From Promethearchaeota archaeon (GTDB lineage: Archaea; Asgardarchaeota; Lokiarchaeia; Sigyniarchaeales; SOKP01): a DNA stretch of 42,544 nucleotides. This document shows, piece after piece, positions 1 through 42,544 of this stretch. Location: the NCBI GenBank assembly GCA_019894975.1, contig JAGXNO010000035.1, positions 1-42,544 on the forward strand. Reading direction: 5' to 3'. The translations under genes were made by a program, and so were the position numbers. Below the pieces are notes generated by a model that was given only the letters and a program-made list of their open reading frames with translations, was not told the origin of the DNA and ran no database searches. Every line of letters begins with the position of its first letter. Position 1 is the stretch's first letter.

Positions 1-88
<88 letters not shown>

Positions 89-160
89 TTTTTAATTTCT
101 AAACAAAAATTTCTTAAATGGAAGTTCTTCTTAAACTTTCTTCCCTTATTTTTTAAATGT

Positions 161-265
161 GGGCCTGTAGATCAGTGGAAGATCATTATCTTGCACTTAG
201 TAAGGTAAATTTAAGCTTGACTTGCACTCAAGAGGTCACGGGTTCAAATCCCGTCAGGTCCACCA
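161..265 (+). tRNA. tRNA-Ala(UGC) with a 30-nt intron at about position 25/26 (185-214); CCA encoded
   Basis: Acceptor GGGCCTG/CAGGTCC, D stem GATC/GATC, anticodon arm CTTGA-CTTGCAC-TCAAG, T arm ACGGG-TTCAAAT-CCCGT; insert folds TTATCTTGC/GTAAGGTAA with a relaxed BHB. Confidence 0.95.
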
Positions 266-422
266 ATAAGTATATCAAAATGAGTATTAAAATATTAACA
301 ATTCTTTATATCCTATTATTACATGCAACTTTCATTTCAGAAAGAGAAGTTATAAAAAGTGAATTTATTGTAGCTTGAAAATAAGAAATTTTTTAATTTT
401 GTTTTTAATATTCAATATTAAT

Positions 423-578
423 ATGAAATTTTATTTTTCACATCTATTGTTGGTATTATTTCTTTTTCAAACTACAGATGAGCTAGAAGTTTTTAATTTC
501 ATCTTAGTTTTTTTGGGCGTCATTCTTTTAATTATCATTTTAGTTTATATTCTGATAACTTCAAAACAAGAAAAATGA
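423..578 (+). CDS. putative small membrane protein (start may be 375 TTG or 423 ATG)
   Basis: Hydrophobic stretch FILVFLGVILLIIILVYILI followed by a short charged tail; no recognisable family. Confidence 0.4.
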   Translation: MKFYFSHLLLVLFLFQTTDELEVFNFILVFLGVILLIIILVYILITSKQEK

Positions 579-587
579 GTTGCCGCT

Positions 588-1811
588 TTATTTACTGCTA
601 GAAGTCACAACTTTAATAATATTTTTATCCTGTAATTCATAGTTTTCTCCTAATCGCTTTTTAGTTCTAGCGTCAATTCCAAACATAAAGTTTTCTGCGA
701 TTTCACTATGGATTTTATCTCTTACAAATTCTCTTAAACGAGTACCTTTTTTTATAAGAAAGGCATCAGGTAGGATATTGCCTTTATTATCCGCAAAAGA
801 ATTAATATCTGAAACAGGATAAACACAAATTTGATTAGCAATATTATTAGCTGCATAATTGAGTATATTTTGAATACCTGTACCCTTATACAGGCTTAAA
901 ATTTTTAACTTAATTTTATTTAGTGTTTCTCTTTCATTTGAAGTTAATTTTTTTTCTTGAATTATTTCAAAACTCATTGAACCAGGAAGATATTCGATTA
1001 TTCCATCTTCATGATATTTTCTCAACAGTAATTCTGCTAATGCACTACAAGGGAGAATCGGACCGTCATATCTGTTTTCTAATGATTTTAAATTTTGATC
1101 ACTTATTTCTTTATCAATTTTGTTTGCTACAATCAATATCGGTTTAGATATTTGCCTTAAGACTTTAGAAAATTTTAACGTGTCTTGATCAGTCCACTCG
1201 GAAGGATTTTTATTATCGAGATTTGAACTTTTTAATGATTGAATTATTTGCATCTTATTTATTTGCATTCCTGATAGTCTTTCATATAATGCTTCTACTA
1301 CTTTTCTTCTTTCAGTTGTAATAGTTTTTGCGAATTTGCTCCAATCTTCTCGTGCTATGATATCTTTAAACCATAAATTTATTTCTTCTTCTAAGAACAA
1401 AATATCCTCATATGGATCATTATTACCCATCGATACAAGATTCCCAGATTTATCAAGGGATCCAGAAATGTCAACAATATGTAAAAGCACATCTGCTTTT
1501 ACTAAATCGTTTAAGAACTTATTTCCTAGCCCCTTACCTTTATGAGCATCAGGAACTAAACCCGCAACATCTAACATATTAATTGGTATAAATCGGAAAC
1601 CATCTAAACATATAGAATTTTTTGGATTATCTTCAACCTTTAATTCCTTGCAAACACACTCAGTTTTTACATAAGCAACTCCCTTATTAGGATCAATTGT
1701 TGTAAAAGGTAATTCACTAACCTTAGCATTTGTTAGGCAGGCAGCGTTTAAAAAAGTAGTTTTTCCACTACTAGGTTTCCCTATTATTCCTATAATAAAT
1801 GTCATATACAT
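588..1811 (-). CDS. ychF: Obg-family YchF-like ATPase/GTPase (archaeal type)
   Basis: GKPSSGKT, PFTTIDPN, DVAGLVPDAHKGKGLGNKFL, ANKID motifs; C-terminal TGS-like region. Confidence 0.93.
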   Translation of the reverse strand: MYMTFIIGIIGKPSSGKTTFLNAACLTNAKVSELPFTTIDPNKGVAYVKTECVCKELKVEDNPKNSICLDGFRFIPINMLDVAGLVPDAHKGKGLGNKFLNDLVKADVLLHIVDISGSLDKSGNLVSMGNNDPYEDILFLEEEINLWFKDIIAREDWSKFAKTITTERRKVVEALYERLSGMQINKMQIIQSLKSSNLDNKNPSEWTDQDTLKFSKVLRQISKPILIVANKIDKEISDQNLKSLENRYDGPILPCSALAELLLRKYHEDGIIEYLPGSMSFEIIQEKKLTSNERETLNKIKLKILSLYKGTGIQNILNYAANNIANQICVYPVSDINSFADNKGNILPDAFLIKKGTRLREFVRDKIHSEIAENFMFGIDARTKKRLGENYELQDKNIIKVVTSSSK

Positions 1812-1834
1812 ATTGAATTTCTATTTCTTATTAT

Positions 1835-3610
1835 TTATTCCTTTTCATTTTGTATCTTATGCAATTCAGCTAGGTAGTTCTTTAAATTTTCATACGCCTT
1901 CTCTTCTAAATCTGATTTTGAAGAACTATCTACTACTTGAAATTGAGTATCTGAAGGGTGGTCTTCTGGTAAAAGCTTTTTTATATTATTCTTCTGGGAT
2001 TTTTTCTTATTATCGAAATTTTTTGAAAAAAACGATCTTATTTTATTGATCCATTTTTTAAAGTAGCGAGATAAAGATTTTTCTTTGTTTTTAAGGAATA
2101 ATATTTGCTCTTTCTCACATCTTTCTAAGATTCTTTTATTGGTTTTTTCTATTTCAGAAAAGTGCAATGACTCATTTTTAATATAGGGAACTTTTAGTAA
2201 AAAGGGTTCTTTAATTGAATTTACTCTTATAATTGACTGTCCTTCCTCTAAAATTGATAAATAATGTCTATTCTCAACATCAAGGTTCAATAATTCACAC
2301 ATAATATCTTTTTCTAGATGATTCTTGAAAGTTAAAACAATCCCGTTATTAGCTAGAATTTCTTTACTTATATCTGGTCGAGTTGCTAAAGTAATTAAAC
2401 ATTCACCCGTTCCTCTTTGTAGTAAAGCAATATCTTCTAAATAAGTAGTTAACTTGTTCTTTTTCACTAAGCCTTGAGGAGCAAAATATTGAGCATCTTC
2501 AATTATCGTTAGATGTTTAATACCGCTAAAATTAAACGCTCCCGTCATTAAATTTTTATCCCATAAATATTTGAGGATCATATTTAGAAAGAAAAGAGCA
2601 TCTTCCTTTTCACCGCCTAAACGGATGATAGAGCTCAAATCTAGGAGGACTCTGCTATTAAATAACTCTTGCATATTGAAGCTATTACTATCTTCGAATA
2701 AAGCTTTTAAAGGTCCTTTTGAAAATCTTCTAATTCGATTTTTAATACTAATAAGGGTTTGGCTTAACATGGGAATACTCATTTTATTTTCCCTAAGATA
2801 TTTTTCGCAAAAATACTCAAACCCCTGCCAATTTTGGTGTTGTTCATTTTTACACGTTTCAGTTAAGATTTCAACAAGGACTTTTTCCATTTGTGGGCTA
2901 AACTCACTACTATCATCTAATAATTTACCACTTTTTAAAATATCAAAAATCCGTTCGGCATGAATAATTGGATTAGCTTTTCCAGGATTAAATATATTTA
3001 TTGAAAAATTTTCCCCAGGCCAAAAAATGAGTAAATCTTCAATCTTTTTTTGAAGGAAATGGTATTCACCCTTAAATTCTACCAGAAAGAAAGGAATTTT
3101 AGATGTTTTAGAAAAATTCATTAAAAAATTTTGGAGAAAGTTACTTTTCCCTGTTCCTGTAGCTCCACATACAAACATGTGTTTCTCAAGATCTTTGAGA
3201 GATAAATAAAACTTTTGTCTTCTAAATTTACCCTTTAAAACTCTTCCTATGGTAAATTTACCCTTTCTGGAACTTATTCGGGAAGGAGTTCTCAAGGATA
3301 TTATACTATCATCATCTTGAAAATAAACTAATAAATTTAAAATGATAGAAATGGCATAGAATATATTCGATAAATTGAATAAGACAGTGGGAATAATCAC
3401 ATCATGATTAATTTCTAAAAATAGGTGTGAATCATTTTCAGTAAAATAAGGTAAATTTATGATAAGAAATACTGTTGAAATAAGAATTAAAAAGAAGATC
3501 AATAATTTATTTCTTAGCAAACTGTAAATTGTTTCTTTATGTAAATAGAATATAGTATTGATAATGAGACTAAGAGTACATATACCGAAAAATAGTAAAA
3601 AGGTTATCAT
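1835..3610 (-). CDS. membrane-anchored HerA/VirB4-like (DUF87) P-loop ATPase
   Basis: Three N-terminal hydrophobic segments; KHMFVCGATGTGKS Walker A, VEFKGEY, INIFNP, LTIIEDAQ Walker B. Confidence 0.8.
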   Translation of the reverse strand: MITFLLFFGICTLSLIINTIFYLHKETIYSLLRNKLLIFFLILISTVFLIINLPYFTENDSHLFLEINHDVIIPTVLFNLSNIFYAISIILNLLVYFQDDDSIISLRTPSRISSRKGKFTIGRVLKGKFRRQKFYLSLKDLEKHMFVCGATGTGKSNFLQNFLMNFSKTSKIPFFLVEFKGEYHFLQKKIEDLLIFWPGENFSINIFNPGKANPIIHAERIFDILKSGKLLDDSSEFSPQMEKVLVEILTETCKNEQHQNWQGFEYFCEKYLRENKMSIPMLSQTLISIKNRIRRFSKGPLKALFEDSNSFNMQELFNSRVLLDLSSIIRLGGEKEDALFFLNMILKYLWDKNLMTGAFNFSGIKHLTIIEDAQYFAPQGLVKKNKLTTYLEDIALLQRGTGECLITLATRPDISKEILANNGIVLTFKNHLEKDIMCELLNLDVENRHYLSILEEGQSIIRVNSIKEPFLLKVPYIKNESLHFSEIEKTNKRILERCEKEQILFLKNKEKSLSRYFKKWINKIRSFFSKNFDNKKKSQKNNIKKLLPEDHPSDTQFQVVDSSSKSDLEEKAYENLKNYLAELHKIQNEKE

Positions 3611-3891
3611 AATGGTTGAATATTTATACTTTCATATGGTGGTAATTTTAAAAACAGCAATAATTTTTTATTCAATTAAAAGTCTTGATCTTTTACATAT
3701 AAGTTGGAAATAGTGTTTTTTACTATAGAAGTCCAGTTTCTCAACAGGTTTTAATTCAGTTTTATTTCTAATTTGAAAATAGAGAAAATTAATGGTAATT
3801 TTATCAATATTTCGTAAACTTTTTTAATTTTATGACTTAGAGATCTATATAAATAAAAGTTTTAACTTAAGAATTAAAAAGTGAAAATAAA

Positions 3892-5496
3892 ATGGCACAA
3901 TTATCTGGCGTCCCCATCATTATTTTAAAAGAAGGGACTGAAAGAAAACAAGGAAAAGATGCTCAAAGAAACAATATTGCTGCCGCAAAAGCGGTCGCTG
4001 AAGCTGTTAGAAGCACTCTCGGACCAAAAGGAATGGATAAAATGCTTGTTGATTCTTTAGGAGATGTAACGATTACAAATGATGGGGCAACCATATTAGA
4101 CACTATTGATGTTGAGCACCCCGCTGCAAAAATGATAGTTGAAGTTGCGAAAACTCAAGATGCTAAAGTTGGAGATGGGACAACTACAAGCGTTATCATT
4201 TCTGGTGAATTATTAAACCTTGCAGAAGAGTTGATGGAGCAGTCAGTACACCCGACAATAATATTTCGAGGGTATCGAAAAGCTTTATTCAAAAGTAAAG
4301 AATTATTACAATCCTTAGCGACAAAGATCGATTCCAATGATAAAGAAACTCTAATGAAAGTAGCAGAGACTTCAATGAACAGCAAACTTAGTACTGGGGT
4401 AAAGAGTCATTTTGCGAAAATAGCTGTCAGAGCTGTAGGTCAAATTAAAGAAGAGCGTGGCGATAATGTATTAATTGATTTGGACCAAATTCAAGTCATT
4501 AAAAAAGAAGGAAAAAGTCTTTTAGATACTAATATTATTGATGGAATTATAGTTGATAAAGAAGTAGTTCATCCTATGATGCCAAAATTAATAAAAGACG
4601 CAAAAATTGCATTAATTAATTCCTCGTTGGAAGTTGAAAAAACAGAATTCGATGCTGAAATTAGAATTCAGACCCCTGACCAAATAAATAAATTTCTTGA
4701 AGAAGAAGCGAATATGTTAAGAAATCGTGTGTTGAAACTAAAAGAACTTGGCGCAAATGTTGTATTTTGTCAAAAGGGTGTTGATGATAAAGCTCAAAAC
4801 TTTCTTGCACAGGAAAATATAATAACCGTACGAAGAGTAAAAAGATCTGATATGGAAAAACTAGCAAGAGCAACTAATGCGAAAATTATTAATAACATCT
4901 TCGAAGTTACATCAGAAGACATAGGAAAAGCAGGTAAAGTAGAAGAAAAGAAGATAGGGGATGATAATATGATTTTTGTATCAGAATGCGCAGATCCAAA
5001 AGCAGTGAGCATACTTATCAGAGCAGGAATCGAACATGTCGTTGATGAAGCAGAAAGAATGCTACATGATGCTTTATCCGTCGTTAAGGCAGCAATAGAA
5101 CTTCCTTATATTTTACCTGGTGGCGGAGCATCTGAAATAGAATTAGCAAAACAATTAAAAGCTTACGCAAGATCAATTGGTGGAAGAGAACAATTAGCAA
5201 TAGAAGTATATGCTAATGCTTTAGAGATAATCCCCAAAACTCTGGTTGAGAATGCAGGTTATAATCCTGTTGATTTAATTGTTGAGTTGAGATCAAAACA
5301 CGAAACTGAGGGTGGTAAGTCGATTGGCATAAATATTGATACGGGAAAACCTGATAATATGGTAACACTTGGTGTTCTTGAACCACTCTCAGTATTAACC
5401 CAAGCTATTCAATCTGCAACTGAAGTATCATCTATGATTCTCAAAATCGATGATGTAATAGCAGCCTCAACCTTATCTAAAGGTGGAGAAGACTAA
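3892..5496 (+). CDS. ths: thermosome (group II chaperonin) subunit
   Basis: [34 protein letters not shown] motifs. Confidence 0.98.
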
Positions 5497-5499
5497 ACC

Positions 5500-5528
5500 T
5501 TTTTTTTATTATTTTTTCTAATTTTTTA
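5500..5528. terminator. oligo-T tract between convergent ths and tsr3
   Basis: T-rich run directly after the thermosome stop; typical archaeal intrinsic terminator. Confidence 0.5.
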
Positions 5529-5990
5529 TTAAAATTTATTTAACTCTTTAAATTGAATTCCCCAAGAAAATTTTGAGAGGATTAAATCTCCGAGATCATT
5601 AAATTCTGTAATATATAATGCAGCAGCTAGAGCTTCAACAGAACTTAACTTTTCCCATTTTCCATAATTCACGGGATTGGCTGCTATTAAGGAAGGTAAT
5701 TTTCTATAATTCCCTGGTCCTATTTCTGATAATTTCAGTAATTTCTTCCAAGAACAATCAATTACTACTAATCCATATTTTATTATTAATTCTTTATCGT
5801 TTATAGAAATCGTCTTTTGAGCAATTGGGTTTAAGATAATTGAATTTTTTAAATAACCTTTGATAGTATTAATAGTTTTTAGAAGATTAAATTTTTTTAA
5901 TTTAAGTGAAGTACATTTTTTTGGATCACATTCATTATAATGAAGACAGTATAATCTTGGTACTAACATATTTGAATTGCTACTTGGCAT
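5529..5990 (-). CDS. tsr3: 16S rRNA aminocarboxypropyltransferase Tsr3
   Basis: CDPKKCTSLKL, VIDCSW, LIAANPVNYGK, LSSVEALAAALYI, FSWG. Confidence 0.95.
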   Translation of the reverse strand: MPSSNSNMLVPRLYCLHYNECDPKKCTSLKLKKFNLLKTINTIKGYLKNSIILNPIAQKTISINDKELIIKYGLVVIDCSWKKLLKLSEIGPGNYRKLPSLIAANPVNYGKWEKLSSVEALAAALYITEFNDLGDLILSKFSWGIQFKELNKF

Positions 5991-6052
5991 AATTTTATGT
6001 ATAAGAAATAATTCATTTATAATATCTACTTTGAAAAGTTTCCTTGCTTCAA

Positions 6053-7051
6053 TTATTCGTATTTAAAGCTAGTTAGGACATTAACTGATTTAATAAAGTT
6101 TTCTGTAATTTGTTCCGCCCCCAGTATTTGCATTATGGAATAAATAATATTTCTTGACTCGCAAATAACTGGAATTCCTCCATATGTTAGTGAAAAAAGT
6201 CCAATAAAAGAAATATCGTCAATATTCGAGGAATCATCAATATTTGAGTATTTCATTCTCCCAGAAGGACAGGCGATTAACCCATAAAATTGTTCAGCAT
6301 TCGCACCAGAAATAGCTACATAACACAAAAGGTCTCCTATTGAACTACCTGCAGATTCTTCTTTCATTTTTTGAAATGCTACGTGAGCATTTGCAGAAAA
6401 AGCTTCGATTGAAATTGGTAGATTTTGACCACTAACATCCCTAGCATCAATCGTGAGTCCAGATGGACTTACAAGTGCATATCTTATGAATACTGGATTT
6501 TGAAGAGAATCTAAAACTTTACTTATCCTAGGGAGTAAACTAGTTTGTTCAAGATTTTCAGGTGTATACGAAACAAAGGGAACTTCGGAACCCATTCCAA
6601 AAAGGTACATTGCACTCCTAACTTTATCGCAGAAATTCTCAATTTCGGCTTCAGGTTCATCTCCACTACCAAAAAATTCTCCTAATTTTTTTTTTAAGTA
6701 ATACATTGAAGTTGCAAGATTATCAGCATCTAATGGCCATTCCTTATGATAATCATGTACTATCGTTAAAAGAGTATCATTAATTCTGATTGTGATCAAA
6801 CATACCTTATCAAAATATGTAAAAGAAATTACTTGATCTTTAATATTTAAATCTTCCCAATTTTCTTCACTCGCGGTAAAAGCTGCTGATGCAAGACTAG
6901 TAATTTGATTTGGATTTAAATCTATATCACTTTTTCTCCCAATTTTTGCAATGGAAAGACCATTTTGATCGCAAAGAAGTACTAAAACAGTACCTTCTGA
7001 TGCACGCAATATTGACGTTAAATGTTTTATTAAAGAATCTCTTACACTCAT
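6053..7051 (-). CDS. tandem roadblock/LC7-domain protein
   Basis: Two roadblock-like units: LLCDQNGLSI..ITSLASAAF and YALVSPSGLTI..EAFSANAHVAF. Confidence 0.7.
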   Translation of the reverse strand: MSVRDSLIKHLTSILRASEGTVLVLLCDQNGLSIAKIGRKSDIDLNPNQITSLASAAFTASEENWEDLNIKDQVISFTYFDKVCLITIRINDTLLTIVHDYHKEWPLDADNLATSMYYLKKKLGEFFGSGDEPEAEIENFCDKVRSAMYLFGMGSEVPFVSYTPENLEQTSLLPRISKVLDSLQNPVFIRYALVSPSGLTIDARDVSGQNLPISIEAFSANAHVAFQKMKEESAGSSIGDLLCYVAISGANAEQFYGLIACPSGRMKYSNIDDSSNIDDISFIGLFSLTYGGIPVICESRNIIYSIMQILGAEQITENFIKSVNVLTSFKYE

Positions 7052-7227
7052 AAGGAATACCTAACTTTTTTTAGTAATAACTATAAAATTTATTTTACCT
7101 TATATAATATAATTAATTTTTATCATTTATTTGAATCGAATATAAATTTGAATTTTTCTCTAAAAAATTTTTTAATTCTAGATCTTTTTAATTAGTAATT
7201 GTTAGATTTAGTATTTGAATTTTAGTA

Positions 7228-7312
7228 GCGGGAATTGCCAAGTCTGGTCTAAGGCGGTGGACTTAGAATCCATTCTCGTAGGAGTTCGGGAGTTCAAATC
7301 TCCCTTCCCGCA
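7228..7312 (+). tRNA. tRNA-Leu(UAG), intronless
   Basis: GCGGGAA/TTCCCGC acceptor, GTGGA-CTTAGAA-TCCAT anticodon arm, long variable arm, TTCAAAT T loop. Confidence 0.97.
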
Positions 7313-7496
7313 TATTTTTTAAAAGGAGTGAGAAGGCTTTAAATATATAATAAATTTGAATAGACAAATTAATACATATAATCATATTAAAGTCTTAAAG
7401 ATAAAAGAAAAATTTTAATGCATCCAAAATCTACCTTTAATAATAGTTTAGGACTTCTATAACTATTTAAAAAAAACTTGATAAAATAATTACCAT

Positions 7497-7631
7497 GCTC
7501 CTGTAGTGTAGTCCGGCCAATCTTTCACCATATGTAAACGAAAGGGCTTGGCATGCTAGGCTTTCACCCTGGTGACAATACAGCTCGGATCGGTTTGTAT
7601 CATTAACCGGGTTCGAATCCCGGCAGGAGCA
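7497..7631 (+). tRNA. tRNA-Glu(UUC) with two 30-nt introns (21/22: 7521-7550; 48/49: 7577-7606)
   Basis: GCTCCTG/CAGGAGC acceptor, CTAGG-CTTTCAC-CCTGG; BHBs GGCC/GGCT with CTTTC/GAAAG, and GGTG/CATT with ATACAG/TTGTAT. Confidence 0.95.
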
Positions 7632-7772
7632 CCTATTTTCCATATTTATTTTTAATTTTTTCTGAGAGTTTTAATACCAACTGAATCATATAGTCATATT
7701 TTGAAAATCCGTAGGAATTATCTGAAAGAGCTAAGAAATTATTTACTAAATTTTTATAAAAATAAAAAAAGA

Positions 7773-7880
7773 TGGCGCCCCCGGCATGGTTTTCTTCTTG
7801 CTCAGAGATTGAACAAAGAAATCGAACATGCGACCGCTCGGTTAACAGCCGAGTGCTCTACCTAGCTGAGCTACGGAGGC
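7773..7880 (-). tRNA. tRNA-Asn(GUU) with a 31-nt T-loop intron (about 59/60: 7790-7820); CCA encoded
   Basis: Minus strand GCCTCCG/CGGGGGC, CTCGG-CTGTTAA-CCGAG, GCATG/CATGC T stem interrupted by a hairpin insert. Confidence 0.95.
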
Positions 7881-7985
7881 TTTATAATAACTTTTATTTA
7901 TATATTATTTTATTAAATATAATATTTAGCTTTTACTCTATCAATTGAAACCTAACCTACTAGTAAATAGCTAATTTCTGAATTT

Positions 7986-8510
7986 TCAACTTTGAGTCGC
8001 ATAATATATTAGCCATTTTGCCATGGCTTGAAAAGATTCGTTTATGTTTAAATCCTCTTTTGATGAGCAAAAAACACATTGGTTACATTTTGCTCTATCA
8101 GCATAATCATTAGCAACATCAGACTCTACTTCATGATTCTCTAAATCCCATTTCATCCCCATTAAAATAATTGGGACAAATCCCGCTTTTTGACGGATAA
8201 TTTTAAGCCATTCTGGAATTTCTCTAAAAGTATCATAATCGCTTATATCAAAACAAATAAAAGCACCACTTGCACCTTTACAATAGTCCGGTAAAAGTTC
8301 ACGAAAACGTTTTTCTCCTGCAAAATCCCATAGTTGCATTTTGACTATTTCTTGTGTGTCAAGAACTTCAGATTTGGTGTGAAATCCTGCTCCAATAGTC
8401 ATTTTATAGCCTTCTTCGAATTTACCTGTACAATATCTTGTAATCATCGCTGTTTTTCCTACCCCACCAGCACCCGCTACAATAACCTTAAATATCCAAG
8501 AACTCTGCAT
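7986..8510 (-). CDS. Rab/Ras-like small GTPase (Asgard type)
   Basis: FKVIVAGAGGVGKT, TIGAGF, LWDFAGEKRF, MKWD, CSSK; no C-terminal prenylation motif. Confidence 0.92.
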   Translation of the reverse strand: MQSSWIFKVIVAGAGGVGKTAMITRYCTGKFEEGYKMTIGAGFHTKSEVLDTQEIVKMQLWDFAGEKRFRELLPDYCKGASGAFICFDISDYDTFREIPEWLKIIRQKAGFVPIILMGMKWDLENHEVESDVANDYADRAKCNQCVFCSSKEDLNINESFQAMAKWLIYYATQS

Positions 8511-8800
8511 TATCGTTTTTCACATAAATATTCCAGTATAAAGAATAAGCCTATTGATAAATAATAAAAATTTTGCTTTAAATATTTTTTTGAAAGATTT
8601 ATTATTTAAAAAGTATAATCGAAAATCTAAGAAGACTAAATCAATAATTCTTGACTATTTTTTTTGGTATGTTCATATTTTCAAATTAAATAATGGTCTT
8701 TTTAAATAAGTATTAAGTCATTGGCTAAAATAAAAAAGATTTTATAAGATTTAATTCTATTATTTTTTAGTACTGAATTTTAAATAGTTTTAAATAAGAA

Positions 8801-8810
8801 AGGTTGTGAT
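8801..8810 (+). promoter_or_regulatory. Shine-Dalgarno-like element of the aIF1 gene
   Basis: AGGTTGTGAT matches AGGAGGTGAT (complement of the 16S tail in this window) at 8 of 10 positions and ends 8 nt before ATT at 8819. Confidence 0.55.
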
Positions 8811-8818
8811 AAGAGAGT

Positions 8819-9139
8819 ATTAAAGACGACGACATTTGTCCATTATGTAGCTTTCCTAAGGAACTCTGTATTTGTGATAGTTTAAGTGCTGACGAACAAC
8901 AAATAATCATCTCTAATGATAGACGAAAATGGGGAAGAATTGTTACTTTAATTACTTTTGTTGGAAATTTTGATGTAAACTTAAAAAATATTTTAACAAA
9001 AGCAAAAAAGAAATGTGCTTCTGGTGGAACCATTAGAGATAACGGAGTTGAACTTCAAGGAGATCATCGCTTTAAGATGAAAAAATTATTAATCGATCTA
9101 GGTTTTCCTGAAGAAAATATACTTATTCAAGGAAATTAA
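8819..9139 (+). CDS. sui1: translation initiation factor aIF1 (SUI1/eIF1 homolog); probable AUU start; absent from the ORF track
   Basis: Manual translation: (I/M)KDDDICPLCSFPKELCICD...DRRKWGRIVTLI...LTKAKKKCASGGTIRDNGVELQGDHR...LGFPEENI; zinc knuckle plus SUI1 signature; in-frame TAA at 8810-8812 upstream. Confidence 0.93.
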   Translation: MKDDDICPLCSFPKELCICDSLSADEQQIIISNDRRKWGRIVTLITFVGNFDVNLKNILTKAKKKCASGGTIRDNGVELQGDHRFKMKKLLIDLGFPEENILIQGN

Positions 9140-9231
9140 TCAATATCTCAAAGTTAAAGCGAAAAAACATTTTTGGATTGGTATTATTATTTAACTATAT
9201 ATCTTTAAAGAAATTCTAATTAACAATTTCT

Positions 9232-9672
9232 ATGGATTCGATAATTTATAAGGTAATATTCAAAGCAATTCATCAATTTGAAAACAAAAACCTTACTCTA
9301 AATTTCAAGAATTTAATCTTTGAAAAACCAATAACTTTACCCCATAAACTCATTCCAAAATTAAAAGATTTGAGCGAGAAATCTGACACAATAATCGTTT
9401 TTCAAAATATTGAGGAGGTAATAATCGTAGGTAATGTAAAGCCTCAATATGAATATAACTATTACATAGTAATCCTATTTACACTAATATCCAATGAAGA
9501 AAAACAGGGTTATTTAATCGGAAATGTTAAAAATATTGGTGATATTATAATTGGGACTTGGCCGTTTAATCAACAGGGGACTGACTTAACCCCTGAGACA
9601 ATTCATGAGAAATCGAAGGATCTTTTAAATAATCCTGAAAAATATAATAAGATTTGCGTTATATCTCAATAA
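9232..9672 (+). CDS. hypothetical protein
   Basis: 146-aa ORF filling the gap; no motif recognised. Confidence 0.65.
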   Translation: MDSIIYKVIFKAIHQFENKNLTLNFKNLIFEKPITLPHKLIPKLKDLSEKSDTIIVFQNIEEVIIVGNVKPQYEYNYYIVILFTLISNEEKQGYLIGNVKNIGDIIIGTWPFNQQGTDLTPETIHEKSKDLLNNPEKYNKICVISQ

Positions 9673-9701
9673 AGAATTTTAACATTATATTAAGTAAATT
9701 T

Positions 9702-10640
9702 TTAGAATTTAGTAGTTGTATCATTTTCTAAAAGAAATTTTCTTAATTCCTTTTCAAATGGCATGCCGGTTCTAGCTCCTAATTTCTGGATTTTAAGTGA
9801 AGCTGCTGCGTTAGCAAATTTGATGGATTTTTCTAAATCCCATTCTCGAATCCAGTAAGCTACTGAGAAAGCACCATTAAATGTATCACCCGCACCTGTT
9901 GTATCAACAACTTCTTTAATATCAAAAGTGGGAATTATTTTTTGTGTTTTCTGTGTAGTAATTAGGGCTCCCTCGGCTCCTAGTGTAATGATTACTATTG
10001 GAATTCCTCTCCCAATTAATTCATTGGCAGATTCTTCTGGAGTTTCACAATTAGTTATCATTTTAGCCCCTTCCTTGTTTGGAATTAAAACATCAGCATT
10101 TAAGAGAATATTCTTTAAATTTTTCCATCCTCGTTGGGCGATTTGTGATTCCAAATCAATGCTAATCTTTACGTTATGTTCTTTTGCTATCTTAATAGCT
10201 AATTCTGTGATTTTCGGATGAATCATCGTAGTATGTAAAAGTCTCGATTTAGCTATATAGGATTCTGGTTAATCAGATGTTGATAATTTAGTAATTTGCA
10301 TATGAGGTGATTGAATTATTGTCTTCTCTCCATTACAAATAAAAATAAAATTAACCGGAGTTTTAAATCCTGATTTTTTTAACGTAACTGAAGTATCTAC
10401 ATTTTCTTTCTTAAAATCTTGTATTAAAAAATCGCTATAATAATCATCACCTACAGCACCAATAAATCCCGTTTTGACTCTTAAACGTGAAACAGAAACT
10501 AAATAATTTGCCGTTACTCCTCCTGAAAAGTAATTTTCACTAAGAGCATCAATTTTTTCATCCGGTTTGGGAAAATGTGGAATTTTTGAAACCCAATCGA
10601 CAACCACTTCACCTAACCCTATGATATCTATTTTATCCAT
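9702..10640 (-). pseudogene. PfkB/ribokinase-family carbohydrate kinase interrupted by one in-frame TAA (10269-10271)
   Basis: N half (GGVTAN, GAVGDD) and C half (PNKEGA, ITLGAEGA, VDTTGAGDTFNG) share one frame: LSTSD*PESYIAKSRLLHTTMIHP. Confidence 0.8.
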
Positions 10641-10684
10641 AACTCGATCAGGGGTAATGTAAAGAAATAAAAAAACAGAAAAAT

Positions 10685-12409
10685 TTAAGTTTCTATTATT
10701 TTCATTACTCTTTCTAGTTCTTCATCAATATCTAAATATTTAGAATCAAAAACAGAAATCTCATATGAACTTGAATAATCACTAAACTTTGCTTTTCCTT
10801 TTATTACTATATCTTTACCTAACAATTCTGAAGATTTCTTCTCTAAAAATTTTTCAAAGTCAGGAGTTTCCCTAATTTGAACAAGTTTATCTGTTTCAAC
10901 TCCAATAAGTTTTTCAGCTTTTTCACCCATAAAGGTTGTTCTAATTGAACTACTTCCATCATCGATTATGAGATTAACAATCATCCTGAATTCTGTCTTT
11001 TCTCTTATCTCACAATCACAATTGTCTATTTTCTTCATACATTTAGTGCATGCTTCATAAATCGTTATATTATTAAGCTCTCTAGCGATATACCCCTTGA
11101 TTTCAACAATCCCTGGATTATTAATCGAATCAATTTTTACATAATTCCCCGAATAAGAAGTATCCTGACTTCGTTTTGTAAAATTGTAAGTTTTAAGATT
11201 TTCTATTTCTAAATCAATTAAATCTATTGATGAATCATTTATCGCACTTATCTCATTTCTTTGGGAAAAATTATTGAATCTTAGCATTACATTTTTTAGA
11301 ATTAAACCTTGACCAACTGATAATTTTTCAGAAAATTCTTCTGCTGTCTCCTTCCATAATGTCGCTCGAATCCAATCAGTATCATCACTAATAACAAATC
11401 CTAATAAAGAAAGAATTTCACCCGATTTTGAGGTAATTTCTTTCAAATCATCAAGCGATGTAATTTTACCTTCAAAAGAAACAACACCTTTATTTTCTTG
11501 AAGTTCTTTAATATTCTGAATTAAACCCACTTCAATTTCAAACTTTTTTTGACTTTTCTTAATAGTTGTATTTTTACTTGCAAACATATCAATTGTTTTA
11601 GAATCTAGGTTGCTTAATCTTGGATTTAAATTTGAAATGGAAATGATATCATTAACCTGTAAATCCTTTAATTTTTCTGTATCTTCGTTCCAAAATGTTA
11701 TTCTTATAGAACCAGTTGAGTCTAAAAGTGAAATAGAGCCGACTTTTCCTATTTCTCCACTTTTTCTTGTAAAATCTCGTATGGGTGATATTTGGATTAA
11801 CTTTCCTTCTAAAGTGATCGATTTAAGGTTTAAGTTGACATCATTTATATTAATTAACTCAAATTTGACTTTGGGGTATTTTTTATAATCTACATCATCT
11901 GGGGATAAAACTATTTTTCCAAATCTGCTAATATGAATTTCTTTATCGCTGAATTTTCCTTTTTTTGCAATCCCATTTATAATTTTAATTAACTCATTTT
12001 GTCCAAAATTATCCTCATTGAATATATTAACATTGTCATCCCATAAGACAATCCGAATATCTCCTGTTTTATCATGTAATAGAAAAGATCCAACATACCC
12101 CATGCCCCCATCAGCTTTATTAAACTTATTCACGTTATATATTTCTTTTATTCTACCAGTAATGTTGATATTTTTCATATTTTCCGTGATATCGACGATA
12201 TTGAGATCAATATCTTGAAGTATATCTTTATTTTCCTCTTTTACATCAACACCCAGTTCTCTGGCTATGACAAATAAAGCACCCTCTTCTGAGATTAAAC
12301 CTTTTAATTCCTTCTTCTTATCGTCGACCATTTCTTGAATTTCTTTTCTAGTTAACCCCGTGCCTTCAATAATTTTGTTAATATATGCTTCTGCTTTCAT
12401 TTCACTCAT
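10685..12409 (-). CDS. rpa: replication protein A large subunit (multiple OB folds plus Zn finger)
   Basis: Repeated DxTGxIRxxxW-type OB motifs; YEACTKCMKK..CDC zinc finger; N-terminal GLISEEGALFVIARELG. Confidence 0.9.
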   Translation of the reverse strand: MSEMKAEAYINKIIEGTGLTRKEIQEMVDDKKKELKGLISEEGALFVIARELGVDVKEENKDILQDIDLNIVDITENMKNINITGRIKEIYNVNKFNKADGGMGYVGSFLLHDKTGDIRIVLWDDNVNIFNEDNFGQNELIKIINGIAKKGKFSDKEIHISRFGKIVLSPDDVDYKKYPKVKFELININDVNLNLKSITLEGKLIQISPIRDFTRKSGEIGKVGSISLLDSTGSIRITFWNEDTEKLKDLQVNDIISISNLNPRLSNLDSKTIDMFASKNTTIKKSQKKFEIEVGLIQNIKELQENKGVVSFEGKITSLDDLKEITSKSGEILSLLGFVISDDTDWIRATLWKETAEEFSEKLSVGQGLILKNVMLRFNNFSQRNEISAINDSSIDLIDLEIENLKTYNFTKRSQDTSYSGNYVKIDSINNPGIVEIKGYIARELNNITIYEACTKCMKKIDNCDCEIREKTEFRMIVNLIIDDGSSSIRTTFMGEKAEKLIGVETDKLVQIRETPDFEKFLEKKSSELLGKDIVIKGKAKFSDYSSSYEISVFDSKYLDIDEELERVMKIIET

Positions 12410-12617
12410 AATGCAAAAATTTTCCTATTTTTAAAATAACAGTATCAATTATTATTTAAAAAAAAAATTATTATTTGTTAATTAAAATCTAATTCTTTTA
12501 AAATTAGAGAGTATTACATAAAGGTAATTTTTCGAGCATAAATAATTGAAAACTATATCTAATATCAATTAATTTTCATTATTATATTAAATCCAATTAA
12601 TAAACCCCTAATTTTTT

Positions 12618-13358
12618 ATGAGAGAATTTAAAGTTATTCCTGTATTGGATATATTGAAATCAGAAATAGTACATGCCATTAGAGGTGAAAGAGATAAATA
12701 TAAACCTCTTAAGTCAAAACTATTTAATTCCTCTGATCCAGTAGAGATATTGAAAGCTCTTAGAACTAAATTTCAATTCAATGAATTCTACATAGCAGAT
12801 CTTGACGCAATCCTTAATAAAAAACCAAATTTAGAAATATTAACCCAAATTTTGAAAATCTCTGGAATAAACATAATTATTGATCCAGGAATAGTTGATT
12901 CTAAAGATATTCTGCAATATTCGAAACTTGAGATTAAAAAATTAATAATTGGATTGGAAACAATAAGAAGTTTAGACGAGGTGGTAAACGCCTTAGAATT
13001 ATTAGGAAAGGAAAAATTGATTGTCAGTATTGATATGTATAAAGAAAAAGTATTAACAAGAGCTAAGGGTTTAAGAAATAGAAGTTCTCTAGAAATTGTT
13101 CGAAAAATTAAGACTTTAGGCATTAATCAAATAATTTTATTAGACTTATTCCGGGTAGGTCAAAAAATGGGGGGTATTCCTCCAATATATTTAGAAATTC
13201 AGAATATCTTCGATGGGAATGTTTATGTGGGTGGTGGGATTAAAGATTATAAAGATATTCTAAGCTACATCCAACACAACTTCGCGGGGATATTGATAGC
13301 TACTGCATTATATGATGGATCAATAGATATTGAAAAAGTGAGAAAAATTGAGAGTTAA
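12618..13358 (+). CDS. HisA/HisF-related TIM-barrel protein (type associated with C1-cofactor synthesis)
   Basis: VIPVLDI..VHAIRGERDKYKPL, YIADLDAI, LLDLFRVG, YVGGGI, IATALYDG. Confidence 0.8.
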   Translation: MREFKVIPVLDILKSEIVHAIRGERDKYKPLKSKLFNSSDPVEILKALRTKFQFNEFYIADLDAILNKKPNLEILTQILKISGINIIIDPGIVDSKDILQYSKLEIKKLIIGLETIRSLDEVVNALELLGKEKLIVSIDMYKEKVLTRAKGLRNRSSLEIVRKIKTLGINQIILLDLFRVGQKMGGIPPIYLEIQNIFDGNVYVGGGIKDYKDILSYIQHNFAGILIATALYDGSIDIEKVRKIES

Positions 13359-13364
13359 TAAATT

Positions 13365-13892
13365 TTAGTCAATAAAGATTACTCCTGTACTAGAAACATT
13401 TAATGATTTCTTGCATACCGGGCATGTATGCTTCATTCTAACCCAATCTGTTAAATGGTCCTTATGTGCTTTTGCTTCGCATATTGGACATCCAGTAACC
13501 TCATCAAAAATTTCAATATTTTTACCACATACAGAACATTTAGTTTTTGAAGCTGTTGATACTTTAATAAGATCTTTTTTTACATCTAGTACCACTCTTT
13601 CAGTATTTTCAGCAGTTGGATTTATTTGTTTTAATTCATCTCGAGTATCAACACAAAATATTGAACCTTCAGTGTCATCTTTTTTATTGCCAATCCATAC
13701 GACTTTTCCTTTAAAATAACTAGATCCTTCATGTTCTAAAGCTAAATTTAATCTTCTATCTTCCATAACGTAAGTTTGTATAACTTTTGTATACTTGAGG
13801 TCCAAAGCAGAAGATAATTTGCTAATTACTTCTTTTGGTTCTTTAAAAACTTCATCAGTAATTTCTACTTTAGTAATTTCTTTAGGAGACAT
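13365..13892 (-). CDS. protein with a C-terminal RING-like zinc finger
   Basis: CSVC-x12-CPIC-x4-HKDH-x3-W-x6-CPVC. Confidence 0.75.
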   Translation of the reverse strand: MSPKEITKVEITDEVFKEPKEVISKLSSALDLKYTKVIQTYVMEDRRLNLALEHEGSSYFKGKVVWIGNKKDDTEGSIFCVDTRDELKQINPTAENTERVVLDVKKDLIKVSTASKTKCSVCGKNIEIFDEVTGCPICEAKAHKDHLTDWVRMKHTCPVCKKSLNVSSTGVIFID

Positions 13893-14205
13893 AATAACTA
13901 ATTATTCTTTTTTTTATATTTAATAAAAATGATTTAATTTAAATTTTTATATATGAATGTAATAATCTAATTTTTTAGAGGTATTTAATTAAGGGAACTA
14001 TGCTATAGATCTAAAATTTTCAATATTTCCTTATAAAACCCATAAAATATAAGATTATTTTTCATAAAGCTGTTTAATTTAGTATGAAATGCTCACAATT
14101 TTTAGAAAAGTTCATAAATTCTATTATTATATCCGCTAAGTTTTGGATTTTAAACTTAATTCTTAAATATATTTTTTAATATTTCTAAATTATATATGAT
14201 AAGTC

Positions 14206-14937
14206 ATGCGGAACAAAATTAAACTATTAATTAGTCCTAAAACAATTGAAGAAGCTAAAATTGTAGTACGAGCAAATGTTGACTTCATTGACTGTAAAAA
14301 TCCTGAAGAAGGGTCTCTGGGAGCAAATTTTCCTTGGATTATCAAAGCAATGAAAGATATAATCCCCAAAAATAGCTCCCAATTGTTAAGTGCTACAATT
14401 GGGGACTTCCCAAATTTACCAGGATCTGCTTCTTTGGCCGCATTAGGGGCGGTAGTTTCTGGTGCAGATATAATAAAAGTGGGCTTAAAAGGCCCAAAAA
14501 ATATTAAAGAAGGAATTAAATTAATGAAGGCTGTAGTAAAAGCAGTAAAAACTTATAAGGGAGAGATTATGGTTGTAACCGCAGGCTATGGAGACTTTAC
14601 TAGAATAGATAACGGTTTAGACTTTTTATCAATCCCCACAATAGCCGCAGAATCTGGTGCTGATATAGCGATGCTTGATACTTATATTAAAGATAAAAAA
14701 GGACTATTTGATTTTTTAACTGTTAATCAATTAATCGAATTTAAAGAAAAATCGAATCAATTAGGTCTAAAAATTGCGTTAGCAGGCAATTTAAACAAAG
14801 ATGTGTTATCTAACATTCGAAAAATAAATCCGGACATAATCGGTGTCCGGAGTATGGTATGTGATGGATATGATAGAAATAAAGGCAATATAAGATTAGA
14901 TTTTATCGATGACTTAAAATCTCACTTATATACATAG
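14206..14937 (+). CDS. mfnB: (5-formylfuran-3-yl)methyl phosphate synthase
   Basis: LLISP, IDCKNPEEGSLGANFPW, SATIGD, MLDTYIKD, ALAGNL, PDIIGVR. Confidence 0.93.
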   Translation: MRNKIKLLISPKTIEEAKIVVRANVDFIDCKNPEEGSLGANFPWIIKAMKDIIPKNSSQLLSATIGDFPNLPGSASLAALGAVVSGADIIKVGLKGPKNIKEGIKLMKAVVKAVKTYKGEIMVVTAGYGDFTRIDNGLDFLSIPTIAAESGADIAMLDTYIKDKKGLFDFLTVNQLIEFKEKSNQLGLKIALAGNLNKDVLSNIRKINPDIIGVRSMVCDGYDRNKGNIRLDFIDDLKSHLYT

Positions 14938-15112
14938 AGATTTCACCATAAATGTAATTTTTCCCCTTTACAATTGATTTTGTCATAATAATTTAACAAC
15001 TCCCCTTTTTATATTTTGAAAAAATCAACTAATATGATTTTAAAAATGAACTTTAATTAGTATAAATCTAATAAATATTTGATTTTGAAATAATTTGAAA
15101 AATTGACGAGTT

Positions 15113-15928
15113 ATGTTTAAAAAAGAGTTAGGTATAATTGGAGTTGGTAAGATTGGTTCTACGTTATTAAGGGTATTAATCAACTCCAATATTTTAGAGA
15201 GAGATAAGATCATTATATATGATATTAATGAAGAGGTGCTTTTAGATAGAAAAAAAGAATTTATGGTTGAAGTTGCTGAAAGTAACAAATCTGTTGTTGA
15301 AGAAGCTAAATTCATATTAATCGCTGTACTACCACAGGTAATAGATAAAGTTTTAGAAGAGATTAGTTCAATCCTAACGGAAAAACAAATCATAATTTCT
15401 ATCGCTGCTGGAATTTCCATCTCTCATGTTAGTAAATATTTCGATAAAAAAATTGGTATCTTTAGAATTATGACAAACACTCCTGCCTTAGTAAAAGCAG
15501 CAGCTTCTGCAATATCATTTAATGAATATATAAAACAACCTGAAATAGATTTTGTAAAGAACATATTCAATGAAATTGGTATGGTCGTAGAATTAGAAGA
15601 AAAACACTTAGATGCGGTAACGGGGCTGTCAGGAAGCGGTCCTGCTTATCTCTTTATTATTATGGAAGCTTTGGCAGATGGGGGTGTAAAAATGGGGCTT
15701 CCAAGAGATGTGGCTTTAAAACTTGCAGCTCAAACGGTATTGGGTTCAGCAAAATTGGTGTTAGAAACTAATAAACATCCTGGAGAATTAAAAGACATGG
15801 TGGCAAGCCCAGGAGGTACAACTATCACTGCTATCCACGAATTAGAATCAGCAAAACTAAGAGCAACACTAATGAGTGCTGTAGAAGCCGCAACTTTGAA
15901 ATCTAAATCAATGAATGAAACCATTTAG
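15113..15928 (+). CDS. proC: pyrroline-5-carboxylate reductase
   Basis: GVGKIG, ISIAAG, TGLSGSGPAY, SPGGTT. Confidence 0.96.
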   Translation: MFKKELGIIGVGKIGSTLLRVLINSNILERDKIIIYDINEEVLLDRKKEFMVEVAESNKSVVEEAKFILIAVLPQVIDKVLEEISSILTEKQIIISIAAGISISHVSKYFDKKIGIFRIMTNTPALVKAAASAISFNEYIKQPEIDFVKNIFNEIGMVVELEEKHLDAVTGLSGSGPAYLFIIMEALADGGVKMGLPRDVALKLAAQTVLGSAKLVLETNKHPGELKDMVASPGGTTITAIHELESAKLRATLMSAVEAATLKSKSMNETI

Positions 15929-15929
15929 G

Positions 15930-16892
15930 CTATTTATTATTCTTAATATTTGGCCCCATTTTGTTAATTGATAAGTCGAAAACATTAATTTCAGGTTTAT
16001 ATGTATCAAAAATCTCCATAACCTCTCTTTCATTTTCCTTCTTGCAAATAGCATAAACAGATCTTCCTAATTGATTCATACTTGCTCCTAAAATCTTTAA
16101 ATTATTCAAACGTGTAATTAAATCTTCAATTTTATGCAATTCTAGGATTTTGAGCATTTGAGTTTCCTTCACAAATTCAGTCGAAGCAGTTATGAAAGCT
16201 TTTATATCTCGATTTTGCAATAATTTTGCTTGAGCTCTTCTCCCTGCTTTTTTAATTTTCGAATTTAAAACAGGATCTGTTAGAATTGATTTAGTATGGA
16301 TCATCCCAAATGAACCACATATGATTTTTAAATTTTGAGAGAAATTAATACTTTCAGAAACACATGGATAACCAGGTTCTTTAAGGATACATAATCCGCC
16401 ACGTAATTGTCCACAAACAGTCCCTAATCCTGTTTGATTCATAACTTCGGCAATATGTGCTATTCTTCCCCTCTCGATATTGGGAAAGCCTAAATTTAAA
16501 ATGTTATTAAAACCATAAATCGTACCTAATGCTCCAGAACCACTTGCACCATAGCCACATCCAACAGGTAAAGGAAAATTATGATAAATTTCGATTTTTA
16601 AAGGTGAATTTAACAACTGTTTTAGATATTGATAGATGTAATAGGTGGTCTCTGCCTTTTGATCCACCTTTTCATCATTAATAAAAATACTTATCTTCTG
16701 ATCACTAGATTTATCTAAATCTTCAACAACAATCCTTGTTCTTCCCACAGCACTTAAATTAAAGCCTGCACCTCTTGATCCAATTCTTTCTGGATCTTTT
16801 ATTTTTTTACCATCAATTTCATCTACAATTTCAAAAAAACCAGAAATTCTGTGAGGTACATCAACTACTACTTCTCTTTTAAAGTGTGCCAT
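15930..16892 (-). CDS. pantoate kinase (GHMP family)
   Basis: PHRISGFF, GSRGAG, PVGCGYGASG, AHIAEV..TGLGTV. Confidence 0.88.
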   Translation of the reverse strand: MAHFKREVVVDVPHRISGFFEIVDEIDGKKIKDPERIGSRGAGFNLSAVGRTRIVVEDLDKSSDQKISIFINDEKVDQKAETTYYIYQYLKQLLNSPLKIEIYHNFPLPVGCGYGASGSGALGTIYGFNNILNLGFPNIERGRIAHIAEVMNQTGLGTVCGQLRGGLCILKEPGYPCVSESINFSQNLKIICGSFGMIHTKSILTDPVLNSKIKKAGRRAQAKLLQNRDIKAFITASTEFVKETQMLKILELHKIEDLITRLNNLKILGASMNQLGRSVYAICKKENEREVMEIFDTYKPEINVFDLSINKMGPNIKNNK

Positions 16893-16946
16893 ATGTCGTA
16901 AGTAACTTAATTTATTAAATCATCTATATATTATTAAATAGAAAAT

Positions 16947-17672
16947 TTGAATGAAAATGTTATGAAAGGAAATATTGTTATAAAGATTGGAGGGTCTTTA
17001 CTCTTTACTAAAGATAATGAAATCAAGTCTAGTAAAATTGCTGAATTTTGTAATATTTTTAAAACTAGGAAAAATAATGGAAATATCATTATAGTTTGCG
17101 GAGGAGGATTACCTGCAAGAAGGTATATCAATTCAGTTAGATTTTTTAATGGATCTGAAGCTTTATGTGATACTTTTGGAATTGAAATCTCTAGAATTAA
17201 TGCTAAATTATTAATTGCTTGCTTTCAAGATTATGCTTATCCTCAAGTTCCGAAAACCATTGAAGAACTTTCAGTGGCTTTACTCTTCAACAAAATAATT
17301 GTAATGGGTGGGTTACAACCTGGTCAATCAACAACTTCTGTAGCATTAGAAGTAGCAGAATTAATTCAAGCAGATAAATTTTTAGTCCTTACAGATGTAG
17401 AAGGTATATATGATAAAGACCCTAAAAAATTCAATGATGCACAATTGTTAAAAAAAATTAATTACGACCAACTGCAAGAAATAATATTAGATCTGGGAGA
17501 GGATGACCAAGCTGCTGCAGGAGAATATCGAATTTTCGACGCTGTATCCTTACAAATCTTAAAGCGTAGTGAAATTAATACTACGATTATGTCTGGAACA
17601 AACTTAAATAACTTCATTAAGTTTTGGGATGGAGAAAAAAGCACAACTGGTACAGAAATCTCAAAGGAATAG
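16947..17672 (+). CDS. pyrH: UMP kinase (start may be ATG at 16962)
   Basis: VIKIGGS, VCGGG, MGGLQPGQSTT, TDVEGIYDKDP. Confidence 0.93.
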   Translation: MNENVMKGNIVIKIGGSLLFTKDNEIKSSKIAEFCNIFKTRKNNGNIIIVCGGGLPARRYINSVRFFNGSEALCDTFGIEISRINAKLLIACFQDYAYPQVPKTIEELSVALLFNKIIVMGGLQPGQSTTSVALEVAELIQADKFLVLTDVEGIYDKDPKKFNDAQLLKKINYDQLQEIILDLGEDDQAAAGEYRIFDAVSLQILKRSEINTTIMSGTNLNNFIKFWDGEKSTTGTEISKE

Positions 17673-17749
17673 AGAAATAATAAATTATTTTAACTAATAA
17701 ATTTTTATACTTATTAAATACAGAATAGGATAAATATTAGGAATTTAAA

Positions 17750-17986
17750 ATGTCTCAATCTTCATGGAAAGACCAAATTAAAAAAAAATGGGGCCCTCAC
17801 AGTCATTGTCCTGTATGTGGTAAGGCAATGCCAACAGATAAAAAATTCTGCAGCCAAAATTGTAAAGATAACATGATAGAACGTGAACGAAAATCGAAAA
17901 AAAAAGGGAGATTTCAATGTATATTTTTAGTTGTTATGATGGCTGTCATGATGATATTCCTGTTCATATTACCAATGTTCGGCTAG
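17750..17986 (+). CDS. DUF2116-like Zn-ribbon protein with a C-terminal membrane anchor
   Basis: PHSHCPVCGKAMP..KKFCSQNC followed by a basic patch and a terminal hydrophobic helix. Confidence 0.8.
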   Translation: MSQSSWKDQIKKKWGPHSHCPVCGKAMPTDKKFCSQNCKDNMIERERKSKKKGRFQCIFLVVMMAVMMIFLFILPMFG

Positions 17987-18036
17987 TAAAAAAGAATTTA
18001 ACCATACCTCATCTCTAATTTTTAAGGTTAAATAGG

Positions 18037-18193
18037 TGCAGAGAGAGGGATTTCCAAAAAGTGCGAAAAGCAATTTCTAATACTGAAAGCGTTTTTTTTT
18101 GAACCCCCGTAGGCCTATGCCAATGGATCTTGAGTCCATCACCGATAATCGTTTGTACCATAACAAACTTTGACCGGGCTTGGTTATCTCTGC
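18037..18193 (-). tRNA. tRNA-Leu(CAA) with two introns (21/22: 18145-18169, 25 nt; 59/60: 18051-18097, 47 nt)
   Basis: Minus strand GCAGAGA/TCTCTGC, ATGGA-CTCAAGA-TCCAT, long variable arm, GGGGG/CCCTC T stem; BHBs GGTC/GATT and TTCA/TGGA. Confidence 0.93.
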
Positions 18194-18265
18194 ATTTTGA
18201 AATAATAATGTCATGAAAGTTATAAACATTACCTTTTTTCATTAGATCGCTATTATCAAGTGAAA

Positions 18266-18628
18266 CTATTTTTCTTCTGTTATCTCTTTTAAAATTTCAT
18301 TGATGAAATTAACTATAGGTTTGATTATTGTGCCTTCATCTTTCCTATTTTTTAAAAATAAGAGGAGCAAAACAGGTGAATTCAATACACTAGAAGCTTT
18401 TTCCGCTATTATTGTGCTTATTAATTTACTATTCATGCCAAATAAATTATAAGAAGCTGTTGGTGATTTAATTCCTTCTACTATTGAGGGTGTACCTAAA
18501 GTAACATTTCCTATTCCCAAATCTTCCTGATCAGAGATAAGTAACAAAAAACTATTATGCAACTTGAATAGGTTAATATGAATGACATAATCATCAATTG
18601 TAAAATTTCTATTAACTATTAACTTCAT
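18266..18628 (-). CDS. proteasome assembly chaperone PAC4-like protein
   Basis: Pattern HINLFKLHNSFLLLISD..LGNVTLGTP..IAEKAS..LNSPVLL resembles the PAC4/PSMG4 family. Confidence 0.55.
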   Translation of the reverse strand: MKLIVNRNFTIDDYVIHINLFKLHNSFLLLISDQEDLGIGNVTLGTPSIVEGIKSPTASYNLFGMNSKLISTIIAEKASSVLNSPVLLLLFLKNRKDEGTIIKPIVNFINEILKEITEEK

Positions 18629-18688
18629 ATCTAAATCATATCTTCTTTTAACTAGATATTGAATTACAAATTTGCTTCAAAATAGAAT

Positions 18689-19108
18689 TCAATCTGAGGC
18701 AATAACCACATCAGAGAGCCTCTGCCTCCTAATATCAAAATCGTGATCCAGATGAATCGTTATACAATGTTGATCTTTATTCTCAAGATTCTTATGGACA
18801 TAACTTACAGGAACAATCGGTATTTCAGATTCGATAACAACTTTTTTTGGAACCGGGATGGGAATAACAGCTTTGCATCTTTCACAATTAACTAAAACAA
18901 CTTTCATATTGGGAGATTCCACTTTTTTAATCCTTTCTAGAACATCTGGAGCCAAATCTGGGGAATCTATTGTCAATTTTTCCTTTTTCTTTGGGGGTTC
19001 AGGAACAGAGGGGATATCAAGATCCTCGTTTTCTTTTGTCGAATAATCTTTTTCGTTAACAATCTCTTTTAGCTTTTCAATTTTTTTTTCTCTCTTATCA
19101 TCTTTCAC
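18689..19108 (-). CDS. hypothetical protein with a Cys/His metal-binding C-terminal domain (GTG start)
   Basis: CERC..H..HCITIHLD; SD-like GAGGT upstream. Confidence 0.7.
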   Translation of the reverse strand: MKDDKREKKIEKLKEIVNEKDYSTKENEDLDIPSVPEPPKKKEKLTIDSPDLAPDVLERIKKVESPNMKVVLVNCERCKAVIPIPVPKKVVIESEIPIVPVSYVHKNLENKDQHCITIHLDHDFDIRRQRLSDVVIASD

Positions 19109-19298
19109 GTCATTTACCTCTTATCATTAAGGATCATGATATAGTCTTTTTTGTATGAAATATTTTAGGCTCTAAAACTTTCACCATTAGGAGAGAATTT
19201 TTGATTACCTAATAATATGTTATTTAGAATGATAAAAAAATTTTAACAAAAATTGTATGGTTTTTCAAAATTCTTTGAGGTTTTAAAAGAGAATAAAA

Positions 19299-19931
19299 TT
19301 AGACACCAAAAATTTGTCTTAATTCACTGTATATTTTAGATAATTCAGAAATTATTTGAGCATTATTTTGTTGAAGATAATAGCTTACATACCCAGCTAA
19401 ACCCTCACCATCTTTGATCCAAACTAAGAAGGCTTTAATCTCATCTTGTAGTTGCGGATCAATATTCGCACCTCCTGTTGAAGCTACGCCCCCTGCTGAT
19501 GCCGTTCCACCCATCTGTCCTTCTTTCTGACCCATTTGGGCACTCGCATTCATATAAGGGCCTTGCGTATTCATAGTTCCAATAGCTCTTTGAACATCCA
19601 TAACAGCTCCACGAGCATCCCCATCTGGTTGAAGATAGCAAATAAGTTTATGATCATCATCTTTTGCTGCGCATATACTTCCTTCACCTTTTAAAGATAT
19701 AGCAACCATACGTTCAGCCCCCATCTGCAACATCGAATATTTTACTCCAGAAACCATTATGAATTGAGCATTTTGGCCTGCCCAACTTGATATTATTCTG
19801 CTAACGTCTCCACTAATGTCCCAATTATCTGTGGTATAAATTAGATCTTTACCTTTTATTACAGCAGCAGCTATAATGTTAGGATCTGATTGCATCAAAT
19901 TATATACTGCGGTCTCAGGATCTACTGGCAT
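19299..19931 (-). CDS. Asgard profilin with a C-terminal extension
   Basis: IAAAVI..IYTTDNWDI..GVKYSMLQMGAER..GEGSI..ICYLQPDGDARGAVMDVQ matches the Loki-profilin pattern; then a Gly-rich linker and a helical domain. Confidence 0.8.
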   Translation of the reverse strand: MPVDPETAVYNLMQSDPNIIAAAVIKGKDLIYTTDNWDISGDVSRIISSWAGQNAQFIMVSGVKYSMLQMGAERMVAISLKGEGSICAAKDDDHKLICYLQPDGDARGAVMDVQRAIGTMNTQGPYMNASAQMGQKEGQMGGTASAGGVASTGGANIDPQLQDEIKAFLVWIKDGEGLAGYVSYYLQQNNAQIISELSKIYSELRQIFGV

Positions 19932-20050
19932 CTTTTTTCATTTTTTTTTATTTTGTATTAGGCTTTTAAAAAATAGCGAAATTACATTTAATTATAAAAT
20001 AATTATAAACTTATTTTTTAAAAATTTATCTATAACATTAACATAGCATT

Positions 20051-20515
20051 TTATTTCTTTTTCTTAATATTTATTTTGCCAAATTTTGGCTTATAATAAA
20101 CATTATATTTATCAGAGTTTTCTTGATTATTTTCTCGATATTCTAATTCAATATCCAGATTGTTATTATTGAAATCTTCATGTAAAGCATCTTGATTCTT
20201 TAGATTATTAAGATGATCATTAAGATCTTTTGGGTTTTTAAATAATTTCCCACACATTGGACAACTTGGAGACTCTTTTTCTAAAAGACCTTTAGGGGTT
20301 TTAACAATAACAGGAAATTTTGTCTTCCTTTGTAAATTTGTGGTAAGGTGCCGACAATAATGCCTAATTAATTTTCCATAGGGAGGGTAATTGAAAAAAA
20401 TTTTACTTCCATGCCTACACTCCCAATATAATACATCTGCACCACACTTTCGACATTTGGTTTGAAAAGATCGAAGATAACAATGTTTTCCGTGCGTCTT
20501 GTAAAAATGTCGCAT
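20051..20515 (-). CDS. zinc-finger protein
   Basis: CRKC..CRH..HYC and CPMCGKLF..LNDHL (C2H2-like). Confidence 0.7.
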   Translation of the reverse strand: MRHFYKTHGKHCYLRSFQTKCRKCGADVLYWECRHGSKIFFNYPPYGKLIRHYCRHLTTNLQRKTKFPVIVKTPKGLLEKESPSCPMCGKLFKNPKDLNDHLNNLKNQDALHEDFNNNNLDIELEYRENNQENSDKYNVYYKPKFGKINIKKKK

Positions 20516-20673
20516 TATATTAAGAGAAATAACAAACTTATTAAAACGTTACGATTTAAATCCAAAGCCAAAAAAAAAAGATGAGATAATTATTAATGGA
20601 TAAATCCTCAAAACGCAAATATTTATATGTGCAAGATTAATTATGAGAATTAAAGAGTAGAATTTTTAAAGGG

Positions 20674-21612
20674 TTGAACTTGGTGGATCTCTCAATACCT
20701 CAAAAAAATTTAAATTCTTGCCCAGAATGTGGTAACAAAAATTTAATCTCTGATGACACACGTGGCGAAGTTGTTTGTAATGACTGCGGATTAGTTCTAG
20801 ATCAGGGAATCATAGATTCAGGGCCCGAATGGAGAGCCTTCACTTCTGAAGAAGCTAATAGAAAAGTAAGAGTTGGAGCGCCTACAACTTTAACTATCCA
20901 TGACAAAGGATTAAGTACTATGATCGGTTGGAAAAACAAGGACGCTTTTGGGAAAGCTATCAGCCCAAAGATGAAGGCAGAAGTCTACCGATTAAGGAAA
21001 TGGCACGTCAGAACTAGAACCAACAAATCTATTGATAGAAACCTAGCATATGCTATGAATGAATTAGATCGATTTGCTTCCCAACTTAACCTTTCCAAAG
21101 ATATAAAAGAATCAGCAGCTCATATTTACCGAAAAATGGCGAATAAAAATTTAATTAGAGGGCGATCTATTGAAGCTATGTTAATTGCTTCTATTTATCT
21201 ATCTTGTAGATTGAATAATGTCCCTAAAACCTTAGATGACTTTATAGAATTCGCTTCTGTTGACAAAAAAAAGATTGCTAGGTGCTATAGATTAATCTTA
21301 AATGAACTCAAATTAAATATACATGTATCTTCTCCAATTAATTTTATCCCTCGATTTTGTGCCGATTTGAAATTATCTGGAAGAACTCAAAATAGAGCCG
21401 CATCAATTTTAGAGCTTGCAAGAATACGTCGTATTACCGCAGGAAAAGCACCAACAGGTTTAGCTGGTGCTGCATTGTATGTTGCTGCAATTCAAGAAGG
21501 AGAAAGACGAACCCAAAAAGAAATTTCGATTGCAGCAGGAGTTACTGAAGCAACTATACGAAATAGATACAAAGAATTAGTAAGTCATTTAAATTTCGAT
21601 TTAAATGTGTAA
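20674..21612 (+). CDS. tfb: transcription initiation factor IIB
   Basis: CPECG..VCNDCGLV zinc ribbon, GPEWRAF B-reader, two cyclin repeats, GVTEATIRNRYKEL. Confidence 0.98.
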   Translation: MNLVDLSIPQKNLNSCPECGNKNLISDDTRGEVVCNDCGLVLDQGIIDSGPEWRAFTSEEANRKVRVGAPTTLTIHDKGLSTMIGWKNKDAFGKAISPKMKAEVYRLRKWHVRTRTNKSIDRNLAYAMNELDRFASQLNLSKDIKESAAHIYRKMANKNLIRGRSIEAMLIASIYLSCRLNNVPKTLDDFIEFASVDKKKIARCYRLILNELKLNIHVSSPINFIPRFCADLKLSGRTQNRAASILELARIRRITAGKAPTGLAGAALYVAAIQEGERRTQKEISIAAGVTEATIRNRYKELVSHLNFDLNV

Positions 21613-21653
21613 TTAGATAAATTTAACCATAAAGAATTTAAAAGCAAAGTGTT

Positions 21654-21803
21654 CTAAAGGACTTTAATTCTTTTTATAACATCTGGTCTTTTTTTGTATA
21701 AAATCCGAAATCCACAATGAGAACATTTAATTCCTGGAAGTGCGCTTAGTTCCTTTTTACTTACTTCTTTACCGCAACTCTTTCTAGCACACACATATTT
21801 CAT
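21654..21803 (-). CDS. rpo12: DNA-directed RNA polymerase subunit Rpo12 (P); absent from the ORF track
   Basis: Manual translation MKYVCARKSCGKEV..LPGIKCSHCGFRILYKKRPDVIKRIKVL (49 aa). Confidence 0.92.
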   Translation of the reverse strand: MKYVCARKSCGKEVSKKELSALPGIKCSHCGFRILYKKRPDVIKRIKVL

Positions 21804-21901
21804 ATTATATTCAAATATTTTATGATTAAAATATTTTGTGCTTTAAAACCTGAATATTGAAAAAGCCTAATGAAAAAGAAATAGAATTTTAATATTTAAA
21901 T

Positions 21902-22711
21902 CTATATATAAAGCGATTTTCTTTTATCCTCAGTATCAATAACTTGGAATGAATCAAGATCCTTTTCCAACTGATCTTTTTTACTTTGAAGACTTTTAGT
22001 TATATCTTCAATGTTTTCTAATGAATATTTCTTTTTAATTGGCAACGTAAATGATCTTTTTAACATTTCCAAAAGAGTGATTGATGCTCTTAAATCTGTG
22101 ATATCTTCATTAACCATAGCCATATTATCTGTTTCGGCAAGAAAAACCAGCCCATCAATGTTAAATCGGGCTTTTGCAAGCGTTGGAATTAAACCATTTG
22201 CCCCTATTATAACTCCTTTCTGAATCTTTTGACAATCAGTTACCAGTAAGTAATTTTCTAATATTTTTCGATTGGTAGAACTGACGAAGATATTGGGAAT
22301 TTTGGATTTAAGCATTCGACTATTTATGGGGTAAGCCCCTAACGCAACGATTAGTACGATTCCATATTGATGAATTATTTCTGTAAGGAAGTTTGAGATC
22401 CTATAGATTCCTTTGGGAGTCAAACTTTGAGCATCAGCAGTTATCAGGATTATATCTCTTAATTCATTTGGATCTTTCCAATATAAAACTTCAGCTTTAG
22501 GAGCAGATAAAATACTATCATCGACAATAGCTCCTGCGGGGTAGTCATCAAAGATAATATCCATTAAATTTTTAGCATCAAGTTGCCCTATTAATGAGTC
22601 TAAAGCAAATTTACCTACATCAGCTATTCCTGGCATTCCTAAAATACATAGTGGGTTTATAAATTTTTCTTTAGGAAGCTTCTCATGTTGAATAATTCTT
22701 ATTCCTTCCAT
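21902..22711 (-). CDS. PAC2-family proteasome assembly chaperone
   Basis: ILGMPGIADVGK, IILITADAQ, VALGAY, IIGANGLI, LAET. Confidence 0.85.
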   Translation of the reverse strand: MEGIRIIQHEKLPKEKFINPLCILGMPGIADVGKFALDSLIGQLDAKNLMDIIFDDYPAGAIVDDSILSAPKAEVLYWKDPNELRDIILITADAQSLTPKGIYRISNFLTEIIHQYGIVLIVALGAYPINSRMLKSKIPNIFVSSTNRKILENYLLVTDCQKIQKGVIIGANGLIPTLAKARFNIDGLVFLAETDNMAMVNEDITDLRASITLLEMLKRSFTLPIKKKYSLENIEDITKSLQSKKDQLEKDLDSFQVIDTEDKRKSLYI

Positions 22712-22905
22712 AAATTAAACCTTCTTTTCATAAAATATATCTAATAATAGGGTGAGTTTTATCAGTTTAAAATGGATATAATATCCTCGTGGGGTGAAGA
22801 ATTAGTGTAAAAGTGATATTTTCATATTATCCAAAAGATATTTTTTAGGTGATACTTAAATTAAGTAGTATACCTATTAGTTTTTAACATAAAATAAGAG
22901 AATCA

Positions 22906-23505
22906 ATGACAGATTTAGTATATAAGTGTAAATTGTGTGGTACTTGTTGCCATGAGGTCCCTGGAGATTATGTTAAAAGAATCCCCATTTACCCTGATGA
23001 AGCTGATAAAATGATTGAAATAGCAAAAGAGAGGGGTGTGGATTTCAAGATTATTGAAGACTTGGTTTTTCCCGATGTTATTAATGAAAATATTTTAGTC
23101 CTAACATATCGAATAAGATTAGATAATGAAACACAAGGATGTCCTTTCTATGACAAATCGGAAGGTTGTACAATCCAGGATGTGAAACCCTTAGCTTGTC
23201 AAGCATACCCTTTAGCGTTAAAACGTCAAGATGCTTTTAATTTCGAAATTTCTATTGATCCATTATGTAATTTTGTTATAGAGAATTATGATAAATTAGA
23301 AAATGTGGATATAGATAAATTAAGAGAAATTTTCAAGGAAGAATACCCAAAAGCAGAAACATTTTATCGAAAAAACAAGAAACTAATGTTTAAAATCAGA
23401 AAATTAGAGGTAACCAACCAAATAAAAATTCCTCATCAAATAAGCATAGAAGAATTTAATAAATACCTACAACAATGGGATCGTAAAGAAATTACTGTAA
23501 AGTAA
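22906..23505 (+). CDS. YkgJ-family cysteine-cluster protein
   Basis: CKLCGTCC, CPFY..GCTIQDVKPLACQAYP. Confidence 0.85.
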   Translation: MTDLVYKCKLCGTCCHEVPGDYVKRIPIYPDEADKMIEIAKERGVDFKIIEDLVFPDVINENILVLTYRIRLDNETQGCPFYDKSEGCTIQDVKPLACQAYPLALKRQDAFNFEISIDPLCNFVIENYDKLENVDIDKLREIFKEEYPKAETFYRKNKKLMFKIRKLEVTNQIKIPHQISIEEFNKYLQQWDRKEITVK

Positions 23506-23551
23506 GTTATTAATTCATTTTTAGAAAAAGTTTCTTTAGAACATCGAAAGA

Positions 23552-23989
23552 TTATATGTTTAACTTCAATTCTTCAACCAGATCTTTGAATTTATTTTCT
23601 TTGAGTTTGACTTCTTCGAAAGTCTTAAATCCTTCACTTATTATCTGAGCTAATATATGCTTACAATAATTTCTTTTTTTATTTATAACTACATTTTTGT
23701 AGAAATCTTGACAAGAACAAAATAATTTTGGATATAATAAATGCTCTTGATTTGTACCCATAGCAGTCCATACGATTCTATTTGACGGTTCATAAATATA
23801 TTTCGTGATTCCTCTCTTTAAAGTTTCTATAACATCTATAGATTTATCGGGAAATATACTTTCTAGGAATGATATAAATTCATCATCTAGCATTTTTTTG
23901 TGTTTAGCTTTTTCAAATAGCTTCAATAACAAATCTGACATTTTCTCAAATGAATTAAGGTAACCGTCTTTAAATATAATATCGTTCAA
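23552..23989 (-). CDS. SWIM zinc-finger protein (ZSWIM7/Sws1-like)
   Basis: FCSCQDF..YCKHILA (CxC-xn-CxH). Confidence 0.8.
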   Translation of the reverse strand: MNDIIFKDGYLNSFEKMSDLLLKLFEKAKHKKMLDDEFISFLESIFPDKSIDVIETLKRGITKYIYEPSNRIVWTAMGTNQEHLLYPKLFCSCQDFYKNVVINKKRNYCKHILAQIISEGFKTFEEVKLKENKFKDLVEELKLNI

Positions 23990-24014
23990 AAATTAAAAAA
24001 TATTCATCAAAATA

Positions 24015-25316
24015 TTGAATAATATTTTATATCTTCCAACACGATATTTTCCTGCCATTTCTGGTGCAGAATTCTATTTCCAAAGAATGGCAGAGATTTT
24101 AACTTCTACCTATAATTATAACATAAATATTTTAACCTCTAATGCTGTAGATTTTAAAGCTTTAAGGGATCCCTTAGGAAGAACAATTAAACCAGACAAT
24201 CCCCTGTTTAAAAAGGTAAATTCAATGAAAATTCAAAGGTTTCCAATAAAATACCATATTTCAGAAAAAGATATACTTCCAAAACTAAAAGATATTAAAT
24301 ATTTTAATTCTCTAGAATTAAATGACGATTGTGTAAAGAAACTCATAAAAAATGGACCATTTTTAGAAGATTTAATAAATTTTCTTCTCGTAAAAAACAA
24401 TAGAACATATGAATTAGTCCATACAACATTTTTCCCATATTTTAATTTAATTATCAGTTTACTAGTTGGAAAAATGATGAATATTCCTACTGTTTGTACT
24501 CCATTTTTCCACTTTTCTAACCCACGTTATTCAGATTCGATTTTAGTTGAAGTTTTAAAGAAATTCGATTTGTTAATTGCTTGTACGCATATTGAAAAGA
24601 GGATTTTAGTTGAAAAATTAAAAATTAAGGAAGAAAGAATTGCTGTAATTCCGATGGGCGTAGATTTTCAAAAATTCAGTAGTACGTATCAAACCAAATT
24701 AAAAACAAACTATTTTAAAGAAAAGTTTTTTCTTAAAAAGGAGAAGAAGTTTAAATTGGTACTCTATTGCGGAAGTAAGAATTATGAAAAAGGAGCCATA
24801 TCGATTTTAAAATCAATACCTTTTATTCTTAGTAAAATGAAAAAAGTTTATTTTGTGTTTATTGGTCCTGCAACCAAAGCTTATAAACATGAACTATCTA
24901 AAATTCAAAAGCTCAAATATTCCAAGATAATTAATTTTACTCCAGATAATTTAACTGGCTATTACGATAAAAAAAAAATAAACGCTTTCAAAGAAGCTGA
25001 CCTATATTTAATGCCTAGTAGAAGCGATGCTTTTGGTATAGCATTTTTAGAAGCTTGGGCGGCTGGAATTCCTGTCATAGGGGCAAGAACAGGGGCTACT
25101 CCCGAGGTTATAAGAGATAATACTGATGGTTTACTAGTCGAATTTGATGATCCCTTAGATATTGCCCAAAAAGTAATCAAACTGCTAAAAAATAATAAAT
25201 TAAGAAAGAAGCTGGGATTAGCGGGACAAGTAAGAGTTTCTCAAAATTACACATGGGATATTGTTGCTAAAAAAACGCATCAAACATATCAAAGTTTGTT
25301 AAATACTTATAGTTGA
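24015..25316 (+). CDS. glycosyltransferase family 4
   Basis: YFPAISGAE, IPMGVD, MPSRSDAFGIAFLEAWAAGIPVI. Confidence 0.92.
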   Translation: MNNILYLPTRYFPAISGAEFYFQRMAEILTSTYNYNINILTSNAVDFKALRDPLGRTIKPDNPLFKKVNSMKIQRFPIKYHISEKDILPKLKDIKYFNSLELNDDCVKKLIKNGPFLEDLINFLLVKNNRTYELVHTTFFPYFNLIISLLVGKMMNIPTVCTPFFHFSNPRYSDSILVEVLKKFDLLIACTHIEKRILVEKLKIKEERIAVIPMGVDFQKFSSTYQTKLKTNYFKEKFFLKKEKKFKLVLYCGSKNYEKGAISILKSIPFILSKMKKVYFVFIGPATKAYKHELSKIQKLKYSKIINFTPDNLTGYYDKKKINAFKEADLYLMPSRSDAFGIAFLEAWAAGIPVIGARTGATPEVIRDNTDGLLVEFDDPLDIAQKVIKLLKNNKLRKKLGLAGQVRVSQNYTWDIVAKKTHQTYQSLLNTYS

Positions 25317-25323
25317 TGAATAT

Positions 25324-26544
25324 ATGAAGAAAATATCAGGAAATCCATACTTGTTAAGCAGTGATAATAAGATTTTGATTGATTCAATTCATTTAGATGA
25401 GCTAATGGAGGAGTATAAAACTCCTTTACTTGTATTTTTAGAAGAGAGGATTCGAGACAATATTAAATCCTTCTTAAATTTTTTCAATGAAGAATTTGAA
25501 AATTTTCACTGTTTCTATTCATTAAAAGCAAACTATCTTACTGAAATCTGTAAAATCGTTTGCTCTGAAGGAATTGGGATAAAAGCAGTAGGCTGGCCGG
25601 AACTTAAATTAGCACTAAAACTTGGATTTTCCCCTAATAAAATCATCGTTGGTGGACCGTATTTACCTGAAATGCTTATTGAATCATGTATTAAAAACAA
25701 AATAAAGGAAATCATCATTTATAGTTTAAGTGATATAAAAAAAATAAATAATATCGCCCAAAAATTTAATCATGTTCAAAACATTTGTATTAGGGTAATC
25801 TCTCAGAAATATCAGAGCAAATTAGGGATAAAGTTTGATGACAACCAGATAAAAAACCTAAAAGATGCATTGTCTATTTGTAAAAATATTAAAGTAACTT
25901 CAATACTATCCCATTTTGGTACACAAATGAATAATATTGGACAATTTGAACAAAATATTAAAACCATAATCTCTAATTTAAAACTTTTATTAGAAAACAA
26001 GATATTCATTGAGAACATTAATCTTGGGGGAGGATTTCCGGAAGCCACTGTTATGAAACGGGATCAATTAATAAAAATTGCGAGAATGATAAAGGATTGT
26101 TTCAAAAAATCTAGTTTAGTCCTCCCAAATATCAGTTTTGAACCAGGAAGATATTTTGTAGGAGATGCTGGTTTATTTTTATCAAAAATAATAAGAGTAA
26201 GTGAAGATAGGTGGATTTTTATAGATATCGGAAATCATATATGTCCCAAGTTCGCGAAGTGTTCTTTAAGATTTTATAATGCCTCCCTAATCGATGAGCC
26301 TCACAAATATAAAACATCCATTGCAGGGATCGTTCCCACTGATCAAGATGTTTTAGCTAAAAATTACTTTTTTACACAGAAATTAAGAGAAGAGGATAAT
26401 GTGATAATAACAAACACAGGAGCTTATTGCTTAACCTTTTCAAACCGTTTCCCTTATGTTCTACCCACTATAATTCTTGTCAAAGGTGAGACAGTTAAAA
26501 CAATATTTGATCCTAAATTTGATAAAGATTTCTCTCTAAGTTAG
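25324..26544 (+). CDS. fold-type III PLP-dependent decarboxylase (LysA-like, divergent)
   Basis: YSLKAN, SKLG, HFGTQ, INLGGGF, FEPGRY, NTGAY. Confidence 0.85.
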   Translation: MKKISGNPYLLSSDNKILIDSIHLDELMEEYKTPLLVFLEERIRDNIKSFLNFFNEEFENFHCFYSLKANYLTEICKIVCSEGIGIKAVGWPELKLALKLGFSPNKIIVGGPYLPEMLIESCIKNKIKEIIIYSLSDIKKINNIAQKFNHVQNICIRVISQKYQSKLGIKFDDNQIKNLKDALSICKNIKVTSILSHFGTQMNNIGQFEQNIKTIISNLKLLLENKIFIENINLGGGFPEATVMKRDQLIKIARMIKDCFKKSSLVLPNISFEPGRYFVGDAGLFLSKIIRVSEDRWIFIDIGNHICPKFAKCSLRFYNASLIDEPHKYKTSIAGIVPTDQDVLAKNYFFTQKLREEDNVIITNTGAYCLTFSNRFPYVLPTIILVKGETVKTIFDPKFDKDFSLS

Positions 26545-26644
26545 TCTGTGCTTAGATAATAAATTTGTAATACCCTAATAATACATTAATTCTAATTTTT
26601 TTAGTATATTTTTTTTGTAGCAACAATAGGTTATTTGAATAATT

Positions 26645-27751
26645 ATGGAATCATTTATCCAAAATGCAAGTAAAAGAGAAATAATCAGACCACAGGTAGA
26701 AAACTTTGGTTATGCCAACATAAAAATTATCGGTTGTGGTGGTGCGGGGAATAATACTGTTGATAGGTTAATGAAGATTGGAATAAGGGGTGCCAAATGT
26801 GTAGCCATTAACACAGATTGTCAACATTTAGATAGTGTTGAATCTCACGTAAAAATATTAATTGGTAAAAACTTAACAAAAGGTTTAGGTGCAGGAGGAA
26901 ATCCAGAGATCGGGAGAGCTGCTGCTGAGGAATCAAGGGAGGATTTAACGAGGATTTTAAGAGAATCTAATTTAGTTTTTATCACTTGCGGTGAGGGTGG
27001 AGGAACAGGAACAGGAAGTGCTCCTATAGTGGCCGAAATTGCAAAACTAGAAGGTGCAATAGTAGTTGGTGTGGTGACTCTACCATTTGAAACCGAAATT
27101 GGACGTATTGATAAAGCTAAAATGGGGCTAAATCAATTAAAACGGTATGCTGATACCCTAGTAGTAATTGATAATAATCGACTATTAGCAATAGCCCCTA
27201 ATTTACCAATTATTGAAGCTTTTAGTGTTGCAGACGAGGTTTTAGCAACGATGGTTAAAGGAATTACTGAAACGATTTCCTTACCTTCTCTAATCAATTT
27301 AGATTTTGCTGATGTAAGAACTATTTTGAGTACAGGTGGGGTTGCAATTGTAGGTGTAGGAGAATCTAACAAGAAAGATGGTCGAGTTGAAGACGCTATT
27401 AATGATGCTTTAAACACACCCTTATTAGACGTAAGTATTGAAGGCGCTAAAGGAGCATTAATACATATTTGTGGAGGAAATGATATGACTCTTTCAGAAG
27501 CAAATTCAGTGGCTAAAACGATCTCTGAAAAAATGGATATGAATGATTCAATGGTAATTTGGGGTGCCAGGGTTTCAGATGAATTTGATGGTTTTATAAG
27601 AGTCATGTTGCTGATAACCGGAATTAAATCTCCTCAAATTTTTGGTAGTGGGTATTCAATGAATAGATCACTTTATCCTTCAAAAACAAAATCTTCAAAG
27701 CTAAGTCTCTCAGATGACATTTTCAATATTGGTGAAATTGCATTTGACTAG
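26645..27751 (+). CDS. ftsZ: cell division protein FtsZ
   Basis: GCGGAGNN, AINTD, GLGAGG, GGGTGTG, INLDFADV. Confidence 0.97.
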   Translation: MESFIQNASKREIIRPQVENFGYANIKIIGCGGAGNNTVDRLMKIGIRGAKCVAINTDCQHLDSVESHVKILIGKNLTKGLGAGGNPEIGRAAAEESREDLTRILRESNLVFITCGEGGGTGTGSAPIVAEIAKLEGAIVVGVVTLPFETEIGRIDKAKMGLNQLKRYADTLVVIDNNRLLAIAPNLPIIEAFSVADEVLATMVKGITETISLPSLINLDFADVRTILSTGGVAIVGVGESNKKDGRVEDAINDALNTPLLDVSIEGAKGALIHICGGNDMTLSEANSVAKTISEKMDMNDSMVIWGARVSDEFDGFIRVMLLITGIKSPQIFGSGYSMNRSLYPSKTKSSKLSLSDDIFNIGEIAFD

Positions 27752-27783
27752 TCCTTTTTATATTTCTTTTTAAATTTTAATGC

Positions 27784-28152
27784 ATGATTAACAAGTTTTC
27801 AGAAGAAATACAAAAAGAAATTGAAGGAATTTTAAATAAAATTCAGGTATGGAATGCCCTATTTAATATAAAACTTGAGTTTTATTATGATGGATGGGCG
27901 GTTTTTTTAAAAGAAAAGAATCTTTATCCTCGTTGCATTGTTATTTTTAAATCCAATGAAAGTGAGCAATATTCCATCAAGAGTTATAATGTATATCTTC
28001 AAAATTATAAGAAAGAAAAATATCAAGAGATTTATTCGATTGAAAATATAAACAATCAAGACGATGTGTTAAAGGAGTTAAGGGATATAATCTATGGGAA
28101 AGATTTAGGCAATCAAGCTTTAAAAATATATAATGATGCATTTACGGAATAA
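27784..28152 (+). CDS. hypothetical protein
   Basis: 122-aa ORF co-oriented behind ftsZ. Confidence 0.65.
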   Translation: MINKFSEEIQKEIEGILNKIQVWNALFNIKLEFYYDGWAVFLKEKNLYPRCIVIFKSNESEQYSIKSYNVYLQNYKKEKYQEIYSIENINNQDDVLKELRDIIYGKDLGNQALKIYNDAFTE

Positions 28153-28155
28153 TTT

Positions 28156-28722
28156 TTAGAACTCTGGCTTATACATTTGCCTAAATTCCTCTTTCTTTTT
28201 ATCATTGTATTTATTCTCAAGGAATTTTAAAACCATATGATGAGGTAGACCTTTAATTATCATATTTACTGCTTTTCTAGCAATTTGCAGGTTTTCATAA
28301 ATAGCTATTACTGACACGGTTTTTCCATAAACAGAGAGATAGCACTCTGTGAATCTTTCAAGAGCTTTTCTCATTTCACCATTCCTCCCTATAATCCGAC
28401 CTTTAATCCTCTTTATATGTTTCTCTGATTTTCCTAAAATTGATAAGAGATTAAACACTTCGATGTCATAATCTTCTTCGATTAATTTCATAGCTTTAAC
28501 CGGGTTAAACCCTCTATTAATTGCATTTACTATTTTCTGAGTAGTATAAACATTAAGTGGTTTATAATTGGAACTATCTAAATTTGGTAAAACTTCACAA
28601 TCTCCTGTCTTACTATCTAGATTAATTTTTACACCCAACCTCTCTTCAATCTCTTTTTTGATTCTCCCTTCAGTTCCTATCAGAACACCTATTCGATTTT
28701 TCCCTATTTTCATATTATCCAC
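28156..28722 (-). CDS. KH-domain pre-rRNA processing protein (Dim2/Pno1-like)
   Basis: RIGVLIGTEG, AINRGFNP, KGRIIGRNG, SVYGKTV. Confidence 0.93.
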   Translation of the reverse strand: MDNMKIGKNRIGVLIGTEGRIKKEIEERLGVKINLDSKTGDCEVLPNLDSSNYKPLNVYTTQKIVNAINRGFNPVKAMKLIEEDYDIEVFNLLSILGKSEKHIKRIKGRIIGRNGEMRKALERFTECYLSVYGKTVSVIAIYENLQIARKAVNMIIKGLPHHMVLKFLENKYNDKKKEEFRQMYKPEF

Positions 28723-28758
28723 ATAAAATTGTAATATTTTTACAAAGATTTTAGATTT

Positions 28759-29601
28759 TTAAACCTCTCTATTGATAACATCATAATAAAAATCTGTTGG
28801 ATCTGGGGTTTCTAATCCCAATTTTTCAAAATACTGGAAAATATTTTTAATGTCTCTTGCTAAATAAACTTCTGCTTTAGGATGCTGGATAGCTACAGCT
28901 TGAGATATATCAATAACTACAGGGCTTTGGTTATGATATAAAATATTGAATTCACTAAGATCCCCATGGACTAGTTTAGCCTTTTGATATAATAACTTTA
29001 TGAAGGTTAAGATTTCATTAAATAAATTCACTGGATCCTTAGGACTTTTAATAGTTTTTAAAACTGGTGCTGGTATTGATTCAAAACCTATATATTCCAT
29101 TATTAGAATATTATTTTTAATGAATAAGGGTTCAGGAACCCTTAAACCTACCTTATACGCTCTTTTAAGATTTTTATATTCTTTACTTGCCCAAAGGAAA
29201 ATGACTTTTGAGATATTATTAGGGATTTTCTTAAATCTTGGATCTCCGATGATATATTTCCTCATCCATCTTGAAGTGTTGCTATCGATCTTATAAATTT
29301 TAATTGCAACCTCCTTTTCCTCTAAGTCATAGGCTAGATAAACATTTGCTTCTTTACCTGCTGATATAACACCCTCAATTCTTTTTAATGGGCCGTTAAC
29401 TAATATTTTGTTTAAATGGAAAATTGTACGTTCATCAAATACAGACTCAATAACAGCTCTCTTTTTCGATTGATCAATATTTTTAATTCTCTTATAGTCT
29501 ATGTTGGTTTTTTCTAATTCGTCAAGATCGGAATTAAACTTTTTTTCTGCTCTATCCTCCAAAAGCTCTTCCTCATCAAAAATATCTTCGGGTTCGTCCA
29601 A
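28759..29601 (-). CDS. rio1: RIO1 serine kinase
   Basis: SAGKEANVY, AIKIYK, LVHGDLSEFNIL, IDISQAV. Confidence 0.96.
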   Translation of the reverse strand: MDEPEDIFDEEELLEDRAEKKFNSDLDELEKTNIDYKRIKNIDQSKKRAVIESVFDERTIFHLNKILVNGPLKRIEGVISAGKEANVYLAYDLEEKEVAIKIYKIDSNTSRWMRKYIIGDPRFKKIPNNISKVIFLWASKEYKNLKRAYKVGLRVPEPLFIKNNILIMEYIGFESIPAPVLKTIKSPKDPVNLFNEILTFIKLLYQKAKLVHGDLSEFNILYHNQSPVVIDISQAVAIQHPKAEVYLARDIKNIFQYFEKLGLETPDPTDFYYDVINREV

Positions 29602-29614
29602 ATAATATTCCTCT

Positions 29615-30526
29615 TTATAGTTTTTTCACAAAATTTTCAGTAAAAATATAAGAATAATTTTTTTCCAATTTATTATTATTTTTATCCTTAAGTATGATTT
29701 TATTTCTTGTAATATTTTCTACTATATATTCTTGAGCGTCTATAATAATTATATCATTATTAGCTACAGGTAAAAACTTTATCGAAGCCTTTAGTCTGTA
29801 GAGATTTTTACCTTTCTGATTATCTCTCCCCACTAATTTTTTTGTTCTTTTTAGTAAAAAATGATACTTAACTCTTAGAAATTTTATAATATAATTCATT
29901 AACTCGTTTGTACTAAGATATAAATCCAACCCATATTTTTGCTCTTCGATTTTTGAGATATAATGTCGATGATCTTTATTAAACAGTGCTTTAGTATAAT
30001 TATCTATCTCAACCAAAATTTCTTCTATAAACTCAAATTGATTTTCGTTTTTGACTCGTAGTTGAAGGATTGATATAAAATAAGTACCACCTCTTAAATT
30101 AGAGCAGTTCTTACATAACAAGTGATTTAAATTCAATTTTGTCGTTTGTTGATAAGAAATATTTTTGGAACTCTTCAACCTTCCAATAACAAGCACTTCA
30201 ACAGATTTTATTAAATCAGTTGAGGAATATTCAACCGTTTCATTATTAATTTCAAATGTTATTTCAAGTTGCTCATTTTTAAGCTGTGATTTTACTACAA
30301 ACTTTTGAATGATTTCATGAAGAATAGAATACATATCATCTGAAGTAGGAGTAATCCATGCATCTTTTTTAGAATAATTACCACAATCAATACAAACGTT
30401 TACCGAGGATGATGCAGGCAATTCAAATAATGGATTTTCTTCTAAATAGCACTTTAGGCACATTCCAAAGTGGGGAGAATCTTCATCTAGATCTATTCCA
30501 CATATCGCACAGAACCGATTGGGCAT
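29615..30526 (-). CDS. nmd3: NMD3-family large-subunit maturation protein
   Basis: Four CxxC pairs, YFISILQLR, GLDLYL, KLVGRD..GKNLYR. Confidence 0.9.
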   Translation of the reverse strand: MPNRFCAICGIDLDEDSPHFGMCLKCYLEENPLFELPASSSVNVCIDCGNYSKKDAWITPTSDDMYSILHEIIQKFVVKSQLKNEQLEITFEINNETVEYSSTDLIKSVEVLVIGRLKSSKNISYQQTTKLNLNHLLCKNCSNLRGGTYFISILQLRVKNENQFEFIEEILVEIDNYTKALFNKDHRHYISKIEEQKYGLDLYLSTNELMNYIIKFLRVKYHFLLKRTKKLVGRDNQKGKNLYRLKASIKFLPVANNDIIIIDAQEYIVENITRNKIILKDKNNNKLEKNYSYIFTENFVKKL

Positions 30527-30822
30527 TAAACCATCATCTTTAAAGCCATTGGTACTCCATTTATAAATCTAATTCCTTCTTTTGGCAGTAATTGGCAATT
30601 AATAGCTTGCTCAATTATTTTTTCTCCCACGATGTTGAAAAAAGTAGCGTGTTTTAAAATTTCTATTGCTTTTTCTAGTTTAACTAATCCCCCCCCGTAA
30701 AATTCGCTTGATATCTCAATTTTTAGGTTACCCTCTCTGAAGACCTGGTTAAGAAGTTCTTCATCACAACATGCAATAGTTTCACAATCATCTCGAATGT
30801 GAATTTTTAAATATACTTTCAT
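30526..30822 (-). CDS. DUF424 family protein
   Basis: IACCDEELL..FYGG..NIVGE. Confidence 0.88.
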   Translation of the reverse strand: MKVYLKIHIRDDCETIACCDEELLNQVFREGNLKIEISSEFYGGGLVKLEKAIEILKHATFFNIVGEKIIEQAINCQLLPKEGIRFINGVPMALKMMV

Positions 30823-30844
30823 GGAATCCTAGGTTATTTTATTC

Positions 30845-31258
30845 TTATTTTTCTTTAATTTCTTCCCTGGCTCCGCAGGCAGTGCATTTTAAATAAAGTT
30901 TTTTACCTTCTCTCTGAATTGAAGTATCTGGTTTATTACAAATATCACATAATACATATGTTTTTGTATAATTTTCGATCAATCTATTTAGAACTTGCTC
31001 TTTATATTGACCCTTCATAAATAATTGCTGACCTCTAACTTCTCCCATCGTTCCCGCACTTTTTAGAAAGACACCCAAAAAATGTCTTCTATCTCTATTA
31101 AGAATACTTATAATTTTGTTAAAATTTGTAATAAATGTGTTTCTACTCTCTATTCTAAGCTCTACTTTAGGAGTCTCGAATCTTGAGGACTTTTTTACAT
31201 TTTCCGGTATTTTTTCATAAGCTTTATTTAGCAAATCCTCGTAATTATCTAAATCCAT
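30845..31258 (-). CDS. eif2b: translation initiation factor aIF2 beta subunit
   Basis: YEDLLNKAY, RFETP, ITNF..LNR, YVLCDICNKPDT..CTACGA. Confidence 0.96.
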   Translation of the reverse strand: MDLDNYEDLLNKAYEKIPENVKKSSRFETPKVELRIESRNTFITNFNKIISILNRDRRHFLGVFLKSAGTMGEVRGQQLFMKGQYKEQVLNRLIENYTKTYVLCDICNKPDTSIQREGKKLYLKCTACGAREEIKEK

Positions 31259-31356
31259 AATAATTTCATCTATTTCTTTATTTTATAATTATTTAATAAA
31301 CCATTAGAAAAATATTTTATCATTATATAAAATTAAGTTTAAAATTTTAATATAAT

Positions 31357-32073
31357 TCAATAGGATTCAAAGATATCTTTGTCTGATTCATAGATCTTTG
31401 ACTCTAAAATTAGGTCATTAATATAAGATCTTAACTCAATATCTGGTAATTTTATTTCTTTCTTCAAGTTTCCGAAAATAATACCTTTTCCTCTCTCAGA
31501 ATGTGATTTTATAATTGAATATACTTTCTCTTTCAGATCCTCTCCGTCACCGTAATTGAATTCATCTTCGCGTAAATCATTAACGTTGGAAAGAACTGGG
31601 ACTTTATGAACATCCCCCGATTTAATTCTTTTTATTACTTCAGCATTTCTTAGCAAAATAAAATTGGGTTCTTCTATTTTCCTAATAATTTCTATCCATA
31701 AGGAAATATATCCTCCCCTTTTACTGACACGACCAACAACATCAACATTATCACCTACATTAAAATCAGCATATCTTTCAGGATCAACATCATCCTTAAT
31801 TGCTCTAATCAATCCTGTACTATCATCTAAACTAAATAAGAGTCTTACATTTACTTTTGAATCATCATCTAATCCGGCATCAAAATCATCAGATTCTATT
31901 AGTTTTTCATTTTTTTCGATTATTGTTGCAACGAATCTGATTCTTTTAACTTCTCCAAAGATGGTTTGAAACAAATTCTCATTTTCATCATAATTACCTT
32001 CTTCAATATGTTTTATCCAACAGTGTATTGCTGGATTTCGTCTATAACCCGTTCTTTCACTCATTTTCATCAA
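31357..32073 (-). CDS. RPA32-like OB-fold plus winged-helix protein
   Basis: RIRFVATI, LDDSTGLIRA, VDVVGRV, C-terminal helix-turn-helix ending KIYE. Confidence 0.75.
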   Translation of the reverse strand: MMKMSERTGYRRNPAIHCWIKHIEEGNYDENENLFQTIFGEVKRIRFVATIIEKNEKLIESDDFDAGLDDDSKVNVRLLFSLDDSTGLIRAIKDDVDPERYADFNVGDNVDVVGRVSKRGGYISLWIEIIRKIEEPNFILLRNAEVIKRIKSGDVHKVPVLSNVNDLREDEFNYGDGEDLKEKVYSIIKSHSERGKGIIFGNLKKEIKLPDIELRSYINDLILESKIYESDKDIFESY

Positions 32074-32241
32074 TTTAATTATAAATTCTATTTAATTTAG
32101 ACATAATTATTAAAGGAATAACATTGTTAAATTTAACTGAACTAATCTAGGATTACTTCATGACGAGAAGGGTTGAACATTTATTATTTTTCAGATTCTA
32201 AGCATAATATTGGTACATCTAGTAATAAAAAAAGAGAATAA

Positions 32242-32373
32242 TAGCGGGGGTTCGATTTGAACGAACGAATCTGCCATCCGGACGGAATTGTACGAATGAT
32301 CTCAGGGTTTCTCTATGGAGTGGTGATACCATCTATGAGCCCTGCGGCATAAACCAGGCTAGCCCACCCCGCT
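32242..32373 (-). tRNA. initiator tRNA-Met(CAU) with two introns (37/38: 32309-32333, 25 nt; 46/47: 32269-32299, 31 nt)
   Basis: A1-U72 AGCGGGG/CCCCGCT, CAGGG/CCCTG anticodon stem with three G-C pairs, CAT anticodon; BHB-like junctions at both inserts. Confidence 0.93.
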
Positions 32374-32660
32374 TTGGTTATTACTTCGAGATTATTTTAT
32401 ACTGATATCTAGTTATAATATATATTACAATAAAAACCCCATAATTAAATGTTTTACTTTTTATTAAACCGAAATATGCTTTTAAACGTAAACAATTCAG
32501 TACAATTCAAAAAGTTTAGAAAGATCAGAATTGAGTATATGATGATAGGATATTAAATTTTAAACAAGAATTCTTATAGAAAATCAGTTTTGTAAGGCAA
32601 AAACTTTAACTTCATGATTAAATTATACAATAAAACATAACCAAAGATAACTTAAGCTTA

Positions 32661-34481
32661 ATGACCCTATTGAATGCACCAATTATTGATTTTTTTCTTA
32701 ACCCTTGGTTTATTCTGTCTTTGATCTTTTGGCTAATAGTTTTAGCATTAGTTTATTTATTAAGAAAAAGGGAAGGTGCTGCATACCTTTTTTTCCCCTT
32801 ATTAGTAATGTTTAGAACAAAAAGATTGAATAAATTTATAAAAAAGTTATCAAGGAAAGCACCAAAGTTTTGGAGGATTTTCTGGACAATAGGAATCTTT
32901 ATTTCATTTGGATTTATTATATATGCATTTTATTTCTTTTTTACCAACTTGATGAGTCTTATTCTCACCCCTAGCCTAAAAAATGCGATTCTTCCTCTCA
33001 TTCCAGGAGTCACTGTAGATCTACCCTTATTATTTTACCTAGCCCTTCCTCTCTTGTTTATAGTTACTACACATGAATTTGCACATGGAATTGCGGCAAG
33101 TTCAGATGGATTAGATATTAAATCTACAGGAGTTCTGGCAGCGGGGCTTTTCTTCATTATAGCTCCCGGTGCTTTTGTTGAAATTGATGAGAGAAAAGCA
33201 AATTCAAACAAGGTTAGCAGATATACCCGGTTAAGAATAGCAGCTGCAGGAACATATGTTAATGGTATTACAGCCGGGATTGCCTTTATCTTAATCTTAA
33301 GTTTTCCTCTAATGACATCACCTTATTATCGCCAAGTACCACGAGTGGGTTTGGTATTAACAGAAGAGCAAGGTGGATTTAATTATGGGGATCTTTCAAA
33401 CGGAGATGCAATAATCGCAATAAAAAAGAAGGGAACTCCTGATTCTGAATATGTATACTTGGATGAGTTTAAAAGAATCTCATTGAGCAGTATTTTAAAT
33501 AATAACACATCACTAGTTTGTTCTGTAGGTGATAATTTAACTCTTAAAATATATGAACCCTCTTCAGATAAGTTTTTGGCTAAAAATGTTACTTTAGGAC
33601 CTCGTTATAATATAGGTATTAATTATCAATATTTATCGAATGGTAGTGGATTGGAAATAACAAAGATATTTTCTCTCGTTGAAGGTGGGAATAACTTCGA
33701 TAAAAATTTAACAGTAGGGTTAATTATAGATCAAATTAACGGAATTCCAATTAATTTTTCAAATGGGGATACATTAGAAAAAGCCCTAACAACTTTTAAT
33801 TTAAAAACTATTAATTTCAGTAGACAATCAACCAATTGGACTTTAGATGTAGAAACTATAGGAGTTTATGTGGGAATTCTCAGCAACTCCTATTTTATGT
33901 ATAAAAATGATATTGGTAAGTTCTTCACCAGTTTTTGGCCAGATTTTATAATAAGGGAACTTTCATGGCTTTTTATAATAGCATTCAGTATTACCTTGTT
34001 TAATATGTTACCTTTGCCTATATTTGATGGAGATAGGCTTGTAAAGGAACTAATTAACTGGGGTATTGGTGAAAATTACAAATCCTTAAAGAAAAAGAAG
34101 GACAAGTTTTATTTTAAGAAAAAAGAAGAATTCTACGAACTATCAGAATATAGAGTTGAAAAGGTAAACTCTATAAAAATTATAATGAAAGAAAGCTCAA
34201 GAATGTATGATCCCAGTACAATTGAACTTTCAGAAGATAAATATGAACTCATCGATAAAATTGGGGATGGTTTTAAGGATTCTGTAGTATTGACTCTCCC
34301 TGAAGAAACGAATTTAACAGAAGATGCAGTAATTGAAATTTCGTATGATCACTACTATGATGAGAAGAGTAAGGTCAAAAAAACTATTCTAAACTCACTA
34401 AGAATGATAACTTTGATTATTATCGTAGGTAATTTTGCTTTATCTTTTATTAAGTTTGGTGGATTACTCTTTTGGATTTAA
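32661..34481 (+). CDS. site-2 protease (M50) membrane metalloprotease with PDZ-like inserts
   Basis: HEFAH, GAFVE, IAAAG, NMLPLPIFDG; multiple TM segments. Confidence 0.92.
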   Translation: MTLLNAPIIDFFLNPWFILSLIFWLIVLALVYLLRKREGAAYLFFPLLVMFRTKRLNKFIKKLSRKAPKFWRIFWTIGIFISFGFIIYAFYFFFTNLMSLILTPSLKNAILPLIPGVTVDLPLLFYLALPLLFIVTTHEFAHGIAASSDGLDIKSTGVLAAGLFFIIAPGAFVEIDERKANSNKVSRYTRLRIAAAGTYVNGITAGIAFILILSFPLMTSPYYRQVPRVGLVLTEEQGGFNYGDLSNGDAIIAIKKKGTPDSEYVYLDEFKRISLSSILNNNTSLVCSVGDNLTLKIYEPSSDKFLAKNVTLGPRYNIGINYQYLSNGSGLEITKIFSLVEGGNNFDKNLTVGLIIDQINGIPINFSNGDTLEKALTTFNLKTINFSRQSTNWTLDVETIGVYVGILSNSYFMYKNDIGKFFTSFWPDFIIRELSWLFIIAFSITLFNMLPLPIFDGDRLVKELINWGIGENYKSLKKKKDKFYFKKKEEFYELSEYRVEKVNSIKIIMKESSRMYDPSTIELSEDKYELIDKIGDGFKDSVVLTLPEETNLTEDAVIEISYDHYYDEKSKVKKTILNSLRMITLIIIVGNFALSFIKFGGLLFWI

Positions 34482-34510
34482 TCCTAATATTTTTCCCTCA
34501 AATGGTTTGA

Positions 34511-35488
34511 ATGACTGAGTACAATATTTTCTTAAAGACAGGTAAATGTTCTTATTGTAACAACTCAGTGGTAATACAAAGAAAATATTCGGGTGAAAGT
34601 CTCTGCCCCGCGTGTTTCGAGAAAAACATAGAAAAAAACATTTATAAAACCATTTCTAAATATAAGATGCTGAAACCCTATGATAAGATTATAGTTGGAC
34701 TCTCTGGGGGTAAAGATTCTTTTACTCTTTTATATAACCTCTCTATTATTCAAAAGAAGGCTTATCGCCCTAAAGAAATAATTGCATTAACTATAGATGA
34801 AGGTATAAAAGATTATAGAGACAAAAGCGTAAAAAATGCTATTGATTTTTGTAAGGAGCTAAATATTGAACATCATATCATCTCTTTTAAGGAGAAAGTT
34901 GGTTTTACTTTAGATGAAATCATCAACATTAAAAGAAAGCTTCCTGATTATAAATATGCTTGTAATTATTGCGCTGTTATAAGGAGAAGATTATTAAATG
35001 ATAAAGCAAAAGAATTAGGAGGAACTATCTTAGCCATGGGGCACAATCTAACTGATATTGCGGAAACCTTTCTTATGAACATTCTCTATAAACGATTTCA
35101 CCTAATAGCCAATCAATATTTGTTTAAGGAACAAGATTCAAGAACGAGTCAATTTTACATAAAAAAAATTACCCCCTTAATGAGGATCCCAGAGGAAGAG
35201 ATCTTTCTTTATGCAAATATAAAAAAGTTCCAGTATTATCCTTCGCACTGTCCTTATAGAGAAAAAGATCCTATAATAAGAAAAAAAGTATTAGACTTCA
35301 TTCAGGAATGTAAAAAAACCAGTTCAGAAATTGAATTCAATCTACTAAGTGGATTTTTGGAATTATCATCCATTCTATATGATCACTATGAAAAAAAAGA
35401 TTATTACACATGCCAATCTTGTGGTTATCCCAGTACAAATAAAGTTTATTGCTCTTACTGCATTTATTTACAAGAATTTAATCTTTAA
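34511..35488 (+). CDS. ncsA: tRNA 2-thiolation protein (NcsA/Ctu1/TtuA family)
   Basis: SGGKDS PP-loop, IDEGI, CNYCAVIRR, GHNLTD, N- and C-terminal Zn fingers. Confidence 0.88.
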   Translation: MTEYNIFLKTGKCSYCNNSVVIQRKYSGESLCPACFEKNIEKNIYKTISKYKMLKPYDKIIVGLSGGKDSFTLLYNLSIIQKKAYRPKEIIALTIDEGIKDYRDKSVKNAIDFCKELNIEHHIISFKEKVGFTLDEIINIKRKLPDYKYACNYCAVIRRRLLNDKAKELGGTILAMGHNLTDIAETFLMNILYKRFHLIANQYLFKEQDSRTSQFYIKKITPLMRIPEEEIFLYANIKKFQYYPSHCPYREKDPIIRKKVLDFIQECKKTSSEIEFNLLSGFLELSSILYDHYEKKDYYTCQSCGYPSTNKVYCSYCIYLQEFNL

Positions 35489-36474
35489 GACCTATCAATC
35501 AAAAAGTGCCCCATTTCTTTTAATTTGTCGTACTCTCTTATTTCTTCCTTGAATAAAGGCACTTCAATTAAATTCTTATGTAAATTCTCCCCAAATACTT
35601 CTTTTATTTTTACTAAATTTTTACCTTGCATTTTTCTTCTTGCTTTACAAAATTCACATAGTTCAGTTGTATCTTGGTATATTTGATTCACAACGATGTT
35701 GGATACAGGAATATTATTTTTAACTAATTCATTTAGTAGTCTTCCCGTTTCCGAAATAGCCATTTCTTCAGGGATCATAACAATTATAAAAGAGTTCTTT
35801 ATAGGATTTGTAAGATCATCTCTGGCATTTATAATCGAATCATTTAATCGTTCTAATACTTCTAATGAATTATCTTCCTTTTTTTCTTCACGACTAAACA
35901 TCCGTTTCACAGCTCCAAACATATTACCTATTTTTGCTCTCATTTTTATAAGCTTACCAATCCATCCTGATAATGTTTCTGGTAAACTTAAAAATCTCAG
36001 TGTATGCCCTGTGGGTGCAGTGTCAAATACAATTAGATCATAATCATGATCTGTCTCAACAAACTCTAAAATCTTTCCAAAAGCTAAGGCTTCATCTATT
36101 CCTGGAGGAGTCATGGAAGTTAATTCTTCCATATCTCCAAACAGTGGTAAATTTTCCATCAATCCAGACATTCCCATTTCTTCCATTGGATTTATATTTG
36201 TTAATCCCTGAAAATCTGCCATATTTACCTTAGGGTTAATCTCTAAAGCAGTAAGATTATCTATCCCTGCAATGGGTGTAGGTACTCCCGGTGCTAACTC
36301 GATCCCAAGACTGTCACCTAATGAGTGAGCAGGATCTGTACTTATGATCAATGTGTTCCGACCATGTTCTGCTGCCCAAATTGCCGAACTTGCCGCACAA
36401 CTTGTTTTTCCAACTCCTCCCTTTCCTCCAAACATAACCATTTTTAAATTTAATAAAAGATCCTTTATTTCCAT
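35485..36474 (-). CDS. ArsA/Get3 (TRC40)-family ATPase, Get3-like
   Basis: GGKGGVGKT, STDPAHS, PGIDEA, DTAPTGHTLRFL, CEFC dimerisation motif; single domain. Confidence 0.9.
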   Translation of the reverse strand: MEIKDLLLNLKMVMFGGKGGVGKTSCAASSAIWAAEHGRNTLIISTDPAHSLGDSLGIELAPGVPTPIAGIDNLTALEINPKVNMADFQGLTNINPMEEMGMSGLMENLPLFGDMEELTSMTPPGIDEALAFGKILEFVETDHDYDLIVFDTAPTGHTLRFLSLPETLSGWIGKLIKMRAKIGNMFGAVKRMFSREEKKEDNSLEVLERLNDSIINARDDLTNPIKNSFIIVMIPEEMAISETGRLLNELVKNNIPVSNIVVNQIYQDTTELCEFCKARRKMQGKNLVKIKEVFGENLHKNLIEVPLFKEEIREYDKLKEMGHFLIDRS

Positions 36475-36540
36475 TTTTTTAGATTACTCCTTTTAGTTTT
36501 ATAAAAAATCAAAATCATGTGAATCTCGTCATTCAGATGT

Positions 36541-37821
36541 CTAATAGTCAATTTTATAACGAAGAATAGCTGCAATTCCACCAAAAGTACTATATAAACT
36601 CTCACCCTCTTCTGTTTCGGCGGATAGAATCTCCACATCTGAACCAATTGATTCAGCTACTTCTCCAAGAACCTCAATTAAGGATTTAATTTGAATTATT
36701 TTAAATGAATTTGAGCTGCATTTGGGGCAACTACTATCTTCAACATCATCTCTAAATTTTTCTAATGATCTTTCATCTAACACTTTATTTTCAGTGTGAT
36801 CACAATTGGAACATCCTAAGTTAATTTTTTTTTTGTTTAGCTTTTCAGAAAGTAAAAGAATATCAACAGCACCAAAATTCAAGCCTCTTTCTATTTCTTC
36901 TAACCCATAAATAGCCAATCCTGTATCATTTGAAATTTCTTTCATGAATCGTTGCATCACTTCTTTTTCACGAATGTATTTGATATTTTCCATTTGTTCT
37001 TTAACCTTTTCAATTAAAGCTCGAATTCCTTCAGAACCTCCATACCCAATATCTACAACGTCTATAATTTTATCTCGTAATCTGTAATCTAAACTATCAT
37101 CTTTTACAAATTTTTCTTTTGAAGGACCCGGACCTCCAACAAAAATTCCCTGTAAATCTTCAATTTTTAAAAAAACATCATTTATTGTATCAGTAATTCT
37201 CCGATAGAAAGCCATTTCTGCTTCTTCATTTAACCTTTCAAATCTTTTCTGTGATTGACCGCCTTGTGAGTGTTTACCACGAATTCCTGAAGTAAATTCC
37301 TTTACAATTTCGATACTATTTCCTTTAATATACCCTACTGCTGCTTCTTTTCTCCCAACTACTAACAAACCATAAGCTTCTGTAGGAGTAAGCATATCTA
37401 CCAAGGGTTCTAGTAAAAACTCACTTGCACAATGATACCTAAATGTTTTAACTCTATCAGGAGGTTCTACTATTGTTAATTCATTTCTTTCTGTACCAGG
37501 AGTGTTACTTTGAGGAATTGCCCCTGAAAATATAATAAAACCATTTTCAGGTACTTCCTTTATATTTTTTAATTGTCCTAAGATACTACTAATACTATCT
37601 AATACATTCTTTCTGGTTAGCTTTGATTTAATATTTTGACTTTCACTAATTTCGTTCTTTAAATAATTTGTTACATCTGAAATCTTTTTGTCAGAAGGAA
37701 TATACAGTGAAATTAATTCTGTATGAAATCCTTTTTTTTTTCCTAGATTATCTACGATCTGTTTCGTCTTATAGATCGCTAAATCATTAGCTTTCTTATT
37801 CATCACAATATTCATATCCAT
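36541..37821 (-). CDS. prf1: peptide chain release factor aRF1
   Basis: TELISLYIP, NIKS, YHC, GGQSQKRF, FGGIAAILRY. Confidence 0.98.
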   Translation of the reverse strand: MDMNIVMNKKANDLAIYKTKQIVDNLGKKKGFHTELISLYIPSDKKISDVTNYLKNEISESQNIKSKLTRKNVLDSISSILGQLKNIKEVPENGFIIFSGAIPQSNTPGTERNELTIVEPPDRVKTFRYHCASEFLLEPLVDMLTPTEAYGLLVVGRKEAAVGYIKGNSIEIVKEFTSGIRGKHSQGGQSQKRFERLNEEAEMAFYRRITDTINDVFLKIEDLQGIFVGGPGPSKEKFVKDDSLDYRLRDKIIDVVDIGYGGSEGIRALIEKVKEQMENIKYIREKEVMQRFMKEISNDTGLAIYGLEEIERGLNFGAVDILLLSEKLNKKKINLGCSNCDHTENKVLDERSLEKFRDDVEDSSCPKCSSNSFKIIQIKSLIEVLGEVAESIGSDVEILSAETEEGESLYSTFGGIAAILRYKIDY

Positions 37822-37911
37822 CTACAATGATTAAAAAGTTAACAAAAAATTAATATTTTTTCTTTATACCAATCTATATAAAGAACATTTTTTAATAGAG
37901 GTGAATATAAC

Positions 37912-38706
37912 ATGCCTTTGAATGAAAATCAAGACAGTGACGTTCCTAAATCACACCCACGATACCTAAGTTTAAAATATAGGCATACCATTATTGAAGG
38001 TATGAGAAACTTAATAGTAGCAGAAGCAGGATTAATTGCTCACGGAAGAGGTGAATGTTTCGATTATATTTTAGGGGAACAAACATCTCAATCCGCGAAA
38101 AATGCAGTAAAAGCAGCTGTAGCTGCATTAATAATTGCTGATAAACCAGTTATTAGTGTTAATGGAAACGTTGCAGCACTAGTACCTGAAGAACTCGTAA
38201 ATTTATCAAAATTATTGGATATTCCCCTTGAAATTAATTTATTTTACCGGAAAGAGGGACGAATTGAGGCAATCGAGAATGTTCTAAAGAACGCAGGGGC
38301 TACGGATATCAAAGGCGTAAATGAAGAAACAATGATTGAGCTTGAAGGACTTGAAAGTAATAGGAGAAAAGTAGATTTCATTGGAAAAGCCGACGTTGTC
38401 ATGGTTCCTTTAGAAGATGGAGATCGTACAGAGGCACTGAAAAAATTAAATAAGAAAGTAATCGCTGTAGATTTAAATCCTTTAAGTAGAACCGCTCTAT
38501 GGGCAGATATAACCATAGTTGATAATATAATTAGGGTAGTACCACTAATGATAGAAATAGCAAAGGAACTAAAAAAATTAAAAAAAAAATCATTGGAGAA
38601 GATTCTGGACGACTTTGATAACAAAAAGAATATTTTGGATTCATTGGATCTTATAATTAAATATATCCAACAACAAAAAGTAGATGCATTTAAAATCCTT
38701 AAGTAA
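37912..38706 (+). CDS. 4-phosphopantoate--beta-alanine ligase (archaeal phosphopantothenate synthetase)
   Basis: PKSHPRY, AHGRGECFDY, ISVNGN, PLEDGDR, DLNPLSRT. Confidence 0.93.
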   Translation: MPLNENQDSDVPKSHPRYLSLKYRHTIIEGMRNLIVAEAGLIAHGRGECFDYILGEQTSQSAKNAVKAAVAALIIADKPVISVNGNVAALVPEELVNLSKLLDIPLEINLFYRKEGRIEAIENVLKNAGATDIKGVNEETMIELEGLESNRRKVDFIGKADVVMVPLEDGDRTEALKKLNKKVIAVDLNPLSRTALWADITIVDNIIRVVPLMIEIAKELKKLKKKSLEKILDDFDNKKNILDSLDLIIKYIQQQKVDAFKILK

Positions 38707-38815
38707 TGAAATTATAAAATCGTCTGATACATAAAAACTTAAAAGTTTCAAATATTATAAGTTATATATTAATATTGCTGTTCTTTTGATACTAATCTTT
38801 TGAGCAAGCTATACA

Positions 38816-39352
38816 ATGACAACTAATAAAGATATAAAGACAGATCCTTTTAGTGACACATCCAATCAAAGAATCATTATAAAGAGATGTAACCTTGATG
38901 ATTTAGATGGTGTAATAAAAGTAAATGAAGAAGAGCTTCCAGAAGATTATCCATACTTCTTTTATAAAAGCATCCTTGACAATTATCCTGAATCTTTTCT
39001 ATTAGCTCAAAATGACCAAGGAAAAATTGTTGGTTATATTATGTGGAGAGTAGAAAAGAGCCCTTCTTTAGATAGCTTGCGATATATTAATAATGGTCAC
39101 CTCGTATCCATTGCAGTCTCTCAAGATTATCGAAAGAGAGGAATAGCAAAAAGTCTATTAACTCATAGTATGCAAGCAACAAAGAAATATAAAATTCATG
39201 AGTATGTGTTAGAAGTAAGAGTGTCAAACTATAATGCAATTAAATTATATGAACGCTTTAAGTTTCAAATCGTAAACATCAAAAAGAATTATTATCGAGA
39301 TGGGGAAAATGCGTATTATATGACTCTTAAAACAAAGAAAAGATTAGATTGA
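38816..39352 (+). CDS. N-terminal acetyltransferase (Ard1/RimI-like GNAT)
   Basis: LPEDY, GHLVSIAV..RKRGIA, LEVRVSN..AIKLY, YYRDGENAY. Confidence 0.9.
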   Translation: MTTNKDIKTDPFSDTSNQRIIIKRCNLDDLDGVIKVNEEELPEDYPYFFYKSILDNYPESFLLAQNDQGKIVGYIMWRVEKSPSLDSLRYINNGHLVSIAVSQDYRKRGIAKSLLTHSMQATKKYKIHEYVLEVRVSNYNAIKLYERFKFQIVNIKKNYYRDGENAYYMTLKTKKRLD

Positions 39353-40351
39353 TGAAGATTCTAACCCTTTAATTAAGTGAGTCAATAATTCATTTATCGG
39401 AACATCAATACCTAAATCTTTAGCATACTTTAACACTCTACCGTTAATGAAATCAATCTCAGTTGTCATTCCATTTAAAATATCCTGTAACATTGAATTC
39501 TTATTATTCGATGTTCTTCTCGCAACGTTATAAGTTTCAACAGTAAAATCCTTATCTGAAAGTTGGATTTTTTTCCGTTTTGCAACTTGAACTGCTTCTT
39601 TCACGGCTTCACTCATCAAATGTTTTAATCCTTCAGATTCTAATAATTGACCATTTTTCAAATTTGTTAATGCCCCAAAAGCATTAATTCCTACATTTAC
39701 GAAGACTTTCTCCCAAGATTCTTTATTTATATCATTTACGATTTGATTCTCTAAACCTGCTAACTCGAGTAACTCCTTTAATTTTGCTAAATCAAATTTT
39801 GCCTTTTCTAATTCAGAGGGGTTATTACGGATAAGTTCTAGGTATGGGAAACCAATTTTTGTAAATCCCTCTCCTGTATGTATTAATTTACCTGGTGATT
39901 CTAAAAACGCTCCATTTGAAGTTACAATTCTTATTAATATTGATTTCAATACATATTGACTAATAATTTCTTCATTTCCAATCCCATTCTGTAAAATAAC
40001 AAACCAGTTGCTCACATCAATAAGTTTTTTGTACTGGAGCACAGCCTTTTCTATGTCATATGTCTTTGTAGTTAGAAAAATGTAATCAAATCTAAAATCC
40101 TCTTCATTTTTAGCTCTACCTTCTACATCTTTCTCGTCTGTATACACTTCAATGCTTTTTATTTCTTTTACATCATTATTTTTATAAATCTTTAATCCGT
40201 CTCTTCTAATCGCTTCCGCGTGATCTTTCATACAAAAAAATATTACTTCTAACTCATAAAGTTCAGATTTAATGTTAGCTAAATATCCACCAAATAAACT
40301 CCCAATAGATCCAGCGCCTATAAATCCAATTCTTATTCTTTTTTTATTCAA
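39344..40351 (-). CDS. panE: 2-dehydropantoate 2-reductase
   Basis: GAGSIG, TTKTYD, LQNGIG, WEKVFVN, NSMLQD..TEIDFING. Confidence 0.94.
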   Translation of the reverse strand: MNKKRIRIGFIGAGSIGSLFGGYLANIKSELYELEVIFFCMKDHAEAIRRDGLKIYKNNDVKEIKSIEVYTDEKDVEGRAKNEEDFRFDYIFLTTKTYDIEKAVLQYKKLIDVSNWFVILQNGIGNEEIISQYVLKSILIRIVTSNGAFLESPGKLIHTGEGFTKIGFPYLELIRNNPSELEKAKFDLAKLKELLELAGLENQIVNDINKESWEKVFVNVGINAFGALTNLKNGQLLESEGLKHLMSEAVKEAVQVAKRKKIQLSDKDFTVETYNVARRTSNNKNSMLQDILNGMTTEIDFINGRVLKYAKDLGIDVPINELLTHLIKGLESSSI

Positions 40352-40394
40352 CTTCCTTCAAATAAACCCGATGATTATATCAAAGATCACAATA

Positions 40395-41273
40395 TTATTT
40401 TAAAAATTTATCCAAATCTGTTTGACCTTTGGAATATTCTCCTGTTTTCTTTTTAATGTCTAAAAGATTTACCCTATTAGGGGGATTCCTTGGTTGAAGT
40501 CCCAATTCTTTCATCAACATTAATGAGTTTTTCGCAGCATACCCCGAGAAATGATTATTAAAATAGATACCAATTTTTTCCACTTTTGGAATTATTTCCC
40601 GTATGGATTGAGCCCCTTTCTTTATTTCTTCTTCCTTGAAATCGTAATCAAACCAAATTTTTTCTCCAAAACCATGAAACCTAATATATACCAATTCAGG
40701 ATTAGTTACATCCATTCTAGGTGGTAATAATGGCTCAATAACAGCGCAATAACTAATAGATTTATCTTTCAAGAATTTAAATGTCTCATCATTCATCCAG
40801 GACTTATGTCTAAATTCAATCGCTAGATTATAATCCTCCATTTCAAGATCTCTAGGCCAACAATCTATAAATTCTTTCAAGTTCCCAAAATGTTTATCTT
40901 TTCTAAATGTTGGTGGTAGTTGAATCAAAAATGACAACAATTTCTTAGCTCCAACTAATGGTTCCATTGAATCTAAAAAATAATTTAAATCTCTTAAGCA
41001 TTCATCAATATCTAATTTATGCTCGTGGGTTATTGTTTGAGGTATTTTTGCTGAAAACATAAAATTAGGTGGGGTTTTATTTACCCAATTCTGAACAACT
41101 CCCCTTGAAGGAGTATTGTAAAAAGTAGTATTGATCTCATTTGTAAAATAAATTTCGGCATAAAATGGGAGAAAATCCTCTTTTCTTAAACTTTTAGGAT
41201 AGAAGGGACCTACCCATTCATCGTAACCCCATCCGGATGTGCCAATCAAAATCCTAGCTGTCATTTTACGCAC
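40395..41273 (-). CDS. DUF72 family protein
   Basis: IGTSGW, EINTTFY, QLPP, EFRH, YIRFHG, YFNNH. Confidence 0.92.
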   Translation of the reverse strand: MRKMTARILIGTSGWGYDEWVGPFYPKSLRKEDFLPFYAEIYFTNEINTTFYNTPSRGVVQNWVNKTPPNFMFSAKIPQTITHEHKLDIDECLRDLNYFLDSMEPLVGAKKLLSFLIQLPPTFRKDKHFGNLKEFIDCWPRDLEMEDYNLAIEFRHKSWMNDETFKFLKDKSISYCAVIEPLLPPRMDVTNPELVYIRFHGFGEKIWFDYDFKEEEIKKGAQSIREIIPKVEKIGIYFNNHFSGYAAKNSLMLMKELGLQPRNPPNRVNLLDIKKKTGEYSKGQTDLDKFLK

Positions 41274-41800
41274 TCAATAGAGAATTTTAATACAGTATCT
41301 GCTAAATCGACGTTTCTTAATGCTAGTAAATAACTTTATTCCTATTTAAACTTTAAAATGCACCTAGTTTTCTGATTTTAGCTATGTATATTCTAAATCT
41401 GATTGCTATTAACTCATTAATTAATAATTTGTATAATCCCGAATTAACTTTTTAAAGTTTATGAATTTTGACCATAAAATTTTTAACGAACCATTTACTC
41501 TAATATTTCGTCGTTGATATTAATAATGTACTTTGAAAACATTATTCTGTCCATCGACAAGTTATTGGTTACAAAAATATCTCATCATAATTGATGACAT
41601 AGAGCCAATAGCTGGCTTAGGCCCCACCTAAGTACACCAAAAATGACCTCGGTCAATAATTTGGTGCCACAGGAAGTGGGTGCTTAAACTGACCTCTACA
41701 TCGGTTGGTTTAAGAAAACCGAAGCCAAGCATGAAAAATCGTGCTCATAGGAACATACTCCCTATATTATTAAAGTCTACTTATTAATCGTCTCAATTTA

Positions 41801-41828
41801 TATGAACAAATTTTTATGAACAAATTTT
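41801..41828. repeat. perfect 14-bp tandem duplication TATGAACAAATTTT x2
   Basis: Read directly from the sequence upstream of 23S. Confidence 0.85.
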
Positions 41829-41887
41829 TTACCAATTCAGAATACGCAAACCCTTAGGCAAGTAATCTGAATCTTTCCTCAATTAGA

Positions 41888-42544
41888 CGCCAATACGCCT
41901 CCGCTATTTGGTGAATATCTTGGCTTGGGCACCGATGAAGAGCGTGACAAGCTGCGATAAGCTCGGGCTAGTCGCATGAAGACGTTGACCCCGAGATTCT
42001 CGAATAGGACATCCGCTTGCGGCCAAATAATCCGCAAGATTCCCTTGTGGGAAAGGGAACCCTGAGAAGTAAAACATTTTAGTATCAGGAGGAAAAGAAA
42101 ACAATAGTGATTCCGTGAGTAACGGCGAGCGAAAGCGGAACAGATCAAACCGAATCCCTAGGGAAACCTAGTGGAGATGTGGTGTATGGACCTCGTACGA
42201 CTTCCCTAGAGAAGATGAATACTCCTGGAAAGTTGAGCCATAGAGCGTGATAGCCGCGTAATTGTAACCTAGAAAGTTGCTGCGAGAGTTCCTGAGTAGT
42301 GCGGGATGGTTTTCTCGTACGAATGTGCCAGATACACGCTGGCAAATCTAAATATGTCCCAAGACCGATAGCGTAGTAGTAGCGTGAGCGAAAGATGAAA
42401 AGTAACCCGGAAGGGCCGTGAAAAGTGCTTGAAACCAAATAGCTTAGTAAGGATGCAGCCTGAAAGGATAGATTCTGCGCGAATGAGTTCTGGTGACAGA
42501 ACATCAGAGCACAGAGGACTAGGGTTGCATCATCAGTCTGGAAT
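41888..42544 (+). rRNA. rrl: 23S rRNA, 5' part (partial; 5' end approximate)
   Basis: TGGTGAATATCTTGGCTT..CCGATGAAG..AAGCTGCGATAAGC, GAAGTAAAACATTTTAGTA, GAGTAACGGCGAGCGAA, AGACCGATAGCG..GTGAGCGAAAG. Confidence 0.97.

What the first reader, a model, noticed from the sequence alone, without database searches (positions are those of the whole stretch)
8801..9139. aIF1/SUI1 appears to start at AUU: candidate autoregulatory start-codon fidelity loop in an Asgard archaeon
Seen: a complete, intact-looking aIF1 frame is bounded upstream by in-frame stops (TGA 8807-8809, TAA 8810-8812) and reads GAG AGT ATT AAA GAC GAC GAC ATT TGT CCA. It has no in-frame ATG, GTG or TTG until ATG at 9077, 86 codons in, which would delete nearly the whole domain. 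ATT at 8819 lies 8 nt after the SD-like AGGTTGTGAT and gives MKDDDICP, a normal N terminus for archaeal aIF1 (a few residues before the CxxC). Established: bacterial infC (IF3) starts at AUU and eukaryotic eIF1 has a poor-context AUG, so each fidelity factor represses its own synthesis. Inference: the same negative feedback operates here through an AUU codon on the eIF1 ortholog. I am not aware of this being described for archaea but cannot search the literature. Standard gene callers would miss or truncate the gene.
Basis: partly seen in the sequence, partly recalled or inferred. Interest (0 to 1): 0.9.

Follow-up and report, generated by a model that had tools for sequence, protein, structure and literature searches.

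The report
Archaeal aIF1 gene starting at AUU
In this Loki-type Asgard archaeon the only gene for aIF1, the factor that rejects wrong start codons, itself begins at the weak codon AUU, which its whole family has kept while ordinary genes swap AUU and AUG freely; this fits, but does not prove, self-limiting synthesis as in bacterial IF3 and eukaryotic eIF1.

Summary
The aIF1/SUI1 frame (8819-9139, +) has in-frame stops at 8807 and 8810, ATT at 8819, and no ATG/GTG/TTG until 86 codons further on. It is the only SUI1 gene in a 95%-complete genome.

It is not a sequencing error. In 79 species-level Promethearchaeota (Loki) genomes the same codon is ATT (76) or ATC (3). All 79 have a stop 1-3 codons upstream and the invariant SD-like AGGTTGTGA.

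AUU is not unique to aIF1 here. Some tens of ORFs (about 1%) appear to start at AUU/AUA/AUC behind a strong Shine-Dalgarno sequence. In orthologues of TatD, a RagA-like GTPase, MIPS and AFOR the start codon alternates between ATG/GTG/TTG and ATT/ATA/ATC at one position. So AUH is a working start codon in this family, but an unstable one.

Only aIF1 and one TFIIB paralogue keep ATT family-wide. aIF1A, aIF2-alpha and aIF2-beta use ATG. Elsewhere in Asgard, aIF1 often has GTG, CTG, ATA or TTG starts; ATG in about 46% of 54 loci.

Start at AUU: about 0.9. Autoregulation: inferred only, about 0.5. No paper found describes it, although NCBI annotation already uses the ATT start. This scan has reported the same thing many times on other genomes.

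The parts
8737..8770 (+). Conserved promoter-like block with a TATA-like box (TTTATAAG, about 8741-8748). The inferred transcription start is near 8770, giving a leader of about 49 nt.
   Evidence: The block is nearly identical across genera g1, g13, g14 and g17, while the rest of the spacer varies. It occurs once in the genome. The transcription start is inferred from the usual archaeal TATA-to-start distance and has not been measured.
8801..8810 (+). Shine-Dalgarno-like element AGGTTGTGAT. GG and GTGAT pair with the 16S 3' end; the two T's form an internal mismatch.
   Evidence: The 16S 3' end...GGATCACCTCCT, lies in the window at 75-86. The predicted duplex is -9.3 kcal/mol, within the strongest 6% of unambiguous starts. 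AGGTTGTGA is invariant in 77 of 79 species at fixed spacing.
8807..8812 (+). Two in-frame stop codons (TGA, TAA) that close the aIF1 frame upstream.
   Evidence: An in-frame stop lies 1-3 codons before the start in 79 of 79 relatives.
8819..8821 (+). ATT, the inferred initiation codon (AUU, read by initiator Met-tRNA).
   Evidence: It is the only near-cognate codon between the stops and the zinc knuckle. Across relatives it is ATT 76, ATC 3, never ATG/GTG/TTG. Most other conserved Ile codons of the gene mix ATT, ATA and ATC freely. PGAP products begin MKDDDICP.
8819..9139 (+). aIF1 (SUI1) coding sequence, 106 codons plus TAA stop.
   Evidence: It is the single SUI1 match in the genome.
8837..8875 (+). 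N-terminal zinc knuckle (CPxC ... CxC).
   Evidence: Translation. It aligns to residues 3-20 of M. jannaschii aIF1. Calls from internal TTG/GTG starts delete it.
8894..9109 (+). SUI1 domain.
   Evidence: PF01253 positions 2-77 of 77, 61.6 bits.
8806..8823 (+). Out-of-frame mini-ORF GTG ATA AGA GAG TAT TAA. Its stop overlaps the ATT (ATTAA). It belongs to a rival explanation and is probably not functional.
   Evidence: Read. Its GTG is the core of the SD. In L057 and L060 the GTG is in frame and 9 nt before ATT, rather than 10 nt as here. The stop overlap is lost in the ATC variants.
32242..32373 (-). Initiator tRNA-Met gene: anticodon CAT, A1:U72, GGG/CCC anticodon stem, interrupted by introns. 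This is the tRNA that must read AUU.
   Evidence: ARAGORN with introns allowed and a motif search. No initiator-like tRNA with another anticodon was found.
75..86 (+). 3' end of 16S rRNA carrying the anti-Shine-Dalgarno sequence.

Best explanation
The aIF1 mRNA has a leader of roughly 50 nt (inferred). The 30S subunit is placed by pairing between the conserved AGGTTGTGAT and the 16S 3' end. The ordinary initiator Met-tRNA (anticodon CAU) then starts translation at AUU 8819, with a mismatch at the third codon position.

Shown here by sequence comparison:
- AUU is the start codon.
- AUU/AUA/AUC are working start codons in this family.
- Selection has kept the weak codon on aIF1 while ordinary genes switch to AUG.

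Inferred:
- aIF1 destabilises initiation complexes on near-cognate codons. A rise in aIF1 should therefore lower initiation at its own AUU, and a fall should raise it. That holds the factor, and with it the stringency of start-codon choice, at a set point.
- The same dial would also set the output of the other AUH-initiated genes, including a TFIIB paralogue with an equally fixed AUU.
For: **Start at AUU**
- Stops lie 1-3 codons upstream and there is no canonical start, in 79 of 79 species.
- The N terminus matches solved aIF1, within two residues.
- It is a single-copy, intact gene with a conserved protein.

**AUH is a real start codon in this family.** Pfam domains begin at residues 3-29 of frames whose first canonical start is 34-67 codons in. 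The frames are AFOR, a CoA-binding protein, two RagA-like GTPases, TFIIB and TatD. At one orthologous codon:

| Gene | Start codons seen |
|---|---|
| TatD | ATG 20, GTG 4, ATT 3, ATA 2, TTG 1 |
| RagA-like GTPase | ATG 21, TTG 4, ATT 3, ATC 1, one at GTT (with an in-frame ATT two codons upstream) |
| MIPS, AFOR | similar mixtures |

**Strong SD.** These starts sit behind strong SDs of -7.7 to -10.1 kcal/mol, against a median of -2.9 for ATG genes.

**Selection for the weak codon on aIF1**
- 0 ATG among 79 close orthologues, and none among the more distant members of the same family.
- ATT is more constant than most other conserved Ile codons of the gene.
- aIF1A, aIF2-alpha and aIF2-beta use ATG.
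- Other Asgard families carry other weak starts on aIF1: CTG, GTG, ATA, TTG. By my reading of the alignments, ATG occurs in only about 25 of 54 loci.

**Biochemical premise.** S. solfataricus aIF1 removes AUU-programmed initiation complexes in vitro (summarised in PMC4705826, and PMC6237735).
Against: - No expression, ribosome-profiling, proteomic or reporter data exist. Read and RNA mapping was not possible.
- AUU is not specific to aIF1. About 1% of ORFs seem to use AUH, and a TFIIB paralogue keeps ATT in 27 of 27 orthologues. A fixed AUU can therefore be explained by selection for low or tunable output, without any self-feedback.
- Several Asgard lineages, including close relatives of cultured Loki strains, have ATG on aIF1. 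The arrangement is therefore not obligatory.
- Whether aIF1 concentration is limiting for discrimination in vivo is unknown.
- The SD is among the strongest in the genome, which may largely offset the weak codon.
Confidence: 0.55

Rival explanations
1. The gene starts at AUU, but the codon is only a way to set a low, constant translation rate, or a frozen accident. In this lineage AUH codons are tolerated starts like GUG and UUG. aIF1 does not sense its own level through the codon.
For: AUH starts occur in some tens of other genes. They exchange with ATG in orthologues. A TFIIB paralogue has an equally invariant ATT, so invariance does not need autoregulation. The strong SD (-9.3 kcal/mol) may give robust initiation regardless.
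Against: The weak start has recurred independently on this one gene as AUU, AUA, AUC, CUG, GUG and UUG across Asgard families. The other initiation factors keep ATG. If aIF1 discriminates against AUU at all, as shown in vitro for Sulfolobus, sensitivity of its own mRNA to its level follows almost automatically.
Confidence: 0.3
2. Translation starts at the out-of-frame GTG 8806 (or TTG 8804). Ribosomes reach the aIF1 frame either by termination at TAA 8821-8823 followed by re-initiation at the overlapping ATT, or by a programmed +1 frameshift.
For: GTG ATA AGA GAG TAT TAA ends in ATTAA, overlapping the ATT. A five-codon mini-ORF ending on the ATT is present in most relatives.
Against: - The GTG is the core of the SD and has no SD of its own.
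- In L057 and L060 the GTG is in frame and 9 nt before ATT, rather than 10 nt.
- The stop overlap disappears in the ATC variants.
- The mini-ORF peptide and the bases before ATT vary, so there is no slippery site.
- Re-initiation would still need AUU to be decoded by initiator tRNA.
Confidence: 0.05
3. Artefact or dead gene: a sequencing or assembly error hides a normal start, or the copy is a pseudogene and another aIF1 does the work.
For: None beyond the absence of a canonical start. Reads could not be mapped.
Against: The same arrangement appears in 79 independently assembled species genomes. This is the only SUI1 match in a 95%-complete genome. The frame is open, the protein is 78-97% conserved, and synonymous changes are seen.
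Confidence: 0.01
4. The start is the second Ile codon (ATT 8834, just before the first Cys), as NCBI annotation chooses in some relatives (products beginning MCPLC).
For: PGAP products P0006 and P0008 start there.
Against: That codon lies 23 nt from the SD. It varies between ATT, ATA and ATC. It would leave no residue before the zinc knuckle, whereas solved aIF1 has several. The KDDD residues upstream of it are conserved as protein.
Confidence: 0.04

Closest known systems
Bacterial infC (IF3): AUU start codon with translational autocontrol (Butler et al. 1987, as cited in PMC4705826)
   Same: A start-codon fidelity factor whose own gene begins at AUU behind a Shine-Dalgarno sequence. The codon is evolutionarily conserved. 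The logic gives negative feedback.
   Different: IF3 and aIF1 are unrelated proteins. In E. coli, AUU starts are almost confined to infC, whereas here about 1% of genes use AUH. Feedback is proven for infC (AUU to AUG abolishes it) and untested here.
Eukaryotic eIF1: AUG in poor Kozak context with autoregulation (Ivanov et al. 2010, as summarised in PMC4705826 and PMC6237735)
   Same: eIF1 is the orthologue of aIF1 and binds the same ribosomal site. A suboptimal own start site makes synthesis inversely dependent on factor level.
   Different: Eukaryotes weaken the context of an AUG that is recognised by scanning. Here the codon itself is near-cognate and is positioned by SD pairing. No experimental evidence exists for the archaeal case.
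Archaeal aIF1 of S. solfataricus, P. abyssi and M. jannaschii (PMC6237735; PDB 4mo0, 5jb3)
   Same: The same protein family and architecture: zinc knuckle plus SUI1 domain, with an end-to-end alignment at E 2e-25. Discrimination against AUU was shown in vitro for the Sulfolobus factor.
   Different: The papers found make no statement about the start codon of the aIF1 gene itself or about autoregulation.

Membership tests
aIF1 / SUI1 (PF01253; NCBIfam NF002096) | SUI1 domain scoring above the curated cut-offs | tested here: met
   PF01253: 61.4 bits against a cut-off of 25.5. NF002096: 109.4 bits against 98, profile positions 2-101 of 102.
aIF1 / SUI1 (PF01253; NCBIfam NF002096) | Archaeal architecture: N-terminal zinc knuckle followed by the alpha/beta domain, with full-length likeness to a solved aIF1 | tested here: met
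   CPLC...CIC lies at residues 7-19. Query residues 5-103 align to residues 3-101 of 4mo0, E 2.1e-25.
aIF1 / SUI1 (PF01253; NCBIfam NF002096) | Binds the 30S subunit and rejects non-cognate start codons | not testable with these tools
   Known for the Sulfolobus and Pyrococcus factors from the papers read. Not shown for this protein.
Fidelity factor autoregulated through its own weak start site (infC / eIF1 type) | The factor's own gene has a suboptimal start site | tested here: met
   ATT at 8819, with no canonical start.
Fidelity factor autoregulated through its own weak start site (infC / eIF1 type) | The weak start is conserved beyond what ordinary genes show | tested here: met
   aIF1: ATT/ATC in 79 of 79. 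TatD, RagA-like GTPase, MIPS and AFOR switch between ATG/GTG/TTG and AUH. Caveat: one TFIIB paralogue is equally fixed.
Fidelity factor autoregulated through its own weak start site (infC / eIF1 type) | Synthesis falls when the factor rises, and the effect is lost when the start is made optimal | not testable with these tools
   Needs reporters or toeprinting. No run or read data could be obtained.
Fidelity factor autoregulated through its own weak start site (infC / eIF1 type) | The weak start is (nearly) specific to the factor's gene | tested here: not met
   Some tens of other ORFs start at AUH behind a strong SD.

The most novel reading that the evidence does not exclude
In this Lokiarchaeial family, near-cognate AUU/AUA/AUC starts form a regulated class of roughly 1% of genes. 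Their output is set by aIF1 concentration. aIF1 holds itself at a set point through its own fixed AUU. The best-conserved TFIIB paralogue also has a fixed AUU in this family but ATG in the sister family, and so is slaved to that set point. This would couple the supply of a general transcription factor to start-codon stringency. The eIF1-type fidelity feedback would then predate eukaryotes, in their closest archaeal relatives.
Probability: 0.2. Interest if true: 0.85.

Novelty: new variant of a known kind. Interest (0 to 1): 0.7.

Why it matters
Bacteria (IF3, AUU) and eukaryotes (eIF1, poor-context AUG) each tie the level of their start-codon fidelity factor to the fidelity it enforces. Archaea have had no such example in the literature I could search.

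Here the orthologue of eIF1, in the archaeal group closest to eukaryotes, carries a conserved near-cognate start. Related lineages reach the same end with CUG, AUA, GUG or UUG.

If the feedback is real, the design principle is universal. It would have arisen by convergence with bacteria, and possibly by descent towards eukaryotes.

The side result also has practical weight. AUU/AUA/AUC are genuine, SD-dependent start codons in about 1% of genes of this family. Callers limited to ATG/GTG/TTG truncate or lose such genes, aIF1 included, which distorts gene-content comparisons of Asgard genomes.

Tried and rejected
- **Read and RNA evidence.** No read mapping, transcription start or expression check was possible.
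- **Conserved RNA structure.** Twenty leaders from -52 to +48 gave a consensus energy of -0.44 kcal/mol, with no supported helix around the SD or start. A riboswitch-like or sequestering hairpin is rejected.
- **Special initiator tRNA.** Only a normal initiator tRNA with anticodon CAT was found. tRNA detection in this genome is incomplete (28-29 genes, many with introns), so absence of others is not proven.
- **Second aIF1 copy.** None in this genome.
- **Frameshift or re-initiation from GTG 8806.** Rejected for lack of a conserved frame, slippery site or stop overlap.
- **First AUH census attempts.** Exact SD words without a coding filter gave only noise. They were replaced by a greedy ORF set plus duplex energies.
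- **CoA-binding (ACS-like) gene in relatives.** My E-value threshold was too strict and only 2 of 51 genomes matched, one of them this genome itself, so no turnover estimate came from it.
- **Promoter-like block elsewhere in the genome.** Found only upstream of aIF1, so no regulon.
- **Literature.** Searches for aIF1 with AUU, non-AUG starts or autoregulation, and for Asgard near-cognate starts, found no prior description. Ivanov 2010 itself is not held.

Full report
**1. The observation**

From 8801 the frame is AGG TTG TGA TAA GAG AGT ATT AAA GAC GAC GAC ATT TGT CCA. It stays open to TAA at 9137-9139. The first in-frame ATG/GTG/TTG is ATG at 9077, 86 codons after ATT 8819.

The product is an archaeal aIF1:
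- Pfam SUI1, E 1.2e-16.
- NCBIfam NF002096, above its cut-off, covering profile positions 2-101 of 102.
- An end-to-end alignment to the solved M. jannaschii aIF1, 4mo0: query residues 5-103 against chain residues 3-101. Starting at ATT gives an N terminus two residues longer than that protein.

It is the only SUI1 match in the genome, which is 95% complete.

**2. Not an error, and the organism**

A scan of one genome per species returned 80 relatives at 78-97% identity. Nearly all are labelled Promethearchaeota or Promethearchaeia (Loki-type Asgard) MAGs. In the 79 that cover the start:
- the homologous codon is ATT (76) or ATC (3);
- an in-frame stop lies 1-3 codons upstream in every one;
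- none has a canonical start in between.

The upstream AGGTTGTGA is invariant in 77 of 79, at fixed spacing.

Within the 48 closest unique sequences, other conserved Ile codons mix ATT, ATA and ATC, for example 11/31/6, 21/10/17 and 26/14/7. The start codon is 45 ATT and 3 ATC. One Ile codon near the start is almost as constant (41/3/4).

More distant genera of the same family use ATT, or ATA in genus g13. One g13 genome has a stop five codons upstream of the ATA and no canonical start.

**3. The ribosome-binding site and leader**

The 16S 3' end lies in the window itself and reads ...GGATCACCTCCT. The aIF1 upstream element pairs with it as GG and GTGAT around a two-base mismatch. The predicted duplex is -9.3 kcal/mol, within the strongest 6% of unambiguous starts in this genome. 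The median ATG gene scores -2.9, the same as random positions. Most genes here therefore lack an SD, and aIF1 has a strong one.

A block at 8737-8770 holds a TATA-like box. It is nearly identical across several genera and occurs once in the genome. From the usual archaeal spacing I infer a transcription start near 8770 and a leader of about 49 nt. This is inference, not measurement.

No conserved RNA structure surrounds the SD or the start.

The initiator tRNA, also in the window (32242-32373, minus strand), has a normal CAT anticodon, A1:U72 and the GGG/CCC anticodon stem. It is interrupted by introns.

**4. Is AUU special to aIF1? No**

Earlier notes of this scan claimed that AUH codons start other genes in related genomes. 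I tested this in this genome.

- Among 3,730 coding-like ORFs, 106 have at least 30 coding-like codons before their first ATG/GTG/TTG.
- For six of the twenty I checked, a Pfam domain begins at residue 3-29 of the frame, far upstream of the first canonical start. They are AFOR (ATC), a CoA-binding protein (ATT), two RagA-like GTPases (ATA/ATT), TFIIB (ATT) and TatD (ATT). Each has GGTGA-type SDs.
- In ORFs without an early canonical start, AUH codons near the frame start are enriched behind strong SDs: 62 of 537 against 221 of 3,135 for other codons, odds ratio 1.7, p 6e-4. This points to some tens of genes, about 1%.

**5. Turnover in orthologues**

This is the key comparison. I looked at the same codon across 13 genera of the family.

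| Gene | Start codons at the orthologous position |
|---|---|
| TatD | ATG 20, GTG 4, ATT 3, ATA 2, TTG 1 |
| RagA-like GTPase | ATG 21, TTG 4, ATT 3, ATC 1, one at GTT (with an in-frame ATT two codons upstream) |
| MIPS | mostly ATG, with ATA, ATT and TTG |
| AFOR | ATG 5, AUH at least 9 |
| aIF1 | ATT 76, ATC 3, never ATG/GTG/TTG |
| TFIIB paralogue (contig C87 of this genome) | ATT in 27 of 27 alignable orthologues |

The first four genes show directly that AUH codons occupy the place of ATG, so they function as start codons. They also show that ordinary genes drift between weak and strong starts.

aIF1 never does. One other gene behaves like aIF1. The TFIIB paralogue has ATT behind AAGGTG, usually with a stop two codons upstream. 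In the sister family its orthologue starts at ATG in 10 of 10 genomes.

The other initiation-factor genes of this genome, aIF1A, aIF2-alpha and aIF2-beta, start at ATG.

**6. Wider Asgard survey**

In the sister family, aIF1 starts at TTG (genera g2, g9), GTG (g11), ATA (g5, with a competing out-of-frame ATG/TTG) or ATG (g8, g24).

Across 23 further families I read 54 loci that carry the zinc knuckle. The assignments are by eye from the alignments.

| Start codon | Loci (approx.) |
|---|---|
| ATG | 25 |
| GTG | 12 |
| CTG | 10 |
| ATA | 5 |
| TTG | 1 |
| ATT | 1 |

In family f9, none of 16 genomes from 14 genera has ATG. GTG and CTG alternate at one position, and three loci have a stop one codon before the CTG.

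Near-cognate non-canonical starts on this one gene therefore recur in at least seven families. The background use of such codons is about 1%. Relatives are not independent, so I give no p-value.

**7. Mechanism**

Shown by comparison:
- AUU 8819 is the start.
- It is SD-dependent.
- The weak codon is held by selection.

Inferred:
- S. solfataricus aIF1 expels AUU-programmed complexes in vitro (PMC4705826, PMC6237735). The aIF1 mRNA should therefore be translated less as aIF1 rises. This is the same logic as AUU-initiated IF3 and poor-context eIF1.

The fixed AUU on TFIIB cuts both ways. It shows that a fixed AUU does not need self-feedback. It also suggests a class of genes tuned to aIF1-set stringency.

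My estimates are about 0.9 that translation starts at AUU and about 0.5-0.55 that a real negative feedback operates.

**8. What is known**

- No paper in the held library describes a non-AUG start or autoregulation for archaeal aIF1. The 2020 review of archaeal initiation lists only AUG, GUG and UUG.
- Public annotation partly anticipates the observation. NCBI PGAP products of several relatives begin MKDDDICP, reading ATT as Met, under the name 'YciH'. Others start at the second Ile codon. JGI, ENA and Logan calls are cut to 65-90 aa from internal TTG/GTG and lose the zinc knuckle.
- This scan has reported the same phenomenon on many other genomes: 57 notes in at least 46 genomes. My tests agree with those notes and add two things. 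First, ordinary genes switch between AUH and canonical start codons at the same position, which aIF1 never does. Second, one TFIIB paralogue keeps ATT as strictly as aIF1.

**9. Verdict**

This is a real and strongly conserved near-cognate start on the sole aIF1 gene. The most likely purpose is autoregulation, which is unproven. It is a new variant of a known regulatory principle, in the domain where it had not been described.

Noticed in passing
own genome contig C87:24559-25527 (-), locus L100/L112; not in the window: The best-conserved TFIIB paralogue starts at ATT behind AAGGTG. ATT is kept in 27 of 27 alignable orthologues from 13 genera of the family. The orthologue in the sister family starts at ATG in 10 of 10 genomes.
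   Followed up: yes
own genome: C87:100581-101336 (TatD), C109:109243-110154 (RagA-like GTPase), C88:47987-49831 (AFOR), C120:85601-86764 (MIPS), C105:21105-22034, C108:31038-32564: AUU/AUA/AUC serve as SD-dependent start codons in some tens of genes. In orthologues the same codon alternates with ATG/GTG/TTG. Callers limited to canonical starts will truncate these genes.
   Followed up: yes
window 32242-32373 (-): An initiator tRNA-Met gene (CAT anticodon, A1:U72, GGG/CCC anticodon stem) that appears to carry two introns. ARAGORN without intron mode and Rfam both miss it. Only 28-29 tRNAs are detectable in the whole genome.
   Followed up: partly
window 1-86 and 41887-42544 (+): The contig runs from the last 86 nt of 16S rRNA to the first 657 nt of 23S rRNA. 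The two rRNA genes lie on the same strand about 41.8 kb apart, with protein genes in between. An intron-bearing tRNA follows the 16S end at 161-262.
   Followed up: no
window 8737-8770 (+): A 34-nt promoter-like block (TATA-like box plus a T-rich spacer) is conserved almost base for base across several genera and is unique in the genome. This is more conservation than a core promoter needs, so it may hold a regulator site.
   Followed up: partly
loci L037, L071, L078, L086, L088, L091 (other genomes of the family): Some genomes hold a second SUI1 gene of about 62% identity, with a perfect GAGGTGA SD in frame and ATT/ATA nine bases after its GTG. Whether this is a true paralogue or bin contamination was not resolved. 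This genome has none.
   Followed up: no
loci L216-L231 (family f9), L207-L208 (f6), L235 (f11), L246 (f16), L248-L249 (f17): aIF1 genes of other Asgard families appear to start at CTG (three with a stop one codon upstream), at ATA, or at GTG. Family f9 shows no ATG in 16 genomes.
   Followed up: partly
loci L025, L027 (genus g5): aIF1 seems to start at ATA. An ATG or TTG lies 10 nt upstream in another frame, followed by a run of six A's. This could be a competing start or a slippage site.
   Followed up: no
window 8845-8850 (+): An out-of-frame ATG directly followed by TAG sits inside the zinc-knuckle codons. It is kept in relatives, probably only because the residues [L/I]-C-S are kept.
   Followed up: no
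window 7986-8510 (-) and 30866-31201 (-): A Rab/Ras-like small GTPase is transcribed divergently from aIF1. The aIF2-beta gene (ATG start) and the initiator tRNA lie in the same window.
   Followed up: no
window about 7540-7640 (+) and 7829-7880 (-): A T-arm-like GGGTTCGAATCCC with a GC-rich context near 7609, and a weak tRNA match at 7829-7880, suggest further intron-laden or split tRNA genes that the tools do not call.
   Followed up: no
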